In this document: in pieces, positions 1 to 64,000 of the stretch
How the letters are laid out: each line of letters starts with the position of its first letter
Position numbering within the stretch: the stretch's first letter is position 1
DNA from: Chiloscyllium plagiosum
Taxonomy: Eukaryota
Length of the DNA: 64,000 bases
NCBI RefSeq assembly: GCF_004010195.1
Contig: NC_057719.1
Location: 40,030,872 to 40,094,871 of the forward strand
Direction: 5' to 3'
Made by a program: the position numbers and the translations under genes
Notes under the pieces: model-generated
Database searches by the model: none
Told to the model about the DNA's origin: nothing
Seen by the model: only the letters and a program-made list of their open reading frames with translations

Positions 1-593
1 ATCATTTGTTAGAATGTTCACCTAGAATTATTTCAAAAAGAAAAATGTAATTGGAAAAAAATAAATGAAGGATTCTTCAATATAGAAATATACTTGAATA
101 CTTATTTTAATGAAGTGCTGTAGTGTTTTGCACCAAAGTGTGGTGAAAGTTATTGCATCATTTCCATAAAATACACAGATTAATAGATGACAATATCCTC
201 TGCTCATTCGCACGTCCACTGCTCCATTAATCACATACACTTCACTTCAAGCAACTCAGACAGTGCACCTTGTCTTACTAAAATCCTTGGTCATCCCACA
301 CTTGCAGCATTACTATGTTACTTAAATTTTTCATGTCCAAGCATAATTTTTTATAATCCTTTAACAGCTTTAATTATCACAATACCAAATCAAACTCTGC
401 TAGACCATCCACATTACCTTTCAATAAATCATTATAACTTCCTCCTTGAAACCAACAAAAATTGCATTAAAACATTTCCCGTATCACCACTGCCAGCCAA
501 GCATGCCACATACTAACAATACTGAGGTCAAGTGGTTTTCAAATAACACCACTTCCTCTGTTTTGTGTGTGTTTAAGTGTGTGCATGAGTGAC

Positions 594-624
<31 letters not shown>

Positions 625-899
625 CAGAGAAATGTGCAGGCCTGTTTGTGCACATTGTAGTGAGACTGTTCAGGTCTAAATGTGCGTGCATATGTGCACG
701 TTTGAATGCACAATAAGGTTGTGCTGGAGTACACACGTGTGTTCTTTAGATGTAGCAATGTGACTTTGTTCAGAGAAAAAGCACCATGAACTACTGCATA
801 TCCAAATTACAGCACGTAAATATCTACTTCCTCTTCTGGGTGGGGAGCACTTCCATTGTGTCTGTTCCAGATTCTGATTATAAGAGCTCGCCAATATTC
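1..899 (-). other. PPP1R13B: Probable PPP1R13B 3' UTR (end not defined)
   Basis: Directly follows the stop codon. ATTAAA variants at 369-374 and 106-111 on the minus strand; poly(A) site not determinable. Confidence 0.6.
594..630. repeat. Compound (TG)n(AG)n microsatellite
   Basis: tgtgtgtgtgtgtgtgagagagagagagagacagaga seen directly. Confidence 0.9.
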
Positions 900-941
900 C
901 TAAGCCAGAGATCGCTGCCGAGGCTTTATTCTAGGGTACAA
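900..941 (-). CDS. PPP1R13B: ASPP1 last coding exon (exon 17): LYPRIKPRQRSLA*
   Basis: Acceptor ttgttacag at 942-943; translation matches the ASPP1 C-terminus (human LYPRIKPRQRTLA); TAG stop at 900-902. Confidence 0.95.
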   Translation of the reverse strand: MYPRIKPRQRSLA

Positions 942-2570
942 CTGTAACAAAATAAAAATAAGAGATGTTAGAAGGTAATAATATTACACTTTCCATATAA
1001 TTGTATTCTCTTCTTCAGCTGCAGGTTAAGACAATCTGAGCTATGAATGTTGCTATAATCAATATTAATACTGCTCTGGATCTGGCAATGTAGGATAATG
1101 ACAGGAGATGACAACAAAAGAGATTGACTCAAAGCAAAAAAGATATTAGGTGACTAAAAGCTTGGTCAAAGAGACAACTTAAGAAGACCTTAGAAAAGAA
1201 GAGAGGTAGAAATATAGGTTTAGAAAGAAATTTCTTAATTTAGGACCCATACAGCAAAGAAATACAGACAGATAAAAGTGAATGAAGCACAAATCCAAAG
1301 CTGAAGGACCACAGCATCCTTGGAGAGTTTTGATTCTGGAAAGAGATAGGGAAATGTGAGACTATACAGAGGTTTGAACTTAAGATTGGAAACTTTAAAG
1401 TTGTTTCCTCCATTTTGAGCAATTTTAAAAAAAAATACCCTCACCTAAATCCATCTTGTGACCATTACTGTCAAAAACAAGGCCAAATGTATTCAAACAT
1501 ATTAATCAACCTCCTCCATTTCAAATCAGAATTCTGATAAGAGAAGGATAAATTTACAGCACAGCAGAAACCTCACAGTCTATCACCTTTGTGCCTTAAA
1601 TACATATCTCAGTGCTTTTTAAATGCTTTTATTTAATTTAGGATTGATACTGCAATAGCCTATGTAGTCTTGCCCTCAACAAGAAGACGAAGTATGTGAA
1701 GTCACTAAACTATTGATATAAATGATCTGAGAAAAAGTAGGTGGAACTTCTTATATAGTTATAGCCACTAAATCTTCTTAGATACTCAGATGTTCTTCTC
1801 AGTAATAAGTTGTCATTACCTAACCCCAATAGTATTTGTCCAAAGTGCTATCAATAACCTGAATTTTATCGGATCCATATTCATCATTTGAAGAATGGCA
1901 AAGAGTATAAGTACAGCAAGTCCCAGTTTTCCTCATTTCATCCTACAACTATAATCTCCTATCAGCTTTACACAGCATACATAGTAATAATCGTATCATG
2001 AATTAACATTATAGAGGAAAACTAGATGCTGTCATTTTACATCTTGTACTTAACATCCATTTCTCGACCACCTCTAAATCAGCAGTTTTGAAAAATGAAA
2101 GGTTGGTCAATATCATTGCAATTATATACATAATATCTTCCTTTGCCACAATTATGATATGTAGCAATTGAGCTGAATTATTCTAAAATACAATTTGCAC
2201 TATGAAAATGAATGAACCACATGAATCAGTAGCACATGGAAATCAATAACTAATGTGTAAAATTCAATGGTACATCAGTTGTTGATAAAAAAAAATTCCC
2301 GTAATTATGCTGCTCATCCTTTATGTTAACATTTGCTTTCTGGGACTGGTCCCCAACTTGATCATTTACACTCTCCCAGTCTCTTTAGCTGCTGATCTGC
2401 TTAGCTGTTAGAATTATTTATGAATTCTTGGAATGTGCAGCATTTAAGCCTTCCCCCATGACATACAATGATACCCCGATCCACCAAAATACAAATAGTA
2501 AAATACAAGTAGTTACAGACACGATTAATACAGACATGATTAAAACAAACAGAATTAAAACCACTTTCAA

Positions 2571-2856
2571 GGCGGCACTGTGGCACAGTAGTTAGCACTG
2601 CTGCCTCACAGCGCCAGAGAGCCGGGTTCAATTCCCGCCTCAGGCGACTGACTGTGTGGAGTTTGCACATTCTCCCTGTGTCTGCGTGGGTTTCCTCCCA
2701 CAATCCAAAAATGTGCAGGTTAGGTGAACTGGCCATGCTAAATTGCCTGTAGTGTTAGGTGCAGGGGAATGGGTCTGGGTGGGTGCGCTTCGGCAGGTCA
2801 GTGTGGACTTGCTGGGCCGAAGGGCCTGTTTCCACACTGTATGTAATCTAATCTAA
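2571..2856 (+). mobile_element. HE1-type tRNA-derived SINE (V-SINE superfamily)
   Basis: ggcggcac...tagcactgctgcctcacagcgccag..gggttcaattccc head (A/B boxes), tgtggagtttgcacattctccc core, (taatc)n tail. Confidence 0.88.
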
Positions 2857-3045
2857 GCTAGTCACACCACCGTACAATATTCTTAAAGGAGTGTTGCCAA
2901 CATGGGGTCGTGACAGTAATTCCACATTTGGTAGGGTCTTCTCACTTCAATAGCCCCTGCCAGCTGTTACCTGTATCAGTTATTTTTATTTTGTTATAGC
3001 TTCTTGAAAAAATAATAACTTTACAGAAACATGGATTATATTTAC

Positions 3046-3245
3046 CCCTAACAGATTGCGAGGAACATAGCCTTCTTTGTCATTCAAACGAGCCCACCAC
3101 CAATCTGTTTCATTGTCATCTTTACGCCTCACGATTGTCAGAGGATCGCCTTCATGGAACGATAATTCATCACTATTCTTGGCCTCATAGTCCCACAAAG
3201 CATAAACTACACCTTTGTTCATGACACCCATTTTTTCTTGTACTC
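3046..3245 (-). CDS. PPP1R13B: ASPP1 exon 16, SH3 domain
   Basis: (G)[33 protein letters not shown]...[21 protein letters not shown] at 3246-3247, GT donor at 3044-3045; 200 nt, phase 1 to 0. Confidence 0.96.
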
Positions 3246-4138
3246 CTATTGTGGATTGAAAATAATTCTCATTACCTCAGACATATTGCTAGTCACTGTA
3301 CAAAACATGGGCTTTATAAGATGCTTAGAAGATCAAACACATGCTTTTCACACTCAAAAAATGGGCATTCAAACATATATAGCTTTTACTGCAAGTATTT
3401 AAAGATAATTTATCACTGTAACAATAACGTAAAATTAGATTTTTAAAAACATCAAGTATCCTCTCAGACTACTCACTATCATACATTGCTCTGTTTTACA
3501 GTTAAGAGAACACTACTTCTGAATTTAAGTGCAAATGAATGCTATTCTATGATCTAAAGTAGACGGCAGCAGAAATGTGTATTTTTAATAAAATCTGCTT
3601 CTCCCTTCTTAAGAATAAATAAAAGCTTTGCTGTCAATTAGGAATCCATCAGTAGCCTGAGAAAATTAAGCTTGTTCAAGTAGCAAATCATCTCCAGTCC
3701 AAAACCTAATCTTCTGCTTGAGGAATCAATTCAAACTGCAAGAAACAGTAGGTTAAAATGACCACGATCTTAGAGTTAAGTCTTCATTTTTATGGATACT
3801 CACAGTGATACACTCATTTACAATTTTGTATTACATAAATTATTCAAAAATGAAAGGAACAACTGCAGGGATATTTTGAGTGTATTTGTTCATCAGACAA
3901 ATGTCCTTAAGTGATGATATCCTCACTACAGCAAGCTTGAGAGACAAACACTAAACAGAGACTGAATATCACCAAAGAGAGATATATGTGAATCAATATA
4001 TGGTTAGTGGAGATAGAATATTTAACTATGACAGAGAAACTTAATAAAGAGGCCATTAATTACTGCTTAATTTATTTTATCAGCTACAGAAAGAGGGGCT
4101 AGACATGTGAACAAAAAGTGATAAAGTTAAATACTTGC

Positions 4139-4305
4139 CATAAAGAAACTGTGAGCACTGTACAAAGCCTTCTTCCATCTCCTCACATTTATCTGCTGCT
4201 GTTTCAACATCGCTGATAGTTGTGGCAAAAATAGCAGCACCGGATTCCACAAGCAGTTTACAGAGTTGAACGCTATTGCAGGACGCAGCGCAGTGTAACG
4301 GTGTC
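4139..4305 (-). CDS. PPP1R13B: ASPP1 exon 15, ankyrin repeats
   Basis: (W)[55 protein letters not shown](G); AG at 4306-4307; donor is GCAAGT (GC-AG intron). Confidence 0.95.
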
Positions 4306-4584
4306 CTAAGAAGGAAGTAATACGATTGACAACTTCCAGACCAAAAACTACTCAGATAGGTTAGGAGATCTTGTGTAAAAGATGACCACTGACTTTTGAC
4401 TAAATAACCTTTTCTAAAAATACATTTTGTACATAATTTGACCTTAGACTTCCAGGGATGGTTGGGTAAATAAACTAGTTTTGGAACTGGTGGCTAGAAA
4501 ATGATTCAATACTCTAAATTAGAACTGGGGTCAACAGAAACTAGGCTGAATTTAAGTTAATTATAATAAAGCAATAATATAATT

Positions 4585-4920
4585 TGAGTCATATAGTCAT
4601 AGAGATGTACAGCACCCTTCGGTCTTACCCATCCATGCTGACCAGATATCCCAACCTAATCTAATCCCACCTGCCAGCACCCAGCCCATATCCTTCCAAA
4701 CCCTTCCTAATCATATACCCATCCAAATGCCTTTTAAATCTTGCAATTGTACCAGCCTTCACCACTTCCTCTGACAGCTCATTCCATGCATGTGTGTGAA
4801 AGAAGTTGCCCCTTAGGTCTCTTTCATATCTTTCCCCTCTCACCCTAAACCCACGTGCTCTAGTTCTGGACCCCCCCCCCAGATCACAGGTAAAAGACTT
4901 TGTCTATTTATCCTATCCTG
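4585..4920 (-). mobile_element. CR1/HER1 LINE 3' fragment
   Basis: RGNFF...WNELSEEVVKAGTIARFKRHLDGYM C-terminus plus ctctatgactc-type tail. Confidence 0.8.
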
Positions 4921-5063
4921 CAGATTTTGGAATTTATTGAACTAGTCAATGCAATGGAATGTATATTTGACTGGAAAAGCAAATAATAATTTTACAAGCA
5001 AGCCTTGAATACTGAATAACAATAAGGATCTGGAACATAACAAAAAAACCTATATTGGGAAAC

Positions 5064-5391
5064 ATTAGATTAGATTAGATTAGATTACATTACATTACAG
5101 TGTGGAAATAGGCCCTTCGGCCCAACAAGTCCACACTGACCCGCCGAAGCGTAACCCACCCATACCCCTACATTTACCCTTTACCTAACACTACGGGGAA
5201 TTTAGCATGGCCAATTCACCTGACCTGCACATCTTTGGACTGTGGGAGGAAACCGGAGCACCCGGAGGAAACCCACGCAGGCACAGGGAGAACGTGCAAA
5301 CTCCACACAGTCAGTCGCCTGAGGCGGGAATTGAACCAGGGTCTCTGGCGCTGTGAGGCAGCAGTGCTAACCACTGTGCCACCGTGCCGCC
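5064..5391 (-). mobile_element. HE1-type SINE, full length
   Basis: Reverse complement of the 2571 family; (attag)n/(attac)n tail at 5064-5100. Confidence 0.9.
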
Positions 5392-6248
5392 CACATGTTG
5401 ATGGAAATCAGCTACAATCACTGTGGCCTTTGTCCTTCTCACTGGTTGCATCCAGCAAAATACTTAGAAAGAAGCCCTTGTCATTACAGTGGAGTCTCTT
5501 GGGTTCCTTCATTTGAGAAGGGACTTCTGCAGACATTGGAAGTGGTGGCTAGGATAGCGGCAACTGGAAGGGTAAGGCAGGGAAGGGGTGAGGCAAAAGA
5601 TTCATGAGAAGAAGGCAATGAGTGGGAGGATTTGGCAGACGGAAGCAGCAAACAGGAACTCAAAGTAGAAAGTGTTGAGTGGAAGGGATGGAAATTACGA
5701 TCAGGAGAGTCAGGCAGTGAAGCAGCAACTGGGAGGGAGTTCAGGAGAAGGAAGCAGTGAATGACAAGGTCTGGCAGGGAAACAGTGAGGTGAAAAAATG
5801 TTTGTGGAGTGGGAGGCCGCACGTGATGACACTAAAGTGAAAATCTCAGGCTGCACTATTACACCCAAAAACATGCAGAGATTTCAACCACTCAAAAACA
5901 TTCAACAAGGTGTTGGAGATACTCAGCACGTCTGGCAGCATCTATACAGTTAACGTTTTGAGCCCAGTGGCCCTTTGCCAGATGCAGGCCAGTTGTGTTT
6001 CTTTGGGCACTTTGTTTCAGACTTCCAGCTTCCACGTTCATAGTTAATATTTTTGAGTAAAATGAAATAATGTAGAAATCAGTCCATGACCTTTTGCCTA
6101 AATATTTTATTATTAAACTGTGTCCCTCATTCTAATCTTTCCAGAAAGAGGAAAAAAAAGTTTCAATGATCATGCTATGAAGTGTGAGAAGTGTATGTAT
6201 GAAGTGGACGTACCTGAAGACCATGTGGTGAGAAAATGAGGGGGGAAA

Positions 6249-7082
6249 NNNNNNNNNNNNNNNNNNNNNNNNNNNNNNNNNNNNNNNNNNNNNNNNNNNN
6301 NNNNNNNNNNNNNNNNNNNNNNNNNNNNNNNNNNNNNNNNNNNNNNNNNNNNNNNNNNNNNNNNNNNNNNNNNNNNNNNNNNNNNNNNNNNNNNNNNNNN
6401 NNNNNNNNNNNNNNNNNNNNNNNNNNNNNNNNNNNNNNNNNNNNNNNNNNNNNNNNNNNNNNNNNNNNNNNNNNNNNNNNNNNNNNNNNNNNNNNNNNNN
6501 NNNNNNNNNNNNNNNNNNNNNNNNNNNNNNNNNNNNNNNNNNNNNNNNNNNNNNNNNNNNNNNNNNNNNNNNNNNNNNNNNNNNNNNNNNNNNNNNNNNN
6601 NNNNNNNNNNNNNNNNNNNNNNNNNNNNNNNNNNNNNNNNNNNNNNNNNNNNNNNNNNNNNNNNNNNNNNNNNNNNNNNNNNNNNNNNNNNNNNNNNNNN
6701 NNNNNNNNNNNNNNNNNNNNNNNNNNNNNNNNNNNNNNNNNNNNNNNNNNNNNNNNNNNNNNNNNNNNNNNNNNNNNNNNNNNNNNNNNNNNNNNNNNNN
6801 NNNNNNNNNNNNNNNNNNNNNNNNNNNNNNNNNNNNNNNNNNNNNNNNNNNNNNNNNNNNNNNNNNNNNNNNNNNNNNNNNNNNNNNNNNNNNNNNNNNN
6901 NNNNNNNNNNNNNNNNNNNNNNNNNNNNNNNNNNNNNNNNNNNNNNNNNNNNNNNNNNNNNNNNNNNNNNNNNNNNNNNNNNNNNNNNNNNNNNNNNNNN
7001 NNNNNNNNNNNNNNNNNNNNNNNNNNNNNNNNNNNNNNNNNNNNNNNNNNNNNNNNNNNNNNNNNNNNNNNNNNNNNNNNNN
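6249..7082. other. Assembly gap (834 N)
   Basis: Run of N. Confidence 1.
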
Positions 7083-7200
7083 AGGAGAAGGAGAAGGAGG
7101 AGAAGGAGAAGGAGAAGGAGAAGGAGAAGGAGAAGGAGAAGGAGAAGGAGAAGGAAAAGGAGGAGGAAAAGGAGGAGGAGAAGGAGAAGGAGAAGAAGGA
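7083..7200 (+). repeat. (GGAGAA)n purine microsatellite abutting the gap
   Basis: Seen directly. Confidence 0.95.
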
Positions 7201-7359
7201 AAGAAATCAAAGATTAAAAATAAGTCTAGTTTAGATGACCTTGTTGTAAAATTTCACAATGTAGGATACAGTTGGGTGGAAGACAAGATTTAATCAGCTT
7301 TAATTATTTATACACTATACTTCAATGAATTTTCACATCAGAATATCTCTCAAGCTTAC

Positions 7360-7493
7360 CATCCATCACTGTCTGCTGCGTTTGCATTTACACCAAAATC
7401 AACAAGGAATTTCACAATGTGATGGTGACCAGCACATACTGCATTATGTAACGGTGTAATCCCTTCATCATTAGGTCTACTGGGATCATTAAC
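7360..7493 (-). CDS. PPP1R13B: ASPP1 exon 14, ankyrin repeat
   Basis: [44 protein letters not shown](W); cag acceptor, GTAAGC donor; 134 nt. Confidence 0.96.
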
Positions 7494-7619
7494 CTGGCCA
7501 AAACAGAGAAAAATAAATTGAAGGCTACACATATTAAGAAACATCATATTCTGTTGTCTAGGGATTTCAAGTACAGTGTGTAACAAATGACAATATTTTT
7601 TAAAAAGTTGAAAAGTCAC

Positions 7620-7757
7620 CTCATAAATGATGCGCTGAACAAGATCAAATTCTCCTTCTAAAGAAGCATCCAGGAGTAAAGCAAGAGGATCGAATTTTAC
7701 CCGCATCCCACAACCTGTCCTTTCTGAATCAGGTTTTTTCAAATTTGTACGTTTGAT
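7620..7757 (-). CDS. PPP1R13B: ASPP1 exon 13, PP1-binding RVxF motif (RVKF) and first ankyrin repeat
   Basis: [46 protein letters not shown]; cag acceptor at 7758-7759, GTGACT donor; 138 nt. Confidence 0.96.
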
Positions 7758-9582
7758 CTGAGGTAATAGTGTGAAGTTAAAAGAAAACAATAATTATCAC
7801 AACAAAAAGTCATTTTTCCATGGCTAGTAAGAGTGTGCATAATGGTCACTTCCAATGAATTGCATCTGTGAAGCCCTAATAACTTTGTCCCTCTACGCCA
7901 ATACTTTTCCATTGAGTATACATATTCAGTCACTGCTTTTTTTTTGGCCCTAAACTTCACTACACCGAATACATGTAGGAGAGATAGAACGGTTAAGAAG
8001 AAATCATATTGGTGCATGACAACATCTGCCATACAGTAGAGTTATGTAGATGTAGAAGTGTTAGCGATGATGTCAAAATAGTTGGATCAACAAGATATAC
8101 AAAGAACTTGTAATATTGATCGAAGTTAATTGTGAGAATGATGGATCACAAAATGAGAGGTTAATCACTACTAACTTATTAATAGCAACAATGGAAGACT
8201 AGAAGATTTTAATTAATCACTTTCTACATTAGGACAGAGGAATAAAAGAGGAAAAGGAATGAAAATCACTGAGAAAAGAGCTGACACTTTTCATCTTGCA
8301 TTTGTCAGGAAAAACAGAAGAATATAGAATCGGACTTCTACTCGACACATTAACAACCAATTTAAAATCAATTAAGCTCATAACATGGCTCATTTACAGT
8401 TGCCCACAAGAACTACATTCAGATCCAGGGACCTGTTCCTTGCAAACAAATGGAATATGAATCAATGGATTGAAGTTGTAGGTTTACAGCGCATTATACG
8501 TAGCATCTCAGACTGTTACAGTTGTAGACAAAGCTAATTAAATTCTCGACTTTATCACAAGCCATGATATATAACGCTAAAGATATATCGAGATACAACT
8601 TGAAGACAGCATTGTATGGACAGAGCAAGACAAATTTAGAGTTATAAAGCTATTGAATACATTTTTAGAATTAATAGTTGGGTAGAAAGTTGATTAATAT
8701 ACAAGGAGAGATTGGCCAAGTGGGTGAAAAAAAAAAGATGATGTGATGGAGTAAATAAAACTACTATTATTTAATCAAATGCTAGATAAGTGTTGACATT
8801 GGTTGATTAAGTCAAATAGTTTGTTTATGTATTAGAACTTTATCAATTTCAAAATAAACTGTATTGGCCATTTATCTGGCAATTTCCTGAATCTATTCTT
8901 CTAATCTTTTCTGATTCTTCCTTCGGTTGTCAAACCTTTTACTTTTGTGTAATCTCTAAATATCAATATTATGATCTGTCTCAGTTCAAATCATCTTACT
9001 ACATCAAAAACCGTCACGCAGAAGAAACATTTGACTTCAGAGACAAATTTCAGTAACATTTTCTTTAAAAGCAATGAAGATAGCAAATATTTTTGACAAA
9101 ACCTTTGAAAGAGATTATCAATATTACATGATATGATGCAAATGAAGCCTTGCTCTGTCCTTACCCAAACTAAAAATATTTCCTCTGCTACATCAATTCT
9201 ACTTCTCACATCAGACTCACATGAAAGCCAAAAGAGATTCTCAGTTTAATACAAAATTAGGGACAGAATTGTTCAATGAGCACATATTCAGCTAATACCA
9301 TCCAAATTCATCAGAGAACATTTTTGATCAAAATCAGATTTACATCCATAATTCTGAATTGGATTTAAAATCTAAGATTTTATCTGTATTTGGAGTTAGG
9401 TTCCAGATTAGCAATGATGTAATTAAATACACAGGGCCGAGGGGCTAAAGTAACTACTTATTGGACATCATAATTCACTATGTTATTTTGTCTCTTGAAA
9501 CACAGCTTTAAACAAATGCTCATTGATTCTATTGACATTATCCTTTGTTTATACTTTATTCCAGGTACAACACAAAACTTAC

Positions 9583-10322
9583 AGGATGCTGCAGTGGCAC
9601 AGCAGGTGGTGGGGGAACATCTCCCTCTGGTGATATGATTTCTGGCACAGGACTTGGCAATTGTTCTGTTTGAACAACAGCAGGATTATTGTTATTGTCC
9701 TCTATTGTGGCAGGTATCTCATTGTTATCTGTCTGAATCAAATCAGAATGTTTAGGAGAAGGCAGCTGGTTATCATTGGCATCGGATGATGGTTGAACTT
9801 CAGGCTGTGTTGTTGGTTCAGGCTGCACAGAACCAGATTCTACGAGGCTGGCATTACCATTATCAACGTCGGCTAAAGCACCCACATAGTCCTGTTGGTT
9901 ATTAGGGAGATAAAATGGCATGTTATCCATACCCCCAGCTAGTGTATTAAAACGCTGATACAGCAACTTCTGTATATTTGGTCCACTTGGGCCTTCTGGC
10001 TCAGTTATAGAACTGCGTTTCTTCAGAGGTCTTGGTGCATGTGCCAGTTTTTTCCTTAGAGCTTCAAGATCAGCATCACTTTGATACCTTAATGGTGAGT
10101 GCACAATTGGCAATAATTTCGTAGGACTCAGAGGACGTGGTATGTTTTCAACATTTGAATTGGTGGGTGGCAAGTTCTCATGTTCTAAATCCTTTTCATT
10201 AGTAGTTTGGTTTTCACCACTGGTCTGCGATTGAGAACTTTGGAAAGGCTGAGTATGAGTAAAAGGCAAAGGAGATGGTGAAGCCGAACCTGATCCAGAT
10301 GACAATACTGGCTTCCCATACA
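9583..10322 (-). CDS. PPP1R13B: ASPP1 exon 12, proline-rich region
   Basis: YGKPVL...[70 protein letters not shown]...QHP; ctttccag acceptor, GTAAGT donor; 740 nt. Confidence 0.96.
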
Positions 10323-10480
10323 CTGGAAAGGGAAAAGAAATCTCTTTATTGACCCAAAAGTAATAATTATGCTTTACTATACTAAACTAAACAGAATAAT
10401 TAACCTTGACTATTGACACAGTCTTAGAAAAACTAAATTATTAGATGTTTAATCAAAGGCATTAAAATTAAGCTACTTAC

Positions 10481-11009
10481 TTGCTTTAACAGTATGTGTT
10501 TTGTTTAGGGTATTGTATGTAGCCTGTTGGTAGTTCTTTGGTGGAGTAGATTGCTGAAGATACATTGAATAAATCGAACTGGAATTCACGGTTTGAGGCC
10601 CTTTGCGTGGAGACTGAGGCCTAGAACCTTTGTCAGTCAAGAATGGCCTTACAGCCACAGCCAGTGGGGGATCAGGTCTGCTATCTACAGCAGAAAACAG
10701 TGGTGAAGCAGCTGGCTGATAAGTAGGACTTGGAGGCACAGTAATTCTTTGCTGAATCTGTTGCGAGGCACTAACTTGAAATGAAGTGCTTGTAGGTTGC
10801 GAAGGCTGGATAGCTCTCTGCCAATTTGCTGAAGTAATATTAGAGATTGAACCCATACTAGGCCGAGACTGAGTGCCCTCTTTCATTCTTTCCAGAGAAT
10901 TTGTAGAACCAATTGTCATGAGGGAAGATTTTGAGTGAGGTCCATATGATTGAGGCAGCTGCTTTATTGCACTGGGCACAGATGATGGTACTTTTCCAGA
11001 TTCAATACC
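10481..11009 (-). CDS. PPP1R13B: ASPP1 exon 11, proline-rich region
   Basis: [12 protein letters not shown]...[15 protein letters not shown]...[28 protein letters not shown]...VKA; tttag acceptor, GTAAGT donor; 529 nt. Confidence 0.95.
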
Positions 11010-11331
11010 CTAAATTAAATAAGATATTATTAAATAGAGTCATTTCAGATTTATAATCTCTAAAACTAAGATATACCTCAACAATATTTAACTGTTGGCC
11101 AGTTTGAAAAAGCTAGACACTCCATAAGTAAAATACAGTGAATATTGGAAACCTAAAATAAAGACAGAAACGCCAGATGTACTCAACAGGTATGACAGCA
11201 TCTAAGTTTACATTTTCAAGTCGCTGAATCTTTGTCAGAACTAAGAATGTTTAGAGATCCAACTGTCTAAAAATAAGGCAGGAAACGTTGAGAGAGAAAG
11301 AAAGAGTGTATGCATGTGTGTGTGGGGCACA

Positions 11332-11356
11332 GGGGGGGGGGGGGGGGGGGGGGGGG
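11332..11356 (+). repeat. Poly-G tract (about 25 nt)
   Basis: Seen directly; lies in a decayed repeat in intron 10. Confidence 0.9.
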
Positions 11357-11806
11357 AAGAGGGATGATGGGAGAAGAGGAAGGTGCAAATGGAAGGTCTG
11401 TGAAAGAGCAGAAGACAGGAAATTAAATGACAAAAGGGATCAAGTGTGCACAAGCAAAGGAACGGAAGATTTGCCTAAAAAACGTGCATATAGGAAAACA
11501 GAATTACTAATAGCTGTTGTCCAACAAAAGGGCAGAAGTAATGTGAATTCAGTATTCAGTCAGGTAGACTATAACATGCCTAAACTAGTCTCAGTCTCAC
11601 AGAAAAACTTTTACTGTATTTATATAAATTAAGAAACAAAAACATTTACATTTTATTTTAAATGCTTTGGATTCAGTACAAAATAAATGTTCATGCCCTG
11701 GAGAAGCTAATTAAACCTCAAAATCAGTTTGTTGAAATCAAATAGGGAAAAAAATGCCTTAATATTAAAACATCAGAGACCACTTTGAAATACTGCCAAA
11801 ACCTAC

Positions 11807-11982
11807 CACCATTTTCTCATTGTTTGAAACGGTTGAGGAAGTGGACAGGGTCTGACTTGATCCAGCACCTGGTTTCAAAACTGTATCCATGTTGGATTCC
11901 TTCCAGTCATTGTTTGTTGTTGTAGGTGATTTCCCTGTAGTAGCAGAGCCCTGTGGGAGTGTTGGCCAATTTCCATCATGAC
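11807..11982 (-). CDS. PPP1R13B: ASPP1 exon 10
   Basis: HDGNWPTLPQG...DWKESNMD...NEKMV resembles human NDGNWPTLKQ...DWKDP...TEKP; phases fit both neighbours; donor GTAGGT, with an alternative GTG 3 nt upstream. Confidence 0.9.
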
Positions 11983-12659
11983 CTAATTAGGAAATTAAAA
12001 CTCATAAAACATTTAATAAATCTATTCTAAAGAGATCCAAACAGTAATTATTTTAATTAAATTTATCACAGCTGGTTAGTTTCCAATCGGTCACTTTAGT
12101 TTGGGCAGGTAGGGAGAGAATACGCCAACTATTGTTCACGCACAATCATTGCAGCCATTTTGAGGACACTTTCCTAATACTAGTAATGTATATGAAACAT
12201 GGATACAGTTGAGTTTAGTTACAAACTATTAATTAGATATTGAATCAACATTTACTTAATATCACATGTCTTCTTCCTGAAGCAGGTCCTTGGCACACTG
12301 CCTGTTGCTTTATCCCGAGCTGTTTTATTAGCAATTTTGGACAGCAGGTGGTTTGCCATCACCATGATCCACTCAATGGACATAAAAACAATGATGCTTT
12401 AAATACCAATGTTAAATATCAGTTGTCACACAACATATATCACACCAACATAAAGGGCACTTTCTTTTCCTAAGTATTGGTTTAACCTTCAATTGGCTGG
12501 ATGGGTCAGCATTTCAAAATAATGTAGAATTTTGCAGTTATAGGGTCTTCATTAATAAATTTCTCAGATGGACAAAGTAGTTATTTCAGTTAAAACGTAT
12601 GAAATATTATAAGGGATAACGATCCCTCCTTATATTTAAGATGCTTAGCATTCTTGAAT

Positions 12660-13990
12660 GTAGACAATTCACCAACCCCAGATGAAATGTCTTCTAGGTT
12701 ATTAGGGAAGCATGGCAAAATGTCGATGTTTTAACCACCATTTTCCAATCCTCTCGAGCCACAGGTATGGCACTGGACGACTGCAGGACTGCTAACCTTG
12801 TACTGTTCTATAAAATTAGAGTAACAAATAGCCTAAGTATTTATGCTTTCTCAATAGTGTGCAAGTTATTGGAAAAAATTCTGAGATAAGGTATAAATAG
12901 TCATTTAGAGATACACAGATAGCAAAGGACAGCACAAATTTGTTAAGGGGAGGTAGTGATTAACTTGACTGAAATTATTTTTAGGTGTTAACAAGGAGTG
13001 TTGATAAGGTGCTTGAGATGGTCCTCTGATTTTATCAAGGCTTTTGAAATGCTGTTATTTTTCTACCAGTACGCAAAGTATGAAACCCAAGAGAAATGAA
13101 CAAGTTGGATCCAAAACTGGCTAACTGACCGGAAGCAAAGGATTAATGATAAAAGGGTAACTTTGAGAATGGAAAGTTGATTTCAGTGGGATTCTACTGA
13201 ACTCAGTACTCATTCCCTAACTGTTCACAGCACACATATCAGCAATTGAGACTAAAATGTAAGGACATCATCAAGGAGGAAAAACTGTAATCTGGAGGAA
13301 GATATCAAAGGACTAAAAAAGTGGGGAAAAAAAAAAGTGGTAAATGGAATTCTGTCCAGAAAAATGAGGCAATGCATTTGGTAAGAACAAACACAGCAAG
13401 GTAATACACATTAAATAGTAGGCTTTTATCAAGTGTAGTGAAAGAGAGGGATCCTACTGAATCTCTATAGATCTCTGAGGAAGCAGAATAGGTAGATAAG
13501 GCAGTCAACAAAGCATAGGGGATATTTTCGGACGTTGGCCACAACCTGGAGCATAAGGGCAGGATGTTTAGGCCAGCATGATTTAAACTACAGCTACAGT
13601 ACTGCATATAGTTCTGGTCACTTGATTACAGCAGGTGAAGATCACATTGAAAGCGTATAAGAGGAGATTTAGAAGAACATAACTAACAAAGTAGTATTTT
13701 ATTGATAAAATAGCATTGAATAGACTGAGTTTGTTTCCCTTGGAACAAAGAAGCTAAGGGAATATTCCATTGAGGTGTACAAAACCATGAGATGCCTAGA
13801 TACATTGGATAGGAAGGAACTATTGATGTTAGCAGAGACGTCAACAAACAGGGGCATAAACACCAAACAAACTGGTGGTTGGATTAGAGGGGAATTGAGG
13901 AGTAATTCTTTCATTAGAAGGTGGTGAGGATCTGGAATTTACTACCCAAAAGGGTGGTAGAGAAAGAAATCCTCAACAAATTTAAAGAGA
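12660..13990 (+). mobile_element. Highly decayed CR1 LINE (RT to 3' end)
   Basis: Remnants such as gattttatcaaggcttttga (DF.KAFD), cagctacagtactgcatatagttctggtca and VRIWNLLPKRVVE. Confidence 0.7.
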
Positions 13991-14584
13991 ACACAAGATG
14001 TCAAACCTACTGCAACTCACCAAGGTTCCTTCAACAGCATCTTCCAAACACTCAGCCTCTAACACCTGAAAGGATAAGGAGAGCAGATATATGGAAACAC
14101 CACTACCTGAAAATTCCTCTCAAAACTTCTTTCACTGTTGCTGAGACAAACTCCTGGAATACTTTCCTAACAGCACTGTGGGCTTATTCATTGCAGCAGT
14201 TCAAGAAGGCAACTCACCACCATCTCCTCAAAGCCAATTAGGTATCGGCCTAGCCGCTGACACCTTTATCTCATGTATATAACATGGTCAAAACCTACAA
14301 AGGTACAGACAAAGAGATGCAAGCTGCGATTAATCTGTTAGCTATTTTTCAGTTGGCACAGACACAGTCCAAAGAGTCTCCATTTGTGACTCAAATGAGA
14401 GGAGCAACACATTAATCCAGAACTGCTTGCATCCCTCCAAGTTGGCTACATTTTAGTAGCAGCATAGACAACTAGCTACTTTCTAGGAAATGGCACATAA
14501 CAGAATGGTGCCTGTCAGACAGAGAAAAATCGTACTTTGCAAAATTTCAAGGAGTGCAGTCAAAGACCATGTTTTTGCAGATGT

Positions 14585-15620
14585 AGTTATAGAGTCATAC
14601 AGTATGGAAACAGGCCCTTCGGACCAACTCATCCACAGCGACTAGACATCCCAATCTGACCTAGTTCCATTTGCCATCATTTGGCCCATATCCCTCTAAA
14701 CCCTTCCTATTCATATACCCATCCAAATAACTTTGAAATGTTGTAATTGTATCTGCATCCACCATTTCCTCTTGCAGTTTGTTCCATAGACACGGGGAGA
14801 AAGTGAGGTCTGCAGATGCTGGAGATCAAAGTTGAAACTTTATTGCTGGAACACCTCTAAACCCTTCCTATTCATATACCCATCCAAATAACTTTGAAAT
14901 GTTGTAATTGTATCTGCATCCACCACTTCCTCTTGCAGTTTGTTCCATAGACACACCAACCAGTGTGCGAAAAAGTTACCCCTCAGGTGCTTTTTAAATC
15001 TTTCCACTCACCTTAAATGTACGCCTTTTAATTTTGGACTCCCATACCCTACAAAAAAAAAAGGTCTTGACTTTTCACCCTATCCATGTCCCTCATGACT
15101 TTATAAAACTGTAGAAAGTCACCCTTCAGGCTCTGAAATTTGCGAGAAAGAATCCACAGCCTATGCACTCGCTCCCTGTAAATTAAACCCTCCAATCCCA
15201 GCAACACCTTGTAAATCTTTTCTGCACCCTCAAGTTTAACAACGCCCTTCCTGTAGAAGGGTGACCAGAACTGTACTCAGTACACCAAAAGTGGCCTCAC
15301 CAATATCCTGTACAGCTGTAACATGACCATCCCAACCCTTATACTCAATGCTCTGACCAATGAAGGCAAGCATCCCAAATGCAGCCTTCACCACCTTATC
15401 TAGCTGCGACTCCACTTCCAAGGAACTATACACCTATACCCCTCGGTCTCTGTGTTTTAACATTTCTCAGGGCCCTAGCATTAACTGCATAAATTCTGCC
15501 CTGGTTTGCCTTAACAATATGCAACACCTCAAATTTATCTAAATTAAACTTCATCTGCTACTTCTTGGCCCGTATGGTTAAGGGTCCATTGCATTCTGAG
15601 ATAATCTTCTTCACTGAGAG
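14585..15620 (-). mobile_element. CR1 LINE 3' part with an internal 101-bp duplication and a 60-bp insert
   Basis: ORF SSLEVESQLDKVVKAAFGMLAFIGQSIEYK; tatagagtcatac tail. Confidence 0.82.
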
Positions 15621-17744
15621 TTGGACAACAAATATTTCTGAAATCATTCAAGGTCAGGACAGAGTAAATAGGGAGAAAATGTTTCCACTAGTGAAAGGTC
15701 AAGATCAAGGAGGCACAGCTTTAACGTAACTCATAAAAGAAACAAAGGTTATTTACAGAAAAAACATTTTCATACAATGAGTTGTTCAAATCTTGAATGC
15801 TCTGCTTGAGTGTGTAATGAAGACAGGTACAAAGCAGTCAGAGGGGAATTAGATTGTGTGCTCTGAAAAGGAGCAGTGTGTGTGCAAGGTTAAAGAAAGG
15901 ATAGGAGAATGACACCAAGAAAGATGCTCATTTCGAAAGCTGGCACAGACACAACGGGCCAAATGGCCGCCTTTGCAACAATCTTGTGATTCCAATAAGA
16001 CAGGGAAGTGAATGCCATTAGACAGCAATTACACGTAGGTATTTGGCCAATTTTTTCCCCTTTTCACTCACTCAAAGGATAGCAAGGCTTATCAGCGATC
16101 TCATTTGAGTTGAGATTACCTAAATCAGCATCAACCAAAGCTGTGATTGTCTTGATATATATATCATTGATACTCAGAGAAATATTCCTATGCAATGTGG
16201 GGAAGCCAAAACACGTTCAGTTTATATGGTAATACACTGTGCAATAGTTCATAATACAGTTACCCAACGGGAAGAGTAATACTTAAAACTAGTAGTTATG
16301 GCGAATTCAAGAATACAAAACTGAACCACTGTAGTCATCACAAAAATCATTCAAAGAGAACCAAGCTTATTATTTTGACTTATGAACTTTTTTCTAATTT
16401 GGATGGGATTGCTATCCAATTTGGTAAAGACTGTAAAACTAGGAAGAATTTTTGTAATTAAAAATTAACTTCTACAGTTTTAGTTTAAGAAGCATTAAAT
16501 TAGTGTGTCACAATCTTGTCTCTGGAAGCAGACCTTGAAAGAAAAACAATTTTTCTGACAAGTATAAAATTGAAGTACAGGATTTGGAACATAAATCTTT
16601 TGCTTTCACAAGATTTTAATTTAACACTGAGAGACTATGACAACTTAGAAAAGTGAGTGGGAATCAAAAGACAAATAACAGAATACGTGAAACATGTAAC
16701 ATAACTGAAGATTATTCAACACTAAAAGGATCATCGGGGGGAACAAAATGTGTGGCCTATCTTTGCTTTTTCATCTCTAAAACCCAGTGCAATGAATATC
16801 TCCATACATCTTAGCTCTCTTATCTTCACTCCTGTCACAAATGAATCTACTGCAATTAAACAAGAATGTAATTTAGTATCATATACGAACAAATGCAAAT
16901 CCAGATGATGCCCTTTGTAAGATCACTGTCACACTGCATTCAGAACAGCACTAAAAGGAATTTGTAACACTTTACATCATGAAACCATAACAACCAATGG
17001 TAGGCTATTATAAACATTTGTGAACAAACTGATTTCAAGGAGTTAATTGTGTGCAAAAGGTTTCAGTTTTATAGTACTTTAAAAACCAATCATCTAGGAA
17101 GCTTCATGCAACAGTCACATGCACAAACAAGACTTAAGCAAAACAAACATTACAAATCCTCAAACAGGAAGCCAGCTTTAGTTATGGATGCATTATTAAA
17201 GTACTGCAGTATTCAAAATTATAGAAAATTACAGAAATTTGAAAAGTAGAATTGTGTAAAGATGTACAGCCCAAGAATCTGCTTTCATAATTTTTTAAAT
17301 GCAAGGATAAACCAGAAACAAGACCAACATCCATATTAGACACCATCCAGGAGCCGGTCAGCTTGTGTCTAAGAATTTCATCTATGCATAATGGAACAGA
17401 AAATAGAAAATGGACAACTGTAGAACTAATTCGTTTAAATTTTAAACTCAAATATTAAATGCTTCCTAAAACAAGATTAGGCTGTTGTAACTCATTATTT
17501 TGTGAATTAATACATACAGCATTGACATGCAACTCTACAATTATGTTTATTTACATTGACATCAGGTGACAAATAACATTTACTTTATCCATAACAAACT
17601 TGTTACGGCTATTATGACAAATTATTAAATGCAACCAGGTAATTTCCAAATGTCATTTCTAGGCAAACAGAAAAGAGTGCTGCATGTAAGTCAAAAGATT
17701 ATGCAACAGATTATGTTCTTTAAGTACCAGTTCCATAGACTCAC

Positions 17745-17897
17745 AATATAGTTTGTCAGGAACAGAAGTTGCCAGGTAGATCACACTATGATCTGGAGAC
17801 TTTATAGAGGTAGAAGAAGTTAAAACAGGATCCACTATGATGTCTAAATCTGAAACTTTCCAAATTCCTGGAGATTTTTTCAAACTGCCATCTGATT
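17745..17897 (-). CDS. PPP1R13B: Putative alternative cassette exon (9a), 51 codons: (E)SDGSLKKSPGIWKVSDLDIIVDPVLTSSTSIKSPDHSVIYLATSVPDKLY(C)
   Basis: Acceptor ttggacag after a 110-nt AG-free tract, strong GTGAGT donor, 153 nt, phase 1-1 matching exons 9 and 10, open frame. Confidence 0.72.
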
Positions 17898-18499
17898 CTG
17901 TCCAACAAGTCAAAGCAAAGTGAGTCATTGAAGGACCCAGTAAAACAAAAGTCAAGTACAAGGATACAAGAGAATATATTGAATATAAAAGAGAAAGGTT
18001 AAATGATGTCTGAAAAACTAAAATTATAAACACAAATTAGAGTGCTATAAATATATGAACTGAATAATTACTAGTAAAAGCTTAAGTATAACAATGCTAA
18101 AAAAACTCTCTCCTATTTCAGCACTAAAAAATCCATAGATTTTTACAACACCATCTAGAAAAAAGCTTCTGACTTTCTTCCCAAATAATGTGCCTGTGCT
18201 CAAACCTGTGTATTACATTCCATTTTCTAAATTAGTTCCTCCTCAGTCCCTTGAGTAAAACTTCCAACATTGTGCCAAATTGTCAGCAATTTTGTATTGT
18301 TTCCTCAAGGATTGTAAAACTGATTTTGTACAAAATGCATGTAATAGAAGGTAACATTAGTTTGGGTTGGATTTTACTCCAAGTCTCAGAAGTGAAAGAT
18401 CATGTATCAATCTGTTCTCAAACTAAACAGCCACACAGAAAAATTTCAGAAGGATGCTGTTCAGCTCATTGAGTGCCATTAAAAAATCCCATTTAATTA

Positions 18500-19260
18500 T
18501 ATATTCCAGTTGACAATTGCATAATCGTTTTTTTTTCAAGTTTAAGTAAGAGTTCTTCTGCCTTTACTGCTCTTTCAGGCTGTGAATTCCAGACCAAAAC
18601 TTGCTTAAAAATTAGTCAACTTTCATCTAATCTTTGTACCAGTTACTTTAAATCTTTCGCAGTTTATATACATCGAATAAATCTCTCGTCAGTTCTCACT
18701 GTACAAAGAAAACAACTGCAGCCTATCCAATCCTTTCTCAATAGCCAAAAATTTCCATTCCTGGCAGCATTCACTTAACTCTCCCCTGTAGTCTCTCCAT
18801 TGTGATCACATCCTTCCTGCAATGAAGTGAACAGAACTGTACAAAGTGTTCTAGCTGTGGTCTAAATAGTGCTCTCTGCAGAGCTCATGTAATCTCTATA
18901 TCCTGCTCTTACTTCCTTTTATTGTTTGATGCATAGGGTGTATCTTGTTATAGGTTCTTAACCATCATATCCACCTGTTCTACAAGGATACAAAGACATA
19001 TTTCAAAGTTCCTCTGATGCACATTTTCAAAATCCTACACCTATTTTTTATTCCTTTGCCTCAAAACCCTCCTCAAATGGATGTTCTCACTTTTCTTTGA
19101 ATTGAATTTCATTTCCCAGTCTTTATCCACCTGACCAATCTATTGTTATCTTCCTGCAGTCTACAGCTTTCTTTTTCACCATCAAGTGTCAATTTTCATA
19201 TCATCTTCAACTTCTTAATGATGCCCTTGCATTCAAGTCTAAATCAATGCTCTTCAGTAT
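18500..19260 (-). mobile_element. Decayed CR1 LINE fragment
   Basis: Remnants such as cagaactgtacaaagtgttctagctgtggtcta (RPQLEYCVQFW on the minus strand). Confidence 0.6.
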
Positions 19261-19659
19261 GAATGCAAAAGAATCCAGTATAAAATACAGTTTAGTAATC
19301 AAAAACAACACATTAACCAACACATGAATCTACAGGTATACTTTCTCAAATCTGGCAACCTCAAACTATGCCAGATTTTGGACCTGCTGATTGGTAGGGG
19401 AAAAAGATTTGGGATGTGTTACTTCAGATCAGAATGCCTTCATCCAGTAAACAGGGGATGGGGACAACCAACTGATATGAATGCAAAGTAGCTTAGGTCA
19501 ATAGCCAAGTCACGCTGATATTAATTTCATTTCTCACTCTTCACTTATTCTAATAACGCTCTCGTATCTCCTCTAAATCCCTACATCAGCGCAACCTATT
19601 TAAAATGAGAAAGAAAAAGCTTATTTTTTACAATACTGGATTCCTGGACTTAGAATCCC

Positions 19660-19963
19660 TACATTAAAGACAAAGGTCAGTTACCCATCAAGTCTGCACC
19701 AACACTCATAAGAGCATCCCACCCCACTATCCTAATGTTGTAACCCAGCACTTACCATAGCTAATCCACCTAACCCTGGACACTACAAACAATTTAACAC
19801 AGCCAAACCACCTAACCTGCAAATCTTTGCAAACGTGGGAGAAAATCCAAGCAGACACGAGAGTACAAGCTAACTCCACAAAGACATTAACCCAAAGCTT
19901 TAACTGAACTGGGGTCCGTGGTGCTGTAGGCAGCTGTGCTAACCACTGAGCACCATGTCACCC
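19660..19963 (-). mobile_element. Old HE1-type SINE
   Basis: cacctaacctgcaaatctttg...gcagctgtgctaaccactgagc is a degenerate match to the other copies. Confidence 0.7.
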
Positions 19964-20003
19964 ACAATTTAAAGGAGTAGAATCTGTAAATGATTAGAAC
20001 TAA

Positions 20004-20216
20004 TGAGTCTTGAGAAGATTTGTAGCTCAGGTTGAGGTTCTGGATGCAAATTTGCTCACTGAGCTGGAAGGTTCGTGTTCAGATGTTTTGTCACCATACT
20101 AGGTAACATCATCAGTCAGCCTCCAGTAAAGCACTGGTGTTATGTCCCGCTTTCTATTTGTACATTTAGATTACCCTGGTTGATGTCATTTCCTGTTCTT
20201 TTCCTAAGTAGGTGGG
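20004..20216 (-). mobile_element. Penelope-like terminal (pLTR) fragment with decayed hammerhead core
   Basis: Same family as 24622 and 57508; minus strand ctgatgatgttacctagtatggtgacaaaacatc; flanked by similar actaatgagt / actaattgagt. Confidence 0.65.
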
Positions 20217-20760
20217 GACTAATTGAGTTCAGAGTGCGTGGTTTCTAAAACTGTCAATTTAGAATAATAAGATTCCACAAGCTAAATCCAAGTAAGATTT
20301 TCACCATGAAAGTTACACTTGAGCAAAAGGCTTGAGGTTCTATACTACAAAGTGAGAATGAAATAGATACATTGATGTTTTTACTTTTCTAAAATTCATT
20401 CATGGCATCGTAGGGTCACTGGCAAAGTCGGAATTTATTCCACTATCTTATTAGCCCGGAGTCCGTAAAAGAGTAGTATATTTTTGAATTGTTGAAGTCC
20501 ACTTATTGTAGGTACACACATAATGCTGTTAGTTAGGGAGCTGCTGGATTACGACCCAATAACAGTGAAGGGACTATGGTATAATTCCAAGCCAGGATGG
20601 ACTTTGGCTTGAAGGGGAACCTGTAACTCAAATAGTACAAGTTTGACTACTGGCCAGGGACAGAAAGGTGTGATAAATGCGAGGCAAGTAGAGGAATCCT
20701 GAATGTAGCACTAGAGGAATGTCAGCTCTTGACTTCGCCCAAAAGGTATAAATACTTCAG

Positions 20761-21370
20761 AAACAAAAGCAGTTGTTGCTGAAAAAGCTCAGCAGGTCTG
20801 GCAGCATCTGCGAAGTGAAATTGAAGTTAAAGCTTTGGGTCCGCTGACCGTTCCTCAGAACTGATGGTAACTGGAGTGTTGGTTTATATGTAGATGATAG
20901 AGTTTTGTGGACGGTTTACAGAATAAACGATATATCGGGATCGAGCCGAAAAAGAGTGAAGAACAGTTGAACAGACTAAGGAGTCGATAACAATCTGGCT
21001 GGGAGGGTGATCAGCTGTTAATAGAGACAGAGCATCTAACAATAGGTATGGTAGTGTGTAATGGCAGACTGTGAGATAACAAGGCCTGGTGTGTGTAGTA
21101 GTGGGCTAGGGCATGAGTGAGTTCAGGCCCTAAAATTACTGAACTCAATTATTGAGTCTGCAGAACTGCAGGGTCCCCGAGCAGAAAATGAGATGTTGTT
21201 CTTCCAGCTTGTGCTGAGCTTTGCTGGAGCACTGCAGCAAGCCTGAGACAGAGACGTTGACCAGGGAACAGGGCAGTGTGGTAAAAGTGGCAGCCTACTG
21301 AAGCTCAGGACTTTTTTGCAGGCAGAATGTAGATGTTTTACAGTATCCGCAGTTCTTTCAGTTTTTAATT
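20761..21370 (-). mobile_element. Penelope-like element 3' fragment
   Basis: End of GIY-YIG region (ctggaagaacaacatctcattttc = LEEQHLIF on the minus strand); terminal cagatgctgccagacctgctgag motif. Confidence 0.7.
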
Positions 21371-21379
21371 AGGTATGAG

Positions 21380-21820
21380 TACTTGCTCTCTGTATGGATG
21401 AGGAAACAGTCTGCAAAGAGGGTGGTAAAACTAATCACTGCACCATGTCAAGGAAGCCATTTAAGTGAAGTCAGCACAAAGAAAGGTGATAGTGATAGGG
21501 GATTCTATTATTAGGGGCACAGGTAGCACACTTTGTGAGCAGGATCGAGAGTCCCATATAGTGTGTTGCTAACCTGGTGCCAAGGTGAGAGACATCTCAA
21601 GTCACTTGAAAGGTTACTGGAGGCGCAGAGAGAGGATCCAGTGTTGTGGGCCATGTTGGCACCAACAAAGACAACAGTAGACAAAAGATCCTCTTTGGGG
21701 AATGTCAGGAAGTAAGAACATTATTAAACACAGGACCTCAAAAGTTGTAATATCTGGATTATTACCTAAATCAAGTGCAAAATGACAAAAGGGATTCAAA
21801 AATTAGGAAAGTAAATACAT
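21380..21820 (+). mobile_element. CR1 ORF1 (esterase) fragment
   Basis: VIVIGDSIIRG...VCC.PGAKVRD SGNH-esterase motif typical of CR1 ORF1p. Confidence 0.7.
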
Positions 21821-23635
21821 AAGGACATAAGAAATAGGAGCAGGGGTAGGCCATCTAGCCCTTTGAGCCTGGTCCGCCAGTTAATAAGATTAATGGCTGA
21901 TCTTTTCATGGCCTCAGCTCCGCTTACCTGATATTTCACCATAAGCCTTAATTCTTCTACTGTTCAAAAAATTATTTTGGTTGCAAAAACATTTAACAAA
22001 GAAGCCTCAACTGCTTCACTGGCGTCGAATTCCACAGATTCACAACCCTCTGGGTGAAGAAGTTCCTTTTCAATTCGGTCCTCAATCTGCTCCCCCTAAC
22101 TTTGAGGCGATGCCCTCTTGCCTTAGTTTTACCTGTTGGTGGAAACATCCTCTCTACTACTATCTTGTCTATTTCCTTCATAACTTTATATGTTTCTATA
22201 AGATCCCCCCTCATTCTTCTAAATTCCCATGAATATAATCCCAGTCTACTCAGTTTCCCTTCATAAGCCAAACACCTTTACTCCAGAATCAACCTGCTGA
22301 ACCTCTTCTGCACCCTTTATAAGGGCAGTAATCCTTTCTCAAGTAAGGCGAACAAAACTGCATGCAATATTCCAGGTGTGGCCTCACCAGCACCTGATAC
22401 AGCTGCAACATAACTTCCCTGCTTTTAAACTCAATCCCTTTAGCAAATGAAGAACAAAATTCCATTTGCCTTCTTAATTACCCGTTGCACCTGCAGACCA
22501 ACCTTCTGTAACTCATGCACAAGGAAATCCAGGTCCATCTACATAGCAGCGTGCTGCAACGTTTTACTATTCAAATAATAGTCCTTTTTACTGTTATTCC
22601 TACCAAAATGGATGTTTTCACATTTATTAACTTTGTACTCCATCTGCAAGACCTTTGCCCACTCACTTTAAATATGTCCCTTTGCAAAGTTTCACAGTCC
22701 TCTGCACACTTTGCTCGACCACTCATCTTAGTGTCATCTGCAAACTTTGACACACCAAATGTGGTCCCCAACTCCAAATCACTGAGGTAAATTGTGAATA
22801 ATTGCAGTCCCAACACTTATCCCTGAGGCACACCATTAGTCATTCATCCCAACTAGAAAAGCACTCATTTATCCCCACTCTTTGCTTCCTGTTGGTTAAC
22901 TAATCCTCTATCCATGCTAATACATTACCTGTAATGCCATGCATCTTTATCTTATGCAGCAGCCTTTTGTCTGGTACCTTTTTGTATGCCTTTCAAAAAA
23001 TCTAGATACACTACATTTACTGGGTCCACCATACTCGTAATGTCTTCATAGAATTCAAGTAGATTAGTTAAACAATGACCTGCCTTTCATGAATGCATGC
23101 TGCATCTGCCCAATGGGACAATTTCTATCTAGATGTCTTGCTATTCCTTCCTTGATAATAGATTCAAGCATTTTGCCCACTACATAAGTTAAGCTAACTA
23201 GGTGATAATTCCTCATCTTTTGTCTACATCCTTTTTTAAAGCAGTGTCACATTTGCTGTTGTCCAATCTGCTGAAACTGCCTTAGAGGCCAATGAATTTT
23301 GGAAAATTACCACGATTGTATTTGCTATTTCTCCCATCATCTCTTTTAGTACCCTGGGATAAATACTATCAGGACCAGGAGACTTATCTACCTTTAGTTC
23401 CATTAGCTTGCCCAACACTACCTCTTTCATGATGATGGTTGTTGCCATGTCCTCACCTGCCTTCGTCTCCTTGTCGATTACTCGTATGTTATTCGTGTCC
23501 TCCATTGTGAAGACTGACACAAAATACTTGTTCATTGACCATTTCCTCATATTCCATTACTAAGCCCCCCTTCTCATCCTCTGAAGGACCAATTTTACCT
23601 TAGCCAGTCTTTGGCATTTTATATATTTATACAAA
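21821..23635 (-). mobile_element. CR1 LINE, 5'-truncated (RT and tail)
   Basis: ORFs with KSPGPDSIYPRVLKE, SKFADDTK, RRMRGDLIETYK and NFFTQRVVNLWN. Confidence 0.9.
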
Positions 23636-24621
23636 GTAGGAAAGGACATTAAATTTCCACAACATTAATACGACAGGAAGTATATCGTAAACTCTTGCAG
23701 CATAGACACAGACCCTTTGGCTCACTATGTCTATGCCAACCAACAACACCAAACTAACTAATCCTATTTATTTGCATTTGATCTACAGCCTACAATGCTT
23801 TGGCATCTAAAATGCTCATCCAGATGCTTCTTAAAAGTTGTGACAGTACTTACCACCGGACCAGGCAGCATATTCCATATTTCTATCAACCTCTGGATGA
23901 AAAAAAAACCTTTTCTCAGATCTCCTTGAGATCATATACTCCTCACCTTAAACTTGTGCCTTCTGACCTTAGACACATCTGTAATGAGTAAACAATTTTC
24001 ACGATCTACTCTCTCTCTGCCTCTCATAATTCTGAATACTTCAATCAGATCCTCCCTCAGCCTCCATGCAAAAAGGGTCAGGAATCTAACTTCTGGCACA
24101 GTAGATAGGAGGCAACTACAAGAAACAGGTGTGGTCAGTGCAGGACTGAAGGTATTGTACTTAAATGCATACAGTACATGAAACTAGGTAAATAGGCTTG
24201 TAGCGAAGATTGGAATTGACAAATATGTTGTTGTAGTCGTCATAGACGTGGCTGTAAGGGGATCAGGACTGAGAACTAAATATCCAGAATTTGCATCCTA
24301 CCGAAAAGACAGGCAGATGGGGTGGAGTTGCCTTGTTAGTAAGCAATGAAATTAAATCTATAGCAAGTGACATAGGGTCATAAGGTGTAGAATCTGTGTA
24401 GGTAGAATTGAAGAACCTCAAAAGAAAAAAAACACTGATGGGAATGATGCACAATAGTAGATATGATTTATTTTCTGCCCCACATCCTAACATAGAAAAG
24501 GCAAGTAAGAAAGGTGTTATTACAATAATCACGGGGTCTTCAATATGCAGGTGGACTAAGAAAATCAGGTTGGTTGTGGATCCCAGGGAATGAATTTCAT
24601 GGAATGTCTACAAGACTGCTT

Positions 24622-25060
24622 TGGTTGTAAGTTTGCTCGCTGAACTGGAAGGTTTGTTTTCAGATGTTTTGTCACCATACTAGGTAACGTTATCAGTGAG
24701 CCTCTGGTGAAACACTGGTCCTCTGTCCCGCTTTCTACTTGTGTGTCTTGATCTCATAAGGTGGGTGATACCATTTCTGGTTCTTTTTCTCAGAGGTAGG
24801 TAAATGGAGTCTAAATCGATGTGTTTATTGATGGAGTTCCGGTTCGACCCCATTTACCAACCTCTGAGAAAAAGAATCGGAAATGATATCACCCACCTTA
24901 AGAGACCAAGATACACAAACAGAAAGCGGAACAGAACACCAACGCTTCACTGGGGGCTTGCTGATGATGTCACCTAGCGTGGTGACGAAACATCTGAAAA
25001 CAAACCTGCCAGCTTCACAAGCAAACTTACAACCTGAACTACAAACCTTCTCAAAAATCG
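24622..25060. mobile_element. Penelope-like insertion made of two inverted pLTR copies
   Basis: About 185-bp imperfect inverted arms (24625-24811 and 24846-25034) with a hammerhead core at 24961-24994. Confidence 0.7.
24961..24994 (+). ncRNA. Minimal hammerhead ribozyme core (second Penelope family)
   Basis: CUGAUGA-U-GUCACC-UAGCGU-GGUGAC-GAAA-C-AUC; perfect 6-bp stem II. Confidence 0.55.
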
Positions 25061-27709
25061 CAAGATGGTTTTTTGGAACAGCTTATGATAGAATGCACTA
25101 AGGAATAGACAATTCTGGATTTGGTGATGAAAAATGAGTCAGATTTGATTAGGGAGCTTAAGGTGAAGGAACCCTGAGGGAGCAGTGATCGTATTCACCC
25201 TGCAGCATGATGGAGAATCTGGAATCAAATGTAACAGTATTACAATTGAGTCAGGGGAGATAATGGGAAAACAGAACCCATCTGATTCACAAATGTCCTT
25301 TTGGGAAGGAAACTGCCATCCTTACTTAATTTGGCCTACATGTGAATCCAGACTGTCAACAATGTGTCTGACTCTTAATTGCCTTCTGGGCTAACCAGCA
25401 ACACCCTCATCCTGTAAATGAATAGAAAAAATAACATAGAAAGACAAAAGGGAGGAGTTGGCCACAGCTGATTAGAAGGAGAGCCAGTGCAGCAGCAGTG
25501 GAACAGGACTGTAGACTGCAGGAGATTCTAGAGGTAATGCAGAAAGCACAGCAGATATTCATCTCAAGGAAGAAGAAACTAAGGGGAGGATGAGGCAGCC
25601 ATGGCAAGCAGAGCCAGGGATAGCACAAAAGCAAAAGAAAAAGCATACGATGTGTGCAGATTAGTGGGAAGCCACTGCAATTTGGAAGCCTTTAAAAACC
25701 TGCAGAGGACAACAAAAAAAGTAATAAGCAGGGAGACTGTGAAATAAGAGGGCAAGCTAGCTAGTAATATAAAAGAAGATTGCAAGAGTTTTTAGGCATC
25801 TAAAAGGTAAGTGTGAATATCGGACCACTGAAAAATTAGGCTGGAGTAGTAGTAATGGAGAGCTAAAAAATGGCAGAGGAACTGAATAGATACTTGACAT
25901 CAGTCTTCACAATGGAAGTTATTAGCAGTATACCAGAACTTTAGTCGGGGACAGAGGTGAATATAGTGGCCATAAGGGTGAAGGTGCTGGGGAAGCTGAA
26001 AGATCTGAAGATAGATAAAACACCCAGGTTGGATCAACTACACCTCAGGGTTCTGAAGGCGATAGCTAAAGTGATAGTGAAGACATTAGTGGTTATTTTT
26101 CAGGAATCACTGGAGTCAAGAAGGGACTCAGGGTGCTGGAAAATGGCAAATGTACACCCCTGTTGAAGAAGGGAATGAAGCAGATGGGAAATTATAGGAC
26201 GACTGGTCATTGGTAAGATTTTAGAGTCCATTAATAAGGATGAGATTATGGAGTACTTGGAAAACCTTGGTAAAATAGGGCTTGGTCAGCATGGCTTTGT
26301 TAATGGAAAGCAGCGCCTGACAAATCTGTTAGAATTCTTTGAGGAAGTAATGAGCAAGTTAGACAAAGGAGAGCAAGTAGATGCAATCTATCTGGATTTC
26401 CTGAAGGCCTTTGATAAGGTTGCTAAACAAGATGAGTCCATAGTGGTAAGGGAAAGGTACTGGCATGGACAGAGGATTGGCTGTCTGGCAGAAGACAGAG
26501 TGTGGGGATAAAGGGGTCTTTTTCAGAATGGCAGATGGTGACTAGTGGAGTCCTGCAGGGGTCATTTTTGAGACCACAGCTAATCACGTGAACCCTGTTA
26601 ACTCCTCAAAGATGCAGCTAGACCTACTGAGTTTCTCCAGCAATTACTGCTTTTGTTTGTTAACATGTTGCCTGGCCTGCTGAGTATTTCAGACATTCTT
26701 GATTCTCATTCAAGAACATGGATTCAATGTTTCTTTAATAAATGGCTAAAATCAGGGATAATGCATAATATGATGCATAATATTGTAAAATTCCAACAAC
26801 ACAAAGTTAAATTTCTGTGCTATATGTGTAATGCATTTGTGGCTTTCATAGCTCTAAACATAGCACAAAAAGCCCCAAATCTAAAAGTGAACTATTTTGT
26901 CTGCAGATACTGTCTGTCTAATCCATCATTCTGCATTATAGATTCCTATACCTACATTTAAAATGGAAACAGGTAATTTAAACTTGATCTACTACAAATA
27001 TATCTTTCTGCCTGCAACATCTCAGTTCTGTGTGACTCATCTAGACAACATGCAAAAGTAATTAGTAGTTAAGGCAAGAAAGGCTCCTCTCTCCAATAGA
27101 GAGGCAATTGTTTGCATGCAGTTTGAGGGGCACCACTCTGTAACCATGTATGTGACACTGTTGGAAAAAGTTCTATACCTCAACCAACTGCTTCTCAAAT
27201 TGCCATGAGTTGTCTGAATATATCCAAAGTTGAGGATGCTAGATTTTTGAACTCTAAGGGGATTGAAATATAAAAGAGGACAGGGAAGTCATAATATAAA
27301 CATAGGGAGAAAAGAAAACAATTGTAACTTAATTCATACATTTTGTTATTCAAAATCAGAACTCAGGGAAGAAACCAGGGAAGAGGTTACTTAAATACAG
27401 ACTCACTCAGTACAAAAAGTTGTGAAACAGAATATTACACTGGGAATGGAAGGAGGGGCATATGAGTAAACATGGCTTTAATTGGCAAAGATACAGCCAA
27501 ATGTTCAGATTTTAAATCGGTTTGGAATCAACATTGCTTTGCCATGGAACACATACTGTGGGTTGAACCATGACATTTTTTTTTACTCTTGTATGGGATA
27601 TGGGCATTTCTAGCAAGGTAGACATTTTGCCCACCCTTTGTTGCTCTTGAAGCTATTACTCTCTAGACCATTTCAGACGGCAGTTAAAAGTTAACCAGAT
27701 TTTTTTTCA

Positions 27710-28071
27710 GATTACTTACAGTGTGGAAACAGGCCCTTTGGCCCAAAAAGTCCACACCGACCCTCCGAACAGCAACCCACCCAGATCCATTCCCCTACAT
27801 TTACCCCTTCACCCAACACTACGGGCAATTTAGCATGGCCAATTCACCTAACCTGCACATTTTTGGACTGTGGGAGGAAACCGGAGCACCGGAGGAAACG
27901 CACACAAGACACAGGGAGAATGTGCAAACTCCACACAGACAGTTGCCTGAGGCAGGAATGCACACAAGACACAGGGAGAATGGGGAAACTCCACACAGAC
28001 AGTTGCCTGAGGCAGGAATTGAACCCAGGTCTCTGACGCTGTGAGGCAGCAGTGCTAACCACTGTGCCGCC
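27710..28071 (-). mobile_element. HE1-type SINE with an internal 60-bp tandem duplication
   Basis: Family match; 27900-27959 is repeated at 27960-28019. Confidence 0.88.
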
Positions 28072-28440
28072 CTATGGATATGAAGTCATACATAGACTAT
28101 AGACCAGGCAAAGACAGATGACCTTCTCTCAAAGATATTCGTCATTTTAAAAAAAATGACAGTTGACAATGGCTGAGTGATCACCATTAGATGAGATCTA
28201 ATTCTAAATTGTATCCAATTCAAATTTTACCACCCATTATGTTGAGTTTAAACCCATATTTCCAGAATATTAGCCTTAAACACAGAAATACTCATCTACA
28301 GACATTACCACAATGCTACTGAATTACAGGTTAAGCCTCCCTCCAAGGATTTCACTCTTTCTGTAGCATGTTACTCCCTCTCAGAACAGGACTGTAGGTT
28401 TTCTTTTATAAAAAAAAAAGCAACACACTCCTCTGCTTAC

Positions 28441-28642
28441 CAGATTTTGCTCTAGTCATCACATAGCCACCATTGCTAGATATGGTCAGTGACTGAGGTT
28501 TCAAGATCTCTCCTGGTGATGACTGGTTACTTTCTGATCTAGCTGCAGTAGAAACTTGGATGTAGGGTCCTACAGCAGCCACACGACCAGAGGTGTTAGA
28601 GTGCGCTGGTGTTGTTGGTGTGCCATTAATTCGATTCAGCTG
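28441..28642 (-). CDS. PPP1R13B: ASPP1 exon 9
   Basis: (Q)[29 protein letters not shown]...KPQSLTISS...RAKS; TAGCAG tandem acceptor (start 28642 or 28639), GTAAGC donor. Confidence 0.94.
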
Positions 28643-29729
28643 CTAGAGGAGAAACAGGTTTGTTTAAAACAAACATCAATATCAAATTTTAAGGAAAGGT
28701 CAACTGTTTCACCACAATAAATTTGCATTATTAGAATCTTATCTTGACAAAACTGGTTTGGACAACCAATTTTATATTGAGTTGGAGGATTATGCCACTA
28801 TAGTAGGATGGAAGGGAGGTAATGGCAAGTGGGACTTTAGGGGGTCCAATGGGACTCAAGTTAAAAAAGCTGAAAACAACTTCAGATTGACTGCTGGCTA
28901 GTAGACATTGTAAGAAGAAAATAGGTGGACAGTAATGGCAATAACTGCAGTCAGGAAGGAAAATGACGAGGTAGCCATGCCAGGAATTTTCCCATTGTCT
29001 CCATATACTTAGCATTCTTATGTTTGTACTGTAAATTCTAGTATTTCAGAGTACAAATATACAGTCATATTGCACAGAAACAGACCCTTCATTAATTAGA
29101 CTATGTTACAGTTAATTGGTTGAGAAAACAATGTCATTTCACAAAGTAGTTGCAAATAAGTGAGTAATCTGATTTCTTGGTATTATGCTAATTTGTAAAT
29201 AGTACAGGTCTGGGGAAAAAAGAAAAGTGGTTTTGGTTGGTCTCGTAGCTGCTACTTGCTGATTTTCCTATCTTCTGATTGCTTTGAAATGTCCAATGAT
29301 TACATGTCACCCAATTAGCAACTTAAAAAAATAGAAAACCAAGTGGCCTGGGTTTTTAGCCCTCTGGGCACACAAATGATGCGATGTTTTGAAACTATGA
29401 GGCTAATGATGCACAACAGATAATAATTTCCAATTATACAGATGTTAATGAAAGTCATTTTAACACAGTTGTTGCTCAATAATTCAGCAAAACAAAATGC
29501 AACAAATGGCATTGTATCATTACTTACTTATTAACAAGACAAAATTAGTGAAATCTTCATCTTTTAGGAAACAAGAGTTCAGATTGTGTGTTTAAAAGAT
29601 CTGCTTGCAAGGATATGATAAGCACAAATCAAAGCAGTTCAGAACTCTAATGTTTCTTTGCAGAACTGTGCACATTTGTTCAATTACAAACAAAATCTTA
29701 AGATATAAAAATAGAAATCAGCATCATAC

Positions 29730-29894
29730 AGGGATGTTTTCCTTTTGACGTGATTCAGATTTCTTCTTCCACAAACGTTCACGAAGTTCACTGATTCTTT
29801 TGTCCATCATCGTCACTTCCACATTACGCTTGTTAAGCAGTTCTTTTTGATGTTGAAGTTTAGTGTTTTGTTCCTGATTAAGTTTGTTGCGAAT
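29730..29894 (-). CDS. PPP1R13B: ASPP1 exon 8, coiled coil
   Basis: [55 protein letters not shown]; ctttttag acceptor, GTATGA donor; 165 nt. Confidence 0.93.
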
Positions 29895-30507
29895 CTAAAA
29901 AGGACAGTAAATCCATAGTGTGAAGATGTTCTGTATCATACTGTGTTTATGAACTCTTCCTCAAGCTCAAGTTTCGTTAGTTGGTCAGGGAAAGTTAGGG
30001 AGCGGCAAGCTTCTCTATTGCTGCTTTTCTGTTGTGTGAGACCTATGCTAATGGTGCTGGCTCCCAGCACGTTGGTGTTGTGCAGCCAGTGCCAATCCAA
30101 AATTGACGCTGCCAGATTGGTGAGGCTGGTTGCCAGAATGAATTTTTTTGAAGCAATTGGTCTTCCTAGTGCCTGGCTTAAGTGAATCAGCCACTTGATA
30201 GACTGATTTTGTTTGCTTGCCTTCTTAACCATTGTGCAAAATAAGTACATGGAACTATAATGAAAGCAGTTTTTTTTTTAAAAATCCTATGCTTCTATAA
30301 AGAACATCTTCAATCAAATGAAGATCACCATCTTCAGAAATGTCAAGGTGAATGCAGATTTATACTTTTAGCATTCAACAGTGTCATGACAAAGATGATG
30401 TTAAGATTCATGATCCTCTTTACTGAAATTAATTTTTTTCTCTTTGGTTCTAGGTACAATATGATAAAAATTCATACCGTACCTACAGTTCATGCCACAT
30501 GCCTTAC

Positions 30508-30704
30508 CTGCAGTTCTTGGTATAGCTTCTTTAATTCAACTGCAGCAGGTCCTGGCACTTGTCCATTATAAGACTGCAATCCATTAGATTTTCCTTTCCT
30601 CAAGTCGTCGAGTTGCTGTGTTAGCTGATCAACTTTCAATACAGCTGACTGCAACTCACGTTGTTTCTCATGGAACATATTATTGATGTGCTCAATTTCA
30701 GATG
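30508..30704 (-). CDS. PPP1R13B: ASPP1 exon 7, coiled coil
   Basis: (S)[38 protein letters not shown]...[13 protein letters not shown]; catag acceptor, GTAAGG donor; 197 nt. Confidence 0.95.
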
Positions 30705-33296
30705 CTATGAGAAGAAAAAAGGGCAAGAAAAATAAAAAATAGCAACCTCCAAATATGCTAGCAAAAATAGCAACCTCCCAAACTTCAAGAAAATAGCAAG
30801 ACAATATTCTAGTTTAAAGTTAATGTGCTGGAAAACAGCTAAAATCCACATGTTGTACCATTGGGTTGTAGGAGCTCTTGGATGCAATGCAATAAGGATG
30901 TCATACATGCATGAAACCATCGCTCCTGCCTTTTCATTGACCTTAACATGTCTGAACTTGAGGGCATGTGGCACATATGACAAGCTAAGAAATTTCTCAA
31001 ATACAGACTGGAGGACTTTGCCATGTTACAAATAGGAGAAATCATAAGGAATGGTATCGCTTGCACGGTCAACATTTATTTTTCCTCTCCAACTACTCGT
31101 GAGAAGTTGGTGACAAATCAATGCAGTCCATCTGGTGAAGGCAATTCCAAAATGCTGTCAGAAGAGACGGTTTTAGGCTTTTGATTCAGCAATGAAGAAT
31201 GAATGATACAATTTCCAGTCATTTCAATGTGAGACTTGCAAGAGAACCCAGAGTGCTCCCAGGTCTTTGAAGATTCATATGTTTGAGTGTTGATGCAGCT
31301 TTGGCAAGTGGCTGCAATGTATTTTCAGTGGCTGCACACATTATATCCCTGGTGCACTAATAGTGGAAGGAGTAAGGGTTTTAGAGTGGTTGTTGATCAA
31401 GCAGGCTGTTTTGTCTCTTATTTAGCCTTGAGTATTGTTGGACATCCAGGCAAGTAGAAAGTACTCCAGTGTTTTATACATTGTAAAACATTCCTTTTCA
31501 GGCATCAGTCAAGTTATAGCCATATAACAATTAATTTCTGATTTGTGCTCAATGTCAGTGTGCGCGCAGCTGGTACAGGTGTGTTTATGGTCAAGTGGAA
31601 CACCTCAGATGTAAGGGCTTTGACAATAGTGATGCCAGAGAATTTCAAAGGAGATGGTTAGATTCTCCCCTGCTCAAAACTCTGTGGCTTGATGAATGTG
31701 AGATACAATTGTTACTTCCACTTACAAGCCCAAAGCAGCAATGAGGCCATGATTTGCTGCATGTGGGCACAGATTGTTTCATCATTCGAGTATTTGAGAA
31801 TAGAATCAAGCAGTGCATAATGAAAAACTCCAATTCTGACATTATGATTGAGGGCAGATCAGTGAAAACTGGTAAGCAGGTCAGGGCTGTGCAAATGTCG
31901 CTTGATCGCACTGTCAATGACCTCAACGGACTGGATCTGTTGCCTTTAATAGTTGGAATACATGTGTACCCTGACACAAGTTTTCTTGTTGTTAAGTAAA
32001 AGCCAGTGTTCTAGTTATGTTGGAATAGCTTGGGTAGAAATGCAGCTGCTTCAGGAGCACATCTTGCAACAACGGAGCCATGCTGCTTCAGGGGAATCAT
32101 TCTTTATCCAGTATCTAGCTGACTTGGTCATTCCTTGATGTCACAAAGTGAATCAAGTTGACGAGAGGCTGAATTCAGTGGTGGTGAGGATCTCAGGAAT
32201 AGACCAAGGTAGATGATCGGGTTCACACTCTAGCATCATTGCAAATGCTTCAGCAATTTCTTTTGCAGTAATGCTGGGTTCTACCAAACTTAGGATGCTG
32301 ATATTCACGCAGCCTCCTTCTCAAACTAGATGGTCAATTGTACAACAACATTCACAACTGTACCTGGCAAGACTTCACATGTGCCCATTCATTACGATAC
32401 AAAAAACAAAGACAGGTTCAGTCCAGGGATATGGAGACTCATAACTGAAAATAATGGTCTAGCTGAGAGCTGAGCAGAGATTTGCAAAGGTTTTAGCATA
32501 ACTTATTTTTGCTGTTAATGGCTGTATTTACAAAGAATTCCAAGTACTTTCCTACAGCTACAGTAAACTACCCTGCCACCTTTAAAAATCTGCAAATCTG
32601 CATACTGTAAGGGCCCCATGTGCTATTAGGGGAAAGAAAGCCGATTTTATGGAGTAATGGTTCCTTTAAGAATTAGGAACTGAGTTCTAGCAAAAAACGC
32701 TGAGCACTACTAAATAGTTCATGTGATCAGGTTGCCTGGGAGATGAACAATATAAAACAAAAGGGTCAACAAGAAGAGGGATGAGTTCTTGATTCAAGCA
32801 GCTTAGCTTGGGAGTTTAGAATAAGTTGAAGGAAACATGTTGTTTAGCAGAATTCAGTTGAAATTCTGGGCATTAGCAAAAAAATGCTGGAACTGCTCAA
32901 CTACAGGGCTGCAATGGGAGGTGCATTTCTGGCATATCCAGGCTGAAGGAGGAAAGAGGAGAGATACAGAGGAGAGAGAGAGATGGAGAGAGAGAGAGAG
33001 ATTTTAGATAGAATCTCTTTAAATACAGAACATCAGAATTAGAAAAATGCCAGGGTGGGTTTGTTTTGGGGGGGGGGGGTGGAAGCTTAGCAACTTTACA
33101 ACATTTGCAGGAGATTTGAAGGGACAGCCTTGATGGATATATGCAAAAAGCTGAAGAAATCTTATTCTGAATTCAAGCTGTTAACAGCATCCAGATTAAG
33201 TTGTTACACATTCAAAGTTTGAGGGTTGCAGCGTTGGGGAAGGGAGAGGAAAACGGAGTCTTACACTTACACAATTGTATGCAATGCATTTTTGTT

Positions 33297-35470
33297 ATAG
33301 AGTCATAGAAACAGATCCTTCAGTCCAACTCGTCCATGCCAACCAGATATCCCAACCTAATTTAGTCCCATTTTCCAGCACATGGCCCAATGCCCTCTAA
33401 ACCCTTCTTTTTCATATACCCATCCAGATGCCTTTTAAATGTTGCAATTGTACCAGCCTCCACCACTTCCTCTGGCAGCACATTCTATAATCGCATCACC
33501 CCCAGCATGAAAACGTTGCCCCTTAGGTCTCTTTTACAGCTTTCACCTCTCACCCTAAACTTCTGCCCTCTAGTTCTGGACTTCCCCCCGCCCCAGGAAA
33601 AAGACCATATCTATTTACCCTATCCATGCCCCTCATGAATTTATAAACCCCTATAAGGTCACTCCTCAGCCTCCAACGCTCCAAGGAAAACAGCCCCAGC
33701 TTATTCAGCTTCTCCCTGTTTCCCAAATCTTCCAACCCTGGCAATGTGCTTGTAAATCTGTTCTGAACCCTCTCAAGTATCACAACATCCTTCTGAAAGG
33801 AGGGAGACCAGAATTGCACACTATATTCAAAAAGTGGCCTAACCAATGTCCTGTACAGTTGCAACATGACCTCCCAGTTCCTATACTCAATGCTGTGTCT
33901 AATAAAGGAAAGCATACCAAACGCCTTCTTCACTATCCTATCTAGCTGCGACTCCACTTTCAAGGAGTTATGAACCTGCACTCCAAGGTCTCTGTGTTCA
34001 GCAAGACTCCTCAGGACCTTACCATTAAGTTTTGCTTTTGCAAAATGCAGCACCTCACATTTATCTGAATTAAACTCCATCTGCCACTCCTCAGTCCACT
34101 GGCCCATCTGATCAAGATCCCATTGTAATCTGAGGTAACATTCTTCACTGTCCTCCACCACCAATTTTGGTGTCATCTGCAAACTTACTAACTATACCTC
34201 TTATGTTCACATCCAAATAATTTATACAAATGACAAAAAGCAGTGGACCCAGCCCTGATCCTTGTGGCACACCAATGGTCACAGGCCTCCAGGCTGAAAA
34301 GCAGCCCTCTACCTCCACTCTCTGTATTCTACCTTCAAGCCAGTTCTCTATCCAAATGGCTAGTTCTCCCTATATTCCATGACAATTTCTTTTTTTAAGG
34401 CTATAGTCTGCTAACCAGTCGTCCATGAGGAACCTTGTCGAACCTTTAGAAGCAAAGAGGTTCTTCTGCAGCTGTACAGGGCCCTGGTGAGACCACACCT
34501 GGAGTACTGTGTGCAGCTCTGGTCTCCAAATTTGAGGAAAGACATTCTGGCTATTGAGGGAGTGCAGCGTAGGTTCACGAGGTCAATTCCTAGAATGGCG
34601 GGACTACCTTATGCTGAAAGACTGGAGCGACTGGGCTTGTATACCCTTGAGTTTAGAAGACTGAGGGAATCTGATTGAGACATATAAGATTATTAAAGGA
34701 TTGGACACTCTGGAGGCAGGAAACATGTTTCCTTTGATGGGTGAGTCCCGAACTAGAGGACACAGCTTAAAAATACGGGGTAGACCATTTAGGACAGAGA
34801 TGAGGAGAAACTTTTTCATCCAGAGAGTGGTGGATGTGTGGAATGCTCTGCCCTAGAGGGCAGTGGAGGCACAGTCTCTGGATTCATTTAAGAAAGAGTT
34901 GGATAGAGCTCTCAAGGATAGTGGAATCAAGGGTTATGGAGATAAGGCAGGAACAGGATACTAATTAAGGATGATCAGCCATGATCATATTGAATGGTGG
35001 TGCAGGCTCAAAAGGGCAGAATGGCCTACTCCTGCACCTATTGTCTATTGAACGCTTTATTGAAGTCCATATAGATCACGTCCACCACTCTGCTCTCATC
35101 AATCCTCTGTTACTTTTTCAAAAACTTATTAAGGTTCCTGAGACATGACTTTCCATGCACAAAGCCACGTTGACTATCAGTCCTTGGCTTACCAAATGCA
35201 CGTAAATGTCAGGCTCACAGGTCTATAGTTCCCTGACCTTCCCTTACCACCTTTCCTAAATAATGGCACCACGTTAGCCAACCTCCAGTCTTCTGGCACC
35301 TCACCTGTGACTATCAATGATACAAATATCTCAGCAAGGGGCCCAACAATCACTTCCCTAGCTTCCCACAGATCTCTAAGGTACACCTAAGCAAGTCCTG
35401 GGGATTTATCCACTTTTTTGTGTTTTAAGACATCCAGCACCTCCTGCTTTGTAATATGGATATTTTTCAA
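33297..35470 (-). mobile_element. CR1 LINE (RT to 3' tail), interrupted by an opposite-strand CR1
   Basis: ORF 33550-34182 WQMEFNSDKCEVLHF...LVRPLFEYSVQFWSP; GEVPEDWRLANVVPLF. Confidence 0.9.
34445..35050 (+). mobile_element. Younger CR1 3' fragment nested in the opposite orientation
   Basis: RPHLEYCVQLWSPNLRKDILAIEGVQRRFTR; ttgtctattg tail; host sequence resumes at gaacgctttattgaagtcc. Confidence 0.88.
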
Positions 35471-36219
35471 GATATCACCATTTTTCTATAGTAAAATTAT
35501 TTTATTTAAACTGTGAACTTTGTGGCTCCATTCTTTTAATAAATAGCTGGGTTTTCAGATTCTTTAAAAAAAAAAATGCCGGTTTCATTCAAGATCATAA
35601 GAATCCCTTGATCCCTGGGCTCCTGTACTCACTGCCTTTTCATAACATACCTCCCAAAACTTCCTACATACTTGACCATTTTAAATTGCTTTGTCCATGT
35701 GTCTCCCAATCTTACTAATCTGTCTGTGCTTTCCAGAAGTATGCCACTATCTTGTTCACTTTATTACCAAATTTTGTATCATCCACATGCTTCAAAACTG
35801 TACCTAAGTTTAACATGGGAAAGGTATCTAAAAAGATACTAGTGTTTTAATGGTTCGTAACAAGAAGTCCCTTGATTTGTAAAATTCACAATGTCTGCAA
35901 ATTTGATAGCTTTTGGAAACAAAAGTTTCAAAAAGAAATGCAATGCATACTATGCACATAACTCTTCAGGCAACCACAGCAAAGATTAAGATTCCATATA
36001 TTTTGATAGAAAGAATGAAGAGGGAAATATAAAATAAAGGGCAAAACTTTGAAAGGAGAGAAGACTAAAGCCTTAAAAAAAGAAATTGTCAAAATAGGAG
36101 AACAATTTAATGAGGCCGAATTCAATGAATAAATGGGATTTAGATTTTAGCACATGGATGCAAAATGAAAAGACTGCAGTAATGTTGGGCCTCAGAAAGG
36201 ATCTTCGAAATTATACTAT

Positions 36220-36720
36220 ACAGAAGTAGGCATTTCAGCCTCTTGAGCCTGGTCTTCCTTCGCAACATCATTTTCCCGTACTATCTTCGTAACCTTTGAT
36301 ATTTTTAATAATTATAAGTCTATGCCCTGAACATACTTAATGACTGAACATCCAGAGTCCTTTGGTATTGAGAATTCCAAAGACTCACTATCCCCTGAGG
36401 AGATTCTAAGTCCTAAATTACTTACCCTTATTCTAAGGCTGCATTCCCTGAATATAGAACGCCAGCCAGTGGAACAATCCTTTCTACATATACCCTCTAA
36501 AGCCCTATAATAATTTTCTATGGCTCAGTGACATGTCCTCTTTTTCTTCTAAACTCCAGAGAATACAGGGTCAATCTCCACAGTCCCTTCTCAGTGGACA
36601 ACTCCAACATCCCTAGAATCAATGTGGGATATTTCTTGCTGCACTCAATGAGTGTCAGGGGTATCTTACCTTGGGTAAGGAGCCCAAATCTACACCGAAT
36701 AATCCAGGCGCAGTTGCACC
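36220..36720 (-). mobile_element. Decayed CR1 3' fragment
   Basis: cttctaaactccagagaataca and similar remnants shared with other CR1 copies in the window. Confidence 0.6.
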
Positions 36721-37539
36721 CAAGCCTCGACTGTATTGCATTTAGAATATTGCATTCAGTTTTGGGAATTTCACTTTACACAGAATGTCAAGACCAATGA
36801 AAAGATACTGAAGAGACAACAGTTTTGAAGATTACACTAGAGAAATTTGGTTTTACACCTAAAGATGTATGATACTGACAGACACAAAGAACTGCAGATG
36901 CGAGTAATCTAGAACAAAAACAGAGTACTGGAGAAACACAGTGGGTCTTGCAGCAGGCAGCATCTGTAAAGAGAAAGTTTCACTGCGTCACTGGACTCGA
37001 AATGTTTTTGTTTAAAAATATTGAGTTTTGTCGAGGTAAATATGGAAGAAACATTCTCATGAACAACGTGTGACTAGAAAAGATCATAAATTGAATTTTG
37101 ATCATAAATTCAATTGTAAAATGAAGGAGGCATTAAGTGTTTTTCAAAACAAAATCAAGAAACTTGTTAGAATGTGAAATGCTTGGTCAGAAACGAAGTG
37201 GAAGCAGTATTCACAATTTCTTCTAGAAAGCAAAGTGGATAAATATTTGTAAAATAAGAACAATAAATGGCACTGGGGAAAGGAACAAATGAAGAGCTCT
37301 TTCAGAGAGCCGACACAGGTATAAGCAACACATACTGCATATTCTATGATATTGTCCAAAATAAATTAACTTTTTACTGATAGACCTTAACTATATTTTA
37401 AAATTCATTCACAGGATGCCAGCATCGCTGGCTAGGCCAGCATTCATTGCCCACCCCTAATTTCCCAGAGGGCAGTTGAGAGTCAACCACATTGCTAGTG
37501 CTTGAAAATCAAAATATATTTGAAATGAAGAATACTCAC

Positions 37540-37714
37540 ATAGATTGCCATTGATAATTTTACTGTAGTCCACCTGTCCTCGCATAGCTCGTATCCGTTT
37601 CAATTTTGCCTCCTGACTCTCCATACGTTCTTTCAATTTTTGTAATTTTTCACTTTCTGAAATAGACTGCTGCTGACGCCGCTCTTGTTGTTTCAGATAA
37701 CGCAAACGCTGCTC
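37540..37714 (-). CDS. PPP1R13B: ASPP1 exon 6, coiled coil
   Basis: [58 protein letters not shown]; aag acceptor, GTGAGT donor; 175 nt. Confidence 0.95.
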
Positions 37715-39209
37715 CTTTGGGAAAAAGAGGAACCAAGTACTGATCTTTGATTCTGCTTCTTCAAATTAAAATCTTGCAACACAAATATGGACACTATATT
37801 ACAGGGTAAAGCAACATGTGAGTATTTAAACCAAAAGCAGAATACTGTGGATACTAGAAATCTGAAATAAGAGCAAAAAGTGCTATAATTATCAAGCAGG
37901 TTTGGCAGCATCTAGTGAAAGAGAAACACGTGATGCTGCCAGATGACTGAATATTTCTAGCATTGCTTATACCTAAATTGCAATATTACAATTTTGCATT
38001 TCAAAAGCCTCCATTTGCTGTGCTGCATCAGAGACACAAGGTATCTTAAAGTGAAGATTAAGTACTATGATAGATTGATTTGTGGAACAATACCTTGTTT
38101 CAGATTTATGACAGATCAAGAGTGTTGGCAGGCAAGAAGAGAACTTTGTGTCAGAGTTTTACTCTGTTGAATGGCAACAATGTGACTCTGTGCTTACATT
38201 TCCCTTGCAAATCCAATTTGGTATTCTTGCTTGTCTTCAGAAGCCAGCAAATCACAGTGCAAAATGATTCACAGATCAGTGAAGTAGGAGAATGCAAAAT
38301 TAAGTGGATGTTCTGTTTATCTAAACTTGAACCTTGAGTGAGTCTATGTTGGCTATTATGTTTTCACAAGTACCTATACAAATCCAGCGGTCACCAGATA
38401 GTTTTGTAAAAGAAAATCACAAAATCAAGCTATCAATTAAAGCGTTAAGTTTAAAGCAGAAACTAACCAGTATGAGAATATGAAATTTTGCTGGGAGCAA
38501 ATTCTCAGTATTGTAGACAGAGGGAGGTATGAGATGGCCTTACTACCTCTTGCACCTCCGAGTTTGCTTACTCTAAATGAGGTCTCTTGCAAGAAAGGAC
38601 TATTATGATCCTCAAGAACCTTTCTTTGCCAAAAAATTTGAATTAAACACAATAGCAGCTTGTTTCTAATTGCTGCAGGCCCAGAACATTTCTTAAAAAG
38701 CCAACATGTGCAGACAGGGAGACAAACTCAACCACTTTGTGGGACCCTAGAGTCAAGTTGGAAATTGAATTTCCTTTAAAGTTTGAGATAAAGACACACA
38801 ATACTATTGAGAAATTATTCTGGATTGTATATAATCTAAATCACATATCCTTGTTTGAATATTCAATTGCTTCTTAAGATAGATTTAAAAATCTTAAAAA
38901 ATTAACTTTAAAGTAGAATTGTCATGGTACAACTATTTTTAGTTATCACAGACTTCTCAATACTGCAATGAATTCGGAATTGATTCTTATAATGAAGTCA
39001 TGAGTATTAAGGGTGTAGTCTCCTACTTAATCCTCATTATCACAAACACAGATAACAAGAACATAGAACTCTTAATTAAGGATTTTCAAAGATTTTAACT
39101 GGTTAACTTACGGCAAGTTGTTTCTGCTGTAATATTCCTACAGAAATATTCTGTTCCGAAACAATTTTGCTAGTTTGGAAACTTTTCAGACTTGGTAGAC
39201 ATTTCTTTG

Positions 39210-40215
39210 CTGGAGTCGAGAATGTGGTCCTGGAAAAGCACAGGTCAGGCAGCATCCGAGGAGCAGAAAAATCAATGCTTCGGGCTAAAGCCCTACATCA
39301 GGAATGAGGCTGGGAGCCTCGGGGGTGGAGAGATAAATGGGAGGGGGTGGGGATGGGGATGGAGGGAAAGGTAGCTGAGAGTGTAATAGCTGGGGGTAAT
39401 GGTGATAGGTCAGAGGGGAGGATGGAGTGGATAGGTGGGAAGGAAGACAGGCAGGTAAGACAGGTCATGACAGCAGTGCTGAACTGGAAGGTTGGAACTG
39501 GGATAAGGTGGGGGGGTAACGGGGAAAAAGAAGAAACTAGTGAAACCCACATTGATGCCATGGGGTTGCAGGGTCCCGAGACAGAAGAGCAGGTTTTCAG
39601 GCATTGGGTGATAAGGGAGTGGTGATGGAGGAGGCTCAGGACCTGCATATCCTCGGCAGAGTGGGAGGGGGAGTTGAAGTGTTCAGCCAGGGGGCGGTGT
39701 GGTTGGTTGGTGCAGGTATCCCGAAGGTGTTCTCTGAACTGCTCTGCGAGTAGGCATTCTGTTGCCCCAATGTAGAGGAGACTGCATTGGGAGCAATGGA
39801 CACAGTAAATGACATGTGTAGAAGTGCAGGTGAAACTTTGATAATGTGGAAGGCTCTTTTGGGGCCTTGGACAGAAATGAGGGGGAGGTGTTGGCATAGG
39901 TTTTGCAAATCCTGCGGTGGCAGGGGAAGGTGCCAGGAAGGAAGGATGGGTTGTTGGTGGGAGTGGACCTGACGGGATAGCTGCGGAGAGAACTGAAAGT
40001 GGATAGGGGTGGGGAGGGAAATATATTTCTAGTGGTGGGATCTGTTTATACGTAGCAGAAATGGTGGAGGATGATGCGTTGGTGGGGTGGAAGGTGAGGA
40101 TCGGGGGTTTCTGTCCTTCTTGTGGTTGGAGGGGTGGGGTTTGACGGTGAAGGTACGGAAAGTGGATGAGATGCGCTGGAGAGCATCAACCACCATGTGG
40201 GAAGGGAAACTGCAG
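39210..40215 (-). mobile_element. Penelope-like element (GIY-YIG endonuclease and terminal repeat)
   Basis: FTCTSTHVIYCVHCSQCSLLYIGATECLLAEQFREH...HFNSPSH; decayed hammerhead at about 39272-39301. Confidence 0.85.
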
Positions 40216-42464
40216 GACCCAACTTTTGGCTAAGTAGTTGAGTAAGTTCCTTTAATGATCTGAAATCTTCTTAGTTGAGGTTTTAGGTTTCCTACAAATT
40301 TGACTGGATAGTTTTATCTTGCCGGGGATAAAGTTAGTAAAACTATTGACAACTTCAGTGCCAAGGAACTTTTAACACAAATTTTAATCCCTTTCACCAG
40401 TCAGTAACATTGAGGTTGACTGTAATAACTCCATACCACCTCATCCAGTATTACCCAACTCCGTGACAGCCAAAAAATCAAGGCTGTCCCTTGTTCATTT
40501 TTATAGCTCAGTATCAGTTACAGCATATATTCTATACTGTTATCTGATGGCTTTATCTCAAAACTCTTCTAGCTGATTTGTGTCATGACTTAATTGAGAA
40601 GTGTGCGCTGATAATTGCGTACTTAACACTAAGCAGTCACAGTCTAAAACTGTGCAGTGTGTAAAATCACATGAGACTACCAAGATGACAATGTACCTGA
40701 CTCTGACTACTTCTAAAGACAAAGGCCATTCATGTCAGCTTTCACCAGTAATAGAAAATACAGCAACAAAAAGAGATTTATACCCAATTCCTCAATTAGA
40801 AGATATACTAACAGGGTTGGGAGTGCTTCATTCCTCTTTAAGATTCATTTATGCAAGGGATACTGACATGTACCACTGATGTAGCTATAAAAATATCAAC
40901 CTTTGACATAATGCATTTGCTATAACAACGTAGAGTGATGATATTTAGTTTTAGAACTATAAGTACTATAACATGACTTAAGAATCAAGTCATAACTAGA
41001 GTAGATGCTGCAGCTTTTTCACACTCTGATAAGTATGGTATGTCTTGCAGAACTCATTATACCCTTAAGAAGTCTTGGCTACGTAAAATGCCTGCTTATC
41101 GACACAAGTTTCCTGTACTCCTCCATGTACCACCAAAAGTATTTCACATACTCCTTAGAATTTCTCCTTACAGCATTTGGGTAGTATACCATTCCTCGTC
41201 TGCAGATCTATGAGGATGTCTTCGCCTCATCAGAACTCTGCTTTTAAAATAACATATTGGGAATTCCTTCAGTCACACTTTCAGTGTGAGCTCACTGTAT
41301 TAATTTGCTTATCTTTGAATTTGCTTTCTGAACCTCAACTAATTAAAATATAATCACCATATTGTTCTTTTGAATCAGCTCATCCTTGAAAAAAGGTTCT
41401 GTTACTCTAACATCCGTTTGTCATAGTATTTTGATTTCTGGTGATAGACTTTGCTTAACTACTATTCTGATTACCACAGGATGGAGAAGACATAGAGATG
41501 TACAGCATGGAAATCTGGAACTTGTTCCTGTAACTGTTTGTCACTTGAAGCTCATTCAGGATTTCAGTGATTATACTTAAAGCTATAACTTTTATTCTTG
41601 CCAAATAATTACTCTGCAGTAAATCAACTTCATCCATGGGTAATTTCTTAATAACTCTTACTATATCATTGCTTCAGACAGAAGTTGCACTCTAACCTCA
41701 CCTTGTGCATCAATATGAAATATACTTTCCACTTATTTAATTTACTAACACTTTGGCTTTCATTGCGCTCTTTGAAGGAAAGACTACATCCTTCTCCAGC
41801 AAAATAGTTATGGGTTTAATTGCATTATTTGAAGAAAGAAGGGTTATCTTTCCTTTGGACAAAAAAATTTCACATCTCTCAGTTAACTTGTTCACCTCAC
41901 CTGCATTCACAACAGGTTTAACTTCCAGCTTCTTGGTTGTAGTTAAGACTTCAACTTGGTCTCTAGCATTTCCTTTTGAGAATTCCTTTATCAGACTCAC
42001 TCTTACAAACCTGCCGAGTCACTTTTTTTTTTACAGCACAGAGAGAGTTCCTTTGACCTATCCTGTCAGTGTCAATCCAACTGCCATCTATTCTAATTCC
42101 ATTTTCTACCATTTGTCTCATTGGCTTGGGTGCTATATGCTCATCTAAATAGTTTTAAATGTCTTGAGGATTTCCAACTCCAACACCCTTTCAGGCAGAG
42201 ATATGCAGATATCCAAAACTGTCTGCGTGAAAAGTTGTTTGCTCAAATTCCCTCCAAACTTCCTGCTACTTACCTTAAATCTGTGCTCTTGGTTATCGAC
42301 CACTCTGTGGAAGAAACAGTTTCTCCCTATCTACCCTGTTTATACCCTTCAACCTTGTAGACCTCAAACTTCTATGCTCTAAAGAAAACAACCCAGCCTA
42401 TCGCGTCTCTCTCATAGCAGCATTGCTCCAGCTGAGGCAAAATCTCGGTGGAAAAAACCCCAAG

Positions 42465-43925
42465 GAATGACTGATGCTGGAAATCAGAAACAGAAACAGG
42501 AAATGTTGGAAAAAATTAAGGTTTAGCAACATCAGTGGAAACAAAGCGACACTTCCTTTCCTTGACCTGTCCATCTCCAGTTCAGGGAATAACTCGTCCA
42601 CTGCTTGCCACTGACTCCCATAGCTACTTTCACTGCAGCTCTTCCCACCTCACACCTTGCAAGGATTCTATCCCATGCTTCCAGTTCCTTCACCTACATC
42701 ATATTTGTTCAGATGATCCCATCTTCCAAAACAGGGTTGCTGACATGTCTTCCTTCTTCCATAACATGTGGTTTCTTGTCCAGTGTGATTCCGGATTGAT
42801 TTTCATGCTCCTTGGATGCTGCCTGACGTGCTGTGCATTTCCAGCACCACTCTAATCTCCAGCATCTGCAGTCCTCACTTTTGCCTGCCCACTGTGGTTG
42901 ACAGGGCCCTCAACCGCATCTGACCTATCACCAGTCCTACACCCTTGCCCCTTTCCATCATTCACAGTCAGTGATCAGGTCCCCCCTTGTTCTCACTTAA
43001 CAACCCACCACCCTCCACATTCAAAGGATCATTCTCCATCATTTCAGACAACTCCAGCAGAACGCCACCCTTACATCTTCCTCTCACTCCCCTTGTCTGC
43101 ATTTCGTAAGGATCATTCCCTCACAGGCACACTAGCACATTCCTCAACCACCAACACCATCTCACCTTCCCATAGTTCTTTCCCACGTAACCACAGAAGG
43201 TGCAACACCTGCCCCTTCACCTCCTCCCTGCTCACCAACCAAAAGCCTAAACAGTCTCTCCGGGTGAAGCAGCATTTCACCTGTAGCTTCCCCAATCTTA
43301 TATCTTGTATTCGCTGCATCCAATGTGGTCCACTCTACATTGGACAGACCAAACACATTCTGGGTGAGTGCTTTGCAAAACACCTCCAGTCCGAGCACAG
43401 GCATGACTGACCTTCCTGTATTTGGTCGTTTTAACACAGCATCCTGCTCGTATGGGCACTCGTCTGTCCTCAGCATGCTGCAATGCTCCAGTGAATCACT
43501 GTGGAAACTGAAGGAGCAACATCTGATTTTCAGACAATGCAGTTTACAAGCTTCTAAGCTCAATATTGAGTTCAATATCTTCAAATTGTGAACTCATTCT
43601 TCCCTTTTTGTTAGTTTTGCTTGTTACATTCTCTGTCTCCCTCTCTCCCCTTAACCCATCCCTGTGGGACTGTCTGTTCTTCCCAGTTGGGCAATTAGAC
43701 ACACCATTGCTCTGCCATTCTCACATTCCAATCACTTAATCTGAACCATCAACATCCTTTCTCTGCCAGCACTGCAACTGCTCCCCACCATTGATAAATG
43801 CTGACGCCTCCACACTTTACATTTGCTCTGATGAAGAGTCATCTCGACTCAAAATGTTAGCTTGCTTTCTCTCTATGGATGTTACTTGACCTGCTGTGAT
43901 CTCCAGCAATTTTTGTTTTCAGAGT
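42465..43925 (+). mobile_element. Penelope-like element (RT end and GIY-YIG) with inverted 5' piece
   Basis: PFLDLSIS RT motif; RCNTCP...FTCSFPNLISCIRCIQCGPLYIGQTK; KLKEQHLIF; hammerhead remnant at 43828-43858. Confidence 0.85.
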
Positions 43926-44299
43926 TGTCATTAACCTGAAACCCGAGAAATGGTATGGATGGCTAATAAGTTTGATTATATCCTGCTGATAACAACGATC
44001 TGAAAATGTAAGTGACGTGAACAAAGTTTAAGTCCAAATCCACTTACACCCACCATGGATTGCAAATAGATAGTCAGGATTTCAGGTTAATTTACCTTTC
44101 AATGTTATTATCCTGCTACAATGCAACTTTCACCATCAGTTTTCTTCCAAATTGTCCAAAACCATGTTAAAAAGTTCAAAAAGCTTCTTTTGAATTATCA
44201 GTTTCCCATAAGTCCCTGTGCAAAAATCTGAGTTCTGCTAAGAGCTGCCATATTAAAATCACTCAAAGAAAAAAATTCAACTGTATGAATTATATTCAA

Positions 44300-44520
44300 G
44301 TTAAGTTGTCATAGCCTTACCAGACCATAGAGCTGCTCTCTCATTAGAGGAGAGAGAGATGACTGGTGGTGATTTAACCTGAGGGCTACCATATCTTAGG
44401 TGAGGGGAGAGCTGGCGATGATGAGTCCTTCATGGATCAGCCAGTGACAGGAAATGAATCCACAATGTTGGTATCACACTGCTTCACAAACGAACCATCC
44501 AGCCAAATGAGCTAAACTGA
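44300..44520 (-). mobile_element. tRNA-derived SINE of a different family
   Basis: Minus-strand head tagctcatttgg (A box) ... ggattcatttcc (B-box-like). Confidence 0.55.
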
Positions 44521-47500
44521 ATTATACTATTCTCACAAGACAAATCCTTCGACTGTGAATACTGCTTCTGGGATAATGAGACTTTTATGAAGCAACATTT
44601 CAATTGGTGTCAAAAGGGAATTCCTTGATTTTTCTCCCCCTCAAAAGAACCTGTGAAAAGCTGTCCACCCTGCCCATGTCAGCAGTTAAGATCTACTGGA
44701 GCCTCCTCCAGTCTTTTCTGATCTAACTATCAATGTAAACCTCTACTCTTTTCTCCCACAAATGTTTATCCAGCGTTGCTTAGCCAATCTCTGTGATAGT
44801 TGAATCCCAGTTCCTCACCACTTCTTCTGAATACCCCATTTGATTTCAGGGTGGGTGTCTTAATTATTTGATTATTTACTAAATAATATGACCACCTTGC
44901 TATTTTTGCTAAAACAAAATCTCAAACGTCATTGCCAATTGTGTGACCACAGCAAAAAGTTATTAACATATTTTTGTAATTTACCGTAGTATTCCGCAAT
45001 CAGTCAGTTTGCTGTTGTTAAGATACAAAATATTCAGTTTCAGTATAAGAAATCCCTTCTATGGCTTCTCAGTCCAACAGCAAGTCTCAAATATTCTACC
45101 TATTCCAAATTATAATACCAAACTGAAGTGATCAGCAATGGTTTCAGAAGGCAAAAGTGCATGGATATTAATTCAGGATTGTGGCTTGCAATATATAAAA
45201 AGCAAATCAGTCAGAATTCTAAAGAAAAGATCAAGGGAACCTGGAGGGCAAGTTTAATTAGACTAGTGAGACTTTGTAAAATCAGCCAGTTATGTAATAG
45301 TGGAAACCTTTGAACAGATTGCATCTTCACCTGTCAGTTAAGGAAGGTAGAAAATAAAATGATGCAAAGAAAGTATACTGCTTTTGTTATAAAATGATTC
45401 TAAGCACCATGAAATAGTTTCACAAGGATAAATCACTTCGCTTCAAGACCTTTTTTTAAAATATTCTTTGATGGAATGTCAGCATTCCTGGCAAGGCCAG
45501 CATTTATTGCTCATTTCTAACTGCCCTTGAGAAAGTGGTGTTGAAACACCTTTTTGAATTGCAGTGACTCCATGTTGTTAAGGGTTCCAAGATTTTGACC
45601 CTGCAGCAGCCGAGAAACGGCACATACAGTTTCAAGCCAAGGATTAAAAACTAACCAAATAGTAAATTGGAGAAAACTTCAGAGAATGATGGCTGAACCT
45701 AAGTGGAAAGTACTGGGGTATGCTTGCCCACCTTGTTTTCCGAAAATGAACATTAGGATCTGTGAAGTAATAAGACAATCATGCCAACAATAGTTGCTAC
45801 CTTATCAAAGGAGAAAACAATAGCTTGGTACTTTTGCAACCATACAACTGCAGGTTAAAAAGCTTTTGCCCCTGCAGAATTGGAACCTGATGATGTGAAC
45901 ACAGAAAAAGATTTGGATCGATAAACTTTCATTAATAAAATCTGTGTAGAAGATGATGCTGTAATTGCTTATGAAGCTGGTCAGATTTTGACACATTTAA
46001 AAGTAGTGCAGATAGTTCCACAGAAGAATGCATAGCAGAAATCAGTGGATTAGATACAGGACTGCAGAAATTTCAGCCAAAAATTCTTCAATCTGTGCTA
46101 GTATTTAAGTTATTAGACTCTGCAAACATATCGAGTAAAAAATGACTAAGTTTTTTAGTTAAATTTGCAGAAAGACAAACTGTGTGAACAAATGTTGGAA
46201 TCACCAAAAAAAAAAATTCTTGGAAAGCACTATTTTTCAGCACTGTTCGAAGTGCAAATGAAACAATCTGCCATATGACAAAAAAAGGAGGGCACAATAT
46301 AATTAATGAGTTGATGAGACCCTCTCAATACATATCAATACACAGTACAAAAGAACTTTAATGGAAATGAGGACAGAAAATGTTTTAAATATACTGAGAA
46401 GTAAAAATAATTTGGGATTTGTAATAAAAGAATGAATACCAGAAATGTCTAAAGTGTAGTCAATGGGTATTTTTGGCACAATTTAAAACAAAATAAAGTC
46501 AAAAATTGTCCCAAATAGTTCATAGATTCCAAAACTAAATACAAACATTAAGTTTGGAGGAAGATCTTGGAAATAATGATCAAAGATAGGCCTTTATGAG
46601 TTACAAGAATTTTCAGGCCAGTAATAATTATGTTTGTGCCAGAGTCTATCAACTGAGCTGTTGTGTAATATGTCTACAGTGTGTGCATTGGACTGGCTAA
46701 AATGATACCAAGACTCTGAGTAATAAGGATTAGGACAAAGTTAAGGAATTGTAGAATTCCTTGGTTTCAGGTTTGGAGTGATGAAACGCTACAATCTTGT
46801 AAAATAATTATTCCTTGTAAAATAGTTGGAATAAATCATTTTATTACAACAGTAATAGTACTGTATGCAATGCATAAAACATTGATAAAACAAGATGCAG
46901 AAAACAATGAAACTATTATGTTTAGAAAATCTGAAATCGAAATTTACATAATTGGGACATTATTGTATTCCTTTAATGGAATATAACCTCCCCATTCAAA
47001 AAAATTCAAATGATATTAACAGAGGACAGAAACTTGGAAGACAAAATTTAATTGTGTTAAAACTACAAAGGCTATACATTCAAAAGATTAAAAAATTTCG
47101 TAGAGGACATAAGAATAAGGGAAGAAAAATTCAATGAATAACCCAGTAGCAACTTAAGAGATAAAGTGATAGATAAGATTTGTAAGAAATATGAAAGGAC
47201 AAAGTTTTAATCTGTAGGAAATCTGTGCTTAGCACAGGATTTCAACAAGGTAGTGGTCATGGACCTAAAAGTGCGGAATAAAGAAGGTAAACCATTTTAC
47301 ATTTTGTAGATTTAGCAAGAGAGAAAGAAACCTATACTGCTAACTGACACAGCAGTGAATCTGCACAGTTACTGCCTTTGCCGTTTGAGACCATGTATCC
47401 CTAGACATCGGAATGTGTCTCGGAAAAATGAACAGATAGCAAAATTCACAGTTGACCCTGGATGAACCTGTGTGGGAGAGCTCACAGCACAGGAACTGAT

Positions 47501-49745
47501 AAGTGCACAGTTTTAAACATGTAACCTTGCTATATGTCTGCAGGAGTGAACAGAGTGGGTTCTTTCTTGATTATATGTTTTATTTAGATCAGTCTCGATT
47601 AAATTTTAAAAATATAAATCATAAGTACTAAGTTAGGCTGGAGCACTTTATTTAGGACAAAAAGATGGGGCTATTTTCTGGGTCTGTAGATTGTGAAGGA
47701 GCAAAGATGGCCATTAGTAGAGTGATATGCTCTTTCAATTGGATGTGGGAGTTTAGGAGAGTTTCCATGTTTATGATGATTATGTCTGCAGTAAGTCTGT
47801 TTGGATGTGAACCCTACTGAATCGCATGGATCAGCTGAGCAACAGTGAGAGACAATGAGGAATTTACAAGAGCTAGGGAGTGTGATGGATGACAGTTATA
47901 GGAAGGAAGTAAAGTCGCAGATACAGTCATGTAGATGGGTTAACTCCAGGAAAGGTAGGAGGGGTAGTCAAGTAGTGCAGGAGTCTTCTGTGGCTATCCC
48001 CATTTTAAACAAGCATGCTGTTTTGGAAAATGTAGGGAGTGATGGACTCTCAGAGGAATGTAGCACAAACAACCAAGTTTCTGGTATTGAGACAGGCTCT
48101 AATGCAATGAGGGGTACGTCAGGTTCCAAGCAATTGACGATGATACATCTCCCTGGTGCCAGACTCAAGGATGTCTCAGAGAGGGTGCAGAATGTTCTCA
48201 AAGGGGAGAGGGACCAGCAGGAGGTCACTGTACATATTGTAACTAATACAGGAAGGGAATAGGATGAGATTCTGAAGGAAGAATATTAAAAGCTAGACAG
48301 GAATTTAACAAGGAGGTTCTCGAGAGTAGTAATATCAGGATTACTCCTGGTGCTACAAGCTTGTGAGGGTAGGAATTGGAGGATAAAGCAGATGCAGAAT
48401 TGTGTGGCTGAGGAGTTGGTGCAGGGGAGAAGGGTTCACATTTTTGAATCACTGGAATCTCTTCTGGGGTAGAAATGACCTGTGAAGGATGGATTGCATC
48501 TGAATTGGAAGGGGACTAATATACTGACAGGGAGATTTGCTAGAGCTGCTCAGGAGGATTTAAACTAGTAAGCTGGAGAGGGGGCGGGGGGAGAAACAGT
48601 GAGGAAAGAGATCAATCTGAGACGGTACAATTGCAAAAGAGAGCAAGTCAAACAGTTAGGACAGGAAGGAACAAAGCAGAGAACAAGGTAGAACTGATAA
48701 ATTAAACTGCATTTACTTCAATGCAAGAGGCTTAACAGGGAAGGCAGATGAATCCAGGGCATGGTTAGGAACATGGGACTCGGATATCATAGCAATTACA
48801 GAAATGTCACTCAGGGATGGACAAGACTGGGAAGCTTAATGTTCCAGGATACAAATGCTACAGGAAGGATAGAAGGGGCGGGGGAAGAGTGCAAGAGAGG
48901 AGTGGGAGTGGTGTTTTTGATAAGGGATAGTATTACTGCAGTACTTAGGGAAGGTATTCCTGGGAATATATCCAGGGAAGTTATTTAGGTGGAACTGAGA
49001 AATAAGAAAGGGATAATCACGTTATTGGGATTGTATTATAGACCCCCTAAATAGTCAGCCGGAAATTGAGAAACAAATTTGTAAGGAGATCTCAGTAATC
49101 TGCAAGAATAATAGGGTGGTTATGGTAAAGGATTTTAACTTTCCAAACATAGATTGGGACTGCCACAGTGTTAAGGGTTTAAATGGAGAGGAATTTGTCA
49201 AGTTTATACAAGAAAATTCTACATCCAGTATGTGGATGTTCCTACTAGAGAAGGTACAAAACTTGACCTTCTCTTGGGAAATAAGGCAGAGCAGATAACC
49301 GAGATATCAGTGGGGGAGCACTTTGGGGCCAGAGACTATAATTCTATTACTTTTAAAATAGTGATGGAAAATTAGATCAGATGTAAAAGTTGAAGTTCTA
49401 AATTGGAGGAAGGCTATGTTTGATGGTATTAGGCTCGAACTTTCAAAAGCTGATTGGGGGCAGATATTCGCAGGTAAAGGGACGGTTGGAAAATGCGAAG
49501 CCTTCAAAAATGAGATAATGAGATAGCATATTCCTGTTAGAGAGAAAGGAAAGGCTGGTTCATGTTGGGAATGCTGGATGACGAGAGAAATGGAGGTTTC
49601 GGTTAAGAAAGAGGAGGAAACATATGACAGGTAGAGAAAGGAGAGATTGAGTGAATCCTTTGAAGAGTATAAAGGCAGTACGAGTATACTTAAGGGGGAA
49701 ATCAAGAGGGCAAAAATTTGGGCATGAGGTAGCTTTGGCAAACAG

Positions 49746-52700
49746 AACATAGAACATTACAGCACAGTACAGGCCCTTTGGCCCTCGATGTTGCACTAAC
49801 CTGTGGAACCAATCTGAAGCCCATCTAACCTACAGTATTCCATTTTCATCCATATGTCTATCCAATTACCATTTAAATGCCCTTAAGGTTGTTAAATCTA
49901 CTACTGTTGCAGTGCGCTCCACGCCCCTACTACTCTGAGTAAAGAAACTACCTCTGACATTGTCCTATATCTATCACCCCAATTTAAAGCTATGCGCTCT
50001 TGTGCCAGCCATCACCACCCAAGGAAAAAGGCTCTCATTGTCTACCTATCTAACCCTCTGATTATCTTATATGTCTCAATTAAGTCACCTCTCAACCTTC
50101 TTCTAACGAAAACAGCCTCAAGTCCCTTCAGCCTTTCCTCATAAGACCTTCCCTCCATACCAGGCAATATCCTAGTAAATCTCCTCTGAACCCTCTCCAA
50201 AGCTTCCATATCCTTCCTATAATGTGATGACCAGAACTGTACGCAATACTCCAAGTGCAGCCGCACCAGAGTTTTGTACAGTTGCAGCATGACCTTGTGG
50301 CTCCGAAGCTCAATCCCCCTACAAATAAAAGCTAATACACCATATGCCTTCTTAACAACCCTATCAAACTGGGTGGCAACTTTCAGGGATCTTATGTACA
50401 TGGATACCGAGATCTCTCTGTTCATTGACACTACCAAGAATCTTGCTATTTGCCCTGTACATTTTATTCCTGTTGCACCTTCCAAAGTGAATCACCTCAC
50501 ACTTTTCCACATTAAAATCCATTTGCCACCTCTCAGCCCAGCTCTGCAGCTTATCAATGTCCCTCTGTAACCTGCAATATCCTTCAGCATTATCCACAAC
50601 TCCACCGACCTTAGTGTCATGTGCAAATTTATTAACCCATCCTACGACACCCTCTTCTAGGTCATTGATAAAAATAACAAACAGTAGTGGCCCCAAAACA
50701 GATCCTTGTGGTACACCACTAGTAACACAACTCTACGATGAACATTTTCCATCAACCACCACCCTGTCTTCTTCCAGCTTGCCAATTTCTGATCCAAACC
50801 GTTAAATCACTCTCAGTCCCATGCCCCCGTATTTTGTGCAATAGCCTACAGGGTGGAAGATTATCAAATGTCTTACTGAAATCCATATATACCACATCAA
50901 CCACTTAACCCTCATCCATCTGTTTGGTCACCATCTCAAAGAACTCAATGTTTGTGAGGCACGACCTAACCTTCACAAAACCGTGTTGACTATCCCTAAT
51001 CAACTTATTCCTTTCTAGAGGATTATAAATCCAATCTCTTATAATTTTTTCCAACACTTCACACACAACCAAAGGAAGGCTCACTGGTCAATAATTACCA
51101 GGGTTATCTCTACTCTCCTTCTTGAACAAAGGAAGGATATTTGCTATCCTCTAGTCAGCTGGCACTATTCCTGTAGACAATGACAACATAAAGATCAAAG
51201 CCAAAGGCCCTGCAATCTCTTCCCTGGCTTCCTAGAGAATCCTAGGATAAATCCCATCTGGCCCAGGTATCTATTTTCACACTTTTCAGAATTGCTAACA
51301 TCTGCGGCACGGTGGTTAGCACTGCTGCCTCACAGCGCCAGAGACCCGGGTTCAATTCCCGCCTCAGTGCGACTGACTGTGTGGAGTTTGCATGTTCTCC
51401 CCGTGTCTGCGCGGGTTTCCTCCGGGTGCTCCGGTTTCCTCCCACAGTCCAAAGATGTGCATGGTCAGGTGAATTGGCCATAATAAATTGCCCATAGTGT
51501 TAGGTTAGGGGTATGGGTGGGTTGCGCTTCGGCGGGTCGGTGTGGACTTGTTGGGCCGAAGGGCCTGTTTCCACACTGTACTGTAATGTAATGTAATGTA
51601 ATCTCCTCCTTGCTAATGTCAAACCCACACCTCAGTATTCTCCTCGACAACATTGTCTTTTTCCAGTGTGAATACTGACTAAAGATATTCATTTAGTGCT
51701 TCACCTATCTCCTCGGACTCCATGCACAACCTCCCACTACTATCCTTCATTGGCCGTAACATTTCTCTAGTCATTCTTTTATTTTTGATATATTTATAGA
51801 AAGGATCAAGAAAAACCCGAAACATATCTGCCAATGACTTCTCATGTCCCCTCTTGGCTCCTTTTACCTCTCTCTTTAGGTCACTACCACCAAACTGCTC
51901 ACCGACCTCCAAATTTAACACTTGGCCAGCTTCATTACCCAGTCCCAAATCCAATGTGGCCCTTGCCCCTTATTGGCTTGTCTACATACTGTGCCAGGAA
52001 ACCATTCTGCACACATTGGACAAAAACTGACCCATCTAAAGTACTTGAACTATAGTATTTTCAGTCAATACTTGGAAAGTTAAAGACCCCACAACAACTA
52101 CCCTGTTACTCTTGCTCCTATCCAGAATTATCTTTGCTATCCTTTCCTCAACATCTCTAGAATTATTTGGAGGTCTACAGAAAATTCCCAACAGAGTGAT
52201 CTCTCCTTTCCTATTTCGAACCTCAGCCCATATTATCTCAGTAGACAAATCTTCAAACATCCTTTCTCCCACCTCAATACTGTCCTTGACTAACAATGGC
52301 ACACCTCCCCCTCTTTTACCATCTTCTCTGTTCTTACTGAAACATCTAAATCCCTGAACCTGCAACAACCATTCCTGTCCCTGCTCTTTCATGTCTCCAA
52401 AATGGCCACAACATCAAAGTCCCAGCTACCAACCCATGCTGCAAGTTCACCCACCATATTGTGGATGCTCCTGGCTTTGAAGTAGACACACTTCAAATCA
52501 GCTTCCTGCTGCCGGTGAACTCTTGCAACCTTGAAACCATATTTCTGACCTCACTATTCTCAACCTCCTAGATACTGGAACTACAATTTAGGTTCCTATC
52601 CCCCTTCTGAATTAGTTTAAACTCACCAGAACAGCATTAGGAAACCTCCCCCCAAGGATATTGGTAGCCCTCTGGTTCAGGTGTAGACCATCTTGCTGGT

Positions 52701-52748
52701 AGAGGTGCCACCTACCCCAGAATGAGCCCCAATTATCCAGGAATCTAT
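49746..52748 (-). mobile_element. Antisense CR1 LINE nested in the 47320 element
   Basis: GPLLFVIFINDLE, KFAHDTK and EN motifs on the minus strand; flanked by the aaacag duplication (49740-49745 and 52749-52754). Confidence 0.9.
51304..51604 (+). mobile_element. HE1-type SINE nested in the antisense CR1
   Basis: Family match, (gtaat)n tail, atct at both junctions. Confidence 0.9.
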
Positions 52749-55700
52749 AAACAGGGCTAAGGAGAATCCAAAGGGTTTTTTAATAAATACATTAAGGGCA
52801 AAAAGGTGACTAGGGAGAGAATAAGGCCCCTCAAAGATCAACAAGACAGTCTGTGTGTGGAGCTACAGGAGATGGGAAAAATACTAAATGAGCATTTTGC
52901 ATCAGTGTTTACTGTGCAGGACAACATGGAAGATACAGAATTTGGGGAAATAGATGGTGACATCTTGAAAAATGACCTTAAGCCAGAGGTGGTGGTGCTG
53001 GATGTCTTAAAACACATAAAAGTGAATAAATCCCCAGGACCTGATCAGGTGTACCCTAGGACTCTGCAGGAATACTGATGGGCCCCTTGCTGAGATATTT
53101 GTATCATCAATAGTCACAGGTGAGGTGCCGGAAGATTGGAGGTTGGTTAACGTAGTGCCACTATTTATGAAAGGTGGTAAGGAAAAGCCAGGAAACTATA
53201 GTCCAGTGAGCCTGACATCGGCGCTGGGCAAGTTGTTGGAAGGAATCCTGAGGGACAGGATTTACATGTATTTGGAAAGGCAAGGACTGATTAGGGATAG
53301 TCAGCATGGCTTTGTGCGTGGGGAACATGTCTCACAAACTTGATTGAGTTTTTTGAAGAAGTAACAAAGAAGATTGATGAGGGCAGAATGGTGGACGTAA
53401 TCTATATGGACTTCAGAAAGGCGTTTGACAAGATCCCCCATGGGAGACTGGTTAGCAAGGTTAAAGATAATGGAATACAGGGAGAACGAGTCACTTGGAT
53501 ACAGAACAGGCTTGAAGGTAGAAGACAGAGGGTGGTGGTGGAGGGTTGCTTTTCAGGCAGGAGGCCTGTGACCAGTGGTGTGCCACAAGAATTGGTGGTG
53601 AGCCCACCTGTTTTTTTGGTCATTTATAGAAATGATTTGGATGTGAACATAGGAGGTATAGCTATTAAGTTTACAGATGACACCAAAATTGGAGGTATAG
53701 TGGACAGCAAAGAAGGTTACCTTAGATTTCAACAAGATCTTGATCAGATAGGTCAAGGAGCTGAGGAGTGGTAGATGGAGTTTAATTTAGATAAATGTGA
53801 GGTGCTGCATTTTTGAAAACTAAATCAAAGCAGGATTTATACACTTAATGGTGAGGTCCTAGGGAGTGTTGCTGAACAAAGAGACCTTGGAGTGCAAGGT
53901 TATAGTGCCTTGAAAGCAGAGTCGCAAATAGATAGGGTAGTGAAGGAGGCATTTGGTATGCTTTCCTTTAATGGTCAAAGCATTGAGTACAGGAGTTAGG
54001 AGGTTGTGTTGCAGCAGTATATGACATTGGTTAGGCCACTGTTGGATTACTGCATGCAATTCTGGTCTCCCTTCTATCGAAAAGATGTTGTGAAACTTGA
54101 AAGGGTTCAGAAAAGATGTATAAGGATGTGGCCAGGGTTGGAGGATTTGAACTAAAGGGAGAGGCTGAATAGGCTGGGGCAGTTTTCCCTGGAATGTCGG
54201 AGGCTGAGGGGTGACCTTATAGAGGTTTATAAAATCACGTGGGGCATGGATAAGATAAACAGACAAGGTCTTTTCCCTGGGGTGGGGGAGTCCAGAACTA
54301 GAGATCATAGGTTCAGGGTGAGAGGGGAAAGATATAAAAGGGACTTCAGGGATAACTTTTTCCACAGAGAGGGTGATGCGCATATGTATTGAGCTGCCAG
54401 AGGAAATAGTGGATGCTGGCACAATTACAACTTTTTAAAAGGCATTTGGATGGGTATATGAATCGGAAGGGTTTAGAAGGATATCTGATCGGCATGGATG
54501 AGTTGGACCGAAGGGTCTGTTTCCATGCTGTACATCTCTATGACTCTAAGCCAACAATACATAATAAACACAAGAAGTCTTCAAGATTGTTGGATACGGA
54601 TTACAAATTTGCAGATTCTAAATAACTATAGAAAGTAATGAAAACCGGGTATCTCTCATGTTTACACATTGCAGAGTTACGAGGATCAATCTATTGGAAT
54701 AAACAGTTCGTTGGATGAAGGGTAGATAGGTTCTGATGATCAAAAGTAAAACCATCCCAAAAGACAACTACAAAAGTGGGTACACTAAAGTCAAATATTT
54801 ACCAAAAGTAGCCAATGGAGAAATGCAACCATTATAAATAGAGCAAAGAATGCCACTGGAAATTATAAAAGGTTATTCAGCGCACAGGATGACAGGCAGG
54901 CGTTAAGGGTTGGTAACATCACATACAAAAAAACAGAAGACAGGAAAACAAATTGTGAACTCAAATAGTGGCTCTCAGACATCATGACCCAGAAAGCGAT
55001 GAAGAACCTTGGATCAAAATCCTTTCAATATCAGTGGAAGATCTAACAGTAACAATCCAGAAAGAGACAGAAGGCAGAATAGACAGCAGAGTTTAACAGG
55101 TCAAGGAATGCCGCCAGGAGCAGAACTCATGAGATCAGAGTGTTTTAGTGGCTATGAACAAATTAATAGACAAATTAATAAAAGTTGCTGAACAAATCAT
55201 AAACCTGATGAGAGTTTGAGGTGTACATGGAGATGTCAGGTCGGTGACAAAGACTTATACATTAATGAATATGTATGAAAATGCCTCCCATAGGACGTAC
55301 AGCTAAAGCAAGGCTAGAAAGATGCTTTGAAAGAAGTGCTGGGGCTCTAACATATAAGAGAGTAAACTCACCATTGGTAGGAATTGCAATTTTTAGCTTT
55401 TCGTGGTATCATTAGCAACAAATGCTTGGGAATGTAGATCGATTGTTATTAAAACTGCATTTCCGCAAAAGCATCAACTGAAAATAGAAGTGTTTCTTCA
55501 CTTTCCAAAATCAGCCACAAATGCAGTGGGGATATTCTGGAAGTTTAATAAATGTGGATACTTAAATGATGAATTTAGAATTTAGTAAATCTCAGTAAGG
55601 TTTGTCTTATTATATCTTAAAATGAAAGCAGATGTCATGTTTTATGGCACCATGGAGGGTAGCTTTCAGGCACCTTCATTATTCAAACAGATGTTTATTT

Positions 55701-55982
55701 TTTATGGGATAGGAGCAATTAATTTGAAAACATTCTCAAAAGTGAAAGTCAAACTTTAGGGGAAAGGACCACTGGTTTGGAAATCAGGCAGAATGTTTCG
55801 AGTGCAATCTTATTTTGAAAATGTCAGTAGGACCTCACAAAAAGATGCAGCAGCTTCCAAAACGGAAACAAAGTAATTTGAAGTCTAATTGGTCAGATTT
55901 GCCATCTTAAGAGTATGAAATCATGCCTGAAAAATTTACAAGAACTATTTCAGGAGGTAACAAGCAGGATAGACAAAGGAAA

Positions 55983-56320
55983 AGCTGCATGGCAGCTCAG
56001 TGGTTAACACTACTGCCTCACAGCGCCAAGGAGCCGGATTCAATTCCAGCCTCAGGCGACTGTCTGCACCTGCTCCCCATGTCTACGTGGGTTTCCTCCG
56101 GGTGCTCCGGTTTCCTCCCACAATCCAAGGTCAGGCGAATTGGCCATGCTACGATTGCTCATAGTGTTCAGGGATGTTTAAGTTAGGTGCATTAGTCAGG
56201 GGTAAATGTAGGATATTAGGGTAGAGGAATGGATCTGGTGGGGGGTTTTGTTTTACTCTTCGGAGGGTCAGTATGGAGTTGTTGAGCCAAAGGGCCTGAT
56301 TCCACACTGTACAGATTCTA
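55983..56320 (+). mobile_element. Older HE1-type SINE
   Basis: gctcagtggttaacactactgcctcacagcgcc...gggtttcctccgggtgctccggtttcctccc. Confidence 0.85.
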
Positions 56321-57410
56321 AGCGCTGAATATAATGCGTTTGGATTTTCAGAGGCGTTTAATAAAGTGCCACATGTTAGACTATTTAATAAGAGTCCATG
56401 GTGTTGCATGCAGTATATTTGCATGGTTAGAGGGTTGGCTAACTAATAGAAGACAGGTAGGATAACAGGACATTTTCACGACCGCAACTTGTAACTAACA
56501 ATGGGCTGCAGGGATCAGTGCTGGGGTCACAATTATTTACAACGCATGTTCATCACTTGGATGAAGATGGTCAAAATACTATTGCTAAGTTAGCTAATGA
56601 CAGAAAAATACATGGAAAGGCAAGTGATCAGGGTGACACAAAGAATCTGGAGATAGATGATTGGACAAAAACTTGGCAGATGAAATATAATTAGGGAAAT
56701 GAGATGTTATGCACTTTTCTGGGAAAAGTAGAGGAGCTGATCATTACTTAAATGGAGAAAGATTACAGAATTGAGGGATTTGGGACGCTTTGTCCATGAG
56801 TCACAAAAAGCTAGCATCAAAGTTCAGTAAGTAATAGGAAAGGCAAATGAAATGTTGGCCTTCGTTTAAAAGGAATTGAATAAAGAAGTTGGAGGTTTTG
56901 CTGAAACTATACACGGTACTAGTCAGACGAGAGCTGAAATACTGTGAACAGTTTTGGATTCCTTATCTAAGGACAGATGAAACAGCATTGCAGGCAATCC
57001 AAAGGATCACTTGGCTGATAGCAGGTATGGACGGACTGCTATGATGATAGATTGAGTAGATTGGACCTGTATTCACTTGAATACAGAAGAATGACAGGCA
57101 ACCTTATTGAAACATACTGGATTCATAGAAGGCTCAACAGGGTAGATGTGGAGCAGTTGTGAGGGGTCTTGGATGAGAAAGCATAATCTCAGAATAAGGA
57201 GTCACACATTTAGGACAAAGGAGGAATTTCTTCTCTAATGGTTGCAAATGTTTGGAATCCTGATAGATTTTTGGCCTGTAAGGGAATCAAGGGTCATCGG
57301 GAAAAGGCAGCTAAGTGGAATCGAGGATCAGCTATTATAATCCTGAATGGTGGAGGAGACACAATGGGTTGCATGGCCAACTTCTACTCCTATGTTTTAT
57401 TGTTTTATGA
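56321..57410 (+). mobile_element. Decayed CR1 LINE (RT to tail)
   Basis: ttggattttcagaggcgtttaataaagtgccacat (LDFQ.AF.KVPH) through the ttatgttttattg tail. Confidence 0.75.
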
Positions 57411-57507
57411 CTACAAAAAATCCCAAGGTGGAAAAAATTATTTGGATGAGCAAGACACAAGAATGTTTTCATTTGGAGATGCCAGTAATATGAAACTTAC
57501 TGTTTTT

Positions 57508-57998
57508 AGTTAAGTTAGCTCGCAAACATTGAAGGTTTGTTTTCAGACATTTCATCGTCAGTGAGAATCTCCAGTGAAGCGCTGGTGGTATGTCCCGCCT
57601 CTTTATTTGCAGGTATTGATTTCTTAAGGTGTGTGATGTCATTTCCGATTCCTTTTTTTTTTCCAAAGGGAAGGTAGATGGGATCTAAATCGATGTGTTT
57701 ATTGATGGAGTTCTGGTTAGAACGCTATGCCTCTAAGAATTCTCATGCGTGTCTTTGTTTCACCTGTCCTAGGATGTGTGTCGTCCAATAAAAGTGGTGC
57801 CCTTCTTTATCTGTATGTATCGAAACTAGTGATAGAGGACTGTGTCAATAAAGAGGTGGAACATTGCTTCACCACAGACTCTCACTGATGATGTCACCAA
57901 GTATGGTGACAAAATGTCTGAAAACAAACCTTCAAGCTCAGCGAGCTAACTTACATACTTACCATCAACATGAGCTACAAATCTTCTCAAAAAACGCT
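57508..57998. mobile_element. Penelope-like insertion with inverted pLTR arms
   Basis: Same family as 24622; hammerhead remnant at 57885-57918; flanked by similar aacttactgttttt / aacttattattttt. Confidence 0.7.
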
Positions 57999-58589
57999 AA
58001 CTTATTATTTTTTCCTGTTGAATATTTCAGATGGGTTTTGAAGTGCAATAGGGATTTTAATTTTTCTTTTTGGACAGGAAGGTTAATGCTGCCCTTCAGA
58101 TTGTTTTAGGCTCCCAACCAAAAGCAAAACTACTTTAGTTGCAGAAACTCTTGCTCTTGTTGAGATAGCAGATGTGGTGCTTACATCAGGAAAAATAGTG
58201 GAAGAAATTCTCAGAAGGAACTTAGCAGCAACACATTGTTACATCAATAATGTCACAATAGCATAACCTACATACACCAAAATGTGTGAATTAAAAGAGA
58301 ATGAGGATTAATGCCGCAGTTTTAAAACAGATGTTGGAGAATATAGAAATCTTGGAAACAAAAAGGGGTGGACAAAAACAGTCAGATTCCTATATGGAGA
58401 ACAGAGAATGCTGTATGAAGATATAGAGTAAAAAATACACTTGAAACTTTTGTGTACTATGCTCAGTTTTGCAAAATTAGCCATCACTCAGTACTTTTTG
58501 ATTAGTTAATCTTTCCAGTACTATTATTATGTGTATGATTTTATTTTCAAATAAAAAAAGAGGAATATGTAATCAATTAATCTACCAGC

Positions 58590-60030
58590 AATGTTCACGT
58601 TTCTGTGGCAGTGAATTCCACAGGCCTGGGTGAAGAAATTTCTATTCATTTCAGTCCTAAAAGATTTAGCTTTTACCCTTAAACTATGACCCCTAGTTCT
58701 GGAGTCTCCCAACACTGGGAACTTCCTGCATCTACCTGTCTAGTTGTGTTGAAATTTTATAGGTTTCTATGAGATCCTCCATCATTCTTCTAAATTCCAG
58801 TGAATACTGGAATACTAACAGATTCAACTTTTCATTCATCAGTCCGGCCATCCCAGGAATCACTTTGGTAAGTCCCAGGAATCACTTTGGTAAGTCTTCA
58901 ATACACTCTCTCTAGAGCAAAAATATACTTCCTCAGATAAGGAGGTCAAAACTGCACACAACATTCCAGGTATGGCAGCACCAATGCCCTGTATAATTAC
59001 AGCAAGATATCCTTATTCCTGTAGTTGAATCCTCTTGCTATGAAGGTCAACATACAGTTTTGCCTTCTTCACTGTCTACAGCACCTGAGCACTTACTTGC
59101 AGCAACTGGTGAAAAAGAACACCCAGTCTCATTGACCATTTCCCGCACTTAATTTATAGTCATTCAAATAATAATCTGTCTTCCTTTTTTGCTGCATCTC
59201 CCATGCATTTGCCCATACACTCAGCCTGGGTCACACTGCAACACCACTGCATCCTCTTCACAGCTCACCCTCCCACCCAAATTTGAGATACCTGGATACT
59301 TTGAGTCACTATATTTAGTTCCCTGATATAAATCATTAACATATACGGTGAACAGCTGGGGCCTTAGTACTTAAGCCTGAGCAAAAGACCCATTTGTTCC
59401 TACTTTTTGTTTCCTGTCTGCTGACCAGTTTTCTATCCACCTCAATGCACTATCCCATGTGCATTAATTTTACACATTCATGTCTTATGGGGATTTTGCC
59501 CAAAAAGCCTTCTGAAAGTCCTAATGAACCACACTCACTAGCTGCTCTGATCAACTCTACAAAATATTCCAGTAGATTAGTCATGCATGATTTCTCTTTT
59601 GTAAATCTCTGCTGACTGTATTTGACTCTATCACTGCTTTCTAAGTGCCCTACTATCAAACTTTTTTTAATATACTGGATTCTGGCATCTTCCCCACATT
59701 ATTAAGATAAAAACATGGAAGATAGGAGCAAGAGTTGGCTATTCAGTCCATCAAGCCTGCTCAGTTCTTCAATTTCATCGTGACTGATCCTCTAGCTCAA
59801 AGCCATTTGGTTCCTTGTTCACATAGCCCTTTACATCTTCAGTGTCTAGAAATCTTTTCCCTTCTTAAATACATTCAGTGACTTTACCTCTACCACTTCA
59901 TGTAAATTCTACAAGGCCACCATCTTCTGAATAATTTCTCATCATCTCAGTCCTAAATGGCCCACCATTTAAATCATCAAAATGTATATTCTGACACCAT
60001 GGCTAATTATTCTAGACCCAGTTAGGGGAA
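58590..60030 (-). mobile_element. Two decayed CR1 fragments
   Basis: RTRGHSLRVK...NFFTQ; KSCMTNLLEYF. Confidence 0.7.
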
Positions 60031-60315
60031 TATCTTTGGTGGAAAAAAATCAAGTGCCTTGGAGTTACGATAACTGACAACCTGTCCTGGTCTTCCCAAG
60101 TAGTTGCGATGACCAAGGCGGCACAACAATGCCTCTTCTTCCTCAGGCGGCTCAGGAGATTTAGCAGGTCCATCAGGACCCTCACCAACTTCTTCAGATG
60201 CACAACTGAAAGCATACTGTACAGGTGCCTAATGGCTCTGCTTAGGATCACAGGAAACTACCGAGGGTAGATTGCACATCTCCGCCCATCATAGAAGTCA
60301 ACCTTTCATCCATGA

Positions 60316-60515
60316 AGTCAAGAGCGTGGTGCTGGAAAAGCACAGGTCAGGCAGCATCCGAGGAGTAGGAGAATCGACGTTTCAGGCATAAGCCCTTCAT
60401 CAGATTTTCGAAACTTCGATTGTCCTGCTCCTCGGATGCTGCCTGACCTGCTGTGCTTTTCCAGCACCACATTCTTGACTCTGATCTTCAGCATCTGCAG
60501 TCCTCACTTTCTCCT
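60316..60515. mobile_element. Short Penelope-like inverted terminal insertion inside the Rex-like LINE
   Basis: About 70-bp inverted arms 60316-60383 and 60410-60480; flanked by catccatg repeats. Confidence 0.75.
60376..60403 (-). ncRNA. Minimal hammerhead ribozyme core (Penelope-associated)
   Basis: Minus strand CUGAUGA-A-GGGC-UUAU-GCCU-GAAA-C-GUC; both conserved boxes and the GUC cleavage triplet are intact. Confidence 0.6.
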
Positions 60516-61026
60516 ACTTCCATCCATGCAATCCATTTACATGGCTCGCTGCTGGGGAAAGGCTGTCAACACCAAAGACCTTTCGCATCCCAGTAATAAT
60601 CTCCTACAATCTTTTCCAACTGGCAAAAGATACAGAAGCCTGGATATACGCACCAGTAGGTTAAGGGACAGCTTCTTCCCGACCATTATTAGACTACTGA
60701 ATGGAATCGTTAGCCTCAAATAATACTGATCTTGCTAACATTGATCTCTCTTGTACACTCTGTGCAATGTTACCTGTATGCCTCCATCGAAATCTTTTAT
60801 TCTGTACATCCTTGCTAACTATGATCTGCCTATACTGCTCGTAAACAAAGCTTTTCACTGTATTTTGTACAAGCGACAATAAAATCAATCAAATAAATCA
60901 ATCAAAATCAATCCACTATCCCTACATCCATTCTTTCCAGCATAGTCAGAATTTTATTTGGTTCAATGAGATCTCTTTTCACTCTTCTGAACTCTAGTAA
61001 ACATAAAAACATTGTTTACTGTCTAC

Positions 61027-61128
61027 CTTGGCAACCAACATCTGCTGCTGGGCCTCAATCTGGTGCTGTTGTCTGGAAGCCATTTCTTGCAGTTCTGAAA
61101 GTGTCAGCTCCACCCGAGGATTACCACC
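61027..61128 (-). CDS. PPP1R13B: ASPP1 exon 5 (first coding exon visible in the window)
   Basis: [34 protein letters not shown]; acacag acceptor, GTAGAC donor; 102 nt. Confidence 0.95.
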
Positions 61129-61499
61129 CTGTGTTAACAAAAATGAGATGTTAGCATTTGTGGGAATTTTGTAATTGAAAGGCTTATATTGAATTAACCA
61201 AAAACAGTCAATAGTGGAGATTACAGAATTGCTCAAACCACCTACAAATTTCCCACCTTTAATGCCAATTGCTGCTAAATTCAATAATTGAGATGCATAA
61301 ACAATGCCACTGCAAGAAACAACAGAAATTTTTAAAATTTTACTTACCTCAGAATCTAGGCTAACTTTTTAAAACATTATTTTTCCTTGTAGAATAAATG
61401 CCATCAAATTCTCTCCAGTGTGTGTTAAATCATATCTGCCTTAACTAATTGAAAAGCTTGTGCTCCATTAAACTTCAAGTCCTCTTAATTTGTACAACC

Positions 61500-64000
61500 A
61501 GTTTCATAGATATAAGGTATTTAGACACCGAAGACCTTTCAGTTCATCATTTCCATGCCATTCAATGACAAGCTAGTCTCAACTTCCTGTACTAGGTCGA
61601 CAGGTTCATCCTGTAAATATTTAAGTACTTATTATACATGATTCTTACCCTTTTAAAAAGGTGAGTTTCAGTCTCCACCACCTTTTTGAAAAGCAAATCA
61701 TTTGCCCCCATACTACTATCCAGGTGAAAATTTTGCTTCACCTGCTGCCCTCTAATCCATCCACCAATTATTTGAAATCTATGCTCCTGGCTTTTTATCT
61801 CTTTGGTAGGTTGAATAAATTGTTCCTATTTATTTTACCAAGGTGCTATGGAATTTTATACCTCTGTTTCAAGGTTAGCTATCCAACCTTCCTTCAACAC
61901 AATGCTTTTCCAATTCAGGTAGCATCCAAGAAATTCTCCGTCCCAACCCTCCAGCATAATCATGTATTTCTTGTCAAGTGGTAGCAGAACTGTTTGCAAT
62001 ACTCAAGGCACAGTCTAATTAGACTTGTTTACAAATTCTGTACATTTTCTACCTCTGTTTAAAAAAAAGGGGCGTCTCTGCCTTCTTAACCATCTTATTT
62101 ATCTATCCTGTTATTATTAATGATCTGTGAACATAAACATCTCGGTCTGGTTCTGCATTACTACATAACCTTTCATGTTTTTATTATGCAGAAATCTCTC
62201 AATCTTAATTATGGATATTTTCAACAATCCATTATTCACAATGATCTGTGGCAGAGATTCACCAGCCTTTGAGATATTTCTGCTCATCTCAATCCTAAAT
62301 GGCCTGCTCCTTTTTTGATGCTGTACCACTGGTTTTAGATTTGTCATGCACTGCAAGGACACTGCATCTTTCAAATAAATCACCTCCCATTCTTCTAAAC
62401 ACCAGAGAATCAAGTTCCAGTCTACTGAATTTTCAGTATAGAAGAACCCTTCTATTCCAGGAATCAGTTTGGTGAAACTGTTGCTCTGGCTTTGGGAAGT
62501 ATATCTTTCCTGAGGTAAGACTTCGCAATACTCCAGGTGCGGTCTGACATTTTACTAATCATAGCATATTAACATCTTCTTGTGATAAGGGCCAATATAT
62601 ATTTTGCCTACTCATTTGCTTGCTGTACTTCTATGTTAACTTTCAGTGACTCATAAATGAGGATATCCAAATCCCTTTGAAGTTTAACACTTCACAGCCC
62701 CTGGCCATAGAAATACTCTTTCAGCTTTTCAAAGTGGGTAACCTCACATGTCTACATGTTGTGTGCCATTCCCCAAATGTACCTGTAAATTTGGAATTGT
62801 TACAGTTCGTTCCCACATTCAAATCAACTGGATGGATTCTGAATAGCTGGGGCTCAAGAATAGGTTCTTGCAGTACCGTGCAAGTCATAGTCTGCAAAAC
62901 TAAAAATGACCTATTTAATCTGACATGGTTTTTTTGTATATTAACAATGCTCAAACCATGCCAGAATATTCTTCAATTCACATTCTAATTTTGTTTAATA
63001 AGCTAGTGTGGAACGTTCCCAAAAGCCTTCTGAAAAATCTGAACAGATCAACACCTACTCACTCTGTTTTTACTTATTTGCCATTACATCCTCAAAAAAT
63101 CTTTAACAGATCTGTGAGATATGCTTTCCCTTTCATAAATCTATGTTGATTTGCCTAATGTTATTTTCTAAGCATCCCATTATAACATACTGCATACAAT
63201 CTAACATTCTTTCTATGAAAGACACAAACTCAACAAATCTGTTGTTCCCCATTTCCTTCTTCCTTACTTTCTTTAGAGGGTTATATTTCTGAACTTTCCT
63301 GCCTGCAGATAAGAATTCACAGAATTTTAAAATAGCCATCAATGCATTTACTATCTCTACAGCCATTTCTTTCAACAGCTTAGGATTTAGATCAGGACCA
63401 GTGCATTCATCTACTTAATATTTCTCACGTTTTAAAAACTAATATTAATGCCTTGTAGTTTTCATTCACAATAGTCCTTTGATTCTCTATTATTTGTGGA
63501 AGTTTACTAGTATTTTTCTCTGTGAAGACGGTCATGAAGTATTTGTTTGGTTTGTTTGTTTCGCTTAGACACTTGCATAAACTACAAAAAGGGATTAAGC
63601 ACTGAACCCTCTAGAAACCCAATGGTAGCAGCCTTTGGATCACAAAAACATAAGGCAACCTCCTGTTACAAAACCAATTTTGGATCCAATTTGCCATTGT
63701 CCTTTGGATTCCAAGGGCTTATTTTTTTGACGAGCTTGCAGTCACATAGGAACTTGTCAAAAGTGTTGGTAAAATCCATGTAAATCACACCTTTCACCTT
63801 GGCCTCACCAAATCTGTTTGTCATCTCAAAAGATTTAACAGTCCCCAGACATGACACTGCCTTAACCATCCCGTATTGACTTTCCTTGATTAAATCACAC
63901 TTTTCAAAATGAAAATTTACATTGCCCCGCAAAATTGATTTCAATCATTTTTCTGCAACTAGAAGGAAGATAATTGGCCTATAATTTTTTAGATTATCCT
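61500..64000 (-). mobile_element. Cluster of highly decayed CR1 fragments
   Basis: IYMDFTNTFDK, LIKESQYG and LKEMAVEIVNAL remnants in ORFs 63133 and 63666. Confidence 0.65.

Follow-up and report, generated by a model that had tools for sequence, protein, structure and literature searches.

Does the long intron 9 of PPP1R13B, the gene encoding ASPP1 (a protein that regulates p53 and protein phosphatase 1), contain an optional exon in the shark Chiloscyllium plagiosum, and what would such an exon add to the protein? A first-pass annotation of the window (the whole 64,000-nucleotide stretch of contig NC_057719.1 that was analysed) had placed a hidden cassette there, 153 nt long, stop-free and frame-preserving, in phase 1-1 between CAG and GTGAGT, and the splice sites and frame bear this description out.

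The gene in the window is the PPP1R13B/ASPP1 ortholog: leaving the cassettes aside, its exons mostly show 85-100% matches to shark ASPP1, and Pfam domains of the ortholog model P0003 (RA domain, coiled coil, ankyrin repeats and SH3) support membership in ASPP1. The genome holds three ASPP genes, with ASPP2 on contig C9 and iASPP on contig C41, separate from the ASPP1 gene of the window. Our exon numbering follows exon-by-exon matches, in which exons 1 and 4 were unmatched; these two are assumed. An 834-base N gap lies between ASPP1 exons (window 6249-7082), and one ankyrin exon gave no clean tblastn block in the window.

A cassette exon in intron 9 of PPP1R13B

The exon, which we call exon A, and its neighbours are located as follows.

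28441 to 28642, minus strand: upstream exon 9, which ends in phase 1
17745 to 17897, minus strand: cassette exon A (PPP1R13B/ASPP1), 51 codons in 153 nt, phase 1-1, from splice sites and orthologs
17892 to 17893, minus strand: alternative acceptor AG inside exon A, 6 nt in, giving a 147-nt form from 17891
11807 to 11982, minus strand: downstream exon 10, 176 nt, phase 1 to 0, present in spliced contigs

On the minus strand (with a slash at each splice site), exon A follows an acceptor AG at 17899-17898 (ggacag/AAT) and ends at a donor that begins at 17744 (ATT/gtgagt). It contains no stop in phase 1-1 between exon 9 (TCT G/gtaagc, 28441) and exon 10 (ttag/GT CAT, 11982), its host intron is 16,458 nt long, and the 58 nt upstream of its acceptor are free of AG. 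A cassette exon is expected to have canonical splice sites and to keep the frame, as exon A does, and exon A adds neither the stop nor the frameshift of a poison (NMD) exon. The first-pass annotation placed it in non-repeat DNA; no tandem repeat overlaps the exon, and its peptide has one match in the whole genome. A recent transposon-derived origin was rejected, given this single match, the retention of the exon as far as birds and a paralogous exon in iASPP.

Exon-like anatomy alone is weak evidence, because the same intron contains 197 AG..GT segments of 60-300 nt that are stop-free and frame-preserving. A strict filter (12 or more pyrimidines among 20 positions, a 20-nt upstream stretch free of AG, and GT(A/G)AGT as the donor) keeps two of the 197, both of which end at the exon A donor. 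Homology settles what anatomy leaves weak: with a 52-residue exon A query, 11 of 32 candidates matched, at 62-85% identity and with a best E-value of 1.5e-18. Exon A is therefore real, and the observation of a genuine ASPP1 exon is confirmed. In ortholog models it follows the coiled coil and precedes the Pro-rich region, as had been claimed.

Several variations surround these junctions. The inner acceptor of exon A is backed by ortholog models in which the exon starts two residues later (e.g. P0017, P0020, P0025, P0027 and P0037). Paddlefish and sterlet models (P0055 and P0073) use an internal donor, so that exon A is cut to its initial 12 residues and loses the motif discussed below. The acceptor of exon 9 is a tandem CAGCAG (window 28639-28642, minus strand), and ortholog isoform pairs that are one residue apart suggest that both of its acceptors are in use. 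Exon 10 starts with GT CAT (11980-11982, minus strand), which yields G-H in the skipped form, whereas orthologs have A-N. The canonical 1090-aa human ASPP1 reads RSKS-ANDGNW and is not known to carry such an insert.

The additional ASPP1 segment that the first-pass annotation postulated thus stands, but not as a lone one: it belongs to a tandem pair, has an inner acceptor and has a homolog in iASPP. The second member of the pair is the following.

17268 to 17381, minus strand: cassette exon B, 114 nt, phase 1-1, from tblastn and orthologs, a paralog of exon A

Exon B starts 363 nt downstream of exon A. As in a tandem duplication, the two exons are adjacent, are both of phase 1-1 and share an 8-residue pattern; their homology is limited to about 20 residues. 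Exon B of this species reads WMVSNMDV (D to N and L to M) where orthologs keep SDLD, and its donor is weak here (GCT/gtacat). Its sequence thus suggests that exon B is in decay in this shark, with exon A intact. Exon 10 contains a weaker third copy of the motif (WKESNMD, from 11905), whose score in the window is second only to that of exon A.

Occurrence across vertebrates and in transcripts

Named ASPP1 isoforms with exon A were retrieved with the 52-residue query from sharks, sawfish, coelacanth, sturgeons and frog, and two more searches with the region extended the matches to lizards, turtles, birds, lungfish, crocodilians and monotremes. None from therian mammals or teleosts was among the 120 matches listed out of 318. 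A search of representative sequences (50%) returned four matches, namely three unnamed fragments of exon A and one spurious match.

From 336 proteins of at least 600 aa, 331 were parsed at the exon 9/10 junction and five were dropped. The ortholog isoforms are automatic predictions and were classed by motif pattern: 45 of the 331 models contain both exons, 126 exon A only, 52 exon B only and 101 neither, with seven classed as other. In a species sample that favours exon A (the queries contained it, and up to 15 members were taken per cluster), exon A is present in 59 of 104 species, from sharks to birds, and exon B in 38 of 104 (two Ascaphus inserts having been re-classed by eye as B). Models that carry and models that skip exon A coexist in 30 species. 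These counts agree with the earlier suggestion that the exon may already exist in predicted isoforms of other vertebrates; it is hence not hidden, since public predicted ASPP1 isoforms already contain it. The numbers of models with both exons and with neither led us to reject mutually exclusive splicing of A and B.

The two exons are distributed unevenly. In birds, exon A was found in 10 of 32 species and exon B in 0 of 32, while snakes (A in 0 of 6, B in 5 of 6) and monotremes (A in 0 of 2, B in 2 of 2) present the converse pattern. Among the sampled models, A without B also occurs in chondrosteans, lungfish and most frogs, and both exons are found in sharks, coelacanth, lizards, turtles and crocodilians. 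With A not seen in the six snake and two monotreme species and B not in the 32 bird species, each exon is apparently dispensable in some lineages. Retention of A and B looks reciprocal across lineages, although absence from models may not equal loss.

As checks on the exon, the first-pass annotation had named splice junctions in transcripts and a conserved open frame in related sharks. Four transcript-like runs of this species (X1, X5, X7 and the single-cell run X15, all of unstated tissue) were mapped on window positions 11750-18150, with exon 9 outside this stretch. Exon 10 was covered at depths of 31 (X1), 36 (X5) and 67 (X7), in longer records cut at both splice sites, and the one-base overhangs on its contigs fit exon 9 (which ends in G) and exon 11, and not A or B (which both end in T). 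The main exon 10 contigs contain neither A nor B, a state also found in the 101 ortholog models with neither exon, and the skipped form is the main form in the X1, X5 and X7 samples. Inclusion forms of exon A appear in the predicted models of other species. In this species, no exon A inclusion junction was found in the four runs among the joints listed, which repeats crowd. Exon A had depths of 8 (X1), 2.5 (X5) and 4.5 (X7); contigs running into the intron fully explain the depth in X1 and X5, and in X7 661 depth-bases are unexplained. X15 gave no reads over either cassette and covered exon 10 at about 1x. A 60-nt coverage hole around the exon B acceptor in X1 is uninformative. High-copy repeat pieces at window positions of about 14100-15600, probably SINE/LINE ends, reached depths of up to about 2e5 in the runs.

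These transcripts bear on the idea that exon A is functional in other vertebrates and vestigial or hardly spliced in this shark, which we consider improbable. The lack of an inclusion junction among the joints listed would fit it, as would the neighbouring exon B with its decayed motif and weak donor. However, the frame of exon A is intact, its donor matches the consensus, the stretch upstream is free of AG and the motif is complete, the transcript data comprise four runs of unstated tissue, and exon A is present in models of all six sampled shark species.

Candidate regulatory elements lie in the introns downstream of exon A.

17526 to 17531, minus strand: TGCATG between exons A and B, an RBFOX-type element
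17105 to 17123, minus strand: TGCATG twice, some 150 nt downstream of exon B

TGCATG is an RBFOX-type element, linked to activation in muscle or neurons. Three sites downstream of exon A (17531, 17123 and 17110, i.e. three in 677 nt) correspond, post hoc, to the arrangement of an RBFOX-activated exon. This count was matched in 44 of 5000 dinucleotide shuffles, a post hoc figure for a window picked by eye once the cluster had been noticed; at least three TGCATG occur in 7 of 1267 windows of 650 nt. The trio suggests RBFOX-type activation of exon A in muscle or neurons, and we give roughly even chances to a tissue-restricted inclusion driven by these elements. No PPP1R13B row was found in the supplementary tables searched of PMC6952364 and PMC10156590 (6 files and 12 of 24 files).

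A conserved motif and its counterparts in iASPP

Conservation of exon A is concentrated in a short core.

17839 to 17862, minus strand: motif core WKVSDLDI in exon A, the conserved core

Across 17 species, residues 404-422 of P0003 (the motif core) have a mean modal identity of 0.89, with 10 of 19 columns invariant, compared with 0.64 in the tail of exon A, 0.71 in exon 9 and 0.65 in exon 10; the reference domains reach 0.91 (coiled coil) and 0.94 (ankyrin-SH3). Distinct ortholog variants of exon A read W-K-[VI]-S-D-L-D-I in 36 of 41 cases, and those of exon B read W-T-V-S-D-L-D-V in 20 of 29. Judged from composition, the common pattern, W-x-[VI]-S-D-L-D-[IV], would arise by chance with a probability of about 7e-7 per exon. 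An AlphaFold2 model of P0003 (24 rows), in which known domains also scored low (mean pLDDT 38), gave a pLDDT of 25-30 for the exon region and hints weakly that this region is a disordered linker.

Searches for a family or partner gave no Pfam family for the region, no PDB match at E 10 and no usable match in the Atlas. Judged by their core patterns, several established classes were rejected: the motif is not an LIR because position W+3 is S or T, the RVxF core is missing, the B56 LxxIxE pattern has D in place of E in most species and is missing from exon B, and a SUMO-like tail, as in a SUMO-interacting motif, is found in exon A only. The known motif classes compared do not account for the shared Trp plus D-L-D. 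The short pattern D-[VIL]-D-[VI] of WDR5 WBM-type motifs fits A, B and one iASPP copy, but its specificity is low and it leaves the Trp unexplained.

A further reading is that inclusion supplies a degron, or a site at which modifications are read (resembling a SUMO-interacting motif, or an acidic phospho-site), such that it alters the turnover of ASPP1 and not its location. D-L-D is preceded by an invariant Ser, as would suit an acidic kinase, and LDII of exon A resembles a reversed SUMO-interacting motif; yet the hydrophobic tail for a SUMO-type motif is missing from exon B, the Ser is Ala or Thr in the two iASPP copies, and the invariant Trp is unaccounted for. We regard this reading as unlikely.

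The gene on C41 was recognized as iASPP by RARL and SILK stretches and by 58% ankyrin identity; PMC8562848 describes the RARL stretch in iASPP. A scoring matrix built from the exon A columns of the ortholog alignment was used in a six-frame scan of this gene (locus L014), which comprised 50,406 windows. Two stretches ranked first and second, with scores of 51.1 and 40.1, and the next best window scored 25.7 (mean -25, s.d. 9.4). With column-shuffled matrices, 51.1 was reached in 0 of 1000 cases and 40.1 in 2 of 1000. The two stretches correspond to the following exons.

L014:4460-4362, minus strand, C41: first iASPP motif exon, 99 nt, phase 1-1, reading KKKPGVWAEADLDI
L014:2187-2269, minus strand, C41: second iASPP motif exon, ending at a phase 0 donor

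The acceptor of the 99-nt exon coincides with the inner acceptor of exon A, and the DNA similarity was equalled by 3 of 2000 shuffles. The second stretch has five candidate acceptors, one of which, at L014:2269, is of phase 1 and would make this exon the counterpart of ASPP1 exon 10. Judging by the human protein in its canonical form, the iASPP motif exon is presumably constitutive. A TGCATG is also present at L014:2592, between the two iASPP motif exons, and the Pro-rich exon of shark iASPP (L014 about 7050-7850, minus strand) contains a 20-residue repeat with SPRA, present in several tandem copies. In ASPP2, the motif was not found in 60 kb of the gene (best score 21.2 among 34,902 windows, with 3,830 N). 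The 3′ exons of ASPP2 are on an unplaced contig (C100086:12662-16616), apart from the rest on C9.

The sequence comparisons thus indicate that exon A is an old ASPP-family motif exon and not a new insert. It is older than the split between ASPP1 and iASPP, and in ASPP1 it became optional and was duplicated, rather than newly exonised. They also speak to the view that the exon serves as a neutral spacer, or that gene predictors picked up an open frame that is there by chance, a view to which we attach very little probability. The chance-like segments of the intron and the predicted lack of structure are compatible with this view, but protein-level conservation from sharks to birds is focused on a single motif, and the paralog iASPP has a homologous exon. 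For the chance open frame in particular, the homolog matches, the conservation of the motif core and the shuffled-profile test amount to a refutation.

Proposed role and comparison with known systems

We propose that exon A is an ancient optional ASPP1 exon coding for a conserved W-x-x-S/T-D-L-D-I/V motif common to iASPP. Inclusion of A, alone or with B, would place one or two extra copies of a docking site in a disordered linker, and these copies would re-target the complex of ASPP1 with PP1. Protein binding by the motif seems to us probable, and splicing likely switches this putative docking site on and off. The proposal as a whole, an optional exon sharing its motif with iASPP that adds docking sites and re-targets the complex, is the reading we favour, with moderate confidence. 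Since iASPP has the motif too, the partner should serve both proteins; a cortical or junctional anchor also bound by the disordered half of iASPP, such as Myo1c or desmoplakin, is a tentative candidate. In human numbering, we take iASPP residues 100-200 to lie upstream of the motif and residues 290-382 downstream of it. CEP55 was set aside as a partner, its site mapping to iASPP 100-200.

Published work offers points on both sides. In PMC8562848, the disordered region of iASPP is its main Myo1c-binding part, and the iASPP N-terminus is reported to bind desmoplakin (as cited in bioRxiv 2022.02.15.480428). [quoted passage not shown] Counting against linker docking, worm ASPP works as a mini-construct of the helix plus the C-terminus, with no linker (PMC12543280).

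Alternatively, the motif could fold back on the ankyrin-SH3 module of ASPP1 and tune autoinhibition of p53 or PP1 binding. This module is the main domain common to ASPP1 and iASPP, and intramolecular contacts are known in the family: iASPP 1-290 binds the C-terminal region of iASPP (PMC8562848), and the Pro domain of ASPP2 autoinhibits its SH3 (PMC3589414). However, the strongest contribution to the iASPP contact maps to residues 290-382 in PMC8562848. Furthermore, the motif has no PxxP core, and it was not found in the 60-kb ASPP2 gene region, although ASPP2 autoinhibits. We consider such autoinhibition rather unlikely. A complex prediction that paired ankyrin-SH3 (975-1194) and the peptide of exon A (395-432), made without an alignment, scored 0.01 and gave no verdict on it.

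Returning to the docking proposal, a bolder version would make W-x-x-S/T-D-L-D an undescribed ASPP-family docking motif that is fixed in iASPP and switchable in ASPP1. A partner of the antagonist would be lent to pro-apoptotic ASPP1, zero, one or two extra copies would set avidity, and the 105-nt cassette that human colon tumours lose (see below) would be the surviving exon B. We think this version possible but doubtful. The exon itself is ordinary and is already annotated in other species. The interest lies in an 8-residue motif that is kept across jawed vertebrates, is common to ASPP1 and iASPP and would be toggled by splicing. Canonical ASPP1 cDNA presumably lacks exons A and B, and work with it would have missed the motif. 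If the proposal is true, a splice-switched docking motif would be a precise, residue-level handle on ASPP anchoring; the anchoring of vertebrate ASPP proteins and their N-terminal binding are stated to be open in PMC12543280.

Our literature search, with subscription papers and some supplements that may list the splicing event outside it, found no description of the exon A/B pair, of the motif or of its sharing with iASPP. A PPP1R13B match in PMC2715230 proved unrelated. The exon is already in public predicted isoforms; on the basis of these searches, the pair and its motif are apparently undescribed.

The closest known relatives of exon A are predicted ASPP1 (ppp1r13bb) X isoforms (XP_078418577.1, XP_006003391.1 and XP_053553366.1), which have the same exon at the same junction and sister isoforms without it. 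Unlike a described exon or motif, these RefSeq/UniRef X isoforms are unnamed automatic models.

A human PPP1R13B cassette, whose flanking intron is presumably intron 9, is a second system for comparison. In PMC4446417, PPP1R13B is a splicing marker of colon cancer, with a PSI change of -25% in 94% of 17 matched tumour pairs (Table 2), and the event is located at chr14:104210948-104211054 with empty annotation columns (Table S2). By the table's rule (length = end - start - 1, from neighbouring rows), this cassette is 105 nt long (chr14:104,210,949-104,211,053 of hg19, minus strand) and in frame. Compared by size alone, it is close to exon B (102-114 nt), which is likewise frame-preserving, and too short for exon A (about 150 nt), and it may be orthologous to exon B. 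The PSI drop may reflect smooth-muscle content of the samples, as the same list also has changes in SMTN and FLNA (PMC4446417).

Within the ASPP family, the N-terminal disordered region of iASPP (PPP1R13L) contains, in this genome, the homologous phase 1-1 motif exon followed by the second motif exon; unlike iASPP, ASPP1 has duplicated its motif exon and skips it. The ASPP2kappa variant is reportedly truncating and not an in-frame motif insertion. It is a further case of alternative splicing in an ASPP gene, but in a different paralog and with an oncogenic isoform (PMC6491939).

Two general classes are also similar. Conserved, tissue-regulated cassette exons with short motifs in disordered regions resemble exon A in the preserved frame, the predicted disordered linker, the conserved short core and the RBFOX-type elements; the ASPP1 pair differs from them in that its motif exon is older than the ASPP1/iASPP split, in its tandem arrangement and in the apparent reciprocal losses. 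With tandem duplicated or mutually exclusive homologous exons, A and B have in common that they are neighbouring, paralogous and of the same phase; they differ from this class in that they are not mutually exclusive.
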